A DNA stretch of 64,000 nt. It comes from Laetmonice hystrix (lineage: Eukaryota). Position 1 is the stretch's first letter. Every line of letters begins with the position of its first letter. Under the pieces are notes generated by a model. That model saw nothing but the letters and a program-made list of their open reading frames with translations, was not told the origin of the DNA and ran no database searches. Below, piece after piece: positions 1 to 64,000 of this stretch. Both the position numbers and the translations under genes were made by a program. The DNA is taken from the NCBI GenBank assembly GCA_965235115.1, contig OZ249447.1, positions 6,138,001 through 6,202,000 on the forward strand, written 5' to 3'.

Positions 1-737
1 AGCATTTCTGCATAGACCGACCTGTGGCTTGCGTGGGCTGCATCAGTTTTCAGACAGACAGCTGACTGAGTATGAATAATGGACAATGTGGTTACACTCA
101 TGTTAGCTGTGACAAGCGGCCGTCATCGTCGTCTGTTTCTACACCAAACCACCGCTCCTGATAGAATTAGCATCCTTGCCAAGCAAGCATATGTTTCTTT
201 TATGCCCTTTTAACTTGCAGAGCTGATAATGAATCTTTAAGTGAGCAAATAGGCATATGAAATTAGGCTTAGCTTTATAGCCTGCTCATCATCAGTTCTC
301 GAGATATTTAGATGCGACGTTATTAAATTAGATAAATCTAATTGGGCCTTATTAATGCAAATACATTTGTGGTGAGTGAACTTGCTGTCATAACGAGTTG
401 CCGTACTCGATGTCGACAGTTATAAGTTCTGTAGTTGTGTATATGGTAACACTGAGTGAGGCCATGTGCTCGTATTGAATATGCCACCAGTAGACATGTA
501 TACACATCGTATTGTTACAAGGGAAAGTTGGTTTACACTCGACTCACGAAACGGAGTTTATGACGAGGTGTATTGTATGCTTGTTTAGCAATTCTCCTTG
601 TTCAGCCAATTCCTCAGCACGAAATTCTTATTTCTCTACCAGGACCAAGGAAAATTACATATAATACATATAGCAAGACGGGGCAGTGTGTCCAAAAAGT
701 TATTTTTATCGGTTTGATTTCATTTAGATTTTATAAG

Positions 738-998
738 ATTGGTAGCTACAGTACATTGTAATAATCAGATTGTTGGTTGAATTGGTAACTACAGTACATT
801 GTGATAATCAGATTGTTGGTTGAATTGGTAACTACAGTACATTGTGATAATCAGATTGTTGGTTGAATTGGTAACTACAGTACATTGTGATAATCAGATT
901 GTTGGTTGAATTGGTAACTACAGTACATTGTGATAATCAGATTGTTGGTTGAATTGGTAACTACAGTACATTGTGATAATCAGATTGTTGGTGGAATT
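738..998. repeat. Minisatellite, 43-bp unit x ~6
   Basis: Unit attggtaactacagtacattgtgataatcagattgttggttga repeats head-to-tail from 738. Confidence 0.95.
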
Positions 999-1719
999 GC
1001 CAGCCCAAACACGAGTACGGCCCGACCTGTGGTCCACGTTGTCTGGACCATTCCAGCTCTGCCTCCCTGGGCGTCGACCCCAAACATCCCACTTTAATTA
1101 TGTGCTTTTACCATGCTCCAAAGGGCCACCGCCGTCTGTCTGGTCATGAAAATAGCTCAGGAAATTCAATTGTGGCTGGGTTGAGGTGTTTTCCTGCGGC
1201 CCTTCAACACTTAACAGGCAACATGTCGCTGGGGTCGATAAAGGGGCAGTCAGTCGGGCCAGTGCCACGTTGCTGTTTCAAGTAATAGATTTAGTTGTTT
1301 CGTTTTGTGCTAGTTGCAATTTTGTTCACTGCTTCTTGTAGTGAAAATCGGTAATGCTTTAATTCAGTTTCTGAATGGTCAGTACCGACTTGTTTGTAGT
1401 TATATTCTTTAGTTGGGATTTCTGAAAAGATATACATTTGAGCTTTCAATAATGGTGGAAGTGCTTAAATTTATAGCACTATTCAATAAAATGTGTTATG
1501 AAGAATTGTTTTAGGTCAATTCTGTGTGAGGCACAAGTCCTATAATGCCAACTACGGGTGTTCTTTATATAACAATAGAACATACCCTCGTTATTCTTGC
1601 TGATGAAAGGAGGGAAGGTTGATATGTCATTGGATAGTGAATGATGGACAGATTGGCCGTCGTCCAGAATACCATCTCATGGAACCATTGCTGGCCTTCG
1701 AGAATACTCACTGATCCAA

Positions 1720-3956
1720 CTCGGCGTGAGACACGCACCCTGTCCGTCTGACCAGCTGACTACAGTCCACCCGCTCACATCATGGGTCCGAATCCTTGTA
1801 CTCGCAGTGAGACACGCACCCTGTCCGCCGGGCCAACTGACTACAGTCCACCCGCTCACATCATGGGTCCGAATCCTTGTACTCGCAGTGAGACACGCAC
1901 CCTGTCCGCCGGGCCAGCTGACTACAGTGCTCACATCATGGGTCCGAATCCTTGTACTGGCAGTGAGACACGCACCCTGTCCGCCGGGCCAGCTGACTAC
2001 AGTGCTCACATCATGGGTCCGAATCCTTGTACTCGCAGTGAGACACGCACCCTGTCCGCCGGGCCAGCTGACTACAGTCCACCCGCTCACATCATGGGTC
2101 CGAATCCTTGTACTCGCAGTGAGACACGCACCCTGTCCGCCGGGCCAGCTGACTACAGTCCACCCGCTCACATCATGGGTCCGAATCCTTGTACTCGCAG
2201 TGAGACACGCACCCTGTCCGCTGGACCAGCTGACTACAGTCCACCCGCTCACATCATGGGTCCGAATCCTTGTACTCGCAGTGAGACACGCACCCTGTCC
2301 GCCGGGCCAGCTGACTACAGTCCACCCGCTGACATCATGGGTCCGAATCCTTGTACTCGGCGTGAGACACGCACCCTGTCCGCCGGGCCAGCTGACTACA
2401 GTGCTCACATCATGGGTCCGAATCCTTGTACTTCCAGTGAGACACGTACCCTGTCCGCCGGACCAGCTGACTAGAGTGCTCACATCATGGGTCCGAATCC
2501 TTGTACTCGCCCTGAGACACGCACCCTGTCCGCCGGGCCAGCTGACTACAGTCCACCCGCTGACATCATGGGTCCGAATCCTTGTACTCGGCGTGAGACA
2601 CGCACCCTGTCCGCCGGGCCAGCTGACTACAGTCCACCCGCTCACATCATGGGTCCGAATCCTTGTACTCGGCGTGAGACACGCACCCTGTCCGCCGGGC
2701 CAGCTGACTACAGTCCACCCGCTCACATCATGGGTCCGAATCCTTGTACTCGCAGTGAGACACGCACCCTGTCCGCCGGGCCAGCTGACTACAGTCCACC
2801 CGCTCACATCATGGGTCCGAATCCTTGTACTCGCAGTGAGACACGCACCCTGTCCGCCGGGCCAGCTGACTACAGTCCACCCGCTCACATCATGGGTCCG
2901 AATCCTTGTACTCGCAGTGAGACACGCACCCTGTCCGCCGGACCAGCTGACTACAGTCCACCCGCTCACATCATGGGTCCGAATCCTTGTACTCGCAGTG
3001 AGACACGCACCCTGTCCGCTGGGCCAGCTGACTACAGTCCACTCGCTCACATCATGGGTCCGAATCCTTGTACTCGCAGTGAGACACGCACCCTGTCCGC
3101 TGGGCCAGCTGACTACAGTCCACCCGCTCACATCATGGGTCCGAATCCTTGTACTCGCCCTGAGACACGCACCCTGTCCGCCGGGCCAGCTGACTACAGT
3201 CCACCCGCTCACATCATGGGTCCGAATCCTTGTACTCGCCCTGAGACACGCACCCTGTCCGCCGGACCAGCTGACTACAGTCCACCCGCTCACATCATGG
3301 GTCCGAATCCTTGTACTCGCCCTGAGACACGCACCCTGTCCGCTGGGCCAGCTGACTACAGTCCACTCGCTCACATCATGGGTCCGAATCCTTGTACTCG
3401 CCCTGAGACACGCACCCTGTCCGCCGGACCAGCTGACTACAGTCCACCCGCTCACATCATGGGTCCGAATCCTTGTACTCGCAGTGAGACACGCACCCTG
3501 TCCGCCGGACCAGCTGACTACAGTCCACCCGCTCACATCATGGGTCCGAATCCTTGTACTCGCAGTGAGACACGCACCCTGTCCGCCGGACCAGCTGACT
3601 ACAGTCCACCCGCTCACATCATGGGTCCGAATCCTTGTACTCGCAGTGAGACACGCACCCTGTCCGCTGGACCAGCTGACTACAGTCCACCCGCTCACAT
3701 CATGGGTCCGAATCCTTGTACTCGCAGTGAGACACGCACCCTGTCCGCCGGACCAGCTGACTACAGTCCACCCGCTCACATCATGGGTCCGAATCCTTGT
3801 ACTCGCAGTGAGACACGCACCCTGTCCGCTGGACCAGCTGACTACAGTCCACCCGCTCACATCATGGGTCCGAATCCTTGTACTCGCCCTGAGACACGCA
3901 CCCTGTCCGCTGGACCAGCTGACTACAGTCAACCCGCTCACATCATGGGTCCGAAT
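1720..3956. repeat. Tandem array, 81-bp unit (with 75-bp deletion variant) x ~28
   Basis: Unit gtgagacacgcaccctgtccgccgggccagctgactacagtccacccgctcacatcatgggtccgaatccttgtactcgca. About four units lack 6 bp. The 27-aa periodicity in the ORF track confirms the period. Confidence 0.97.
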
Positions 3957-4806
3957 TTTTTTATGAGAAGATACTTGAACGATGACCTTGACCCGAATGT
4001 CCACATCAGTTAATGTCGTCAGGAAACAACAAACAATAGCTGCCATGACACCACCAATCAGGGCCGCATGTAGCCAAACCCGCCACGGGCGCATTGAGCT
4101 TGGTAGAGGCACTTGTCTTTAGAAGAGAATCTCTATCACCTTTAACCCGGCCGCCCGTCTCGGCTAGGTACACCCGGAGGGGGTCAGAAGTGAGAGAGGC
4201 AAGAGATGCTGACGCCAAAGGAACCCGGCCAAGTACTCGGTGTTAATAAAGATCGCCATACCGCCTCTTACATCACCTAATTCTTCTGCTTGATGCCAGT
4301 ACCAAGTCCTTACTTGGATCATGTTTCAGTGCAGTCATCTCATATCTAGACAGTTTGAGGGAGGAATCACCCAAGGCATCGGTCCAACCATCAAATTTAC
4401 TACCTAGAATTGATAGCATCCAGGCACTAAATTACCAACCAACTTGGATGACCTTCAAAGAGCGTCTATTTGGAGGACGTAAAACTGTCTGTATGTTGTG
4501 TTTTTCAGTTCGTTTTTGAGAATGTCATACAGATTCAGGTTTTTCATGTCAGTTATCATATTCTGCTCGATGACATTATCGTAAGCCAAGAGTTTAGTGT
4601 ATGTCCAGTTCATTGAGGAAACACTCAGAGTTGGCATAAAGTAATAGTATTTACATGGTCGCTACCCTCCGTAACCCTCTCTCTCCCTCTCTCCCCCGTC
4701 TCTCTCCCTTGAATCACACGTGTGTTAATGCCGCAGAAGTGAGCATGTATATATGAGATCACATGTCCAAATACCACGAGTCCTAGGGCAGCTCCAGGGA
4801 CGTCAC

Positions 4807-5114
4807 GTTATTGACGGCTTTACATTTACATCTTGGCGCAGTTATTGACGGCTTTACATTTACATCTTGGCGCAGTTATTGACGGCTTTACATTTACATC
4901 TTGGCGCAGTTATTGACGGCTTTACATTTACATCTCGGCGCAGTTATTGACGGCTTTACATTTACATCTCGGCGCAGTTATTGACGGCTTTACATTTACA
5001 TCTCGGCGCAGTTATTGACGGCTTTACATTTACATCTTGGCGCAGTTATTGACAGCTTTACATTTACATCTTGGCGCAGTTATTGACGACTTTACATTTA
5101 CATCTTGGCGCAGT
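4807..5114. repeat. Minisatellite, 34-bp unit x ~9
   Basis: Unit gttattgacggctttacatttacatcttggcgca. Confidence 0.95.
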
Positions 5115-7446
5115 TTGAGAACCACATGCCGCTGCACTGACAACGGTATGTCCCATTGGAGGGAAGTATGGCACCGGTGGCATACGTGACGAATTATTGG
5201 TTGTAAGTATCAGACTAAAAAATAGGAGGGGGCGATGTATGCAGAGCGCATTCCTGTGACGAGTGTGATTGATAGAGCAGACGTCGAAAGGTAGAGAAAC
5301 GCTGTCTCACATCAAAGGTGAGATTATTGGCTCAAGTCGAGCTGCTACCTGGGCCACGTGCCCAGAGCCTGTCAGAGTTCTCCAGACTTTCCTCTACTTC
5401 TACACGTATGATGTAACTGTGGAGGTCATGCACGGAGGTGGCGGGCCAGTCACAGGCAGGCTGCATGTTTACAGGCCTGAGAAGGGGAGGCTGATTATAA
5501 GGCTTTCCATCAAACATACCCTTGGCACATTGCATGGACCGTGTCTGGGGTGAAGCTTAGATCTTTCTTAATGAGACTTCTTCTGCTACCCTAACTTAAT
5601 GGATCGTTCGAGGCAAGATATCTTAAAAAAAGATGGCCTTTTAATGGAAGATGGATCAGTGTGCGACGTCATAATATTGGTGAATATTATGTCACAGAGC
5701 CACCTGTTTTTTGTCTTCAATTTGATTGGATATGCAGAGATTGTGTATCTAAGGTTAGACCGGCAAGATTTCTAGAGTTTTCAAGAACTAACGTACTCAG
5801 ACTTTAATGAGCACAGTGTACTTATCGAGCCGCTCCTGACTACAGAATTAAGGTTTTGCTCCGAGTTGAAGTACCTTGAGAATAGGCTTTGATTGATAAA
5901 ACTGTTTTTGACCAATATTGGCTTGGATGTACTTGTACTTTATTACTCACGACAGAAAATATGTGCCAATCACAGTTTGCTAACCAGCTGAACTTTACAC
6001 GGCTCCTGGCAATTAGGTAATAAATAGTCTTACGTTTTAAACATACATACACGATTAGGAGCACACGTCTCAGAAAGTGGAAATAGCACACCCCAGGAGC
6101 CATGCACAGATGGCCTATCCTGGTTTTCGTTTGTTACTGACTGGAGGTAAGTTACCCAACTCCAATTACTATCTTCTTGACGTGACCACGGTCTCTGGAC
6201 CATTCTAGGAGCGTCCAGACCAATTATGGAGCAGGGGGAGCATTGTTCAATCCCAGCCGTCCATCTGCTAGAGTATACTGGAATGTTGGCCTAAGTGGAC
6301 TGCTTCTCGCAGTAATCCCGCCTGCCATCCCACTACCGTAAAAACGGCCTTTCCTCAGCAGAAGCTATTTTGTCATTGTCTAGTCCAGCATATGGACTCC
6401 TTTGGTACAACATATAAAACAGTCCTTGCCAGTCCTAAGGGTTTATATCTCATGAGATGATTAATGGACGTGGCAGCTGAGACAGAGACTGTCTATTCCG
6501 ATAACTAAAAATGTAATTGAAACTGAAATGGAAAAATATGACATGATGATTGTGGTCCCAAATCGTCATAGAGAGCTTACAATTGATGTGTACTGAGAGT
6601 CATGACATAGACGAACAAGTCAGTAAACCAAGAGATTGTATCCAAATTTATTTTCAACATGACAGTGTAAGATATTGATCAACGCCATGTAAAAGATCAA
6701 AGAGCGGTCAGAATGTATAGTGTACATAGATTTTGTGGAATAGAAATCACTTTTGCCAGATTTTTAAAAGCCCTGATGGCGTTTTTAAATAATTGTGCTA
6801 TAATGAGCTGAGGCGTAAAGTAATCAAGGTCCCTATGATCATTTGTTGTATGGTAAAACTGTGCTCTTTAATTGATAGACGCAAGGCCGAGGAACCGTTA
6901 CCAGTAGCAATTAGAGCAAGAACAGGCAATGGTATCCATGGATACTAAGAAATCGCTCTAACAACAGAAAAGCATGGCTTTAATCATTGATTAATCAGTT
7001 AGCGATAAGACTGTAGCACTTTATTCAGGCCCATTAATGCATGACTGGACAAGGTAAATGTCCTACAGTCAAAGCCGTACGTGTAATCAACCTATAAACA
7101 ATGCTTTTAATGATTGAGTGCGACGCAATGCAAGCTGACAGCTCTGATATTGAAGTATCATAAATAATGTGGTATCAAATTCTCCGCTTCATTCTTTTTC
7201 AAACTTATGGAATGCAAGTTCTGGTATGGAGATCCTTGAGGGAATCACAAGAAGTAAAACGGGGTTTGCCAAAGTGGTTGAATTTTAATCAAGATAATGA
7301 TATATCTCATCGGCCATATATATGCACGGCCCTGGTTTTTGAAATCAGAAGTAGTCTTTTTCTGTTTTATTAAAATCACTGCTGCCAGGGAAAGTTCAGG
7401 CTCATGACAATTACTTCATGCTATTCAGTAAGGTATATGAGTGCAG

Positions 7447-7632
7447 TCTGACTGTGAGGTAGATGTGAGCTAGTGACAGGCTGACTGTGAGGTAGATGTG
7501 AGCTAGTGACAGGCTGACTGTGAGGTAGATGTGAGCTAGTGACAGGCTGACTGTGAGGTAGATGTGAGCTAGTGACAGGCTGACTGTGAGGTAGATGTGA
7601 GCTAGTGACAGGCTGACTGTAAGGTAGATGTG
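7447..7632. repeat. Minisatellite, 33-bp unit x ~5.5
   Basis: Unit ctgactgtgaggtagatgtgagctagtgacagg. Confidence 0.95.
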
Positions 7633-8224
7633 GCCCACTAACACCTTCCCCACTCCCATCCAAACACCTGGCCCACTAACACCCCCACCGCTCCCATCCA
7701 AACACCTGGCCCACTAACACCTCCACCGCTCCCATCCAAACACCTGGCCCACTAACACCTCCACCGCTCCCATCCAAACACCTGGCCCACTAACACCTCC
7801 CCCACTCCCATCCAAACACCTGGCCCACTAACACCTCCACCGCTCCCATCCAAACACCTGGCCCACTAACACCTCCACCGCTCCCATCCAAACACCTGGC
7901 CCACTAACACCTCCCCCGCTCCCATCCAAACACCTGGCCCACTAACACCTCCACCGCTCCCATCCAAACACCTGGCCCACTAACACCTCCCCCGCTCCCA
8001 TCCAAACACCTGGCCCACTAACACCTCCCCCGCTCCCATCCAAACACCTGGCCCACTAACACCTCCACCGCTCCCATCCAAACACCTGGCCCACTAACAC
8101 CTTCACCGCTCCCATCCAAACACCTGGCCCACTAACACCTCCACCGCTCCCACCCAAACACCTGGCCCACTAACACCTCCACCGCTCCCATCCAAACACC
8201 TGGCCCACTAACACCTCCACCGCT
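7631..8224. repeat. C-rich minisatellite, 38-bp unit x ~15.5
   Basis: Unit ggcccactaacacctccaccgctcccatccaaacacct, directly abutting the 33-bp array. Confidence 0.95.
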
Positions 8225-11200
8225 ACCACTTGACAAGCTTGTCTGATTAATTACCGAATTAATTGAAATATTTGACTTATCGCACATGTGGAAGTGGATG
8301 AACCCGATCAGAGACCCTGTTTGGTTACACCGATCCGATCCATCACCGGAGCACTTGACACATAACACAGGATCTTAATGGATTGTCAATTTTAAAGTTG
8401 GTGCAGACTGATTTAATTTGATAACGATGACTACTGGGGGAGGAGGAGAAAGATAATAACGAGGTAGATAGCTCGTATCTGTTGAGTTTCAGGTTAGTTT
8501 TCGACAAATTGTAGAGTTAAGTCGCCATCGCCCGAATGTGCCCATGGTTTGAATTTATCCTGAAACTTCCAGAACAGACAGAACTTGGGATGTTAAGAGT
8601 ACAGCCAGATTAGCATTTCTCTGGATTCCACGATTAGATTTTTGAATAGCAGTGATTGATGATCGTGAGAGTGAAGTACATTCATTTTCCTTTTTTTCGT
8701 TTCGAAGTTACCTAGACAACAAAATTATACTTAAAAAAACGTATTTCCAAAGCAATTGAAATGTGTGTCGACATGTGCTCGTGTAAGTAGGTCTTTAAGC
8801 TTTCAATTTAATCCAATTGTTTTTGTTTTACATGACAAAAGGCTCTCTGTAATGGATGAATTATGTTGAATGTAGTCATCACCATGACAAAACATTGGGT
8901 CCCTTCATTGATTATGGAATTGGAGCAGAAACCTTGAAGCTAAAGGGATTATTTACTGAAGGCCACATCCAGTATATGGACTTTGAAACATAATTTTTTA
9001 ATTTTACCAGAATAGAATTTCAAAGCTGTGCCATTACTAGTGACATCCAAAAACGTGTTACCTTGCTGTTAAGGTATGTAATCTTCTGCACAACTCTGAG
9101 TCAAGGACAAGAGCCAATACCAGTGGTATGTACGTCCGTACGTGCTCGACACAATCTGTACAGAGTGAACAAATTCCTGTGACACTGTAGGGGTATTGTT
9201 CGGAATAGAAGAGTAATACATGGTCGTTGGTGTCACTGATAGCTCATTGTGCTGAGGTCGAGCCCTGGTCAGGGCGCTCATGAATGACCTGAAGCCTAGA
9301 AATATATTTATAAGAGCACGTCGCTGGGTAAATTGTTTAAGGACTCCAATTGGCCGATGATATGTGGCTTCAGTTCCTGCACAGGAGACTGACCGCGGCA
9401 TTTTTCATTAACAGCTCATTTCTCGTTTTCTGTATTAAGTATCAAAGTCCGTCGAACTGGAAAAATCGATTTAGGCCTACGTATTTACATTCACATTAAC
9501 CTAATGTATGAGATTTGCTGATCAGTTAGGCTTATTACCTGACAACATCACCACAATACAGTTAACGTTAACGTCAGAAACCACAACGTCCTGAATAGTG
9601 TAACAGAAAATTAAACGCCTGGCCTAAGCCTGACTACAAATTTATCATATAAGAAATAGCTGATCCTTTCATATTTCCACGTTTGCCATGTACGTTATTA
9701 CTAGAATTGTTAAGAAAGATCGGAAACAACTAGTCATCTACAGATATGTGCTTATTATGGCTCAGCTAATGATTTAATGGTTCTTTAGGTTCACCAATTA
9801 AACACCACCATTTGATGTGGGACACAAAGCCAACCAAATCTATGTGAATGAAATGTTAATAAACACCTTCGCAGGTTAGTAGCATAAATTAGTTTCAACA
9901 TATTCTTGTTTTCACAGTAGGATATAATTGGATTCGTCAGTGATGATCAACTTTGTTCCAACTGCTGGCTTTTTATGCCTGACATGTAGGCTACCACTGT
10001 AACGAAGTGCCACAAAATTTAGGTTCTGTATTGGAGAAAATCTAATAAGGGTAGTGGCGGGAGCAATGTCTTCTTTTGTACAAATAGCATCTAATTGACC
10101 CTTGCCGATTTGGTTGGCACAGATAGTTATTACACTGGCTGTGCAGCCGCTGAGACGAGCAAACACGAGCTTTTGTGTAACAGACACTGTGTCAAGTAAA
10201 CATGCATGCATGATTTAGCCTTTATTTACACACTAGGCCTACGTGGTTCTTTTTAGTTCTGCAGCGAAATCTGCACCATGGCATGGAAGATACTTAAAGT
10301 ATGGTTTGTTTTCTGAATCGCGAGCTTCAAACAGCGTGCGGGTGCAATTTTGTGAAGTTATAAACGCACCAACTCTGACCAATATAAACTTCATTTATTC
10401 CAAGCTACGCCAGGCGGCCATTGGAGAAATGACGAGACGGAAGTATGATCCCCCACTTCCGGCGGTGCGTTTGGCAGGCTGCAGCTCGCGTGTTCCAATG
10501 GGCCGATCATCTCCAAATAAAGCCCCGCGGATGGGCAGGCAATGCAAACAGCTGCAGGAACCATTTTAAATAGGACTCATTGGCCTTTACCCCAGCATTG
10601 CAGACAGACATAACTGCCAGTGGGGTTAAAAGGCTCTTAAAAACATAAAGGGACAGTTTGCACCGGTGTGTCAGGCCCGGAGAAGCGAGTTGACCAGTCG
10701 GCTGCGTATCGTGAATGGAGAGATTTTTTTCTGGTTGTCACACCACTGTGTAGCATGGACACTGTGGCTTGAAGAACAGCACCATCGATACAAGCTGACG
10801 GCCAACCTGGGAAATTCCATCCATCCTACATATTAGACGGCGGTGGCAGAGGTGGGGAGGGGGGGCAAGGGGGGGGGAGGTTGGTTGTGAGACATAAATT
10901 TCACCAGTAACATGTTTATGGTCAAAGCAATCTTGAAGGATGAAGAGAATTTAATATTCGCCAACCAACGCCTAAAACACACCCAGGATTTCCGTCGTAA
11001 CCTCCAAGAAAATATCTCAAGCAGTGAATAAAAAAATAAAACAGCCACATTTGGTTCATAAAATACTTACATATCAGTTCATCATCTCAACGGTGCACGA
11101 AACCCCTCCTGACTCTCACTTTCAAGGGAAGCAGTGATTGCCTACGAAATGGCTTTTTGATTTATTAAAAAACGCGAGAGAATTGTCTGCAACTGACGAT

Positions 11201-11225
11201 AGGGGGCGTGAGCAAGGAAGAGTTG

Positions 11226-11434
11226 CCCGAGTTAAAGGTGGCAGTGTATGATTGTAAGGACCGTCAGTATGCGTGTGTACCCGAGTTAAAGGTGGCAGTG
11301 TATGATTGTAAGGACCGTCAGTATGCGTGTGTACCCGAGTTAAAGGTGGCAGTGTATGATTGTAAGGACCGTCAGTACATACGTGTGTACCCGAGTTAAA
11401 GGTGGCAGTGTATGATTGTAAGGGCCGTCAGTAT
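11226..11434. repeat. Minisatellite, 54-bp unit x ~4
   Basis: Unit cccgagttaaaggtggcagtgtatgattgtaaggaccgtcagtatgcgtgtgta. Confidence 0.93.
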
Positions 11435-11551
11435 TCAGGCCATGACAAGCGTGGGCTGAGATTATTTACGGTTGGCTTGGCCAAGTTGTCAGATTAACAT
11501 GATTAGAGGGAGCACGGCAGCCATTGGTGATATACTCTGCTTATAAACTAT

Positions 11552-12049
11552 GGCTTCAGCATTGACCATGCAACTGAGCAACCTGGCTTCAGCATTGACC
11601 ATGCAATATGTCCAAGCAACTGAGCAACCTGGCTTCAGCATTGACCATGCAATATGTCCAAGCATCTGAGCAACCTGGCTTCAGCATTGACCATGCAATA
11701 TGTCCAAGCATCTGAGCAACCTGGCTTCAGCATTGACCATGCAATTATGTCCAAGCATCTGAGCAACCTGACTTCAGCATTGAGCATGCAATATGTCCAA
11801 GCAACTGAGCAACCTGGCTTCAGCATTGACCATGCAATATGTCCAAGCAACTGAGCAACCTGACTTCAGCATTGACCATGCAATATGTCCAAGCATCTGA
11901 GCAACCTGACTTCAGCATTGAGCATGCAATATGTCCAAGCAACTGAGCAAGCTGGCTTCAGCATTGACCATGCAATTATGTCCAAGCATCTGAGCAACCT
12001 GACTTCAGCATTGACCATGCAATATGTCCAAGCATCTGAGCAACCTGGC
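11552..12049. repeat. Minisatellite, 46-bp unit x ~11
   Basis: Unit ctggcttcagcattgaccatgcaatatgtccaagcatctgagcaac. The first unit is truncated. Confidence 0.95.
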
Positions 12050-13377
12050 TGGAGACAATAAAGTGGTAGGCTTGTTATCTTCTCGGTCCCATCAACCATG
12101 CCCTATATTCGTGATGTTTTAGGTGTACGGCCTTAAAAACAATGCTGATTAGTTACCTGAAGGATGGCACATTATTTTAAGCATTATTTTAATAATTAGG
12201 ACTGGATTTCAAGCTGAATATAGGGTCCCGATAGGTAATATTCCAGACCTCTTGCACGAGTAAGCTGGTGTGGATTTCTTTCTCCTAGATCCAGGCTGAA
12301 ACACCTTATTGAATTAGCTTCCTAGACTTTTGATCATATCTATCTTTGAACACTATTGATTAATAACTTTCATGGAGGTTCGTCATTAGAATGAGATGTT
12401 GTATTTTCTGTTGAGGTGTTAGAGAATGCTTGACTGCACACCTATCAGTGTAAAACACATGGATACTTGTACACCTTCCTGTCAGTGACACCTCCCTTCT
12501 GCTCGATATATTATTTTTCATCTATTAGGGCACATACTGAGAACTTTTAAAACAATTTACTGGCAATACCGAAGGGAGAAAACATTAAAAATTGTTTGGA
12601 GAAATGTTTCTTATGGATCTGAGTCTGTTTAAGTGGAAGTTGACTTATTTGGGTGTCAGAAACCTTCAGGCATTGAGAAATTTCCAATGTGCTGAGAATA
12701 AATCTGTAGTCTTGCATTTAGGTTATGCAGTCGCCTTCTTTGAGAAATACAAAAGTTAACAGAAGAGAAATAGGGTGACTTTAAGAGACTACATTCAGTG
12801 TGAAGTCGACATTGTTCTATTATACTTCAGACGTTCAGACGTCCAATGTATAAATGGCGAGAGAGAACAAAGTACGGATACAATTGAGAGAAATAAGGCA
12901 CACAATATATAATATGTTAAACTGCAGTAAACGCAATGAGCATTTGTCCCTTAAATGTTTCTCTTGTTTTGAAAGCATCTTTGGAAAACATCTCAGAATA
13001 TTTGTATGCAGAGCGGCTTTAGATTTCTATCTGGGATGTAACAACTTAGATACAACACAGGAAGATGTCTCAAGGCCTTAAGTAATACGGATAATTGATT
13101 TCGAAAGTGAAAAGAAAGCATATTCAGGCTGAACAAGCATGGATTAGACCGCGTTTTGTTCAGTCAGTTATGAATTCAGCCTGTTTAATTTTTTAAATAT
13201 AAAGGACGAGGCGTGTAGCCAGCTGACAACTGTGACTACTTGAATGACAGATTGCAGCTCCCTCTATGGGCGAGCTGGTGTACCATGGTCAGCAGGAGAC
13301 GCAACTTCTCAGTTTGTCTTAGTGTGCGCAGTTTGGATTCGGCACGGGCGCACTGCGAACGTAGGGAAGTACTCTCA

Positions 13378-13768
13378 TCATGTGCTGAATGCATCTTTCC
13401 CTCGCTTGTAGTCGGTATGAAAATTGTACCCATGCACCTGCCATTGGAGGGGACCAAGCACGGATTTCATGATGAAATCATTGGCCCAAGACACACGCTC
13501 CCTTAATCTCCCAGACTTGTGCCAGGTGGCATTCGGTAAAATAGTATGTCATGGCTGGTTAAATGTAATAATGTCAATCAGAGTTTCTGTCTGGGTTAAA
13601 TGGCTTCAACTTATCGAGGGTGTCATCCCCCCCATATTCCCAAGGTTTCCATATAGTTTCTCCAACAGTTTTTTAATTTCTTGGGCTGGCATTCCAGAAT
13701 TTCCCTTCTATAAAAACGTATGTCCTGTCAGATTCCATAAGCCGAACATGATTGATACTAGAGGGGCA
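13378..13768 (-). mobile_element. Possible decayed SGNH-esterase-like ORF1 fragment of a CR1/L2-type LINE
   Basis: Stop-interrupted minus-strand frame reads ...ETLIDIITFNQP*HTILPNATWHKSGRLRERVSWANDFIMKSVL...HGYNFHTDYKRGKDAF. It loosely resembles the SILPR...N...DGxH block of LINE esterases (by-eye match only). Confidence 0.25.
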
Positions 13769-14078
13769 TTATTTGTCAGTTTAGGGTGGTAAGGAAATCT
13801 GAACGTTGCTATTAATGTCAGAGTGATTGATTGTCATTCCAGATGAAATATTATATGTTAGCTAAGATTGATCGCAGAGAGTATTACATTTTACACATCG
13901 GTTCTACACAGCTTGGAATAGATTTTTAAAATTCCAAACCGTATAATTAAGTGTTTGTGGATTCCCAAATCGGGGCAGGGTTCGGCGTACAGTGGTTGTC
14001 TGTGCCCCCTTAACCCATTTTTTTTGCATTAGTGTACAAGAAGGAATAATTAGGTTATTATATCAAGTAAAGATCGCC

Positions 14079-14171
14079 GATCCTGGCCGCAGCAGTGATG
14101 GAACCAATGGATCCTGGCTGTAGCAGTGATGGAACCAATGGATCCTGGCTGTAGCAGTGATGGAACCAATG
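14079..14171. repeat. Tandem repeat, 31-bp unit x 3
   Basis: Unit gatcctggctgtagcagtgatggaaccaatg. Confidence 0.9.
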
Positions 14172-15520
14172 AGAAAGTAGATCACAAGAGACGGCTGGAA
14201 GGTATGCTGGTAGATGATATACATTCTTGGCTGAAGTCTTCCATCTTATCACGTAATTAGACCTTGGAGCTTAATGCTCCAGTAGACCCAAGCTCCGGTG
14301 GGGCATACTATAAATGGTTTGCTGCAGACAAGCGCTGAGTCCAAATCAATTCATGCAGTTCTTCAGATTGTTAAAATGAAGGCACAGCGGGCCCGGACTG
14401 GACAGGATATGTTATCTGCATATTGGCGGCCTTTGAGCATAAGGTCAATAGAAACAAAAACTGACTGCCAGACCGTGGGATGTTGTCAACAGTTTGGGGG
14501 AAGGTTACAAAGGTGGGGTCTGTGGAAAACACGGCAAAACGACTGGTTCTGAATGTGACAGAATGGTTTCCAATTGTGAGGGTATAGGTGTGTATATAGG
14601 TATCTAGGATTTTCTGGTATTGAAGCACAAAACTGTAGGCAACCAGAGGCACAGATAAATCTTTAAAACCACGCCGACGCCGTCACAAAACATCCTTAAG
14701 AATTCAACTTAATGATTCTGGTCATAGTTGGCCTTTGTGACATTCATTGTGACTGGCAGGTCTAGTTGCAAGACAAGGAGAACGGTGCCAGATTGTTGTG
14801 GCCTCATGCAGTGTTGTCGTGGGAGAGGAATAGTGGCACAGAGCTAATCTACATTCTGCCAGGTGTGCGCGGATCAGTGAGACCAGCCTACGGAACTGGT
14901 TAATGGCGCAAAACGCAACCCGTGTACAATGTCATCTTTGGACGTGTCCAGCCATTGCCAATGTAATAAGCTACAAATGAAGCCCAGACATGAGGAACAT
15001 AGACATAATGGGAAGACATGTATGGGTATTGAGGGTTACACAGGGGACGTGCAACCATGCCCCTATTACTGTTAACCCCTACTTGACCCTGGGCTGGGGT
15101 AGCTGACAAACTGCCCTGTGGTCCGGCACGCTTCACAGGAAGTAAGGGCAGAAATGACAAGACTTAGACTCTGGATACCATATCGCACGCCCCTTGAGGT
15201 CTGACATGTGCGTAAACCATTGATACATATTGAATGAATATCTTTGTTGCATCATTTGGAAACACAAACGCACCATAAGCTGTTGGATATGATACTCGTA
15301 TCAAGCACGAAAAGGAATGTGAAGTTTATCGCCAAACAAAATCTGATCGTGGGCTCAGAAATATTTTGTCATCAGAACAATTAGCCACGAAAGGTTTTAA
15401 TACAAAGGTCAATCAATCGCCGTGTCCATTTTCACGGGATTTCTACCTAGCATCTGTTGTCGTGGTTAACTGAAACCGCTCAGTATTCTGTGGTCCTATC
15501 CCATACTGTCACATACATTG

Positions 15521-16001
15521 TCCCGCGGTATTGGCCGTCGGTGGGTTTAGGGCTCGGAATGGACTGCCATTCTGTGGCCCTGTACACAGGTCTAAGGTTG
15601 GCAGGAGATACCGTACCGTAGTCTGGCCGTCGTCGGGTTTAGGATTCGGACTGGACTGCCATTCTGTGGCCCTGTACACAGGTCTTAGGTTGGCAGGAGA
15701 TACCGTACCGTAGTCCCGCGGTATTGGCCGTCGTCGGGTTTAGGACTCGGAATGGATTACCATTCTGTGGCCCTGTACACAGGTCTTAGGTTGGCAGGAG
15801 ATACCGTACCGTAGTCTGGCCGTCGTCGGGTTTAGGATTCGGACTGGACTGCCATTCTGTGGCCCTGTACACAGGTCTTAGGTTGGCAGGAGATACCGTA
15901 CCGTAGTCCCGCGGTATTGGCCGTCGTCGGGTTTAGGACTCGGAATGGATTGCCATTCTGTGGCCCTGTACACAGGTCTTAGGTTGGCAACAGATACCGT
16001 A
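15521..16001. repeat. Tandem array with alternating ~101/92-bp units (x5; ~193-bp dimer)
   Basis: Units starting tcccgcggtattggccgtc (15521, 15714, 15907) alternate with units starting tctggccgtc (15622, 15815). Confidence 0.92.
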
Positions 16002-16223
16002 CTGTTGGCGTTACGTTGGGCCCGCGTTGACCTAATAGATTCAAGGGATGTATCATTAGAGTGGCCTGCCATACCTACAGCCCACTGCCAAAGGTTCCAT
16101 GTCGACGTGGGTTACCATGATCCACGTGATTCAGGCTGAATAACGTCTTATGTTACCCGCCTCGTTCACCTTTAACATGTTGACAACAATTCTATTACAC
16201 ACTGCTACCGTGCTTGTTGTTGA

Positions 16224-16999
16224 TATAGGAAATGTAATATGGCTTGTATGGAGGAAGGTATGGTACTCTATGAATGGTCCGGGGAGGGGGCAATCGCACA
16301 CTGTTCTCTAAGTGGAATCAAAGGAACGGTTTATATAGGGAATGTAATATGGCTTGTATGGAGGAAGGTATGGTACTCTATGAATGGTCCGGGGAGGGGG
16401 CAATCGCACACAGTTCCATAAGTGGAATCAAAGGAACGGTTTATATAGGGAATGTAATATGGCTTGTATGGAGGAAGGTATGGTACTCTATGAATGGTCC
16501 GGGGGGTGAGGGGGCAATCGCACACAGTTCCATAAGTGGAATCAAAGGAACGGTTTATATAGGAAATCTAATATGGCTTGTATGGAGGAAGGTATCGTAC
16601 TCTATGAATGGTCCGGGGAGGGGCAATCGCATACTGTTCCATAAGTGGAATCAAAGGAACGGTTTATATAGGGAATGTAGTATGGCTTGTATGGAGGAAG
16701 GTGTGGTACTCTATGAATGGTCCGGGGAGGGGGGCAATTGCACACTGTTCCATAAGTGGAATCAAAGAACGGTTTATATAGGGAATGTAATATGGCTTGT
16801 ATGGAGGAAGGTATGGTACTCTATGAATGGTCCGGGGAGGGGCAATCGCACACAGTTCCATAAGTGGAATCAAAGGAACGGTTTATATAGGGAATGTAGT
16901 ATGGCTTGTATGGAGGAAGGTATGGTACTCTATGAATGGTCCGGGGAGGGGGGGGAGCAATCGCACACAGCTCCATAAGTGGAATCAAAGGAACGGTTT
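16224..16999. repeat. Tandem array, ~110-bp unit x ~7
   Basis: Unit atagggaatgtaatatggcttgtatggaggaaggtatggtactctatgaatggtccggggagggggcaatcgcacacagttccataagtggaatcaaaggaacggtttat, with a variable G-run. Confidence 0.95.
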
Positions 17000-17281
17000 T
17001 CCGTTTCCAGGAATCAGCCACTATTAATAGCTTTATGCGCGCAACCAGAACGATTGGAGATATTTATCAGTAGAGTCGGGTCAGATTTAGAATGAAAAAT
17101 GATGTGGAAGTCAAATCTTTCCATGACTGTGACCGAGATAGCGTGTACAAAACATTGACAGTCGGTGACATGTCATGGCAGGCATCCTGAACAGTACTAT
17201 TATGTTCCAGGATCAAGGCACTCAACATTTCAGCTTCCTACACCTTGAATTCAGGCTGGGCTAATAATGCATCTTCTCCCA

Positions 17282-17868
17282 GATTGTGATAGTGGGTCTG
17301 TGAACACTGCGGAAAGTAGTACGCCCTGTAGCTTGGTGATAGTGGGTCTGTGAACACTGCGGAAAGTAGTACGCCCTGTAGATTGGTGATAGTGGGTCTG
17401 TGAACACTGCGGAAAGTAGTACGCCCTGTAGCTTGGTGATAGTGGGTCTGTGAACACTGCGGAAAGTAGTACGCCCTGTAGATTGGTGATAGTGGGTCTG
17501 TGAACACTGCGGAAAGTAGTACGCCCTGTAGATTGGTGGTAGTGGGTCTGTGAACACTGCGGAAAGTAGTACGCCCTGTAGATTGGTGATAGTGGGTTTG
17601 TGAACACTGCGGAAAGTAGTACGCCCTGTAGAATGGTGATAGTGGATCTGTGAACACTGCGGAAAGTAGTACGCCCTGTAGATTGGTGATAGTGGGTCTG
17701 TGAACACTGCGGAAAGTAGTACGCCCTGTAGATTGGTGATAGTGGGTCTGTGAACACTGCGGAAAGTAGTACGCCCTGTAGATTGGTGATAGTGGGTCTG
17801 TGAACACTGCGGAAAGTAGTACGCCCTGTAGATTGGTGATAGTGGGTTTGTGAACACTGCGGAAAGTA
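17282..17868. repeat. Minisatellite, 50-bp unit x ~12
   Basis: Unit gattggtgatagtgggtctgtgaacactgcggaaagtagtacgccctgta. Confidence 0.96.
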
Positions 17869-20198
17869 GCAGAAGACTTAGGTTAATGAGGACGCTGAGA
17901 GGGGCCTTGTGTGGCAGGAACTTGTCCAATGATGTTAGGGTTCAGGGGTCAATAACAGGTGGTAGCGGCGATCCAGTTCTCTGGCACGCCATGTCTCTTT
18001 GATGGGATATAAAAGCAAGAAATCAAAGACACCACTATGGCGCAGTGTCATGCTCCCAATCTATGTTTTTCTTTGTGCGGTGTCGGAAGTTTATTGTGCT
18101 AACAAATCTATGATGGCTAACAACGAAAGCTGTGATGTGTAATTTGTGATTGAATAAGCCATGGTACATAGCCTTGTCCCAGGTGCTCTCCATTATAGAC
18201 ATAAGTATATTATTGCACACATTATGTTAAATCATGGCCGTGTGCTGACCTTCATAACTTTAGATCTGTATGGTTTAGTCAGAAACGTCTCATGAAGATG
18301 TACAACTTGCTGGCTGTCATAAACATCGAGGTCCACACCTCCCTTTCCGTCAGGACCCCTTCGTTAAAAGCTGTCAGAAGTACAGCTCTGCCGGCGACTG
18401 GGTTATCCTTTCAGTTTGATCTAGAATCATTGGAAGGAGGTTTGGTTGAACGTGTAGGAGGAACATGAAATATTAATCTAGGACCTCAGGAAAGTATGAA
18501 ATTGGGTGAACTGTTTGTTTGCTCCCCTTGAAACAGCAAGAAGGGATAAATATAAGGGTAGGTACCGTATTGACGCACTTTTAGGCGCGTGCGAATTTTA
18601 TGCGTTTTTTTAAAGGAAATTTCAAAATAAAAAATCGTCAGATATAGGTTGAGGTAACAGTTGCGGTGTTGATGCCTAATCCGAGATGTTTAGCCACAGT
18701 CCTGTGTGAGCCACCGTAACGATAGGGCCTGGCGATACTCCACCTCCGACACATTGAGTGATGCAGGTTAGAAGACGTTGCTATGGGTGACTGACTCTGT
18801 CATAGCCCTGGTTACGGAAGACCATAAGTCAGTGCACTTCCTGCCGGCCCCAGCCCAGCCAGCCGCCGTGCCCTGGCCGACCACTACCCGCATCCATCAT
18901 CAGCCCATGCAGGTGTGTGTACGGCAACGACCTTGAGGTCACCGAGGTGATCTATTACAAAACTGGAGGGCACGGCGGGCCAACCGACCCACAGCCACCC
19001 CCGGACCAACCCCGCATCACCTCCAAACTGCATTACTCGCAGCCGCTGCAAACTCTCTTGTTGACAGTGTGCCATGGCGGATAGGGGCAAACGTCCACGT
19101 GCTGAGCAATGGGCGTGGCGGCGCTGCCTGCTTGTCATTGGTACCGAATCAATCTTGTGTCTAGGCAGTCTTTTTCTGGTCTTTACTGCGCAGAGTTTGC
19201 CAACAGATGAATCTTCATAATGTACCAGAAGCATATAGACCAGTGGTCCAGCGTGAAGTATAGACAGGTTTTATAGGCAGTTGTTTCCATAGTAACCAGC
19301 AGTGCGGATGTAAGGTGGGAAGGGGAAGACGGTGAATTATGATGTCATTCATTATTACCAGGCAGTTTATTATTATTATGACGGGAACAGTTCACTTTGT
19401 AAAAAGGGTGCAGCACTGGGATGAACGTAGAAATAGTCGATGACGTCCCCATCCCGTCTGAAATGATGACATTGACACAAGATGTTTCAATGTGAATGGC
19501 TCTTTAATTCTGCATCTGATTTGAAGTACAACGGAACGTTTACATGCACTGTACACTTGTATCTCAGTCACTTTGAACCTAGATCCGTCTCGTATATCTG
19601 GGAATACCTTAGCGTCTACAAATGAAGCTGTATCCGTGTCACAAGAAAACTGGAATTAGCTACAACAGTGGATGAGCTCAATATCAAAGCTAGCAGAGGT
19701 CGGTTTCAGTGATAAATTACAAAGAAGGCTCTTTCAAAACGTTGACGTGATGGGCGTGATCTCCAGTGGCAACCGTTCGCCGAGACATTTATACCTGAAG
19801 CAAATAACAGAGTTCACAGTTGGGGCAGTACCAGCGTGAAAAGTGCTATAATTAAACATCTAGATTACGCCTCTTCCCTGCAGGTGGAAAAAGGAAGTTT
19901 CTGACATGATGAGAACTGATACTTAAACCTGAAGCAATCCAAACCTTTACGCCGGTCTCGCACAGATTTCGGCAGTTAAATACGGAGGTACTTGTTCTAC
20001 GTTAAGGAGAAGCTTGCAGTAATGTCATATTTACCTGCCCCCCCCCCCCCCCTCCCCGTTCTTTATACCCGCTGATCATCAGATTAGAATGCGGTTGGCA
20101 CTCTGTGAAAGGAAAGCCGTTTCACTCGGGAGAAGACCTGATAAATGCTGAATAATGGCGGCTAGTGCGTTATCTAGATTAATCTTTTCTTAGGCCTA

Positions 20199-20261
20199 CA
20201 CGTGTGCACAAGGATAAACCACGTGTGCACAAGGATAAACCACGTGTGCACAAGGATAAGC
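20199..20261. repeat. Short tandem repeat, 21-bp unit x 3
   Basis: Unit cacgtgtgcacaaggataaac. Confidence 0.85.
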
Positions 20262-22147
20262 CACGCCGCCAGTGGGTCACACCTGATTGGGTGGAGTGGG
20301 TTTGATGAACACGTGACACGACCCGGCCAATCAAATGCCAGTAATGGGAAACCTGTAGTCGGCGAGACAAGACGTGCTCAACTCAACCCAGGAATGTCTC
20401 ATTAAGAACGGGAGAGACCAATGATTGGGACATTTTGGGGGACACAGGTTATTTAAACAACTCCTGCCAGTCCTGGGAGTCAACGTTTTCAGCCTGGGGA
20501 CATCAGCTAGGGATGGTCATCCATCTCTACAACCAAAGGTTCACACAGTGTAAAGTATGGCTGTAAGTAGTATATGGAAGATAGGTTTTGTGAGCACTTG
20601 AATTCTTTGACGCGATTTTCAGTTGATGCAAGTTTTCTGTATTTAACGCGAATTTCACCATGCCATTGTGTCATTGAAGCATAGAAACATAGCCTAGCTG
20701 TATTACATGGAGCATTAGTTGTTGCTGTGTGAATAGTCATTGTATTTTTGTGTAAAACCTGAATAATACAAGTGCATTTTATGCAGTGATGAAATTAGAT
20801 TGGAAAATATGAGATGGCCTTCCATTCATGGTACGACGTGCTTCTATGGAAGTCAAACACTCTTCTTGTCAGAAACCGAATCTGCCCTTCGAGAATACCC
20901 AATTATAGATGTTAACAAAGCCAGCATGCATCGGATATCTGTTAGGGGCGTAGTGAGGGCGCCTGGGGAGAGAGTATAAAATGGCTACCCACAATGTGAA
21001 AGATGATCTCATTGACAGCGGTGTCCCACTGTGAATGGGAATATACCTCAGGCGGGCTGAGCTTGTTCACAGGGGAGTTCAACACACAGTGTATTTAATA
21101 AAGCTTCCTCAATGAAATGCACTTATTCTTGACAGACCGCCAGGACAGTTATCTCACGGTAAATTAAGCATCGCCAGATCCAAAATCCTGGGCTCTGTTT
21201 TAGCTCATGGTTTAGGAGTGTGTATTTAAATTAAAAGTATATCTTTTACATTCCCCTCTGGATAATTCGATAAAATTTTATTTTAGCAAAATCCAGGGCG
21301 TTTTTTTGCACATTTCTTAATACATGTAATTGTACCGAATGTAGTAATTGTTTTGAGCTCTTTTTCATCAAACAAAGAATAAAAATAAATATTCATTTAC
21401 TTGAGATTGTATTCATGGTCAATTTACACGCTTTCTATGATCTATGATTGGTCCATATTTATGGTCCATTTTTATCTCTCATGACGCCTGTTAATGTTAT
21501 TGGTGTCAAGTCGTTTCTTGTACAGGGTTTGCAACTTTACTTCAAACATAACAACATGCTTGGATCACTTAGTAGATAATGTCGATATAGGATTCCTATT
21601 ACATCTCAAAGTCTGCCAATAAATCCTATTGCTAGTGTCTAATTGAGACCAAACGGTTTCCATGTTAATGTTCAAATTAAAAGATAGAATTCTTGCAAGC
21701 CAGAGACCTCAAGTCAGGTCAAGGATATATTGATGATCCATCTTGTTACCTGATTGTGACGTAAAGACAGTTGGCATGAGAATGATGCAGTAAACATGGA
21801 AAGACTGACCTTGGCAGTGGCCGGTCGAGTTGAGGATAATTGGACAGGGACCAGTACTCGCCGAGGGCATGACCCTTAGCTGTAATGGTCCTCAACAAGT
21901 TCTGTACGCATGACGCTGATAGTGAGAACTGAACAAGTTCTGTAAGCATGACGCTAATAGTGAGAAGATACTGTAGAACAAATAGATTTTGCCGACCTCT
22001 TGTCAATTAATGTATGTTTACACTTAACTAAGATGTCCCTCATCTTTTATTGCTAACTAATATAGCGGCGTTTGTTTGTTCATTCATGATGTGCATTCAT
22101 GTTCGATTTCAAAGACCTAATTTGTGTATATTTCTGATTTTTTGTAG

Positions 22148-22310
22148 GTATGGCGACATGGTACCCGCGACAATCATGGGAAAAATTGTAGGAGGTGTTT
22201 GCTCGCTCAGTGGCGTGTTGGTCATTGCGCTTCCAGTTCCTGTTATTGTGTCAAACTTCAGTCGAATATACCACCAAAATCAGCGTGCGGACAAACGCAA
22301 AGCACAGAAG
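22148..22310 (+). CDS. Shal: Shal/Kv4 potassium channel exon: end of pore signature, S6 and proximal C-terminus (163 nt, phase 2 to phase 0)
   Basis: tttgtag|G TAT GGC GAC ATG ... GCA CAG AAG|gtaagc. Translates (G)[54 protein letters not shown], with the (G)YGD selectivity filter, the PVP hinge and the Kv4-diagnostic [13 protein letters not shown]. Confidence 0.98.
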
Positions 22311-24029
22311 GTAAGCTTGGTTCCTAAACCTTTACAACAGCTTGGTTTGGGTGATTTTTTACGGCAATTAATTAAGCGGGTCTATAAGTGTGCATGACCA
22401 AACGGCTCAAAATGTCCAAATTGATTTGAACGTATCAGCCATTATGGTGTATTCAATTTCTTTGATATAATAATTCTATATCTTTTAGAAAGCAGTAATT
22501 TTTTATAAGTTATTATTAAGTACAGAAGAACAACTTATATGCTTCATTTGAATAAGAATAAGAATGAATGAATGAATGAATGTGTGTGCGTATCTACGTA
22601 TATCAGTAAGTAATATTAAAGTCTCTCTTCAGTCTCCTTCCCATAAATTTCCGTCATGATGATCTAAAAATTTATAGAACAATTATTGTCGATGTGTTTC
22701 AACGTCATGAGTAACTAGTTATAGTCGGAAGATAAACATTAGGAAAAGAAGAAGGAGAAAATAATCTAAAAACCTCGAATTTCTTTGAATACGCTGAATC
22801 TTCCGTCGATGTCCGAAGAGCAGCATTAGAACAGACATTCATAGATCAAGTGTAACATGGTAAACCGTTCTGGGGTGGTATATTTAGCGGGAAATTTACA
22901 ACAAACACTGAACCATAAGTAAGGTGTTACCGTTGACAACATTATGCCTACTCTAACCATCAGTCATCCATAATAGCGATATATCAGTTTGATATTATTG
23001 TCCGTTTTTTACGTTATTCACACTGGGTGAACACTTAGTGTGGGAATGCACGCACACAAAATCAGGAATTCGCCTTCAAGCAACGCCCAAAAAAGGATGG
23101 CCCTCATTTGATTGAGAGGAGCCAGTCATGTAGTAAAGGCGTCTCAAAACCTTGCCACATATTTCTTGACCATTTACCGGAGTATAACTTTACCGAAACG
23201 TATTCCATGAGATTACTGATATGGCGCATTAATGATTGTGCCATTAATAATTTGATATGAAATCAAACTCATATCACAGCGTCTCGGTCGGTCGGGTTTC
23301 CTGCAGATAATGATGGAAGGTATTTTTTTACGATTTGTAGTTATCTTCAATAGCTGACATTTTTCAGTACTTATTACTTACCAGTTATTGTTCAGTGTGT
23401 ACAGGAGTACAGTTTATTACGGGAATCTTAGGTAATGCAAACAGCCTTTTCAGTCGATTTGCATGAACATATTTAGCTTTGGACGAGATCTCAAAGTTGA
23501 ATGTTTTATTGTTTTATTTGACCCGTGCATATCTTTCAGATTTAGAGACATACATTATATTTATCTGAGAATTTATAACACGCCTTTATTGAGAGTGAAG
23601 ATGATAAGAAGGCCTAGATGGCTGATGGTATACCTAATAGACACCGCCTCTTTCCCTTGGAAGATATCTCAGATCGTTGAAAGGGACTGCTGTGGATAAT
23701 ATCATGTTTCCAGAAAACTGGCGTACGTAAAAATGGGTGTAGGGTTGGGAATGAAAGCAAACCAAGAGGATGGCTTATTTCAATGACTCCAGTATAAAGA
23801 TATGGGCAGGTAGGTTAAATAAGGCATTAGAGTACAGCAACCAATAAATGTATACCCAGAGAAATCTAATGGAATTCTACATTCCAGTTGCCTGTGGTCA
23901 CTATTAAGCGATCGTCTTATGGCTGGTTGTGAACAAAAGAGTTGACCTTGCATTGACTTGAACAACCAATGAAATTCATCGGGTCATGACCCACTTTGCG
24001 TATTGCCAAACCTACCGAAGGAATCCCCA

Positions 24030-24200
24030 CCACGTGATCGATGACATAGAGTCAGCCAGAATTACAAACTGGTAGAAAATGGCGATGTAAGGAAGGTTTG
24101 GATTGAGGAGATTTGAGGGGCGATCCAGGTAGTTAAATCAGTTGGCATAATATGGCAACTTTTGACTCGGCAAAGTGTTGGTATGCCTACACAGGTGACT
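24030..24200 (-). mobile_element. Possible decayed AP-endonuclease fragment of a non-LTR retrotransposon
   Basis: Minus-strand frameshifted pieces TTWIAPQISSIQTF and RSRGG resemble the ETWL...RxDR..RGGGV blocks of LINE endonucleases. Weak. Confidence 0.2.
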
Positions 24201-26458
24201 CCTAAGGTGCTGATGCCTCTATCCAAATTAAGGTTCATTTTAGATATTCGTGGGTTACTTTAACCTGGCTTTTGTCATTATAATAGAAGCCTTTCTATAT
24301 ATCGTTTGGTCCGACTTGTAAAAGAGATCTTTTTCACTCTGAGGAAGTTCAGTACATTGACGGGGACAGCCTGTACTAACTCCTCTTCTAGCCTCTCACA
24401 GTGATCGTAACCCGGACCTATTGGTCACTCCCTGTCCACATCACCAAATAGATTACGTGCCACTTTAATGGTGGCCAAGTCCCGGGACGGTCACACAACC
24501 ACGGGGTGTAATGGTGTCTATGCCAGTCCGACCTGACACGACACAAATAGCAAGTCGATGGCAGCAGCTGCCGAGGTAATGGTGGTCTCGGCCTTCTGTG
24601 GCCACCTCCCAGTTTGCTAGACCCTTGGTATTTAAATATAATCGTGTAATGACCCTTTTGACCAGTGTAAAAATGTAGTCGCTGGCATGCAGGATTACCT
24701 GTCATAGTTGCTACTGGTGACCTTCCACTCTCTGCCCCCGGGTGACGCGAAACGGGTGACATCTCTGGGAGGAGGGAGAGGAGGAGGAGGAGGGGGAGGA
24801 GGGGAGGAGGGGGAGGAGGAGGGGTCATTAGGACCATTACTGCCCATGCACAACATCCCCACTTTCCATTATCTAAAGAGGTCCAGTTGCACGGTTCAGG
24901 GTGGTCAGTTCATAGAGGCGACTTTCCGACGCTCTGCATGCTGGGCGTCAGAGATAAGCAGAGCGCGAGCGTCATGATCGAGCCTTGATACGCGGTGGGA
25001 GAAACTGCTCTCATGGAAAGGTCTGGAACCATGGAAGGGTCTGCAACCAGATCGGACCGTTGCGATTGGTCATGTTCATAAATGTTTGACAATCCATTTC
25101 GTAGAAAACGCACTGCATGATATTGTTCATCTCGTTAGGGCAGTCGGTTTCATGGGGGTTTTTTTGTTGAATAAAATAACCAACCTAGATTCTGCATTAC
25201 AGTCAGTGTGTGTGTCAGAAGTGGAGTTTGATACCCTCAGATACATGCCAGTACACGACTCCCATTAGTGGGTAGATTTTATAACGGCATGTCGATGACA
25301 GTCTTGGCTGATTTGTGAGTTGTAATTTCTAAGGAGATCTCGTCGATCAGGTTTGTAAGCTCAGCTTACCAACAGTGTGTGCTCGATGCCTCCTCACGGT
25401 GGGAGCTCAACAATTGAGCAGAACACAATATTTTCGCCATGGGACGGACGCGCTTGGCCGATCGACTCCCAATACCATCGCGGTGCTAATAGCCAGCCTG
25501 TGGTGGTGACGTCAATATCATAGTAGACAGAAGTGTGTTGCAGGGCACTGCAGCTTGCCGGCTGAGGGCTTTGTTGAGGTGGAGGAGGGGAGGGGGCTCT
25601 CCTGACAGGGCCCCCAGATGAGAACGTTCAAGGTCTCTCTCGGCTGGTTTCACTAATGACAACACTGAACCAAATTGAATAATGGCGGCGGTGGCTTGAT
25701 TGTGTTCCCTACGTATTAGCGGGCTCGGCTTCTCGGACGGATCAGGGTACAGATAAGGGCCCACTTGGAGCCAGAGTGGCAAATTTAATAAACTTGTTAC
25801 CCCGGAATCCCAGCGGTGAAGGCGGCTCGCTGGCTGTAGTTGCGTTACCTGCAGATTGGCGGTCTGGTTCGCCCATGGAATCTGTGAATTGGTTGAGTCC
25901 TGATATTGTTCTGACCGAGACCATCTCGGCCTAAGTTAATAGAAGATGCACCTTTGGGGACCGACGGATTTAAAGATTTTCTGACTCGTTGTTTGGTGAA
26001 ATGCCATAACAAATGTACGGTGTTGTTTTGTTATAATCAGGGAAACCCAGTTACATACAAAAGACATAATTCATTATATTCTCCAGTTTTGGACTAGTTG
26101 ATTGGCAGGTAGGTGTAATCATAATAATAGCCATTATAATAGCCAAGTGCGCTTGGGGGAGTACTTTAATCAGGCCAGTGCTTTGGTTTGATTTAGTTAC
26201 AGGTCTGTTTCTTACCGGGGCGCTGGCCGTAAACCTGGAAAACGTTATCCTCGCAAAAGTCGTGGAAATATCTCATGAAAGCCAGAAAAAAGTGGATTCA
26301 GAATTAAAGTGTCTCGCTGTGACAGGCTTCCAAGACATTCTGGCAGAACAGTCCTAAAGAAATACAGGTTAATTAAAATGAAGAGAAATGCTTGTTGGGA
26401 TTTACGTCACCCTTAGTTACAAGAGCTTCTTACCGTAATCCACTTACCGTAATCCACT

Positions 26459-27124
26459 ATACGGGAGGTGTTGGGACCAGGAGAGCATGCCATTGCCACC
26501 TCGGATCTGTGCTGAGGTCTGGCAGACTTTGTCAATCATATATACGGGAGGTGTTGGGACCAGGAGAGCATGCCATTGCCACCTCTGATCTGTGCTGAGG
26601 TCTGGCAAGGCAGACTTTGTCAATCATATATACGGGAGGTGTTGGGACCAGGAGAGCATGCCATTGCCACCTCTGATCTGTGCTGAGGTCTGGCAGACTT
26701 TGTCAATCATGTATACGGGAGGTGTTGGGACCAGGAGAGCATGCCATTGCCACCTCTGATCTGTGCTGAGGTCTGGCAAGGCAGACTTTGTCAATCATAT
26801 ATACGGGAGGTGTTGGGACCAGGAGAGCATGCCATTGCCACCTCTGATCTGTGCTGAGGTCTGGCAAGGCAGACTTTGTCAATCATATATACGGGAGGGA
26901 TTGGGACCAGGAGAGCATGCCATTGCCACCTGGGATCTGTGCTGAGGTCTGGCAAGGCAGACTTTGTCAATCATATATACGGGAGGTGTTGGGACCAGGA
27001 GAGCATGCCATTGCCACCTCTGATCTGTGCTGAGGTCTGGCAGACTTTGTCAATCATGTATACGGGAGGTGTTGGGACCAGGAGAGCATGCCATTGCCAC
27101 CTCTGATCTGTGCTGAGGTCTGGC
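26459..27124. repeat. Tandem array, 88/83-bp units x ~8
   Basis: Unit atacgggaggtgttgggaccaggagagcatgccattgccacctctgatctgtgctgaggtctggc(aaggc)agactttgtcaatcatat. Confidence 0.95.
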
Positions 27125-28260
27125 TAGGCAAACTTGCTCGTCGGCAGACCTTAGATGTGTGTCTAGCCATGTAAGGAGATGTCCTAGATATATTATAAAA
27201 AGTCCAGCCTATCTCAGGGATGGTAGATTACAAACCCCGCCTCTGCCCTATATGGTATACTAAGTTAGATATTAATGCTATGTTATGTTTGTCACACGCT
27301 GACTATTCAGGCTAGTGAACTCTATGAAACGATGGAAAGAAATAGCTCGTAGATGTGTACTGACGGACAGGTGGGTGGCACGTAAAGATTAGGATAGGTC
27401 AGGTAATTTCCTGATCACACGATTATGAAGGTCAAGGAAATAGTCTCATTACAAGAGGACAGTAGAGGACATGCCATCGAGCGGTTTGGAAAGAGTTTCC
27501 TATTTCTAGGTAAGCTACTCTGGTCACAAAACGCGGAGATTTTGAGCAGATGGCGATACGTGGAATTTGTCTCTGAAACAGAACAGAAATAATTTCATGG
27601 TACTTGGATGGTTGAGAGCCTTTTTCTGATTGCTCTTACAACTTTCTTTCCTGCCAAATGAGTTCCATTACTTAGGGGGGGGGGGGTAAATAATTGTTTT
27701 AACCAAAAGAAATCCGAGGTATGTAGGTGTAGGCTACATATAGTCAGGCCTGGGAGTGTAGGGCCGACTGTTCAGTGTAGATGCTCAGAACACATTTTAG
27801 GAATACACTGTGGAACGTATGTTACGGGCCGTCCTGAACTGAGAGCCTTGCGAGTAGTTAGTGACACAGACCGGGCCGTATCCTGGTTAGCATCTACTAA
27901 AACCACAGGCACATAGCTAATTGACCATTCAGCAGGGCATGACTGGCAGCATTAATGTGTGAAGAGAATTTAGAAGCCGGGCCGCCCACACCCAACTGTC
28001 GGCTGTTGGCTGGTGAGTGCCCGCCCGCCGAGCGGGCAGTGGGCGCCACATTCAGACGGGCCCACCAAGGAACTGCTGAATTGCATTCTGTTTTGATTGC
28101 ACTGGGCGGAGGGATTGTGTGTTTGCCCAGTATGATGGCTTCCTGGCGGTCAAGACACAGTTACTGGCTGTATAGATTCCATGATACAGTTACACTGATA
28201 CTGGCCTCAACTGAGGCACTTGAACGCGAGGAGAGACTTATATATTAACATCTATCACGA

Positions 28261-28320
28261 ATTATAAATATACTTTTGGGATTATAAATATACTTTTGGG
28301 ATTATAAATATACTTTGGGG
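28261..28320. repeat. Short tandem repeat, 20-bp unit x 3
   Basis: Unit attataaatatacttttggg. Confidence 0.85.
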
Positions 28321-29760
28321 AAGTTATTGGAGTTTGTAACATGCGTGTAAAAGAAAGAACTTGCTCGCATTGATTCCATCATAGTATCTTAACTTCCCAT
28401 TCTTCGTCTTCGAGCTTCTAATTATTTTACTCGTAGGTGGAGGTGTAGTCATCTTGGAAAATTTAGTTACAGCAGGAATCATATAGATGAACGGTGCTGC
28501 TACTGGTTGGCGTACACCATGATGTTTCATTGTATAGGGTATTATTTCTTACATAATCATATCATAGAACCTGCGTTGGTATTTAGTATATTGATTGTTT
28601 TGCCAAAAATGCATATTTTGCACTCAGCAGAAAATTGGAAGAATTGGAAGAAAAATGAGTTTTTTTATTGACAGGTTCTGTGCAGTTGTGGATGGTGGTC
28701 GTATTATGTTTGTTATTTTTATGGGATTATTCAAACAGCGAAATGAGAAAGTTGGAAAATGTTTGGTGCTGGTCAGAACACCTGACTAGCGTCTTGGCTT
28801 CAGGCAGGTAATAATATTCCTATATTATTAACCTTTTCACATTTTCTTCATCAGTACGTTTCTGTAACCTATGATTTCATCATGTGGACTGATCTATATC
28901 AGGGTTCTGAGTAGAACTGTCTTCCTCCTTTCTGCCTTTTTTTTATTTAGCTCTTGCTTCAAGTCTGTACTTTTTAAATTCAAATTTTGCCGAGACACAT
29001 TTGGGCCCAGTAATAGACATTTCCGCACCGATACGTCCATTTACGAGTGAATCAAGTTCAGCATTTAACAGACAATTTTTATCTTCATTATTTTTACCAA
29101 ACGCCCAAACTTGAAGTATGCAGAGACGTGATATCTGTGTATGAGCTTTCAATGCCAATAATCTGGTCTTACGGCGTGGCCATCCTAAGGTCTAGCAGAA
29201 CCATAACTTGAGATCAGTTTTTTGGGGGTATAGTTTTTTAAAAAAGGTTTTGCACTGAACACTGTCAGATTAGAGTTTTATGACTTATCGTGTATTGCAC
29301 ATTTAGGTTGTAGTAGCTTCATTGACATATCTTTTTTCCTTAGATTTTTTTATGACCTGACTAGGAACGGTATAATATACAATGTTTTGAGAAGGCAGTT
29401 TTATGTGAGTGTGGATGTCATTAAGACCATTTTTCTTTTGTTAATCTTGCGTGTTTTAAAGGAATAAAATGAAAGTTATTTCTGTTATTTATTATTGTCA
29501 TATGCACAGAATTTGATTGTACTGAAGCAACATTATTATTTATCAGAGTTGTACTCAAAATATCAGTAGATCTGGAAAACACGGTTTATTGTTTCATCGT
29601 CTGTATGTGTGTGTTTTAATAGTATACAAAACGACTTCTTTGTCTTGCTATAATTTACTATTTATTTTCTTGCTGGTTGATGCCATGTTCAATGGAAAAC
29701 ATTGTGTAAATGACTTGTATGTTTTTACTTGAAGTTATCGCGGAGAATCGTAAGTGTCTG

Positions 29761-30800
29761 TTTCTGCTGGAGTAAGTAAAGTGGTCTGGATGCCGGCCGT
29801 CCAGAAATATGTTACCAGTAGTCTAGTTTGCAGGCGCAAGCTTGTGACAAGCACAATGGCTGTTACATGTACCCCAACCCTGAATCCCTAACCCAAAATG
29901 GCGACAGAACTTTTGAGGGAAACAAAAAGTGAGTACACCAGGCTGTGCAGTGTTCCTCCCTCCTTCTGGAGTTGTGCCTACTTGTATAACTGCTGGTCCT
30001 GTAGGAGATAGGAACTGGCTTTTCCATGTCACTCCCTCCTCTCAAGCCTGTCCTCTTGTACAGTATCGTCGGGGTTCACAATGACAAGTGGCCTCGACCC
30101 TGCCTCTTCCCCATTCTCCTTGTGTTGAATACAGATCTGGTCAGGCGGGTTAAAAATGGTGTCGCTTTCTAGTACTGTACTAGTCAGTTCTTCCCCCACC
30201 CTCCGCCCCAACCTCACCCACATGGTACCTGCTCCACCTTGCCAAGCATGGTGTCACATTCAGGTGCTATGTAAAATAGACTGCCAAATGATTATGCTGT
30301 GACACATAGGCCTATATAACCATCCTTCTGTTTGCATGCGTACTACGAAGTGGTCTGCATTATGAAGACCATGGGATAAGACGAATTGAACAGGTTGCAG
30401 GGTTCTGACTGGCCCAGCCTTACTAGGCATTGATAGACACCTTGAATGTATTCGTGTGCTCGGCCCGAATAACATTTGATTCAGTTCTTTGAAATGCCGT
30501 CCAAGCCAAATGGTTAATTTTGCTACTTTTGACAATGCTGCTCTGTTTAGAAGTTATCAGTTATGATATAGTCACCTGATTTTACAATCATAAAACTCCT
30601 GTCTGATTCTCAATTGCCTCTGATGAATCATCCCTGAAAATCAGGGAGAATCCATTCCCGAAATGCGGCTCCCGTCCTCCATGATTTGACTGATAATGCT
30701 GCCACCCTTTGCATTGCGAGATGTTATACGAATGTTGGTGTGCTACTCGAAGTTGTGACTCCTCCAATGATGTCAAATGAAATACGTTGAGAATTCCCAT
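29761..30800 (-). mobile_element. Heavily decayed Ty3/gypsy-like pol remnant (RT-connection, RNase H, integrase N-terminus)
   Basis: Minus-strand, stop-riddled frames give in the expected order HLAWTAFQR, NTFKVSINA (cf. FxLQTDAS), SQHNHL...CLARWS (cf. TDHNPL...RLARW), SYLLQDQQLYK and QTRLLVTYFWTAGI (cf. T.DRIL..FYWPGI). Confidence 0.4.
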
Positions 30801-31108
30801 CCCCCCAGCTGTCGTGCTACGAAACCAATACCGGTATACCCGAAATGTGAAACCTTATGAACGGAAGTGATTATATCGGACCTTTACTGTTAGAAATCTG
30901 AATGACACCAATAAATGATATGTGAGTATTCTGAGTATTGTAATCCGCGTTCCTCAATATCAAAATGACTCTCTGTACCCAGCCAAGGTAATTGTTCCTG
31001 TCTTAGCCTCTGTCGGCAGATGTGTATGTTGTCCACCCACCAAGTGGTTAGCACTGGTACTCTACAATGATCAACACCATGGTATTGTTGTGGTCACTAT
31101 AGTACACT

Positions 31109-31174
31109 TTGTTAGAATTGGATTTATATGTTACATATAATCACTGGAATTAGATATAAATCCAATTCTAACAA
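31109..31174. repeat. Perfect 21-bp inverted repeat with 24-nt loop
   Basis: ttgttagaattggatttatat (31109-31129) and atataaatccaattctaacaa (31154-31174) are exact reverse complements. Confidence 0.9.
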
Positions 31175-32476
31175 CCTGTATAAATGTAAATGGATATTTT
31201 GATCGGATATTGCTATAAAAGTTGACCGTGTTTTCAGAGTGGCTGTTATGATCGCCTATAACAGTTTCTTCATTTCTAACGAGAAGACGTCCAATCTACA
31301 TTTCTACACTCAAGAGATATCAAATTACCTTGAAGGCATTGAGATTACAGCCAAGTACAACTGATATATCACAAATATATGAAGCTGATAATGTAAAAAA
31401 AACATTCTATGTTTATGTTTTGTAGAATAGAAATGTGGTTGACCATCATGTTGTCGCCTAGCGTATGTTTCTTTGGGAAATAATTTATTTGATGAAGAAT
31501 CAGTGAGACATTTTGTGTGAAAATCTCAGAGTTAAAACGTTTGTTGGTTTGTGTTATAGATTCAGCTTTTCCTGTGATAAGATAGATTCATATATTGCCT
31601 GATTTCAGATATCTTTCACGTGAGGAATTCGGAAGGACAAACATTTAGACCCCGTATTGATTTTACCATTTGGCTCTGAACTTGCTGCTATAACAGTCTT
31701 TAATCTCCAAGCAACTCATTAGGCATAATTGTGCCTTAATGCAATATTCATACCTAGACGAGAACCATAATTTCCCAAGTTGAAGTGATTTGCTTGCAGT
31801 TTGACGTATCGGCTTTGTTACATTTGACAAAGAACCGTGACGTAGACATCGGCTCATTGAGGGTGTACAACCAGTTAGTAACTTTCTAAAATGTATTACA
31901 TAATTCTACGAAATTATCTCATTCCAAGAAACAAAGACGCCCTGCTGCTGATGATTTTGAGAGCTTATAAAACTTGTCATATGAAAGACTTCATATTCCA
32001 GATAAAAGGTCCAGCTTGAAGATCAGTGCTTCAAATGTTGTTTGGAAAAAGATTCTCTGAGAGAAGGAGACGAAAGCAAGGCGCTTATAATGTCGAGTAT
32101 GGCTTTCCAAATTAACCCTGCTCGGTTGAGCCGAGCCATTGGGTGCCAATCCTGGTATTTCAACTTACTAGATTCAGTAAATGAGAAACGACACCAGTAC
32201 GGTGGTCGATTGTACAACATGAACGCTGAGTACAACGAGGCCCTCAGACATGACAACGAAAACCAGCTCCCAGGACTGCTTGGAGGTTCGGGGGCGATTT
32301 GAATAACCGTAACAGTTGGTACTGACGTGACCTCCGCGCCCCTAATGGTAACTGGCCACCAGTATCCCGCCCACCAGTGTCCAGCGCCCCAAATAAACCA
32401 TTTGTCGCCTGCACAGAGAATGGGAACTTGACATCAGCGCCGAGAATCATACATAGTTACCAGCGTCAACATCTTT

Positions 32477-33465
32477 CAGAATGACGACCTGTCGCCAGCA
32501 TCAGAATAAGGGCCTGTCACCAGCATCAGAATAAGGACCTGTCACCAGCATCAGAATAAGGACCTGTCACCAGCATCAGAATAAGGACCTGTCACCAGCA
32601 TCAGAATAAGGACCCGTCACCAGCCTCCAGAATGACGACCTGTCGCCAGCATCAGAATGACGACCTGTCGCCAGCATCAGAATAAGGACCTGTCACCAGC
32701 ATCAGAATAAGGACCTGTCACCAGCATCAGAATAAGGACCTGTCACCAGCATCAGAATGACGACCTGTCACCAGCATCAGAATGAGGACCTGTCACCAGC
32801 CTCCAGAATGACGGCTTGTCACCAGCATCAGAATGAGGACCTGTCACCAGCCTCCAGAATGACGACCTGTCGCCAGCATCAGAATGACGACCTGTCACCA
32901 GCATCAGAATAAGGACCTGTCACCAGCATCAGAATAAGGACCTGTCACCAGCATCAAAATGACGACCTGTCACCAGCATCAGAATAAGGACCTGTCACCA
33001 GCATCAGAATAAGGGCCTGTCGCCAGCATCAAAATGACGACCTGTCACCAGCATCAGAATAAGGACCTGTCACCAGGATCAGAATAAGGGCCTGTCACCA
33101 GCCTCCAGAATGACGACCTGTCACCAGCCTCCAGAATGACGACCTGTCGCCAGCATCAGAATAAGGACCTATCACCAGCATCAGAATAAGGACCTGTCAC
33201 CAGCATCAGAATAAGGGCCTGTCACCAGCCTACAGAATGACGACCTGTTACCAGCACACAGAATGACGACCTGTCACCAGCCTCCAGAATGACGACCTGT
33301 CACCAGCCTCCAGAATGACGACCTGTTACCAGCACACAGAATGACGACTTGTCACCAGCACACAGAATGACGACCTGTCACCAGCCTCCAGAATGACGAC
33401 CTGTTACCAGCACACAGAATGACGACTTGTCACCAGCACACAGAATGACGACCTGTCACCAGCAT
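32477..33465. repeat. Minisatellite, 25-bp unit x ~39
   Basis: Unit gacctgtcaccagcatcagaataag. The ...gaatgac variants dominate toward the 3' end. Confidence 0.96.
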
Positions 33466-33720
33466 CCAGCGTTGTTCGTATTTCCTGTATAAAATGTTGG
33501 ATGATGTCCGAGAATTTGCATGTCATTGTGTAGGTCCTGGCATCCGTCTCCAATGGGCTGATACATTTTTTACGCTCAGTGTCTGACATTTAACCACTAG
33601 AGTATTCCATTTCTGGTTAAATGTTCCAGTTATTCACCTCGTATATCCCCAAACAATGAAATATTTCGTCACGACCATCGGACAGGGCCTACGTAGGCCC
33701 ATTTCTATGTTAGTGCAACG

Positions 33721-36243
33721 AGCCCCTGGATCATACTGTCTGTCACACACCGTCCCTCGCTCATACTGTCTATCACACACCATCCCTACAACGTATCCTC
33801 TGTCACACACCATCCCTGGATCATACTGTCTATCACACACCATCCCTGCATCATACTGTCTATCATACACCATCCCTGCATCATACTGTCTATCACACAC
33901 CATCCCTGGATCATACTGTCTATCACACACCATCCCTAGATCATACTCTCTCTCATACACCATCCCTGGATCATATTGTCTATCACACACCATCCCTGGA
34001 TCATACTGTCTATCACACACCATCCCTGCATCATACCGTCTATCACACACCATCCCTGGATCATACTGTCTATCACACACCATCCCTGGATCATACCGTC
34101 TATCACACACCATCCCTGGATCATACTGTCTATCACACACCATCCCTGGATCATACTGTCTATCACACACCATCCCTGAATCATACTGTCTATCACACAC
34201 CATCCCTGGATCATACTGTCTATCATACACCATCCCTAGATCATACTGTCTGTCACACACCATCCCTGGATCATACTGTCTATCACACACCGTCCCTGGA
34301 GCATACTGTCTATCACACACCATCCCTGGAGCATACTGTCTATCACAAACCATCCCTGGATCATACCGTCTATCATACACCATCCCTGGATCATACTGTC
34401 TATCACACACCGTCCCGGCATCATACTCTCTATCACACACCATCCCTGGATCATACTGTCTATCACACGCCATCCCTGGATCATACTGTCTATCACACAC
34501 CATCCCTGGATCATACTGTCTATCATACACCATCCCTGGATCATACTGTCTATCACACACCATCCCTGAATCATATTGTCTATCACACACCATCCCTGGA
34601 TCATACTGTCTATCACAAACCATCCCTGGATCATACTGTCTATCACACACCATCCCTGGATCATACTGTCTATCACACACCATCCCTGGATCATACTGTC
34701 TATCACACACCATCCCCGGATCATACTGTCTATCATACACCATCCCTGGATCATACTGTCTATCACACACCGTCCCTGGATCATACTGTCTATCACACAC
34801 CATCCCTGGATCATACTGTCTATCACACACCATCCCTGGATCATACTGTCTATCATACACCATCCCTGGATCATACTGTCTATCACACACCATCCCTGGA
34901 TCATACTGTCTATCACACACCATCCCTGGATCATACTGTCTATCATACATCATCCCTGCATCATACTGTCTATCACACACCATCCCTGGATCATACTGTC
35001 TATCATACACCATCCCTGGATCATACTGTCTATCATACACCATCCCTGCATCATACTGTCTATCATACATCATCCCTGCATCATACTGTCTATGATACAC
35101 CATCCCTGTATCATACTGTCTATCATACACAAACCCTGGATCATACTGTCTATCACACACCATCCCTGGATCATACTGTCTATCACACACCATCCCTGGA
35201 TCATACTGTCTATCATACACCATCCCTGCATCATACTGTCTATCACACACCATCCTTGGATCAGACTCTCTCTCATACACCATCCCTGGATCATACTGTC
35301 TATCACACACCATCCCTGGATCATACTGTCTATCATACACCATCCCTGGATCATACTGTCTATCACACACCATCCCTGGATCATACTGTCTATCACACAC
35401 CATCCCTGGATCATACTGTCTATCACACACCATCCCTGGATCATACTGTCTATCATACACCATCCCGGCATCATACTGTCTATCACACACCATCCCTGGA
35501 TCATACTGTTTATCACACACCATCCCTGAATCATACTGTCTATCACACACCATCCCTGGATCATACTGTCTATCACACACCATCCCTGGATCATACTGTC
35601 TATCATACACCATCCCTGCATCATACTGCCTATCATACACAAACCCTGGATCATACTGTCTATCATACACCATCCCTGGATCATACTGTCTATCACACAC
35701 CATCCCTGGATCATACTGTCTATCACACACCATCCCTGAATCATACTGTCTATCACACACCATCCCTGGATCATACTGTCTATCATACACCATCCCTGAA
35801 TCATACTGTCTATCACACACCATCCCTGCATCATACTGTCTATCACACACCATCCCTGGATCATACTGTCTATCACACACCATCCCTAGATCATACTCTC
35901 TCTCATACACCATCCCTGGATCATATTGTCTATCACACACCATCCCTGGATCATACTGTCTATCACACACCATCCCTGGATCATACGGTCTATCACACAC
36001 CATCCCTGGGTCATACTGTCTATCACACACCATCCCTGGATCATACTGTCTATCACACACCATCCCTGGATCATACTGTCTATCACACACCATCCCGGCA
36101 TCATACTGTCTATCACACACCATCCCTGGATCATACTGTCTATCACACACCATCCCTGGATCATACTGTCTATCACACACCATCCCTGGATCATACTGTC
36201 TATCACACACCATCCCTGGATCATACTGTCTATCACACGCCGC
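33721..36243. repeat. Minisatellite, 30-bp unit x ~84
   Basis: Unit catccctggatcatactgtctatcacacac. It stays in register with the 60-nt lines throughout, so there are no indels. Confidence 0.98.
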
Positions 36244-38929
36244 CCATGGATCCTTGGATGCAGTATCTCTGGATCGCAATCATCTCAGGAACAAACAACG
36301 TGTGCCACATTAACTCGAGGTATTATATTCACTATCGTACATCAACCCATCATAATCCTGTTTGCATTACTGTTTGCATCAGCTATTCTCATGGTTTATA
36401 ACTATACCACACATTATTAAATTAAAAGCTTTGAAAGCATTGAAAATACGTCGGTGCTAGTCTAGCAGACTATCGTATTATCTGGTGTCTCGTTTTCTCT
36501 TTCTTTTCTTGCCAAGAGTCTCGAGTCTAACTTGCTTGTGGGCGTTTGAAATGTTCCACAGCATTCAGGAGTTAACCTACTTGTATATCAACATCGATTT
36601 GTTCAACTTACAGTGGACTTTGAATTACACGCTTCCTGGAGTCTGGAAATCTCATTCGAGAAGGTGTATGCCTTTTTTGCTCTATACGGACACTTTGGTA
36701 TTTCAGCTGGTACCTCAAAGTAAAAAAAAACCCTTGACATAGACACTGCGTACACGATGGAAAATTGTTCCTCTTGCCACACGAGCTATGTCCGCCAATG
36801 CGTTTCCGGCTGACAGAGCGATCTCTTCGTCATAATATTACTAATAATGAATTCTCCAAAACATAAATGTAGCTCTCACGGGTGACATGTTTGCATATCC
36901 TGAAGTAGCAGAGTATATTATATGAGAAACGGGAACGAAATCTTTGTGGAACTCCAAGGGAAACCTTGTGTTTTTGTTGGGATTAAATGTTGTTATTTCC
37001 TTATCTGCGGGGTGCACACATACAGGTGTTAATCAATCCTAGTTCACCCACCCGCCCAGACTCGGCCTATCGGGGTTCTATTATGGTATCTGCCATGTGC
37101 CATCCGCACGCTGATTGATGCGATTTGGAAGATCCGATTTGGAAGATAAAAACGTTTAATAATTATCATAAAACGAATGTTTTGTTATAAGAAGAGACGT
37201 TGATTGCTGTAGAGTGTGCGAGTTTTGTATCAGTAATTGAATTGCCTTCAGGAAATGTACATACTAGAAATACATTTGTAATTTTATTATGGGATCAAAA
37301 ATAATGTCTTTTTCACCAAATACTGTTGGATAGGCTTAACTTGTATAATTTGTAAGTCCGTTGACGCACACAACAAATATAATTCATTATTATGAAGGAA
37401 ATTAAGTTTAGATCTATCCCACTGGATTGATATATTTGTATAGTGTCATGAACAGCCAACCTGGATTATTCACGTCAGCTTTGGAGTACCGACATCCTAC
37501 ACATTCAACATGAACTACCTCACATGTCAAAGATAAAGATTTCCTTAAAATATAAACCACTGTCTAAAGCAGATCCTTTAATGAATCCCTCTGGTGTTGA
37601 CTGAACGATAGAACAGGCCCACTGCATCCCAAGGCCGTCGTGTGGGGTATCTAAGGGCGTTCTCATCTATTCTCTGTTAATATCTAATCCCTATCAATCA
37701 TCAGTATCATCGTCTCCCCTGACGCCGGCCTACATGTCCTGTCATCAGGACACCCGTCCGGTTACAACGAATGTGTCCACGTCCTGGAGAAGGCTTACGG
37801 TTGCCAAGAAGGCGCAAACCCACCACTCTCTAACTTGGTATCACGTTAGAAGTATGTTTATTTGATAGGGTGGTGGTAACAGCAGCTTTAACATGAAAAT
37901 CTCCAGCTAGGTCAGACGGAGCTGGGTGGAGTGACGGTGTGACGTGACGAGCTACGTCCGTACCACAGCCTGACGACAACGTCGAGCAGACGACTGTCCG
38001 GAACGGTTGGCGGGGACCGTCATCGATCTGCAGACCGGAAGCCGGGAGTGGCGGCAGGGTGGGGTTGGGCGGTGGAGGGGGGGGGGGAGGTGTGTATGGT
38101 GACGTCTTTGGTGAACCTCCAGGGACTTTGTTAGACAGTCCTCTATGAGCGTTTGGTCGGCAAAAGACGGCCACCTCAGACGTCACACTGATTTATGGTA
38201 AGGTACGCCTCTAAGTACCAAGTTGAGAGTCGGATGATGCGTTTGAACACCTTAGAACCACATTTTGTAGTTGTGATTGTGTGATACAATCCCTCCAGGA
38301 TTGTATCCTCAGCATCATAGGTTTTTCCCATGTTAATACTGCACAATTATTCAGGTGACGAAAGCATGGGTGGACCTGGCATCTAAATATGTTATTAAAT
38401 TCACACAGCCAGATTCATTTGGCACCGTTTAGGGTTTACGAGTAGAGATGGGTGGAAAAGTTGCGAGAATTAAAGCACAATAGTTTCAAAAGTTAGCCCC
38501 ATTGGTTACCTTCGCCTGCCAAGGTCATTATTTTAAAGTTCTTCCTCACTGATTCTGCTCCATTTCCTTATAAAAGCAAGTATTGTGTTTCACCTACTGG
38601 AAATGTGCCAACCAAGAGACCCTATTTTAAGGAAATAAACGTCCACCGACACCGCCTTAGTGGTGTGGATAAATAGAATAAATTCTCCATGACAATGGCA
38701 ACATGATATGATATGGCCACTGTATGTTGATAATGTATTCTTCATGCAGCATTGGCCACATCAGGCATTGATCATTTCAACGGGCGAGATAACCTTTCCA
38801 GATGAAGAAAAGGTGGGCATAAATCCAGCTCTGAAGATGCTTATCCGAAATGCAGTTTACCACAGAAAAGGCGTTTATTCGGTTGCCTCGGCAAGTAATG
38901 GACGGGGTAGGGAGGGTTCAATTGAGGTG

Positions 38930-39140
38930 TCATGGAGCCGGGAAGAGAGAGAGGACTTGTTGGTGGAAAGTCTCTGAGGTGCTGATAGCTGCAGCTGGAG
39001 GCAGTGAGGCAGAGAGAAACACCACAGTTCTGTGCTGACAGATGTAATGCTTGGTATGGCTTGTCGGCCTCTTTGTCCGAGGTGATGAGGTTGTGCATTC
39101 ATCACCCAACCCGCCCCTACCAGAGCACACCCCCGGTCGG
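38930..39140 (-). mobile_element. Possible decayed piggyBac-like Cys-rich C-terminal domain
   Basis: Frameshifted minus-strand pieces VCSGRG...TKHYIC and QNCGVSLCLTASSCSYQH resemble the CxxC...CxxC.V.LC...C...H pattern. Weak. Confidence 0.2.
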
Positions 39141-39524
39141 CCCGGGGTCCATGGCCGCTACGGGCAATGCTTCATTGCGGCAGCATCGTTTTCTCCCTGC
39201 TAGCCGGCACGACGGCAGAGGGAGGGGCAGCATGTAGCCCTCTTCTGTGGCAGTTCACATACGGAACAATCCCCATTGAAATCGTAAAACACGGCGATGT
39301 GTGTTAGAGGGGGCGCAATGCTCATGCATGCTCAAAGTTATGTTGATGAGGTTAGTGCATACGTAAGCTTAGACGTCTAGGTATCGAGGCTGTGGCTATA
39401 AATAGAAAGAGCTCAGGCCTTCTTGATTATCATATTTGAATGGGATAGGCCTGGTGGGGGGAGGAGCTTTAGTCGTAATGATATACGGGCACGAGAACCT
39501 CCAGATCAGGCCACATACAAGGAT

Positions 39525-39567
39525 GCGCTCCGGTGAAAAGCATTTGCCTTCCGAAGCAGGAGATCTG
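39525..39567 (+). pseudogene. tRNA-Gly(TCC)-like fragment (probable SINE head or tRNA pseudogene relic)
   Basis: ggtgaaaagcatttgccttccgaagcaggagatctg resembles the D-loop/anticodon arm GGTGAGCATAGCTGCCTTCCAAGCAG of tRNA-Gly(TCC). No T-arm/B box or acceptor stem follows. Confidence 0.35.
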
Positions 39568-41600
39568 CACATTACATGTCAGTCGAACTGATGGGTGTGT
39601 GGGGTCAGGGGACTTGGTGAGGGCCCTCTATTCAAAACCGTTCTTCACTGCACAACGTCTGCCCACCCTGCTGCATACATATATGGATTCAGAGTGAGCC
39701 TCTCGCTCAACCTTGAGAAGAGGCTCGTTCAAACCCCTATCCAAAGTACGGGCCGATACATTGCAGCGTAGATAGCATCCAATACAGACAGAAGTGAAAT
39801 GAAATGACAGGAGGGGAAAATCAATTGCGAACAAATGGGGGGGTTGAAGGATTCATTCAGAGGGAAGCGGCATGGTGGGCTTGGTCAACAATGTGTAGAG
39901 CCCTTGGCGTAATGCGCCTGTCTGATGGCTTTCTACAAGCATGGCGGCTGCTGGGTTCATATCATCAACAACAGCAGGACAAGCAATTGCAGTTGTCACT
40001 GCAATATCACTCCAGAGTGAACACCAGTACGTTTGGCCATACGAAATGCCCCTCAGGCGGATAATGATTCCCAATATACTTGCCAAGTTTCTGATGGTAG
40101 GCTTTCGCATTTAGTTTCTAGCAATGATTGAACCACATTAGAAACGATAAGAGTAATCATCTGGTAATGCTCGAAAACAGAATGAAATAAGAAAAGAGCA
40201 ATATGGTGTGCTATTGATGATAGATTTTGAGGTCAAGCTTTACGGCCAGGGGAGGGCAAACCCTTCGTGAATTTCTTTCTTGACGGCTGACGATATCCTG
40301 ACAGCCAGCGGCTGGCTGTTCCTTCTTACGCTGGACAATTCACCATCGGCCTTTCAATGCTGCATCTGAATCAGCAGATTTATTTAATTGCAATATCTAG
40401 AAAATACAGGCAGTAGGCGAAAGACCCGGATGCTATTACCTAGCTATTGTTAACTTGCAACTGATGAGAATCATAATTACGGTCGTATTTTCAACCTTTC
40501 GTCTGTCTGATTGCATTAGTCTGGTTCCACCGGAGTCGTCGAGGATGTGAGGTCTTTATTCATTCATTTTCCTTCATTTAGTCATTCATTCCGCGGCAGC
40601 TTCCTCAGCTGTACGGTTGTACATACAGAGTACGTCTGATGGAAATATTGCACCGTTTGCCACTTGTCCCCTTGGATCCTTTTATTTACAAAAGCCGGAT
40701 TTATGCAGAGACATAATCTGTCATACTGGTAGGTTTTATGCGTGGTGTTGTATTCAAGTCTTGCGCTCACTCCTCCGCTGGGAATGTCTGCCTTATGGCA
40801 ACATGACAATCGGCAAGAGAAAACATGAGCCCTGCCACAATTTTGCTTTTCTGCCACTAAATAAATCATTACCATCATTGACATCCGCGTGGCCGGTTTA
40901 GCGTCAGCTCTGTATCCTCTAACATACAGATTTCGTGTTTTCCACATGAGGCAGAGACGGCTAGGATACGTCAGAGCTTGGTTTTCCCAGAACGGTCTCT
41001 GAAAAACGAAACGAACGCAGTGCCCTCAGCCGAGCTGAACGACTTGCTCATGGAGGTGAATATAATGCGAGGGCATTTGATCAGGGAGAGAACTGTTTAA
41101 TCAGTAAGCTGCTGCCTCTTTGATCCAGCCCACAGCTTTGCTCCACATAGGTGCACATCACGCCCATCAATACAAATGAAATATTCTGATTTAGAGTGGA
41201 AGAATACATTGGGCAATCTTTCCAAGCAAGTGCCTCCGTTTGTTGTTCGGTCTACACTTTAGATAGCTTTGCTTTGAGATTGCAGCGTCAGGATGAACAC
41301 TGTAGCTGCTTCCTTGTGTAATAATCTGTCATTGTGTTATCGCTGGAGACCGAGTTCTCTTTCACTCAGCCTATGAAATTGTACATTCTTTTTAATAAGG
41401 GATGAAATTTAAGGCTGCACTTGGTTTGGTATCTAGTTGTGTCATATGTTAATGTATCAAGTTAGTATGACTGTGTCGGTCAACTAACCCGAGTAATTGT
41501 ATAACTATTTCAAAAGTTCAGCAACGAGCGTGCGCAGTCAAAGATTTGGGGCCACTTTGGTAAACATTCAATGATTACTTCCGTGTAGATATAGGAAAAT

Positions 41601-41658
41601 TGCCTGTTAAATCAATGTAAGATATGTGCTGCCTGTTAAATCAATGTAAGATATGTGC
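41601..41658. repeat. Direct tandem duplication, 29 bp x 2
   Basis: tgcctgttaaatcaatgtaagatatgtgc occurs twice. Confidence 0.9.
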
Positions 41659-42084
41659 TAAGGAAGGTTTTTATATGTTATATCGTACATGTCCATAGTA
41701 CTCCAAGAATCGCCGTTTGATTGCCTCCGTGGGCATTTAGGTTCTTTTTTTCCATGAATGGATGTTTTTTGAAAGTTTGGACGACACAGTCAGCACATGA
41801 GCCCATCACCAGACTCGGTGCCAAGAATGGCGATAAAACCACGAACAGCGTTCGGACCGGGTATTTTGGCAGCCGGTTGTGTACCATGTAGAAAATTACA
41901 AAGTAGTGCTGCATGGAGGAAGCTATGTAAACGGCCTGGAAAAAGGTGTATCCAACAACATTTTGACACGAGACTGTTTTTTTATGCTGGTGTTTTGATG
42001 AACGCTGTGAAGATAACAGGTGGTTGAAAACTTTGATGAGACAAAAATAGCAACAGGCTCAGAATCATGAGGCTTCAGCGCAAG

Positions 42085-42212
42085 NNNNNNNNNNNNNNNN
42101 NNNNNNNNNNNNNNNNNNNNNNNNNNNNNNNNNNNNNNNNNNNNNNNNNNNNNNNNNNNNNNNNNNNNNNNNNNNNNNNNNNNNNNNNNNNNNNNNNNNN
42201 NNNNNNNNNNNN
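42085..42212. other. Assembly gap (128 N)
   Basis: Run of N. True intron length and content here are unknown. Confidence 0.99.
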
Positions 42213-44901
42213 CACGATCCAGGATCCTTTGGTTGACAGCCAACTCCTAGCTGTTGGTACATTCAGCTTTGGCAGCTGCAGAAAAACCAGGTACAATCAG
42301 GAGAATTACATACAAGCACAGACTGGGATTATCGAGGTGCTCTGGCATGTTGCAAGCCTATTTCCACTGCTGCCAGACTTCATAGTCTCCCGTCACAATG
42401 GTTTATTAACTCCCATTAGCCTTTTTAACCCTAACGTTATATTAAATTATCCTTGCTATCATTGTACCAGTAATATTTTACTTGTCTTGAATGTCTAAGG
42501 AGATGTATGTACGAAAGCATGGTTGCCATTCGAATGGCCGTGTTGTAATGCAGTCCAGCCTAATGGCCCAGCCAAGCAGCCGTCTGACTCTCACTGACCC
42601 CTGGCAATTTGGGAGACCTATGCCTTCGACATTGGAGCTGTGACAGTGTCACTTAACCTAACACTCTGACCGTACAGACTGACTGCTACTGTGGACCCTC
42701 CAGGGTGGAAACATCGTGATCTATGTCAGAGAAACGGATGGCTGTCCGCACATAGATTGTTGGCTTTCTACTTGTGAAACTTTACCCAAGGGTCAAAATG
42801 GTCGAACTTGGCGGCCATTGCAGCAGCGTCCTGTGATCACTCGTTGCCTTCCTCCAGTCTCCTCCTGTCTTCTTTCTATCCTCCTCCAGCGTGAGCCGGC
42901 CACAGACAATCACCAGACGATGCCACCAGCTTACACAGCCAAGTCAAGGGCCGCACAGTGCCGACGCTGTTGTCATGGTAACATTAGTATCTGCCCCCCG
43001 TATAAAGCCGTGGCATCATTGCAGCAAGTCTGCCATCTACCACAGCAAAGCCCATATCAGTCTAACGAGACAAATGTGTTGCCATGACAACAACAGATTC
43101 CATTGTGGAATGCTAATGTGAGAATGCAGAGATTTGATGAAATTTTGATGTTGGAAAGGAAAATGGCAACGAGTTGCTTTGAGATTGCACAGGCATTGGC
43201 CGTGTGTCCTGTGTGAGGGGGACTAACAGTTCATGGAACCGCCACCTGATATAACGGAACACCTGGCGGAGGGGGTCGCAGATTGGTAGAATATCTTAAC
43301 CTCCACATTGTCCGGAGTCTAACGTGGGCAGTAAATATGTAATTGGGCAATTGTTTTGCTAAAGAATTCATTTAAGAGCATTCTGAATTGGCCTGTGCTG
43401 CCAAAACAGTTGGGACATAGCATTGTGGAGATCTGGTGAACCCATTGCTCTTTAAGCTGCATGGGCGTGTTTGGGCTAAGCTGCCCGAGGCATTCATCCC
43501 CATGCCAACGTCCATCAGGTGGACGGCCCTGCATCCTCTGCAACCCCCGCCCCTACCTCACCCCCACCACTGTGTCAGTCAGGTCTGACCAACCCCCGCC
43601 CCTACCTCACCCCCATTCTACACTGCATTGGTTTATCCTAGCACCAGATAGCATCCTTGCGCAAAGAAGTTCATCTTTCAATATCCATAATTTTTGTCCA
43701 TTTGTAAGTGACCTGATGCACATGAGTGTAAGCGGTTAGGAAACAAAAGCACTCGGAAGCTCCATGCTACCATAATTGTTACAATGAACAAAAGTGGTTG
43801 CAACTCGGTATCTGTGCAGGTTCTGACTAAATACAGGAAATCTGGGTTTAGGCGTTTGGTGGGGGGTGGTCTTTAAAATCAAGGTGAGCCCTTCAGTGTT
43901 GGCAGTCGTGTCGGATCTCCAGGCAACACTGGCCCAGACTCTGCAGTCGATGGTAGCCTTGCCGGAACCATGGCACCAGGAGCCTATCAGGTTCTATGAG
44001 AATCATCTCCCCAGACAGGTAATAAAAACTGCATGGTACTCACAGCTCCCTCGAGTCACGAAACTCCCTGGCGTTTTTATGCCGTAGAGATTGATTTCTA
44101 AATTTCTAACCAATGTTGTTTTGGCCAAATGAGGTCGGTGATTGGGGAATCAGGAAGCACCAGCTTTCCATTTCAAGATAATTGGTCCGGATATGCTATG
44201 ATACTTCTACATTCATTATACCAAACAAATACGCATAAATTAGCTACCTCTGTACCTAAAATACCAACAGCTATAGATGCACGATTATGTCAATTCACAC
44301 TTCATAGAAAAGTAGGAAATAACAACCTTAGGCCCTGTAAGATTTAATATAGCACATAATGGAATGGAAGTCTGCGATTTGAGATGGACACCTCCCTGAG
44401 ACGATTCATCCCCTGAGGAGTGCCCGACGGTCGGCTGTCCACAGTCTCCCGCTGTGTATTAACCCGTTAAGCAGCCCGGATTGAAGGGGATAGGGCGGCT
44501 GCTGACACAGGATCTGTCGTGATCGACCTGAGATCCCCTAGCGGCAGACTTAGACATGGCCGGCCTCCAGGGGCTCATTGCGATGCCGGATCAGATGACA
44601 GATCACTCGCCGATTGACGGCGGGGCTCTCCCTCACCGGTCTCACGGGTCACTGATCAAATGGGACACCGTAACTTATTACACTTTCCGGGAGTTTATCG
44701 GCGGACAGCGACAGAGCCAAGTGTTTGCAGGACTTCAGGTTAACTGCTCGTCTTCTGTCTGCTGTCACAAAGAGGAACTCTCTTCAAGGCACCGCGCAGA
44801 GATTGAGAGGACGGTGGAGGAAAAGTACAAAAGTCTTACGATTACAGAAAGCAGTTTACAGTCCTTGTCATTGCTAGAATATATCGGGGCTATACTGAGT
44901 A

Positions 44902-45130
44902 AAACTCACTTTAAATCAGGGTACGGTAAACTCACTGTAAATCAGGGTACGGTAAACTCACTGTAAATCAGGGTACGGTAAACTCGCCATAAATCAGGGT
45001 ACGGTAAACTCACTGTAAATCAGGGTACGGTAAACTCACTGTAATTCAGGGTCCGGTAAACTCACTGTAAATAAGGGTCCGGTAAACTCACCGTAAATCA
45101 GGGTACGGTAAACTCACTGTAAATCAGGGT
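44902..45130. repeat. Minisatellite, 26-bp unit x ~9
   Basis: Unit aaatcagggtacggtaaactcactgt. Confidence 0.94.
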
Positions 45131-45133
45131 CTG

Positions 45134-45318
45134 GGGTGCGTTGCATAAAAAATCCCCGCCCGTTAAATCCGCCGCTAACGGTCAGTTAACGGGATGTTGC
45201 GTTGCATAATAAATTCCAACCCGCTACAGTTCCCGTTAACTGTTGTTTTTTAACGGGCACCTAAAAGGTCCCCGCTATTTTAACGGAGCGGGCGGGGAAT
45301 TTTTTATGCAACGGGCCC
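45134..45318. mobile_element. MITE (~185 bp), PIF/Harbinger-like, CTG target-site duplication
   Basis: TIRs gggtgcgttgcataaaaaatccccgcccg and cgggcggggaattttttatgcaacgggccc, flanked by ctg (45131-45133) and ctg (45319-45321). Confidence 0.8.
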
Positions 45319-45419
45319 CTGGTATGTTAAAACTTAAGATCTTCCTTAAGCTTAAGCTTGGGACCTTTAAGTTGTGAAAAATCAGAACCACAGAGACCAG
45401 ATTGCCCAGTTAGGAAGTG

Positions 45420-45742
45420 ATTATTGACCCGGCAGCTGGGCCCTCAGTAGAGAAATACAATGTTGCTCACCCGGCAGCCGGCTGCAGTATCTAGAATTTG
45501 CGGTTGTTTACCCGGCAGCCGGCTCCCCAGTGAAGAAATGGGTCCCTGCTTACCAGGCTGCCGGGTATACAACCCGAACGTTCATTGTTGTGTACCCGGC
45601 AATACCCGGCATTGCCGGGCATGGAAGGCTTACATTTTTCCGGCTCCGGGTAAATAACAATATAATTCTTCACACCGTACCCGGCTGCCGGGTGAGTAAC
45701 ATTGTATTTCTTCACTCGGTAACCGGCTGCCGGGTAAATAAT
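45420..45742. mobile_element. Foldback-like non-autonomous element with long sub-repeated TIRs
   Basis: Left arm attattgacccggcagctgg...gaaatacaatgttgctcacccggcagccgg. Right arm (reverse complement) attatttacccggcagccgg...gaagaaatacaatgttactcacccggcagccgg. The ACCCGGCAGCCGG motif recurs in both orientations. No clear TSD. Confidence 0.7.
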
Positions 45743-48180
45743 GTCTGCCTATAAGTTAACGTTGGGGAGGTGCTAGTAGTGGGCGGGCCCGCCACTACTG
45801 GTGCTCCAGCTTTGGCTGCCTGCATACTAATGACGATCTGCGCTGACGGGAACGAAATCTCCCGCCGTCATAATCCCAAGACCGTTATAAAAGTAAGGTT
45901 CAGGAGAGAAATGACAAATGAAATGGGTGCCATCTCAGACCTGTCAGCATAGATTAAGGTTCCTCGCGAAAAAAAAGTGATTTTAAAGTAATTCTTTGGT
46001 TTTCGGTGTAAGATCTCTCGGCGATCAGAAAAAGGGGTATCATTTTCAGATATTACACTGATATGAGAAGAATGGGGGATTGTAAAGAATTCGTCAAGAA
46101 GAGGAAGTGAGGTTTTTCAATGAGACGCATTGATTTCAACCAGTTGAGTGCCACCTAATATGGTGCAATCCGTCCGACTGCTATGGAACATGTGGAGCTG
46201 GCGGTCTGTGAAGGTGGTTATTTTCTCCAAGGGATGTTCCATCATGAGATTAAACCCTCCGGATTTCTCAGAGAAAGAGACACTGGCATCACGGTGGTTG
46301 GCATCTTTACACAGAGATCATCTAGTCAAAGACAACGGGTTCCTTCCACCAGCTTTCAAACTTCCCGGAGAGCAATTCCAGTTGAAGGTACATTACTCCG
46401 AAGTGTCATTTGTTGAGTGTTAATGAAAATGAGAAATGCAATGTCTGGCAGGCAGAACTGACTACGTGAATTACGGGGCCTCTTTTAGGGCAATTCTCCG
46501 GAGTTCGGTGCAAGATTTCTCAAAGTGCATTGATAAATACTTGCTATCATTCTAGTTCAGTCTTTCAGTTAAGCTGAGGACATGGCATCTCAAGCGTTCA
46601 TCAACTTGAAATTTGAAAGATAAGAATTCAAGTCAGCTGTCAGTAAAATCGCCTTTTAAACACTTGTATCTCATCAACAATGTCCGGAATTAATTTAGAT
46701 TAAAAAGTAGCTTTCTAGTTTAATTATGATTATGAGGTTGATATTCTTCAATGCCTTCTTGTTAGCAATTAAGCTTGGGTTGTTTTTTTCACTTCTTTAC
46801 GGACAACAGCTGAGAGTGAGCCAGTGAAGTTATAACAAACATATGTTAAAGTCAATATGGGCATTGTCTTCGACTGGGCTTGGTCATCTGGGGGACCTCA
46901 TGGCAACAAGATGAAACGATCAGCAGTATTTATTGGGGGGCGGCTGACAGTGTACAAGACAGCTGAGCGGATGACTGGAATGGATTTCCCAATTAGGTGG
47001 CAGCAAGCTTGGATGCAGCTGGAGGCCGCGGACAAAAAGCAGGCCTCAACTGCACATGTTCCTGGGCATCTCAGGCCGTTCATATTGACAAGGGGCATAA
47101 GGAATGTGGCGCGGTCACCGGCTAGAAGGCCGAGAGACGGGGGGAAAGGCCAGGCTGATATGTGGCCGGTGGCAGAGACGGAGATTGGTTGGTGGGTGCC
47201 GGGGGAGGGACAGTGAAGGCGGGGAGTTGGACCTGTGAAGGGGAGGGCCAGTCGAGGCCGACACACAGGTCCACCCTTCGGGCTCCATTAACATCACGTA
47301 CAGGCCAGACGGGAAAACGGTTCACCCAGGCGAGTAGCTGAAACAGGTAGAAATCAAAGTAGTAGGAATGTTGACACCACTCGCGTGTTATAACCCAAGT
47401 GGTGTATTTTTAACACTGGTATACCCCAACAAAAAATTATTTAAAAAAAAAACAGTCTGTATCGGTTAAGGAAAAGTAAGTGATAATAACCTAAGTAATT
47501 AAAATCTTGTGTGATTGAGTTTATGCTTGTTTTGCTAGACATTTCATACAAGAATACATTTCATTTATTGAGTCCTGTTGGACAGCCCACTCTGTCCTGG
47601 TAATTCACCGAATAAGGGTTCTTTATATAGGAATTGTAAAGGCAGTGAAGTATGGCCATGAACACTGGTTATTTGGCCAGCTGGCGCGGCCGAGTACAGG
47701 TAAAGACCAGTCGGGGGACTGCCTACCTAATGCACCTACATATTGCCATCACAGGTGAATATTGATCTGCATTCCGTGTGCTTTTATACACCTGAGCGTA
47801 CCCAGACAGCCCCCCCCCCCCACTGCCGGCACCATCGGCACCATCGGAACCACCATCATGCCGATGCGTGAGCGATGCCTTCATCCAGACAGACCAGCAG
47901 ACCCAGACATTCATACATGCGAAGTTGGCACAGCATGGGATTTGTTGATCTGGACAGGATATGGCAAATCCTTTTCATTTTCTCCCCGTAAACTTTCTGA
48001 AGTGAAATGGCAGTAAATAACAGTGTCAATATTCTTATGTATGTTTGGTACATGATATTACACAAAATATTACACTATTGATGCAGAAAACTGATCTTTA
48101 AAAAAAGATACAACTATATTTGTCGGTTCTTTCCGAATTTTCACCACTGTTGGCTAAATGGCTGTGCACACCATCTTATA

Positions 48181-48425
48181 CAGGGCCGGATCCAGGAGGG
48201 TGGGGGTTGGGGTTTGCACCTTAGAAATCTAGAAAAATTCTATCTGAACATGCTAAAACCAGATTTCCACCAGATTGCCCCCAATGCACAGTGCACAGTG
48301 CTATTTTAGTTGGCAAAGGAGCAAAATATAAATGTAATATCTTGGTAATAAAGTGCTTTTTCACCTGTCAAGTTGTTGCAACCCCCCCCCCCCCCCCATT
48401 GAAAAAGATCCTGGATCCGGCCCTG
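48181..48425. mobile_element. MITE (~245 bp) with 17-bp perfect TIRs
   Basis: cagggccggatccagga ... tcctggatccggccctg. No convincing TSD. Confidence 0.8.
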
Positions 48426-49366
48426 TTGTATGTCTGATTTGTAATTTTGCACATGATAATCCTCTCGTCCGTGGATCGCTTCTCCTATCATTGGAGCTTT
48501 ATGAATAATATATACCCGTTAACCTCAAGCTTTCAGCATACTACCACATGGCCCGGTCGGACAGGTGTAATTCCAGGGCAGTGGTGGTGGCAGTACTGTC
48601 AGGTTTCACCAGGAGCAGGTGAATTGTCATTGAGATGTTGGTGGGGATGGCAGACAGGCTGCACACACCCATGGTGATGGAGTGTATTTATGCATGCTTG
48701 AGGAAGGCAGTGGAGTCTCTACTGTACTCTTTGATCCCGTATTCGTATTGGTGATTTATTCACTTGGCATCAAATTCAGTGTCAGCATTGGATTACCAGG
48801 AATAGAATTATAATCTTAGAAACATAATATACATTTGTAAATGGAAAGGCTTATGTAAGGGAAGGGGAGGTTGAATGTGGATAAAAATAAAAAGAGTATT
48901 GTAAGCGAGAAGAGAATTATGTTACACGGTGCCATGTACCGGTACGTTTTCCATTCAGAGGAGAAGGCATGCATATATAACTGATCGGTAATGTACTGAA
49001 AACAAAATCCCAGTCCTTTGTAGGCTAAATGACAGATAATGTGTCGGAATGCGGGCATTACCGATTCTGGTCATGGCAGCTTGCATGACATGATGTCGCC
49101 CTGACTGGGATCTGCACTTACATTTGAGCACATAATGATAAGAATATGGTTATAAGAGGGCAAAGAATTGGGTCAGCACTCTTAAATACTGATTACGAAT
49201 TGGTGAGAACTTATATAAGTTCTGGGCCGGAGAAAGTCGTAATGAATAGCGTCGCTTCTTTAGAAACAGTTGTATATCGTCAGAGAGGTTGGATCCTCGC
49301 CTCTGTCCTGTTTTCCATCTCCTTGGACGATGTGAGACGGCAGCCGGTAGTGTATCGATCTGTATC

Positions 49367-50794
49367 TGACTGCTGTAGGTGGCTGTGGATGCCTCTATTG
49401 TTGGAGGCACGGAGGCGGCCGTATATAGTGTCAGTGACTGCTCTAGGTGGCTGTGGATGCCTCTATTGTTGGAGGCACGGAGGCGGCCGTATATAGTGTC
49501 AGTGACTGCTGTAGGTGGCTGTGGATGCCTCTATTGTTGGAGGCACGGAGGCGGCCGTATATAGTGTCAGTGACTGCTCTAGGTGGCTGTGGATGCCTCT
49601 ATTGTTGGAGGCACGGAGGCGGCCGTATATAGTGTCAGTGACTGCTCTAGGTGGCTGTGGATGCCTCTATTGTTGGAGGCACGGAGGCGGCCGTATATAG
49701 TGTCAGTGACTGCTCTAGGTGGCTGTGGATGCCTCTATTGTTGGAGGCACGGAGGCGGCCGTATATAGTGTCAGTGACTGCTCTAGGTGGCTGTGGATGC
49801 CTCTATTGTTGGAGGCACGGAGGCGGTCGTATATAGTGTCAGTGACTGCTGTAGGTGGCTGTGGATGCCTCTATTGTTGAAGGCACGGAGGTGGCCGTAT
49901 ATAGTGTAAGTGACTGCTCTAGGTGGCTGTGGATGCCTCTATTGTTGGAGGCACGGAGGCGGCCGTATATAGTGTCAGTGACTGCTCTAGGTGGCTGTGG
50001 ATGCCTCTATTGTTGGAGGCACGGAGGCAGCCGTATATAATGTCAGTGACTGCTGTAGGTGGCTGTGGATGCCTCTAATGTTGGAGGCACGGAGGCGGCC
50101 GTATATAGTGTCAGTGACTGCTCTAGGTGGCTGTGGATGCCTCTATTGTTGGAGGCACGGAGGCGGCCGTATATAATGTCAGTGACTGCTGTAGGTGGCT
50201 GTGGATGCCTCTATTGTTGGAGGCACGGAGGCGGCCGTATATAGTGTCAGTGACTGCTGTAGGTGGCTGTGGATGCCTCTATTGTTGGAGGCACGGAGGC
50301 GGCCGTATATAGTGTCAGTGACTGCTCTAGGTGGCTGTGGATGCCTCTATTGTTGGAGGCACGGAGGCGGCCGTATATAGTGTCAGTGACTGCTCTAGGT
50401 GGCTGTGGATGCCTCTATTGTTGGAGGCACGGAGGCGGCCGTATATAGTGTCAGTGACTGCTCTAGGTGGCTGTGGATGCCTCTATTGTTGGAGGCACGG
50501 AGGCGGCCGTATATAGTGTCAGTGACTGCTCTAGGTGGCTGTGGATGCCTCTATTGTTGGAGGCACGGAGGCGGCCGTATATAGTGTCAGTGACTGCTCT
50601 AGGTGGCTGTGGATGCCTCTATTGTTGGAGGCACGGAAGCGGCCGTATATAGTGTCAGTGACTGCTCTAGGTGGCTGTGGATGCCTCTATTGTTGGAGGC
50701 ACGGAGGCGGCCGTATATAGTGTCAGTGACTGCTCTAGGTGGCTGTGGATGCCTCTATTGTTGGAGGCACGGAAGCGGCCGTATATTGTGTCAG
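49367..50794. repeat. Tandem array, 68-bp unit x ~21
   Basis: Unit aggtggctgtggatgcctctattgttggaggcacggaggcggccgtatatagtgtcagtgactgctct. It explains the stack of 61-aa ORFs spaced 68 bp apart. Confidence 0.97.
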
Positions 50795-51212
50795 CATATA
50801 CCACCACCCAGTCAGGGCGTCGTCAGTCCAAACGTAAATGATAGCGGGTGAACCGTTGCCAATCTGATGGGGTGTAAATGTGCTATTAATGAATATCAGT
50901 GTCGTTCAGGGACGGTGAGCGGAGACCGCCAACATAATGAGTGATGACTGCTCGCTCGTACGGACGGCTGGATCCTGCTGCTCGAGACTGAAATCCTGGC
51001 TGTCACTTGGCAGTCTTGGAGACGCTCACCACATCCCCGATCTATTTTTAGACTCACAACCTGTTGAGTCAGCATACCAACACTTCTTTACTCTCAGGCC
51101 TGAACTCGTTGTATACGATTGTATAATTAACCAAGATTCTACATCGATGACAAAAAATCGGCTTGGAGTTTTAACGTTGATGTATTGGGTGCCTGATTTG
51201 TGGTACCAGCAG

Positions 51213-51349
51213 GTGCTCGTTTCGCTAAGACTCTACGAACTCGTATATGGCCTCAGAGCTCGTAAACAAGAAACACCTCGTATATTTTGCTGTTATGATC
51301 TACAGAAAATACGAGCTCGTAAAATACGAGTGTTTAGTGAAACGGTTCC
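51213..51349. mobile_element. Degenerate Harbinger-like MITE (~137 bp), CAG TSD
   Basis: Imperfect TIRs gtgctcgtttcgctaag and tttagtgaaacggttcc, flanked by cag on both sides, with internal ctcgta/tacgag repeats. Confidence 0.45.
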
Positions 51350-54025
51350 CAGGTGTAAATGATAATATCGCTCTCATGCGTGGTTCCGAAGCATGACAAC
51401 ATATTATAGTGAAATAGTGAGAATTAAAGGCACCAGAGGGTTGAACTTGTGGGAGTTTGTTCCCACACCACATGGTTAATTTCCTGGTGCTTGGAATGAT
51501 TTCATTCTACCTCCTTAAACTCTTCCTCTGCTCATTTACCGCCTCATTTCATTTTATGTCCTTGTTTCGCCCATTTTGCCATTTTATTGCCGAGCCATTG
51601 GCGACCATCTGCTTCCACTAAAGCTGCACTGTCCAACTATGCAGCACATCGTTTAATGATCTACCCGACTGCTGAAATTCGCATGAAATTGAATTATGTC
51701 AGCATTAATGCAAATTCGGAAAGCAAGTTTACGTGCAAATGGTGATGTATAGAAAGTGCGTGTAAACTGCCCGAGCCAGCAGCGCTTGATGTTAGGTCTG
51801 TCCTAATTGGATATCTATTGATGTCTTTGCTGATTTAATTTCCACTTGTAAACTAAGCATTTGCGATCCATGAAAGGCACTTCTACAGCTCTGTGAATTA
51901 GTACTCAGAAACAGGGAAGCTGCTTTCTTTACAGTTTTAGTGTTTGCCTATTGGTGAAAATAATAAAACCCATCTGGTACAGCATGAAATGTAAAAAATT
52001 GTATTCATCACATTCTCGTATAGTAAAATAGAATAGAAAATCTGTTTGGTAGATATAGGAACGAACCAAAGTATATCTAGGTCCAGGGACCATTTGAACG
52101 GCTCATGGCTGGTTGTTGACCTGGCGTTGACTTGATCAGCCAATGAATATCATCGGGCGATGCATGAATGAATTTCGTAATGAATGAATTGAGACGATTG
52201 CTTCATAGCGACAATAGTCAACTGGAACATTTCATTAGATTTCTCCATTTCTGTGGATAAACATTTATTGATTTATGTAGTGTAAGGCCTTATCTAACAT
52301 AACAGCTTATGTCTGCATTTTGGAGTCATTGAAATGCGAGATACTATCTGATAAACGTAAGCCAGATCTTACATTTTTAACGAACTGAGCCCAGGTTGTG
52401 TATTTAGTTTTTGAATTTGTTGAAGAACACTGTAGGAATCGTAACTGGAAAAGTTTGGTCTCATTTACCTTACTTTACAAACGTGTTCAAGACTTTAGTT
52501 AAGACCATGATTAAGAATTCATAATGCAGAACAAAAATATAGACTTTTCTCACCAATTGCCTACCTGACGACTGATTCCCAGACCTGACTGCAATAGACG
52601 AGTCAGTATGGGCTATAGTTGACTTCAGGCTGGCGCTGGCAAGTTCCGCGCACATTTTGTCTAAGTGTGTTACCGCGCATCCCCTGACCTTCTGCCCCTA
52701 TATTTAGGTCAGCAGTGTTGAACGGCAGGAATTAATAGTTAATGAGTCACAGTGGTGATCCCGCCGAACGAGTGGACATGCCTGGTCAACAGATAAAGAC
52801 GGTCGGCAGTGCCGCTCGCCGCCACGTGGCACCGCCAAACTTAATAACGCCTGACCCGAGTTAGAGGACATTAATGGAAACTCTTGGAGCTCCATAACCT
52901 GCGGCACTCCAGGCCGACGCCAATTACCTGGGCGGGTGCTAAAAATAGAAGTTGATGACAGCATGCCAGGGTCCGCCGGAGGCTTGCAAACGAGTGCATC
53001 CAGTATTATGTTACTCGAATACATAAAGTCGGACGAACAAAGCGCGGATGAATTAAACGTGCCTCCCCGTTCCACTGGCTTCAGTATTGTAATGCTCATC
53101 TGTGTCGAAGGACAAGAAGACTCAACTTTACATATTGATATCTAGTTTATTTTCACTAATGGCATTGTGTTATTAGTAGAATTTGAATTAGGTTAGTGCT
53201 CATACATTTTCAGCCACCTTATAGACCATAAAAAGGCCTGATGCAATTTGCTATTTCCATATACTACTACTTGGATGGTGTGACTGGAAACATGCAGTCG
53301 TTACGTTCATAGCACATAAATAGACGTTGTTCATTCCAGTCTTACGTTCTTTTGTACGTTTCTTTTGTAATGACACTTAAATTATCCTTATAAAGTACCT
53401 TGATCATTGTGTTATTAACTTAATGGTAAAAGTATTAAATTGTTAGATGTCTTCACGGGTTAATGTGGTATAGTAGGCCTATCTAGTGTCACGATATACA
53501 TGATGTAGATGTTAGATAATTTAGATAGAAGGTAAATGTTTCATCACACACATTAGTTAGAGTACACATAGCGTGATATCAAGATTAAATGTAAATAGTT
53601 TCATGATTGAGGATTTGTAGTAGTTTTTGATGACCTATTTTCGTAGAATGGAATTATAATCGGTCTCGCAATGCGAGAGGGCTTCATGGAAGCACCATCT
53701 CTTCTTGCTGATATTATTTTGACATCTGCACATAATTCCCCCATCAGTCAGCTATCTGTAATCGCTATTGCGAAGAGATTATGCCATATAAGATCTCCGT
53801 TTTGTTCACGGGTCGATATAGGGCATAATGATTGTTGTAATGGGATGAGTATATGGCACGCACGCTCAGAGCGTCTTGTTATAGCAGTAGCCACGTCATC
53901 GTATTGTTCACATAGTGCAATCATCGTATTGTTCACGTAGTGCAATAATAGCTTATAGCTCTTGAGAATGGAATCAGATCTATTACAACATTGCCATTAA
54001 CTTTTGATATCACAACATTTGCCAG

Positions 54026-54216
54026 GCCCTGGTTTTTAGTTTGCAAACCGAGTCTTAAGATTCAAATCTTAAGACTGAACTCCTGTTTCAGAGCTTCTGA
54101 TTGGTCCTTCAAATCATAGACCTTCAAATGAAGTCAACCAATGAGAGACCATAACACAAGTCAGTCTTAAAATGTCAGTCTTAAGATTGGTAAAATGACG
54201 AACTAAAAACCGGGGC
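54026..54216. mobile_element. MITE (~191 bp), PIF/Harbinger-like, CAG TSD
   Basis: TIRs gccctggtttttagtt and aactaaaaaccggggc, flanked by cag (54023-54025) and cag (54217-54219), with internal tcttaag repeats. Confidence 0.8.
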
Positions 54217-55570
54217 CAGGCGTGTCGTAGTTTGTGGTAGACATCAGGCACATTGCCTTGCTGCAGAGGAATGTCTCAACGTAGGACAATATTCTGTCTG
54301 ATCCTATCTTCCTATAATTTAGTTTTTTTGGAATCATCGCAGCTTTCCTTATGGCTAGAGACGCGTGACCTTTCCATGCCGTGTGACCGGTACTTGAGGA
54401 TAAATCAGTGAAGAGAGCCACTCTATGCGTGTTGAGTTCTTCGTGGCAGTTCATTATTCTTGTCATAAAATGGTTCTACAGCAAGGCGAGCTTTGGAAAT
54501 AAGGGTCCATAATCTTTGCTACTTTATTACATACTGTAGGAAAACGAGGCGCTGACCTCCCACAAACTCTCCTATTACCCCCTAGAGAATAATCCTTTTC
54601 ATCAGTTTCTCATTTGCAATGCTTTCGGGGATTGTTATTTCTTAAATCATCGTGTGGAATCGTAGCCATACATGCATTTATTACATCAGGGATGCCTTCT
54701 GTTATTCTGCACAATGGGAAAATGTCATCAAGACCCTCATTACCTGTCCAACAACTGCGCCTCCGATTCTCGCACCACGCTGTAAAGAATTATTTATAAG
54801 AATGTTCAAACTGGCTTTCACGCTTACAAGACCACGTGACTGTGGTGGTTGTAAATCGTTGTTGTATTGATTCAGGTCTGGAGAGAAGGCGCGGAGTCGG
54901 CTCAGTGAACACCACATATAACTTGGTTCTGTGTCATGTACACTTTCACCAATTTGTACTCTTCAGGCCGGCCCTGTGATGACAATTTAGAAAATGAATC
55001 CTTATTGATCTAACCAGAAACATGACAATTAATGGGATAGCGTACGTACAGTCTAGCCGGAATAGACATCAGATCGTTGATGGTAGAGGATTTTGTCAGT
55101 TGCCGCCATTTGAAACATTAGCCATGATGAAATAGATAACGCCTATCGGATTGAAAACAGATGGGCGCTCGCGGCACTGTGTTGTTTGGAGGCCATCGTG
55201 TCAAAGACAGAGGGTGGACTGAGCTTTGATGTAGCTTTGCGGCTAACACTGTTAATACGTCACATGTATCGCTGATCTCTGTGGTACACGTTATACATAA
55301 ACAGATCAAAGGGGTACGTGTGCCCCCCTCTTAAATTACAGTCATCTATGTCAGGGTGAAAGTTGTATCTCTAAATCAGTACCCATATATCAGCTATAGC
55401 ATGCAGCAAATGCAACCGTTACCATTTATATGTAGAACACAGTTGATTTACTTGTATGCAAGTATAACGGAGGATTGTTTAGGTTCAGGCACGTAATATG
55501 ACGTATTTACGTAATGTTTTGATCGTATCGGAAAACTCTTTAGTTATAATATTTTCAGAAGACCAGGGTA

Positions 55571-55981
55571 GGGGCCCATAAATCTTTGCCTAAAAATTGA
55601 CGTAGCGTTGACGTAAGAAGTAGAATGCTACTTCTTATACCGATTTGACGTAGGTCCGCCTCCGTCCAAGTGGAGAGCCGTCGGTAGGGACTTTTCTTTG
55701 GCGTGATGTGGGCCTTTATTTCAACGCAACATCAATTTTTATTAAAACTTTAATAGGACCACATCCAGTATGTTTCTCGTTCCACCATGAAACTTCATAT
55801 ATGTTGATGTAACATTATAAACAACATTAATTCAAAGTTTCGTATATTAATTCTTATTTTAGGAAGTTACGCAGGCAGGTTCCACCTGCGTAGAAATAAG
55901 CCCTTTACGTCAGTTACGTCGGTTACTTCCATATAAGTGATTATGGGCTATCTAAACTCTGACGTAACATTTATGGGCCCC
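55571..55981. mobile_element. Non-autonomous TIR element (~411 bp)
   Basis: 13-bp perfect TIRs ggggcccataaat ... atttatgggcccc, with repeated gacgta/tacgtc motifs near both ends. No clear TSD. Confidence 0.7.
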
Positions 55982-56076
55982 GACATATGTTATTTATGAC
56001 GGGAGAAACGTTAGGTATTACCCCGAGGAAAATGTATAGCGGGTACATTGATTGCGATTTCTTGTTTATCTAACCC

Positions 56077-56257
56077 TTTGGCCCGTTCTGCGGTATATAA
56101 GGTATAAACTATAGCGTCTATTATAATTGTTGTTTCTTGTTTGGCCCGTTCTGCGGTATAAGGTATAAACTATAGCGTCTATTATCATTGTTGTTTCTTG
56201 TTTGACCCGTTCTGCGGTATAAGGTATAAACTATAGCGTCTATGTAATTGTTGTTTC
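56077..56257. repeat. Tandem repeat, ~62-bp unit x 3
   Basis: Unit tttggcccgttctgcggtat(at)aaggtataaactatagcgtctattataattgttgtttcttg. Confidence 0.9.
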
Positions 56258-56599
56258 ATGGTCAATAAGAAAAGGGCCCAGTAGGGCCTAAGAGGCCAGA
56301 GGTTAGTATGGCAAGGGTGCAGTATGATCCTCACTATAGGAGCACAGCTTGTTGATTCTGGATGTTGGCTGTATGGACATAGCACAGTCTACATTCCGGC
56401 ATAGAGCTATGGGGCTAAGACTTGGGTTATGTATATGGCTAGGGTGACTTCTGCTTCAAGAATTTGTTGATTTTCAATATTCCATTATATTATAAAGTTA
56501 CTGACTAGCAATGGACATGGAACAGTGTCTGCCTCAACCATCCCTTCATGTCTGCATTTTGCTTTTAATGTGGCGTTGGTGAAGACAAATGGTTTCGGA

Positions 56600-57346
56600 C
56601 GATAATTTAGTCCTTCTACACGTCAGTATTTGGATATAATTTAGTCCTTCTGCACGTCAGTATTTGGATATAATTTAGTCCTACATGTCAGTATTTGGAT
56701 ATAATTTAGTCCTTCTACACGTCAGTATTTGGATATAATTTAGTCCTTCTACACGTCAGTATTTGGATATAATTTAGTCCTTCTACACGTCAGTATTTGG
56801 ATATAATTTAGTCCTTCTACACGTCAGTATTTGAATATAATTTAGTCCTTCTACACGTCAGCATTTGGATATAATTTAGTCCTTTAACACGTCAGTATTT
56901 GGATATAATTTAGTCCTTCTACACGTCAGTATTTGGATATAATTAGGTCCTTCTACACGTCAGTATTTGGATATAATTTAGTCCTTCTACACGTCAGTAT
57001 TTGGATATAATTTAGTCCTTCTACACGTCAGTATTTGGATATAATTTAGTCCTTCTACACGTCAGCATTTGGATATAATTTAGTCCTTCTACACGTCAGT
57101 ATTTGGATATAATTTAGTCCTTTTACACGTCAGCATTTGGATATAATTTAGTCCTTCTACACGTCAGCATTTGGATATAATTTAGTCCTTCTACACGTCA
57201 GTATTTGGATATAATTTAGTCCTTCTACACGTCAGTATTTGGATATAATTTAGTCCTTCTACACGTCAGTATTTGGATATAATTTAGTCCTTCTACACGT
57301 CAGTATTTGAATATAATTTAGTCCTTCTACACGTCAGTATTTGGAT
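56600..57346. repeat. Minisatellite, 34-bp unit x ~22
   Basis: Unit ataatttagtccttctacacgtcagtatttggat. Confidence 0.96.
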
Positions 57347-57778
57347 AAGGACGCCTCGGTAATATCGCCATTTTTCAAACCTGACTCCATTATATCGGGT
57401 GATAGAAATGGGCGGGTAGAGCAGTCATTTTACACCGTACATACACAGCTATAGGTCGTGCAAACTGTGCCGCCCCGATAACTCTGTCACAGCTCTAACA
57501 TCTGTCTGAACGCGTACACCAGCAGGCAAGAGACAGAAACCAAGACCGTTTGGTGTCCCGATGGAGCCGTAATAAACACTCGATGATAAAAGGACAGCAG
57601 TTAGGCCGGGTTATTAAACACAACTGGAGATATTGCTGTGGAGACGATAAGTTATTTACAGATAGAACAGGGTGACGTTTCAAGGAGATTTACGGCAACA
57701 TATTTCAGTGACGATATTGTCAAAGCCACCCTTTCCACCCCACCCCCGCTAAATTTATGCTTTTTCTTGTTTTTACAG

Positions 57779-57967
57779 AAAGCGCGTCTTGCGCGAATAC
57801 GGATGGCGAAGAATTCTGCAGGGGCCGCGTTCCTGAACAGCAAGAAGAAAATGGAGGAGAGAATGGCTGCCAGGGAAAGTGGTCTAGAAGTTAATGCAGA
57901 TCTCAAGGACGGCGATGTCTTTGAGCTTCAACACCATCATTTGCTCACCTGCCTCGAAAAGACTACA
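57779..57967 (+). CDS. Shal: Shal/Kv4 exon: cytoplasmic C-terminus with the conserved dileucine motif (189 nt, phase 0-0)
   Basis: ttttacag|AAA GCG CGT ... AAG ACT ACA|gtaagt. Translates KARLARIRMAKNSAGAAFLNSKKKMEERMAARESGLEVNADLKDGDVFELQHHHLLTCLEKTT, matching Kv4 KARLARIR and FExQHHHLLxCLEKTT. Confidence 0.97.
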
Positions 57968-58889
57968 GTAAGTACATTAATGGAAGGGGGCGGGGGAATT
58001 GGCGGCAGTGCTTGGCAGCGCGTATTGAGGTGGCCTATCATTGTCCACAAGGACTGACCATCAGGGATTTCCAATGGTGGTTTATGATAGAGTAGGCAGT
58101 GGTCGCAAGACGTGAAACATATTCCGAATATATACATGTGAACACGACAGGACATCCTCAAAGTTACTAATTATTATTACAGTGACCGTCTATTTGTTCC
58201 TTAATGAGTACAAGTCTAATTAGCATCATTGTTAATCGTAGTAAACAATAGTTTTCACGTTTAAACCTGATAGTTATAGGCACCCGTCAGATTGGTTTCG
58301 TTCCAAGACTTAAAGTGTTTACATGACTTTGTAACACGAAGTCTTGTGACTAGAAATTAACCCACACGGTTCACGTAACAGAGATTGTATCACTTTTCGC
58401 ATTGGTTTGTCGAAGATGTTTCCTTTCATTGACACTGTGCACAACGTGGCTTTGATTCACCTAGGATATCAAAGCATACATTCGTTTCTAGGATGAATGG
58501 GACTCCATACTCGACTTTGCATCATTTTCAATGTTTCACGACACCTTTATTGTTTACAGCACTAAACCAGTAAAGTTTACTTTGGTAAGCGGAAGAAAGT
58601 TTTAATTTTCGCTTTCGACATTCCAGTTGACTAGAGTAAAAACTAACAAAAGAAAAATTCTAATAAAACTCCTAAAGCTCTTCAAGATGTATTCCTGCAG
58701 TCTGAAATTCAGGACCCCAAGACTGTCTTTCATCGTGAAGAAGGTCAAAGATGAAACCTTTTTGTTTTACAAATGACTGACCGCAAGGACAGTATGCACT
58801 GCTGCTTCCACACGGTCTGGCTTGGCGTGAACATTGTCCTTAATGGCTCTGTGTAGGTGACCCATATGTCCTCCCTGTCCTCTGTTCAG

Positions 58890-58949
58890 GACGAGGACGT
58901 GTTCCATCTTCAGCACCATCACTTGCTCAATTGCCTTGAGAAGGTTACA
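58890..58949 (+). CDS. Shal: Putative alternative Shal exon (60 nt, phase 0-0) encoding a duplicate dileucine motif
   Basis: ctccctgtcctctgttcag|GAC GAG GAC GTG TTC CAT CTT CAG CAC CAT CAC TTG CTC AAT TGC CTT GAG AAG GTT ACA|gtgagt = DEDVFHLQHHHLLNCLEKVT. It is 16/20 aa identical to the last 20 codons of the preceding exon. Confidence 0.85.
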
Positions 58950-60675
58950 GTGAGTATTCTTGCTTGTAGTTACACATAGGAGATGCGAGTTGCGCAATGT
59001 AGAAAACGCTAGAGCACTTGACTCCCTCGCGGAAGCAGTCCTTCCGTCCCCCCTAGATGAAGAGCTCCGACACAAGAAACCAGTTGTTCCAACCTCTACC
59101 TATGTGACACTATCATGCAACTTTAGTGACTTTTTAACTGTCAGTGTTTAAATCGTCCATGACCTGTTTTTTACTCTTCAGGTAGTTGGGTGTTCATGGT
59201 GATAGACTTACTGTATTGTGGTTAATTTTGGAGTGACGAGTTATTGCCAAAGAGAAATCCGTATAGCAATCGCAGGTCGATTGTGAACACTTTCCCTGAT
59301 GGTCAGTACTTGGATGTGTCTGGCGTTAACCGTTCACAGAGTTTTTGTAGTGGTCATCGAACCTTTAGGCCTACGTTACGTATCTTACATTATCTTGGTG
59401 AAGTTTGTCGTTCTAATCTCGGTGTCGAGCTCGCTACCCGTAAAGTACGGTCACTAAGTTACGAAACGTGAACACCTAGGGAGTTGTCATATTCCCTTAT
59501 CTCCAGTCGTTTGCTTTGTTCTGAGTTAGTCATATCTACCCCCGTTTTTCACCTTCCATTTTTCTCTCCGCTCCTAACAAGCACCTAATATCTCTAAAGA
59601 GCGTAGGTAAACACGTAATATCGCAGATGTTTCTTAAGAAAATCCGCATGAAGGCCTGAAAATAGACAACGTGCGATAAAAAACAAACTTGCAGTGACAA
59701 TTTCCCTGATGCATGTTTCGATTTTTCTGTGTATGCTTGCATGTTACTTCATCTCTGTGGATTCATACACCTTTGAGAAATGTTTTATTGGTGTGTTTAC
59801 TGTGGCATTTTGACATTCGTATCTTTTGAGAAAGCAGGGCAGGTACTGGTGATTTTAACGAACGGACTGTTTATGGTAATCTCAGATAGTTTTGACAGAA
59901 ATTTAATGTCTTCTATATCTGATCCGGCCAAAGTTCCAACAATTCACATTTAAAATGTTTACTGACAAAAATCAGAGGATTCTATTATTGTGTAGGAATA
60001 TTCTTGTTCTACGACAAGAAAGTATTTGGTGATCATTTGACAGATTATAGTCTTACGGTTTACAATAATAGTTTCCGAGTGTTGGACAGTGTTGGTGAAG
60101 ACCCTTATAGTAATAATAGTCTTATTGTCTTTAGCTGACTTTACAATAGTTGTCTTCATTAATATTATTATTATTATTACCATTATTATTCACTTTCACT
60201 ATTATTCTCATTATGATTTTCCACAAATAACGTTAAACGTTGTCGTTATACATTTTCAGGGCGCTTCAGGTATCGACAGCAATATGTTATTTTCATAGGC
60301 TCTGTCTTCTGGATGCAATGTTGCTGATGACTATTTATGTCGTAACAAGGGCAGGTTTAACCTAGTTTATATAATAGTGTATGTACCTAGTGTATATGAC
60401 AATATTAGGGTTATTGTGGGAATGTGTGTGTATGAACGCTGCAGAGCCAGACGGACAGAGACGTCATCAAACAAAAGGTTACCCAGATAACTTAGATTTG
60501 TCAGGACTACCTTTACGTGGTGGCGCGCGACCGAGGAGGAATATTAATATTGGTTTCGAAACAGCAGAGCGCAAGTATACAGTAGACCCACTTTTTATAC
60601 CAAACATGCGCGCGCCCCTTGCCCATGTACGCTGGCACCAAATCCGTTTTATATTGGCGTTTCTTTTTCCAACAG

Positions 60676-60828
60676 GAACGAGAATTTGTCGATATGGACA
60701 TGCCCTACAACGGGGCGGCTAGTAAACCGTCGAACACCCCGCCATTGACGCCCAGTCCTTCCATTACCTCACTGCACGACCGGCGTTCGGGATGCTGCGC
60801 GCGCAGGCCATCCCACCGCAAGTATCAG
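60676..60828 (+). CDS. Shal: Shal/Kv4 exon: distal C-terminus (153 nt, phase 0-0)
   Basis: ttctttttccaacag|GAA CGA GAA TTT ... AAG TAT CAG|gtacgt. Translates EREFVDMDMPYNGAASKPSNTPPLTPSPSITSLHDRRSGCCARRPSHRKYQ, matching the (D/N)(R/H)EFV... and CCxRR motifs that follow LEKTT in Kv4 channels. Confidence 0.93.
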
Positions 60829-60851
60829 GTACGTATAGACCGCCCGCCTGT

Positions 60852-62912
60852 ATGACTGTTGGATCCCGTTCATGATGTGGCCGGCCTGGCCTCCTCACAG
60901 ACCTGTAAGACTGTTGGATCCGGTCAGGCGTCACTCTGGATGGGGCTGGCCTGGCCTCCTCACAGACCTGGTAGTTTGTTGGGGGGCCGGCCTGGCCTCC
61001 TCACAGATCTGGTAGTTTGTTAGGGGGCCGGCCTGGCCTCCTCACAGACCTGGTAGTTTGTTGGGGGGCCGGCCTGGCCTCCTCACAGACCTGATGTTTG
61101 TTGGGGGGCCGGCCTGGCGTCCTCACAGATCTGATGTTTGTTGGGGGGCCCGCCTGGCCTCCTCACAGACCTGGTAGTTTGTTAGGGGGCCGGCCTGGCC
61201 TCCTCACAGACCTGGTAGTTTGTTGGGGGGCCGGCCTGGCCTCCTCACAGACCTGGTAGTTTGTTGGGGGGGGGGGGGGCGGCCTGGCCTCCTCACAGAC
61301 CTGATGTTTGTTGGGGGCCGGCCTGGCCTCCTCACAGACCTGGTAGTTTGTTGGGGGCCGGCCTGGCCTCCTCACAGACCTGGTAGTTTGTTGGGGGGCC
61401 GGCCTGGCCTCCTCACAGACCTGGTAGTTTGTTAGGGGGCCGGCCTGGCCTCCTCACAGACCTGGTAGTTTGTTAGGGGGCCGGCCTGGCCTCCTCACAG
61501 ACCTGGTAGTTTGTTAGGGGGCCGGCCTGGCCTCCTCACAGACCTGGTAGTTTGTTGGGGGGCCGGCCTGGCCTCCTCACAGACCTGGTAGTTTGTTCGG
61601 GGGCCGGCCTGGCCTCCTCACAGACCTGATGTTTGTTGGGGGCCGGCCTGGTCTCCTCACAGACCTGGTAGTTTGTTGGGGGGGGGGCGGCCTGGCCTCC
61701 TCACAGACCTGATAGTTTGTTGGGGGGCCGGCCTAGCCTCCTCACAGACCTGGTAGTTTGTTGGGGGGCCGGCCTGGCCTCCTCACAGACCTGGTAGTTT
61801 GTTCGGGGGCCGGCCTGGCCTCCTCACAGACCTGGTAGTTTGTTCGGGGGCCGGCCTGGCCTCCTCACAGACCTGATGTTTGTTGGGGGCCGGCCTAGCC
61901 TCCTCACAGACCTGGTAGTTTGTTAGGGGGCCGGCCTAGCCTCCTCACAGACCTGGTAGTTTGTTAGGGGGCCGGACTGGCCTCCTCACAGACCTGATGT
62001 TTGTTGGGGGGCCGGCCTGGCCTCCTCACAGACCTGGTAGTTTGTTAGGGGGCCGGCCTAGCCTCCTCACAGACCTGGTAGTTTGTTAGGGGGCCGGCCT
62101 GGCCTCCTCACAGACCTGGTAGTTTGTTGGGGGGCCGGCCTGGCCTCCTCACAGACCTGGTAGTTTGTTCGGGGGCCGGCCTGGCCTCCTCACAGACCTG
62201 ATGTTTGTTGGGGGGCCGGCCTGGCCTCCTCACAGACCTGGTAGTTTGTTGGGGGCCGGCCTGGCCTCCTCACAGACCTGGTAGTTTGTTGGGGGGCCGG
62301 CCTGGCCTCCTCACAGACCTGGTAGTTTGTTGGGGGGGCCGGCCTGGCCTCCTCACAGACCTGGTAGTTTGTTGGGGGGCCGGCCTGGCCTCCTCACAGA
62401 CCTGGTAGTTTGTTGGGGGGGCCGGCCTGGCCTCCTCACAGACCTGGTAGTTTGTTAGGGGGCCGGCCTAGCCTCCTCACAGACCTGGTAGTTTGTTAGG
62501 GGGCCGGCCTAGCCTCCTCACAGACCTGGTAGTTTGTTAGGGGGCCGGCCTGGCCTCCTCACAGACCTGGTAGTTTGTTGGGGGGCCGGCCTGGCCTCCT
62601 CACAGACCTGGTAGTTTGTTCGGGGGCCGGCCTGGCCTCCTCACAGACCTGATGTTTGTTGGGGGCCGGCCTGGCCTCCTCACAGACCTGGTAGTTTGTT
62701 GGGGGGCCGGCCTGGCCTCCTCACAGACCTGGTAGTTTGTTGGGGGGCCGGCCTGGCCTCCTCACAGACCTGGTAGTTTGTTGGGGGGCCGGCCTGGCCT
62801 CCTCACAGACCTGGTAGTTTGTTGGGGGGGCCGGCCTGGCCTCCTCACAGACCTGGTAGTTTGTTGGGGGGCCGGCCTGGCCTCCTCACAGACCTGATAG
62901 TTTGTTGGGGGG
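60852..62912. repeat. GC-rich tandem array, ~42-bp unit x ~47, preceded by two longer proto-units
   Basis: Unit ggccggcctggcctcctcacagacctggtagtttgttggggg with a variable G-run. It begins ~25 nt after the Shal donor site. Confidence 0.96.
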
Positions 62913-64000
62913 TTTATGGTCGGTCGGACGTGGGCGGAGGAATGTGTGGGTGTGACGAAGGGCTCATTGAGAGAAAGAATGAGATATGTTCTAGCCGAGC
63001 AGTCGGTACAACCTCCTCTATGGCCCCGACTGCAATTTTAGTTCCCCCCCCCCCCCACTATTTCATAAATATGCACTAAAGTTGATTTGTACATGTTTCA
63101 ATGTGATACCGTGCCACACGGCGGTGGCATAGACACTGGTTTCCTATGCCGTGTGGTTCCCTTACATCACATTATCCTGGTCCCATGAAGTGGCAGCCTT
63201 CGTGACTCAACCCCTAACTGTGTTTGTGAATGTGACGAGTGACGTTTGCAGTCCGCCCTGTGTCAGTGTTGCCGGTAGGGCTCAACCCATAGACCAACTG
63301 TGTATATAGCTGCCGCAGAATTTGCCCCACCGGACCACCCGTAGACTGCCAACCTGCTAGCAACCTCAGAAATATCTTATGTTGAATGGGCATGACAGTA
63401 AACAAAAATCATTTGCTAACTCTTTCTTGCTTGGAAACAGGGACATAAATTTTGAGTATCTTTTAATGTGACTTTTCCATTCTAGTTCCAACATGGAAAA
63501 GGGCAGAATAATAAATATCCATGACCATTCATTCATAAGGCTTGTTGGCAAATAGATGACGAATGTATAAACATGTTAAATGGCATCTAATGAGATCGTA
63601 GCTTGCAGGTCGTATAGGGTAGGCCAGTATACTTAATAGTGATAGTGTTTGATTTGAAACTTGTAAATAGGCAAGGCTTCATAGTGTAAGCATTATAATT
63701 TCTGACATATTTGAGGATATTTCGGCGGATTATATGGTCATCACGGGCGATTTACGCTGCGCTGTTTGCAGGTCGAGTGCTCAGAGTATCCCGACAAAAA
63801 CAAAACCTTGATTCGGCATTGTGATCCATTGAGACCACGATTGATATACTCTTCTGGTATTACCCTTCACCTTTCCCAGTGATACGTGACTTTTGGGTTT
63901 ACTTGGTCAGCCGGCCAATTTGTATGACACCCGCAGACCTTCCCAACCCAATTCATCACCAAAACTTCCCAGCCCGACAAACTCGGATAAAAACGTCGTT

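Follow-up and report, generated by a model that had tools for sequence, protein, structure and literature searches.

A second copy of the Shal dileucine and KChIP-docking motif in a candidate cassette exon of the Kv4 gene of Laetmonice hystrix

The dileucine motif located in the C-terminus of Shal (Kv4) channels is reportedly a dendritic-targeting element (Rivera et al. 2003). In the structure of Kv4.2 with KChIP1, the motif helix and the NHEFVD loop that comes after it form the segment S472-D495, which occupies a crevice that KChIP1 forms with the neighbouring N-terminus, and the linker of residues 451-471 is disordered (Kise et al. 2021, PMC8566240). Residues F474, H478-H480, L481/L482, L485 and E486 of this helix are contacts to KChIP1 or S6, or targeting residues, and the double substitution L482A/L485A alters KChIP modulation (PMC8566240).

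The best-described splice variant next to this helix is Kv4.3L, the long isoform of mammalian KCND3, in which a 19-residue cassette follows residue 487 (PMC5296356). This exon weakens the augmentation by KChIP2b and slows inactivation, and the insert alters the modulation of the channel by KChIP2b and by KCNE (PMC5296356). An earlier note on the DNA described here had placed its candidate exon at the position of this insert, and rightly so, as both stand at the same phase-0 junction after LEKTT. The same note regarded the use of this junction outside mammals as undescribed, a view contradicted by annotated isoforms of Haliotis, Mytilus, aphid, Artemia and tick. In Haliotis and Mytilus (P0043, P0081, P0089, P0092, P0097), the DREFVD exon is skipped and LEKTT is joined to the following exon, while one Mytilus isoform has a 14-aa alternative exon, IKQIQDCNRKTNTM, in place of the DREFVD exon; the EFVD loop, which is a KChIP contact in Kv4.2, is therefore optional in these molluscs. 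Shal isoforms of aphid, Artemia and tick diverge after LEKTT as well, a statement that concerns the point of divergence only, and lobster Shal has the named splice forms 1.a-g. The LEKTT junction is thus a splicing switch point in protostomes.

A further described system is the birth of exons by duplication. Alternative exons are reported to arise by tandem exon duplication, and short exons recently born in this way are usually alternative (Kondrashov & Koonin 2001; Letunic, Copley & Bork 2002). In this work, we describe a segment of the Laetmonice hystrix genome that shares features with each of these systems and is, in our assessment, probably a real coding exon born of a partial exon duplication, as its sequence and its splice signals suggest.

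The DNA analysed here, called the window, is a stretch of 64,000 nt, whose plus strand carries the 3' two-thirds of a Shal/Kv4 gene. The features of the gene are collected in Table 1.

Table 1. Exons, introns and signals of the Shal/Kv4 gene of Laetmonice hystrix around the duplicated motif (positions within the window unless another reference is given)
Feature	Position	Strand	Remarks
Shal exon 1	G000:C13:6045423, ~92.5 kb upstream of window		N-terminus, T1 domain, S1 to pore start
Pore/S6 exon (G-YGDMVP...KRKAQK)	22148..22310	+	From the ORF list; acceptor tag, donor gtaagc
LEKTT exon (KARLARIR...LEKTT), 63 codons	57779..57967	+	Donor gtaagt; PF11879 positions 3-20
Motif copy 1, DGDVFELQHHHLLTCLEKTT	57908-57967	+	Final 60 nt of the LEKTT exon
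Intron between LEKTT exon and cassette, 922 nt	57968..58889	+	Final ~21 nt are the cassette polypyrimidine tract and AG
Candidate cassette exon (motif copy 2), DEDVFHLQHHHLLNCLEKVT, 60 nt, phase 0	58890..58949	+	PF11879 25.7 bits, positions 2-20
Cassette donor GTGAGT	58950..58955	+	
Intron downstream of cassette	58956..60675	+	Two TGCATG sites (59710, 59738); AT-rich microsatellite near 60160
Next exon, EREFVDMDMPYNG...HRKYQ	60676..60828	+	DUF3399 continued, profile positions 22-65; bears the EFVD loop

The gene belongs to the Shal/Kv4 (KCND) family. The start of exon 1 encodes the Shal N-terminal segment (Pfam profile match to PF11601, 54.6 bits), and the whole exon is 79-98% identical to Shal proteins bearing PF11601, PF02214 and PF00520, with annelid and nemertean proteins as the best named matches (85%). 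The LEKTT exon, which bears the FxxQHHHLLxCLEKTT motif, has 90% amino-acid identity with the orthologous exon of another genome, L004. In the 627-Mb genome of Laetmonice hystrix, the DUF3399 profile (PF11879) matches solely the end of the LEKTT exon and the cassette, in each case from profile position 2 or 3 to 20. Since these matches are confined to the two motif copies, the locus is the sole Shal/Kv4 gene of the genome, with the motif present twice. The KChIP-binding segment at the Shal N-terminus is conserved and intact in exon 1, which suggests that an interaction with a KChIP-like subunit may exist in this species.

The gene covers more than 155 kb, from exon 1 to past the end of the window, with introns of ~93 kb and 35 kb, while the orthologous post-LEKTT introns in the other sampled genomes measure just 0.7-1.7 kb. 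Long minisatellite arrays with units of ~45-70 nt occupy parts of its introns (1677-4112, 16274-17929, 33634-36420, and 60880-61400 and beyond) and give rise to spurious long ORFs on both strands; one array begins only ~50 nt past the donor of the exon that bears the EFVD loop. A run of N, either an assembly gap or masked sequence, lies at ~41950-42240, within the 35-kb intron.

When the two copies are compared, 45/60 nt are identical. Nine of the 20 codons are the same, seven differ synonymously and four carry a replacement, and the nucleotide differences are distributed over codon positions 1:2:3 as 2:3:10. The encoded peptides share 16/20 residues, with no indels and no stops. The similarity is confined to the 60 nt and the donor consensus, and the flanks cannot be aligned; copy 2 is followed by GTGAGT and intron-like sequence, with no sequence of the next exon. 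In these respects the earlier note was accurate: its translations of both 20-mers and phase 0 at both junctions are exact, a recount returned its codon tally, the flanking introns are indeed dissimilar, and the segment does lie 922 nt downstream of the LEKTT donor, between a polypyrimidine acceptor and a GTGAGT donor, with the next exon at 60676. An antisense ORF across this region (58767-59075) has no Pfam match.

A window so rich in minisatellites, and with a run of N in it, could raise the suspicion that the second copy is an artefact of assembly or collapse, or a mobile element or retrocopy carrying a Shal fragment. The evidence at the DNA level speaks against this. Contigs of three DNA runs, all from one sample, are colinear across 57700-60088 and contain no joints; run searches with a 3.2-kb stretch and with the 189-nt LEKTT exon by itself matched these DNA-type runs and no RNA run. 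Between 58220 and 60423, the contigs show some 13 allelic differences (SNPs and small indels), every one of them in the two introns; the three exons have none, but given how short they are, this distribution does not inform on the 60-nt segment. The colinear contigs and the intronic position of the allelic differences argue that the cassette is no assembly artefact. The copies themselves differ at 15/60 nt. The 651 nt around the cassette are single-copy, matching only themselves in the genome, which rules out carriage by a mobile element. Because copy 2 runs into an intron-like GTGAGT flank and not into the next exon, the duplication was genomic and the segment is no mRNA-derived retrocopy. 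Tested against the contigs, the single-copy flanks and the intron-like 3' flank, this reading was rejected, and we consider it extremely improbable.

The divergence between the copies gives an indication of age and constraint. Synonymous sites are near saturation (pS = 0.73 by the Nei-Gojobori method, 8.5 differences over 11.7 sites), and the duplication is, judging by these sites, old. In comparison, pN is 0.13, with dN/dS ~0.06 over the 20 codons, and Fisher's test against dN = dS gives p 1.6e-4, a value obtained on 20 codons with about 12 synonymous sites. Additionally, a neutral copy was simulated, with copy 1 accepting synonymous changes only and copy 2 drifting, under the condition of 13-17 nt differences in total, which allows for the fact that copy 2 was noticed through its similarity. 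Four or fewer replacements and no stop were seen in 0.4-0.5% of trials (p ~0.005), the mean being ~8 replacements. The proposal of an old, selected duplication, made in the earlier note, is thus borne out by the contrast between pS and pN, by Fisher's test and by the simulation, for a comparison of 20 codons.

The positions of the differences are informative as well. The replacements in copy 2 correspond to about 471/472, 475, 483 and 488 in Kv4.2 numbering, and F474, H478, H479, H480, L481/L482, L485 and E486 are all kept. Every Kv4.2 residue reported as a KChIP1 contact, together with the dileucine, is therefore retained in copy 2.

The cassette is flanked by signals expected of an exon, namely an AG with a polypyrimidine tract, a GT donor, a frame-keeping length of 60 nt and phase 0 at both ends. 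The acceptor reads ...tcctccctgtcctctgttcag directly before the exon, and the donor gtgagt directly after it. The polypyrimidine tract has 16/18 pyrimidines, a score reached by just 0.18% of the 3788 AGs on the plus strand of the window, and the tracts of the neighbouring exons are weaker (15/18 and 13/18). The donor fits GTRAGT, a pattern to which 0.48% of the GT dinucleotides of the same strand conform. A possible branch point, ggtgAcc, is found ~29 nt upstream of the acceptor, with no AG between them. Both splice sites coincide exactly with the edges of the similarity between the copies.

Two Rbfox-type UGCAUG hexamers occur on the plus strand at 59710-59715 and 59738-59743, 28 nt apart, at a distance of 760-790 nt past the cassette. 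No other plus-strand copy occurs in the 55-64 kb part of the window, and the hexamer is unenriched window-wide, with 50 found against 56 expected.

The manner in which a second copy could enter the mRNA was also considered. Inspection of the LEKTT exon sequence revealed no plausible GT for an internal donor upstream of copy 1; the sole phase-0 candidate, GAA followed by GTTAAT, is very weak, and a swap of copies by this route was rejected. As there is no usable internal donor before copy 1, inclusion of the cassette must yield a tandem repeat of the motif and not a mutually exclusive swap. The locus resembles exons of tandem-duplication origin in having a nearby tandem copy of a coding exon segment, in frame and with its own splice sites. 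In the classic cases, entire exons of the same length are duplicated and used in a mutually exclusive manner, whereas here just the 3' third of the exon (60/189 nt) was kept. A mutually exclusive pair is also at odds with the lengths of 189 and 60 nt and with the lack of a phase-matched donor-like GT before copy 1.

Comparison with other genomes places the cassette in a single lineage. It is absent from the complete homologous LEKTT-DREFVD intron of L004 (1546 nt), L009 (679 nt) and L010 (1677 nt), genomes taken to be spiralian from their Shal sequences. The earlier note had suggested a tblastn-type check for conservation of the cassette in related genomes, and in these three whole introns the check turned out negative. 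In the L004 intron, a weak tblastn match interrupted by two stops was considered as a decayed relic of the cassette and dismissed, its alignment scores being no better than those of shuffled introns. When the 40-aa ORF that surrounds the cassette was used to search for orthologues, no candidate emerged, short ORFs being rarely called. The absence of the cassette from the whole intron of three other spiralians indicates its restriction to the Laetmonice hystrix lineage. Copy 2 is identical to its own copy 1 at 45/60 nt, versus 38 and 35 to copy 1 of L004 and L005, which fits an origin inside this lineage.

Between exon 1 of Laetmonice hystrix and that of the relatives available for comparison (L006 and the run project of L004), pS is 0.74-0.76, saturated like the 0.73 between the copies. 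With these relatives at synonymous saturation, the duplication may simply postdate the divergence from the sampled relatives. A clearly closer relative is represented by ENA ERZ26222911 (P0002, P0121), with amino-acid identities of 98% for exon 1 and 92% for the LEKTT exon.

Among proteins, a tandem double-motif Shal was found in 0/349 sampled proteins and ORF fragments, and a second motif copy in none of the 120 Shal proteins retrieved via exon 1. In a set of 120 ORFs of the LEKTT exon, P0145 alone has a double motif match, and an exhaustive phmmer search with the 63-aa LEKTT exon against 1.84 billion representatives likewise returned only P0145 with two matched stretches. This sequence comes from L005:10121-10290 (ENA ERZ25069853, ctg28881l), where a separate tandem duplication of ~108 nt covers the end of the LEKTT exon and the start of the intron. 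In the second copy, QHHHLLSCLKKV, 6 nt are deleted and the donor has become GTGTGC; it has the look of a relic in decay, although use as an alternative donor is conceivable. The case of L005, another animal, shows that duplications at the end of the Shal LEKTT exon do occur and usually decay, whereas the Laetmonice hystrix copy is undecayed.

These observations bear on the reading in which the segment is an unexpressed relic or pseudo-exon, its frame, motif and splice-like flanks being kept by chance, and is never spliced or spliced only as noise. It draws its strength from the absence of the cassette in three other spiralians and in 349 Shal proteins and fragments, from the visible decay of the independent L005 duplicate, and from the fact that the statistics rest on just 60 nt. 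Chance preservation, however, would have to account for synonymous sites close to saturation next to 16/20 retained residues, including every functional one, for the result of the conditional simulation, for a copy free of indels and stops, and for an acceptor in the top 0.2% of AGs and a consensus donor, each placed precisely where the similarity ends. We therefore hold a relic to be somewhat unlikely. The age of the duplication, the constraint on copy 2, the retained residues and the splice signals, taken together, make protein-level selection, and hence inclusion in mRNA, the best reading; such selection on copy 2, and with it use as an exon, is likely.

A used exon could still be constitutive, so that both motif copies would be present in every Shal mRNA and no choice between one and two motifs would exist. 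The strength of its signals is compatible with this, since the cassette tract surpasses those of the neighbouring constitutive exons and the donor matches GTRAGT; moreover, nothing at the locus argues for regulated skipping. On the other side stand the general tendency of short, recently duplicated exons to be alternative and the alternative splicing of the post-LEKTT junction in molluscs, arthropods and mammals. Constitutive use appears to us rather unlikely.

According to the explanation that we favour, a real coding exon born of a partial exon duplication, the final 60 nt of the LEKTT exon and its donor were tandemly duplicated at the DNA level. Copy 2 would then have gained its own acceptor and been retained as a small in-frame coding exon. 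Its inclusion would produce a channel reading ...LEKTT-DEDVFHLQHHHLLNCLEKVT-EREFVD..., in which the helix of copy 2, instead of that of copy 1, would adjoin the EFVD loop, so that a complete docking segment would be restored, though changed at three positions on its surface. In turn, copy 1 would be shifted 20 residues back into the flexible linker and could serve there as a spare dileucine/KChIP helix. We infer from the sequence that the cassette is probably spliced in and that its inclusion may be regulated; by analogy with the Kv4.3L insert, the effect would concern modulation by a KChIP-like subunit, dendritic sorting, or both.

In its relation to the Kv4.2 docking segment, copy 2 has F, QHHHLL and CLEK and would sit directly before the EFVD loop. 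It departs from the Kv4.2 motif in having H for E at 475, N at 483 and V for T at 488, and in that it would co-occur with a first copy 20 residues upstream. Like the Kv4.3L exon, the cassette is short, keeps the reading frame and is inserted at a phase-0 junction common to both, between LEKTT and xxEF(V/I)D. The insert of Kv4.3L, GLSYLVDDPLLSVRTSTIK, has an unrelated sequence and holds no copy of the motif; compared by eye, the cassette peptide and the Kv4.3L peptide (PMC5296356) show no similarity, and the insertion point alone is common to them. In the Laetmonice hystrix cassette it is the motif helix that is repeated, and the cassette, a candidate exon known from DNA, is of independent, lineage-specific origin. 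The isoforms of Haliotis, Mytilus, aphid, Artemia and tick use the same junction as a switch point but insert no second motif.

The earlier note saw in the duplicated segment a trafficking motif. The role in targeting stands, but the description is incomplete, as the helix also docks KChIP1 and the N-terminus (PMC8566240). Since the Kv4.3L exon at the LEKTT junction alters KChIP2b modulation, an effect of the cassette on beta-subunit modulation seems at least as likely as a choice of "one or two trafficking motifs". More tentatively, and as a possibility that we would not presume, insertion of the cassette might bring about a helix swap. The variant helix (H475, N483, V488) would take the place in the KChIP/N-terminus crevice, while the original helix would become a free second dileucine/KChIP site, and the isoforms would differ not only in dendritic sorting but also in modulation or stoichiometry at the level of the beta subunit.

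Alternative splicing after LEKTT outside mammals is already known, and what appears to be new here is the duplication of the motif within a Shal gene. To our knowledge, no Shal channel has so far been reported to achieve isoform diversity of the Kv4.3L kind through motif duplication. Should the cassette be unused, it would represent an unusually well-preserved relic; if it is used, it would be a clean case of a new exon born from partial exon duplication. In the latter case, it would also provide a natural two-copy version of the 16-residue element of the Kv4 C-terminus that targets channels to dendrites and clamps KChIP. One-copy and two-copy isoforms could then serve as probes of motif dosage in sorting, of the choice of helix by KChIP and of the role in gating of the spacing between the S6 helix and the docking helix, questions raised by the work on Kv4.3L and by the cryo-EM structures.
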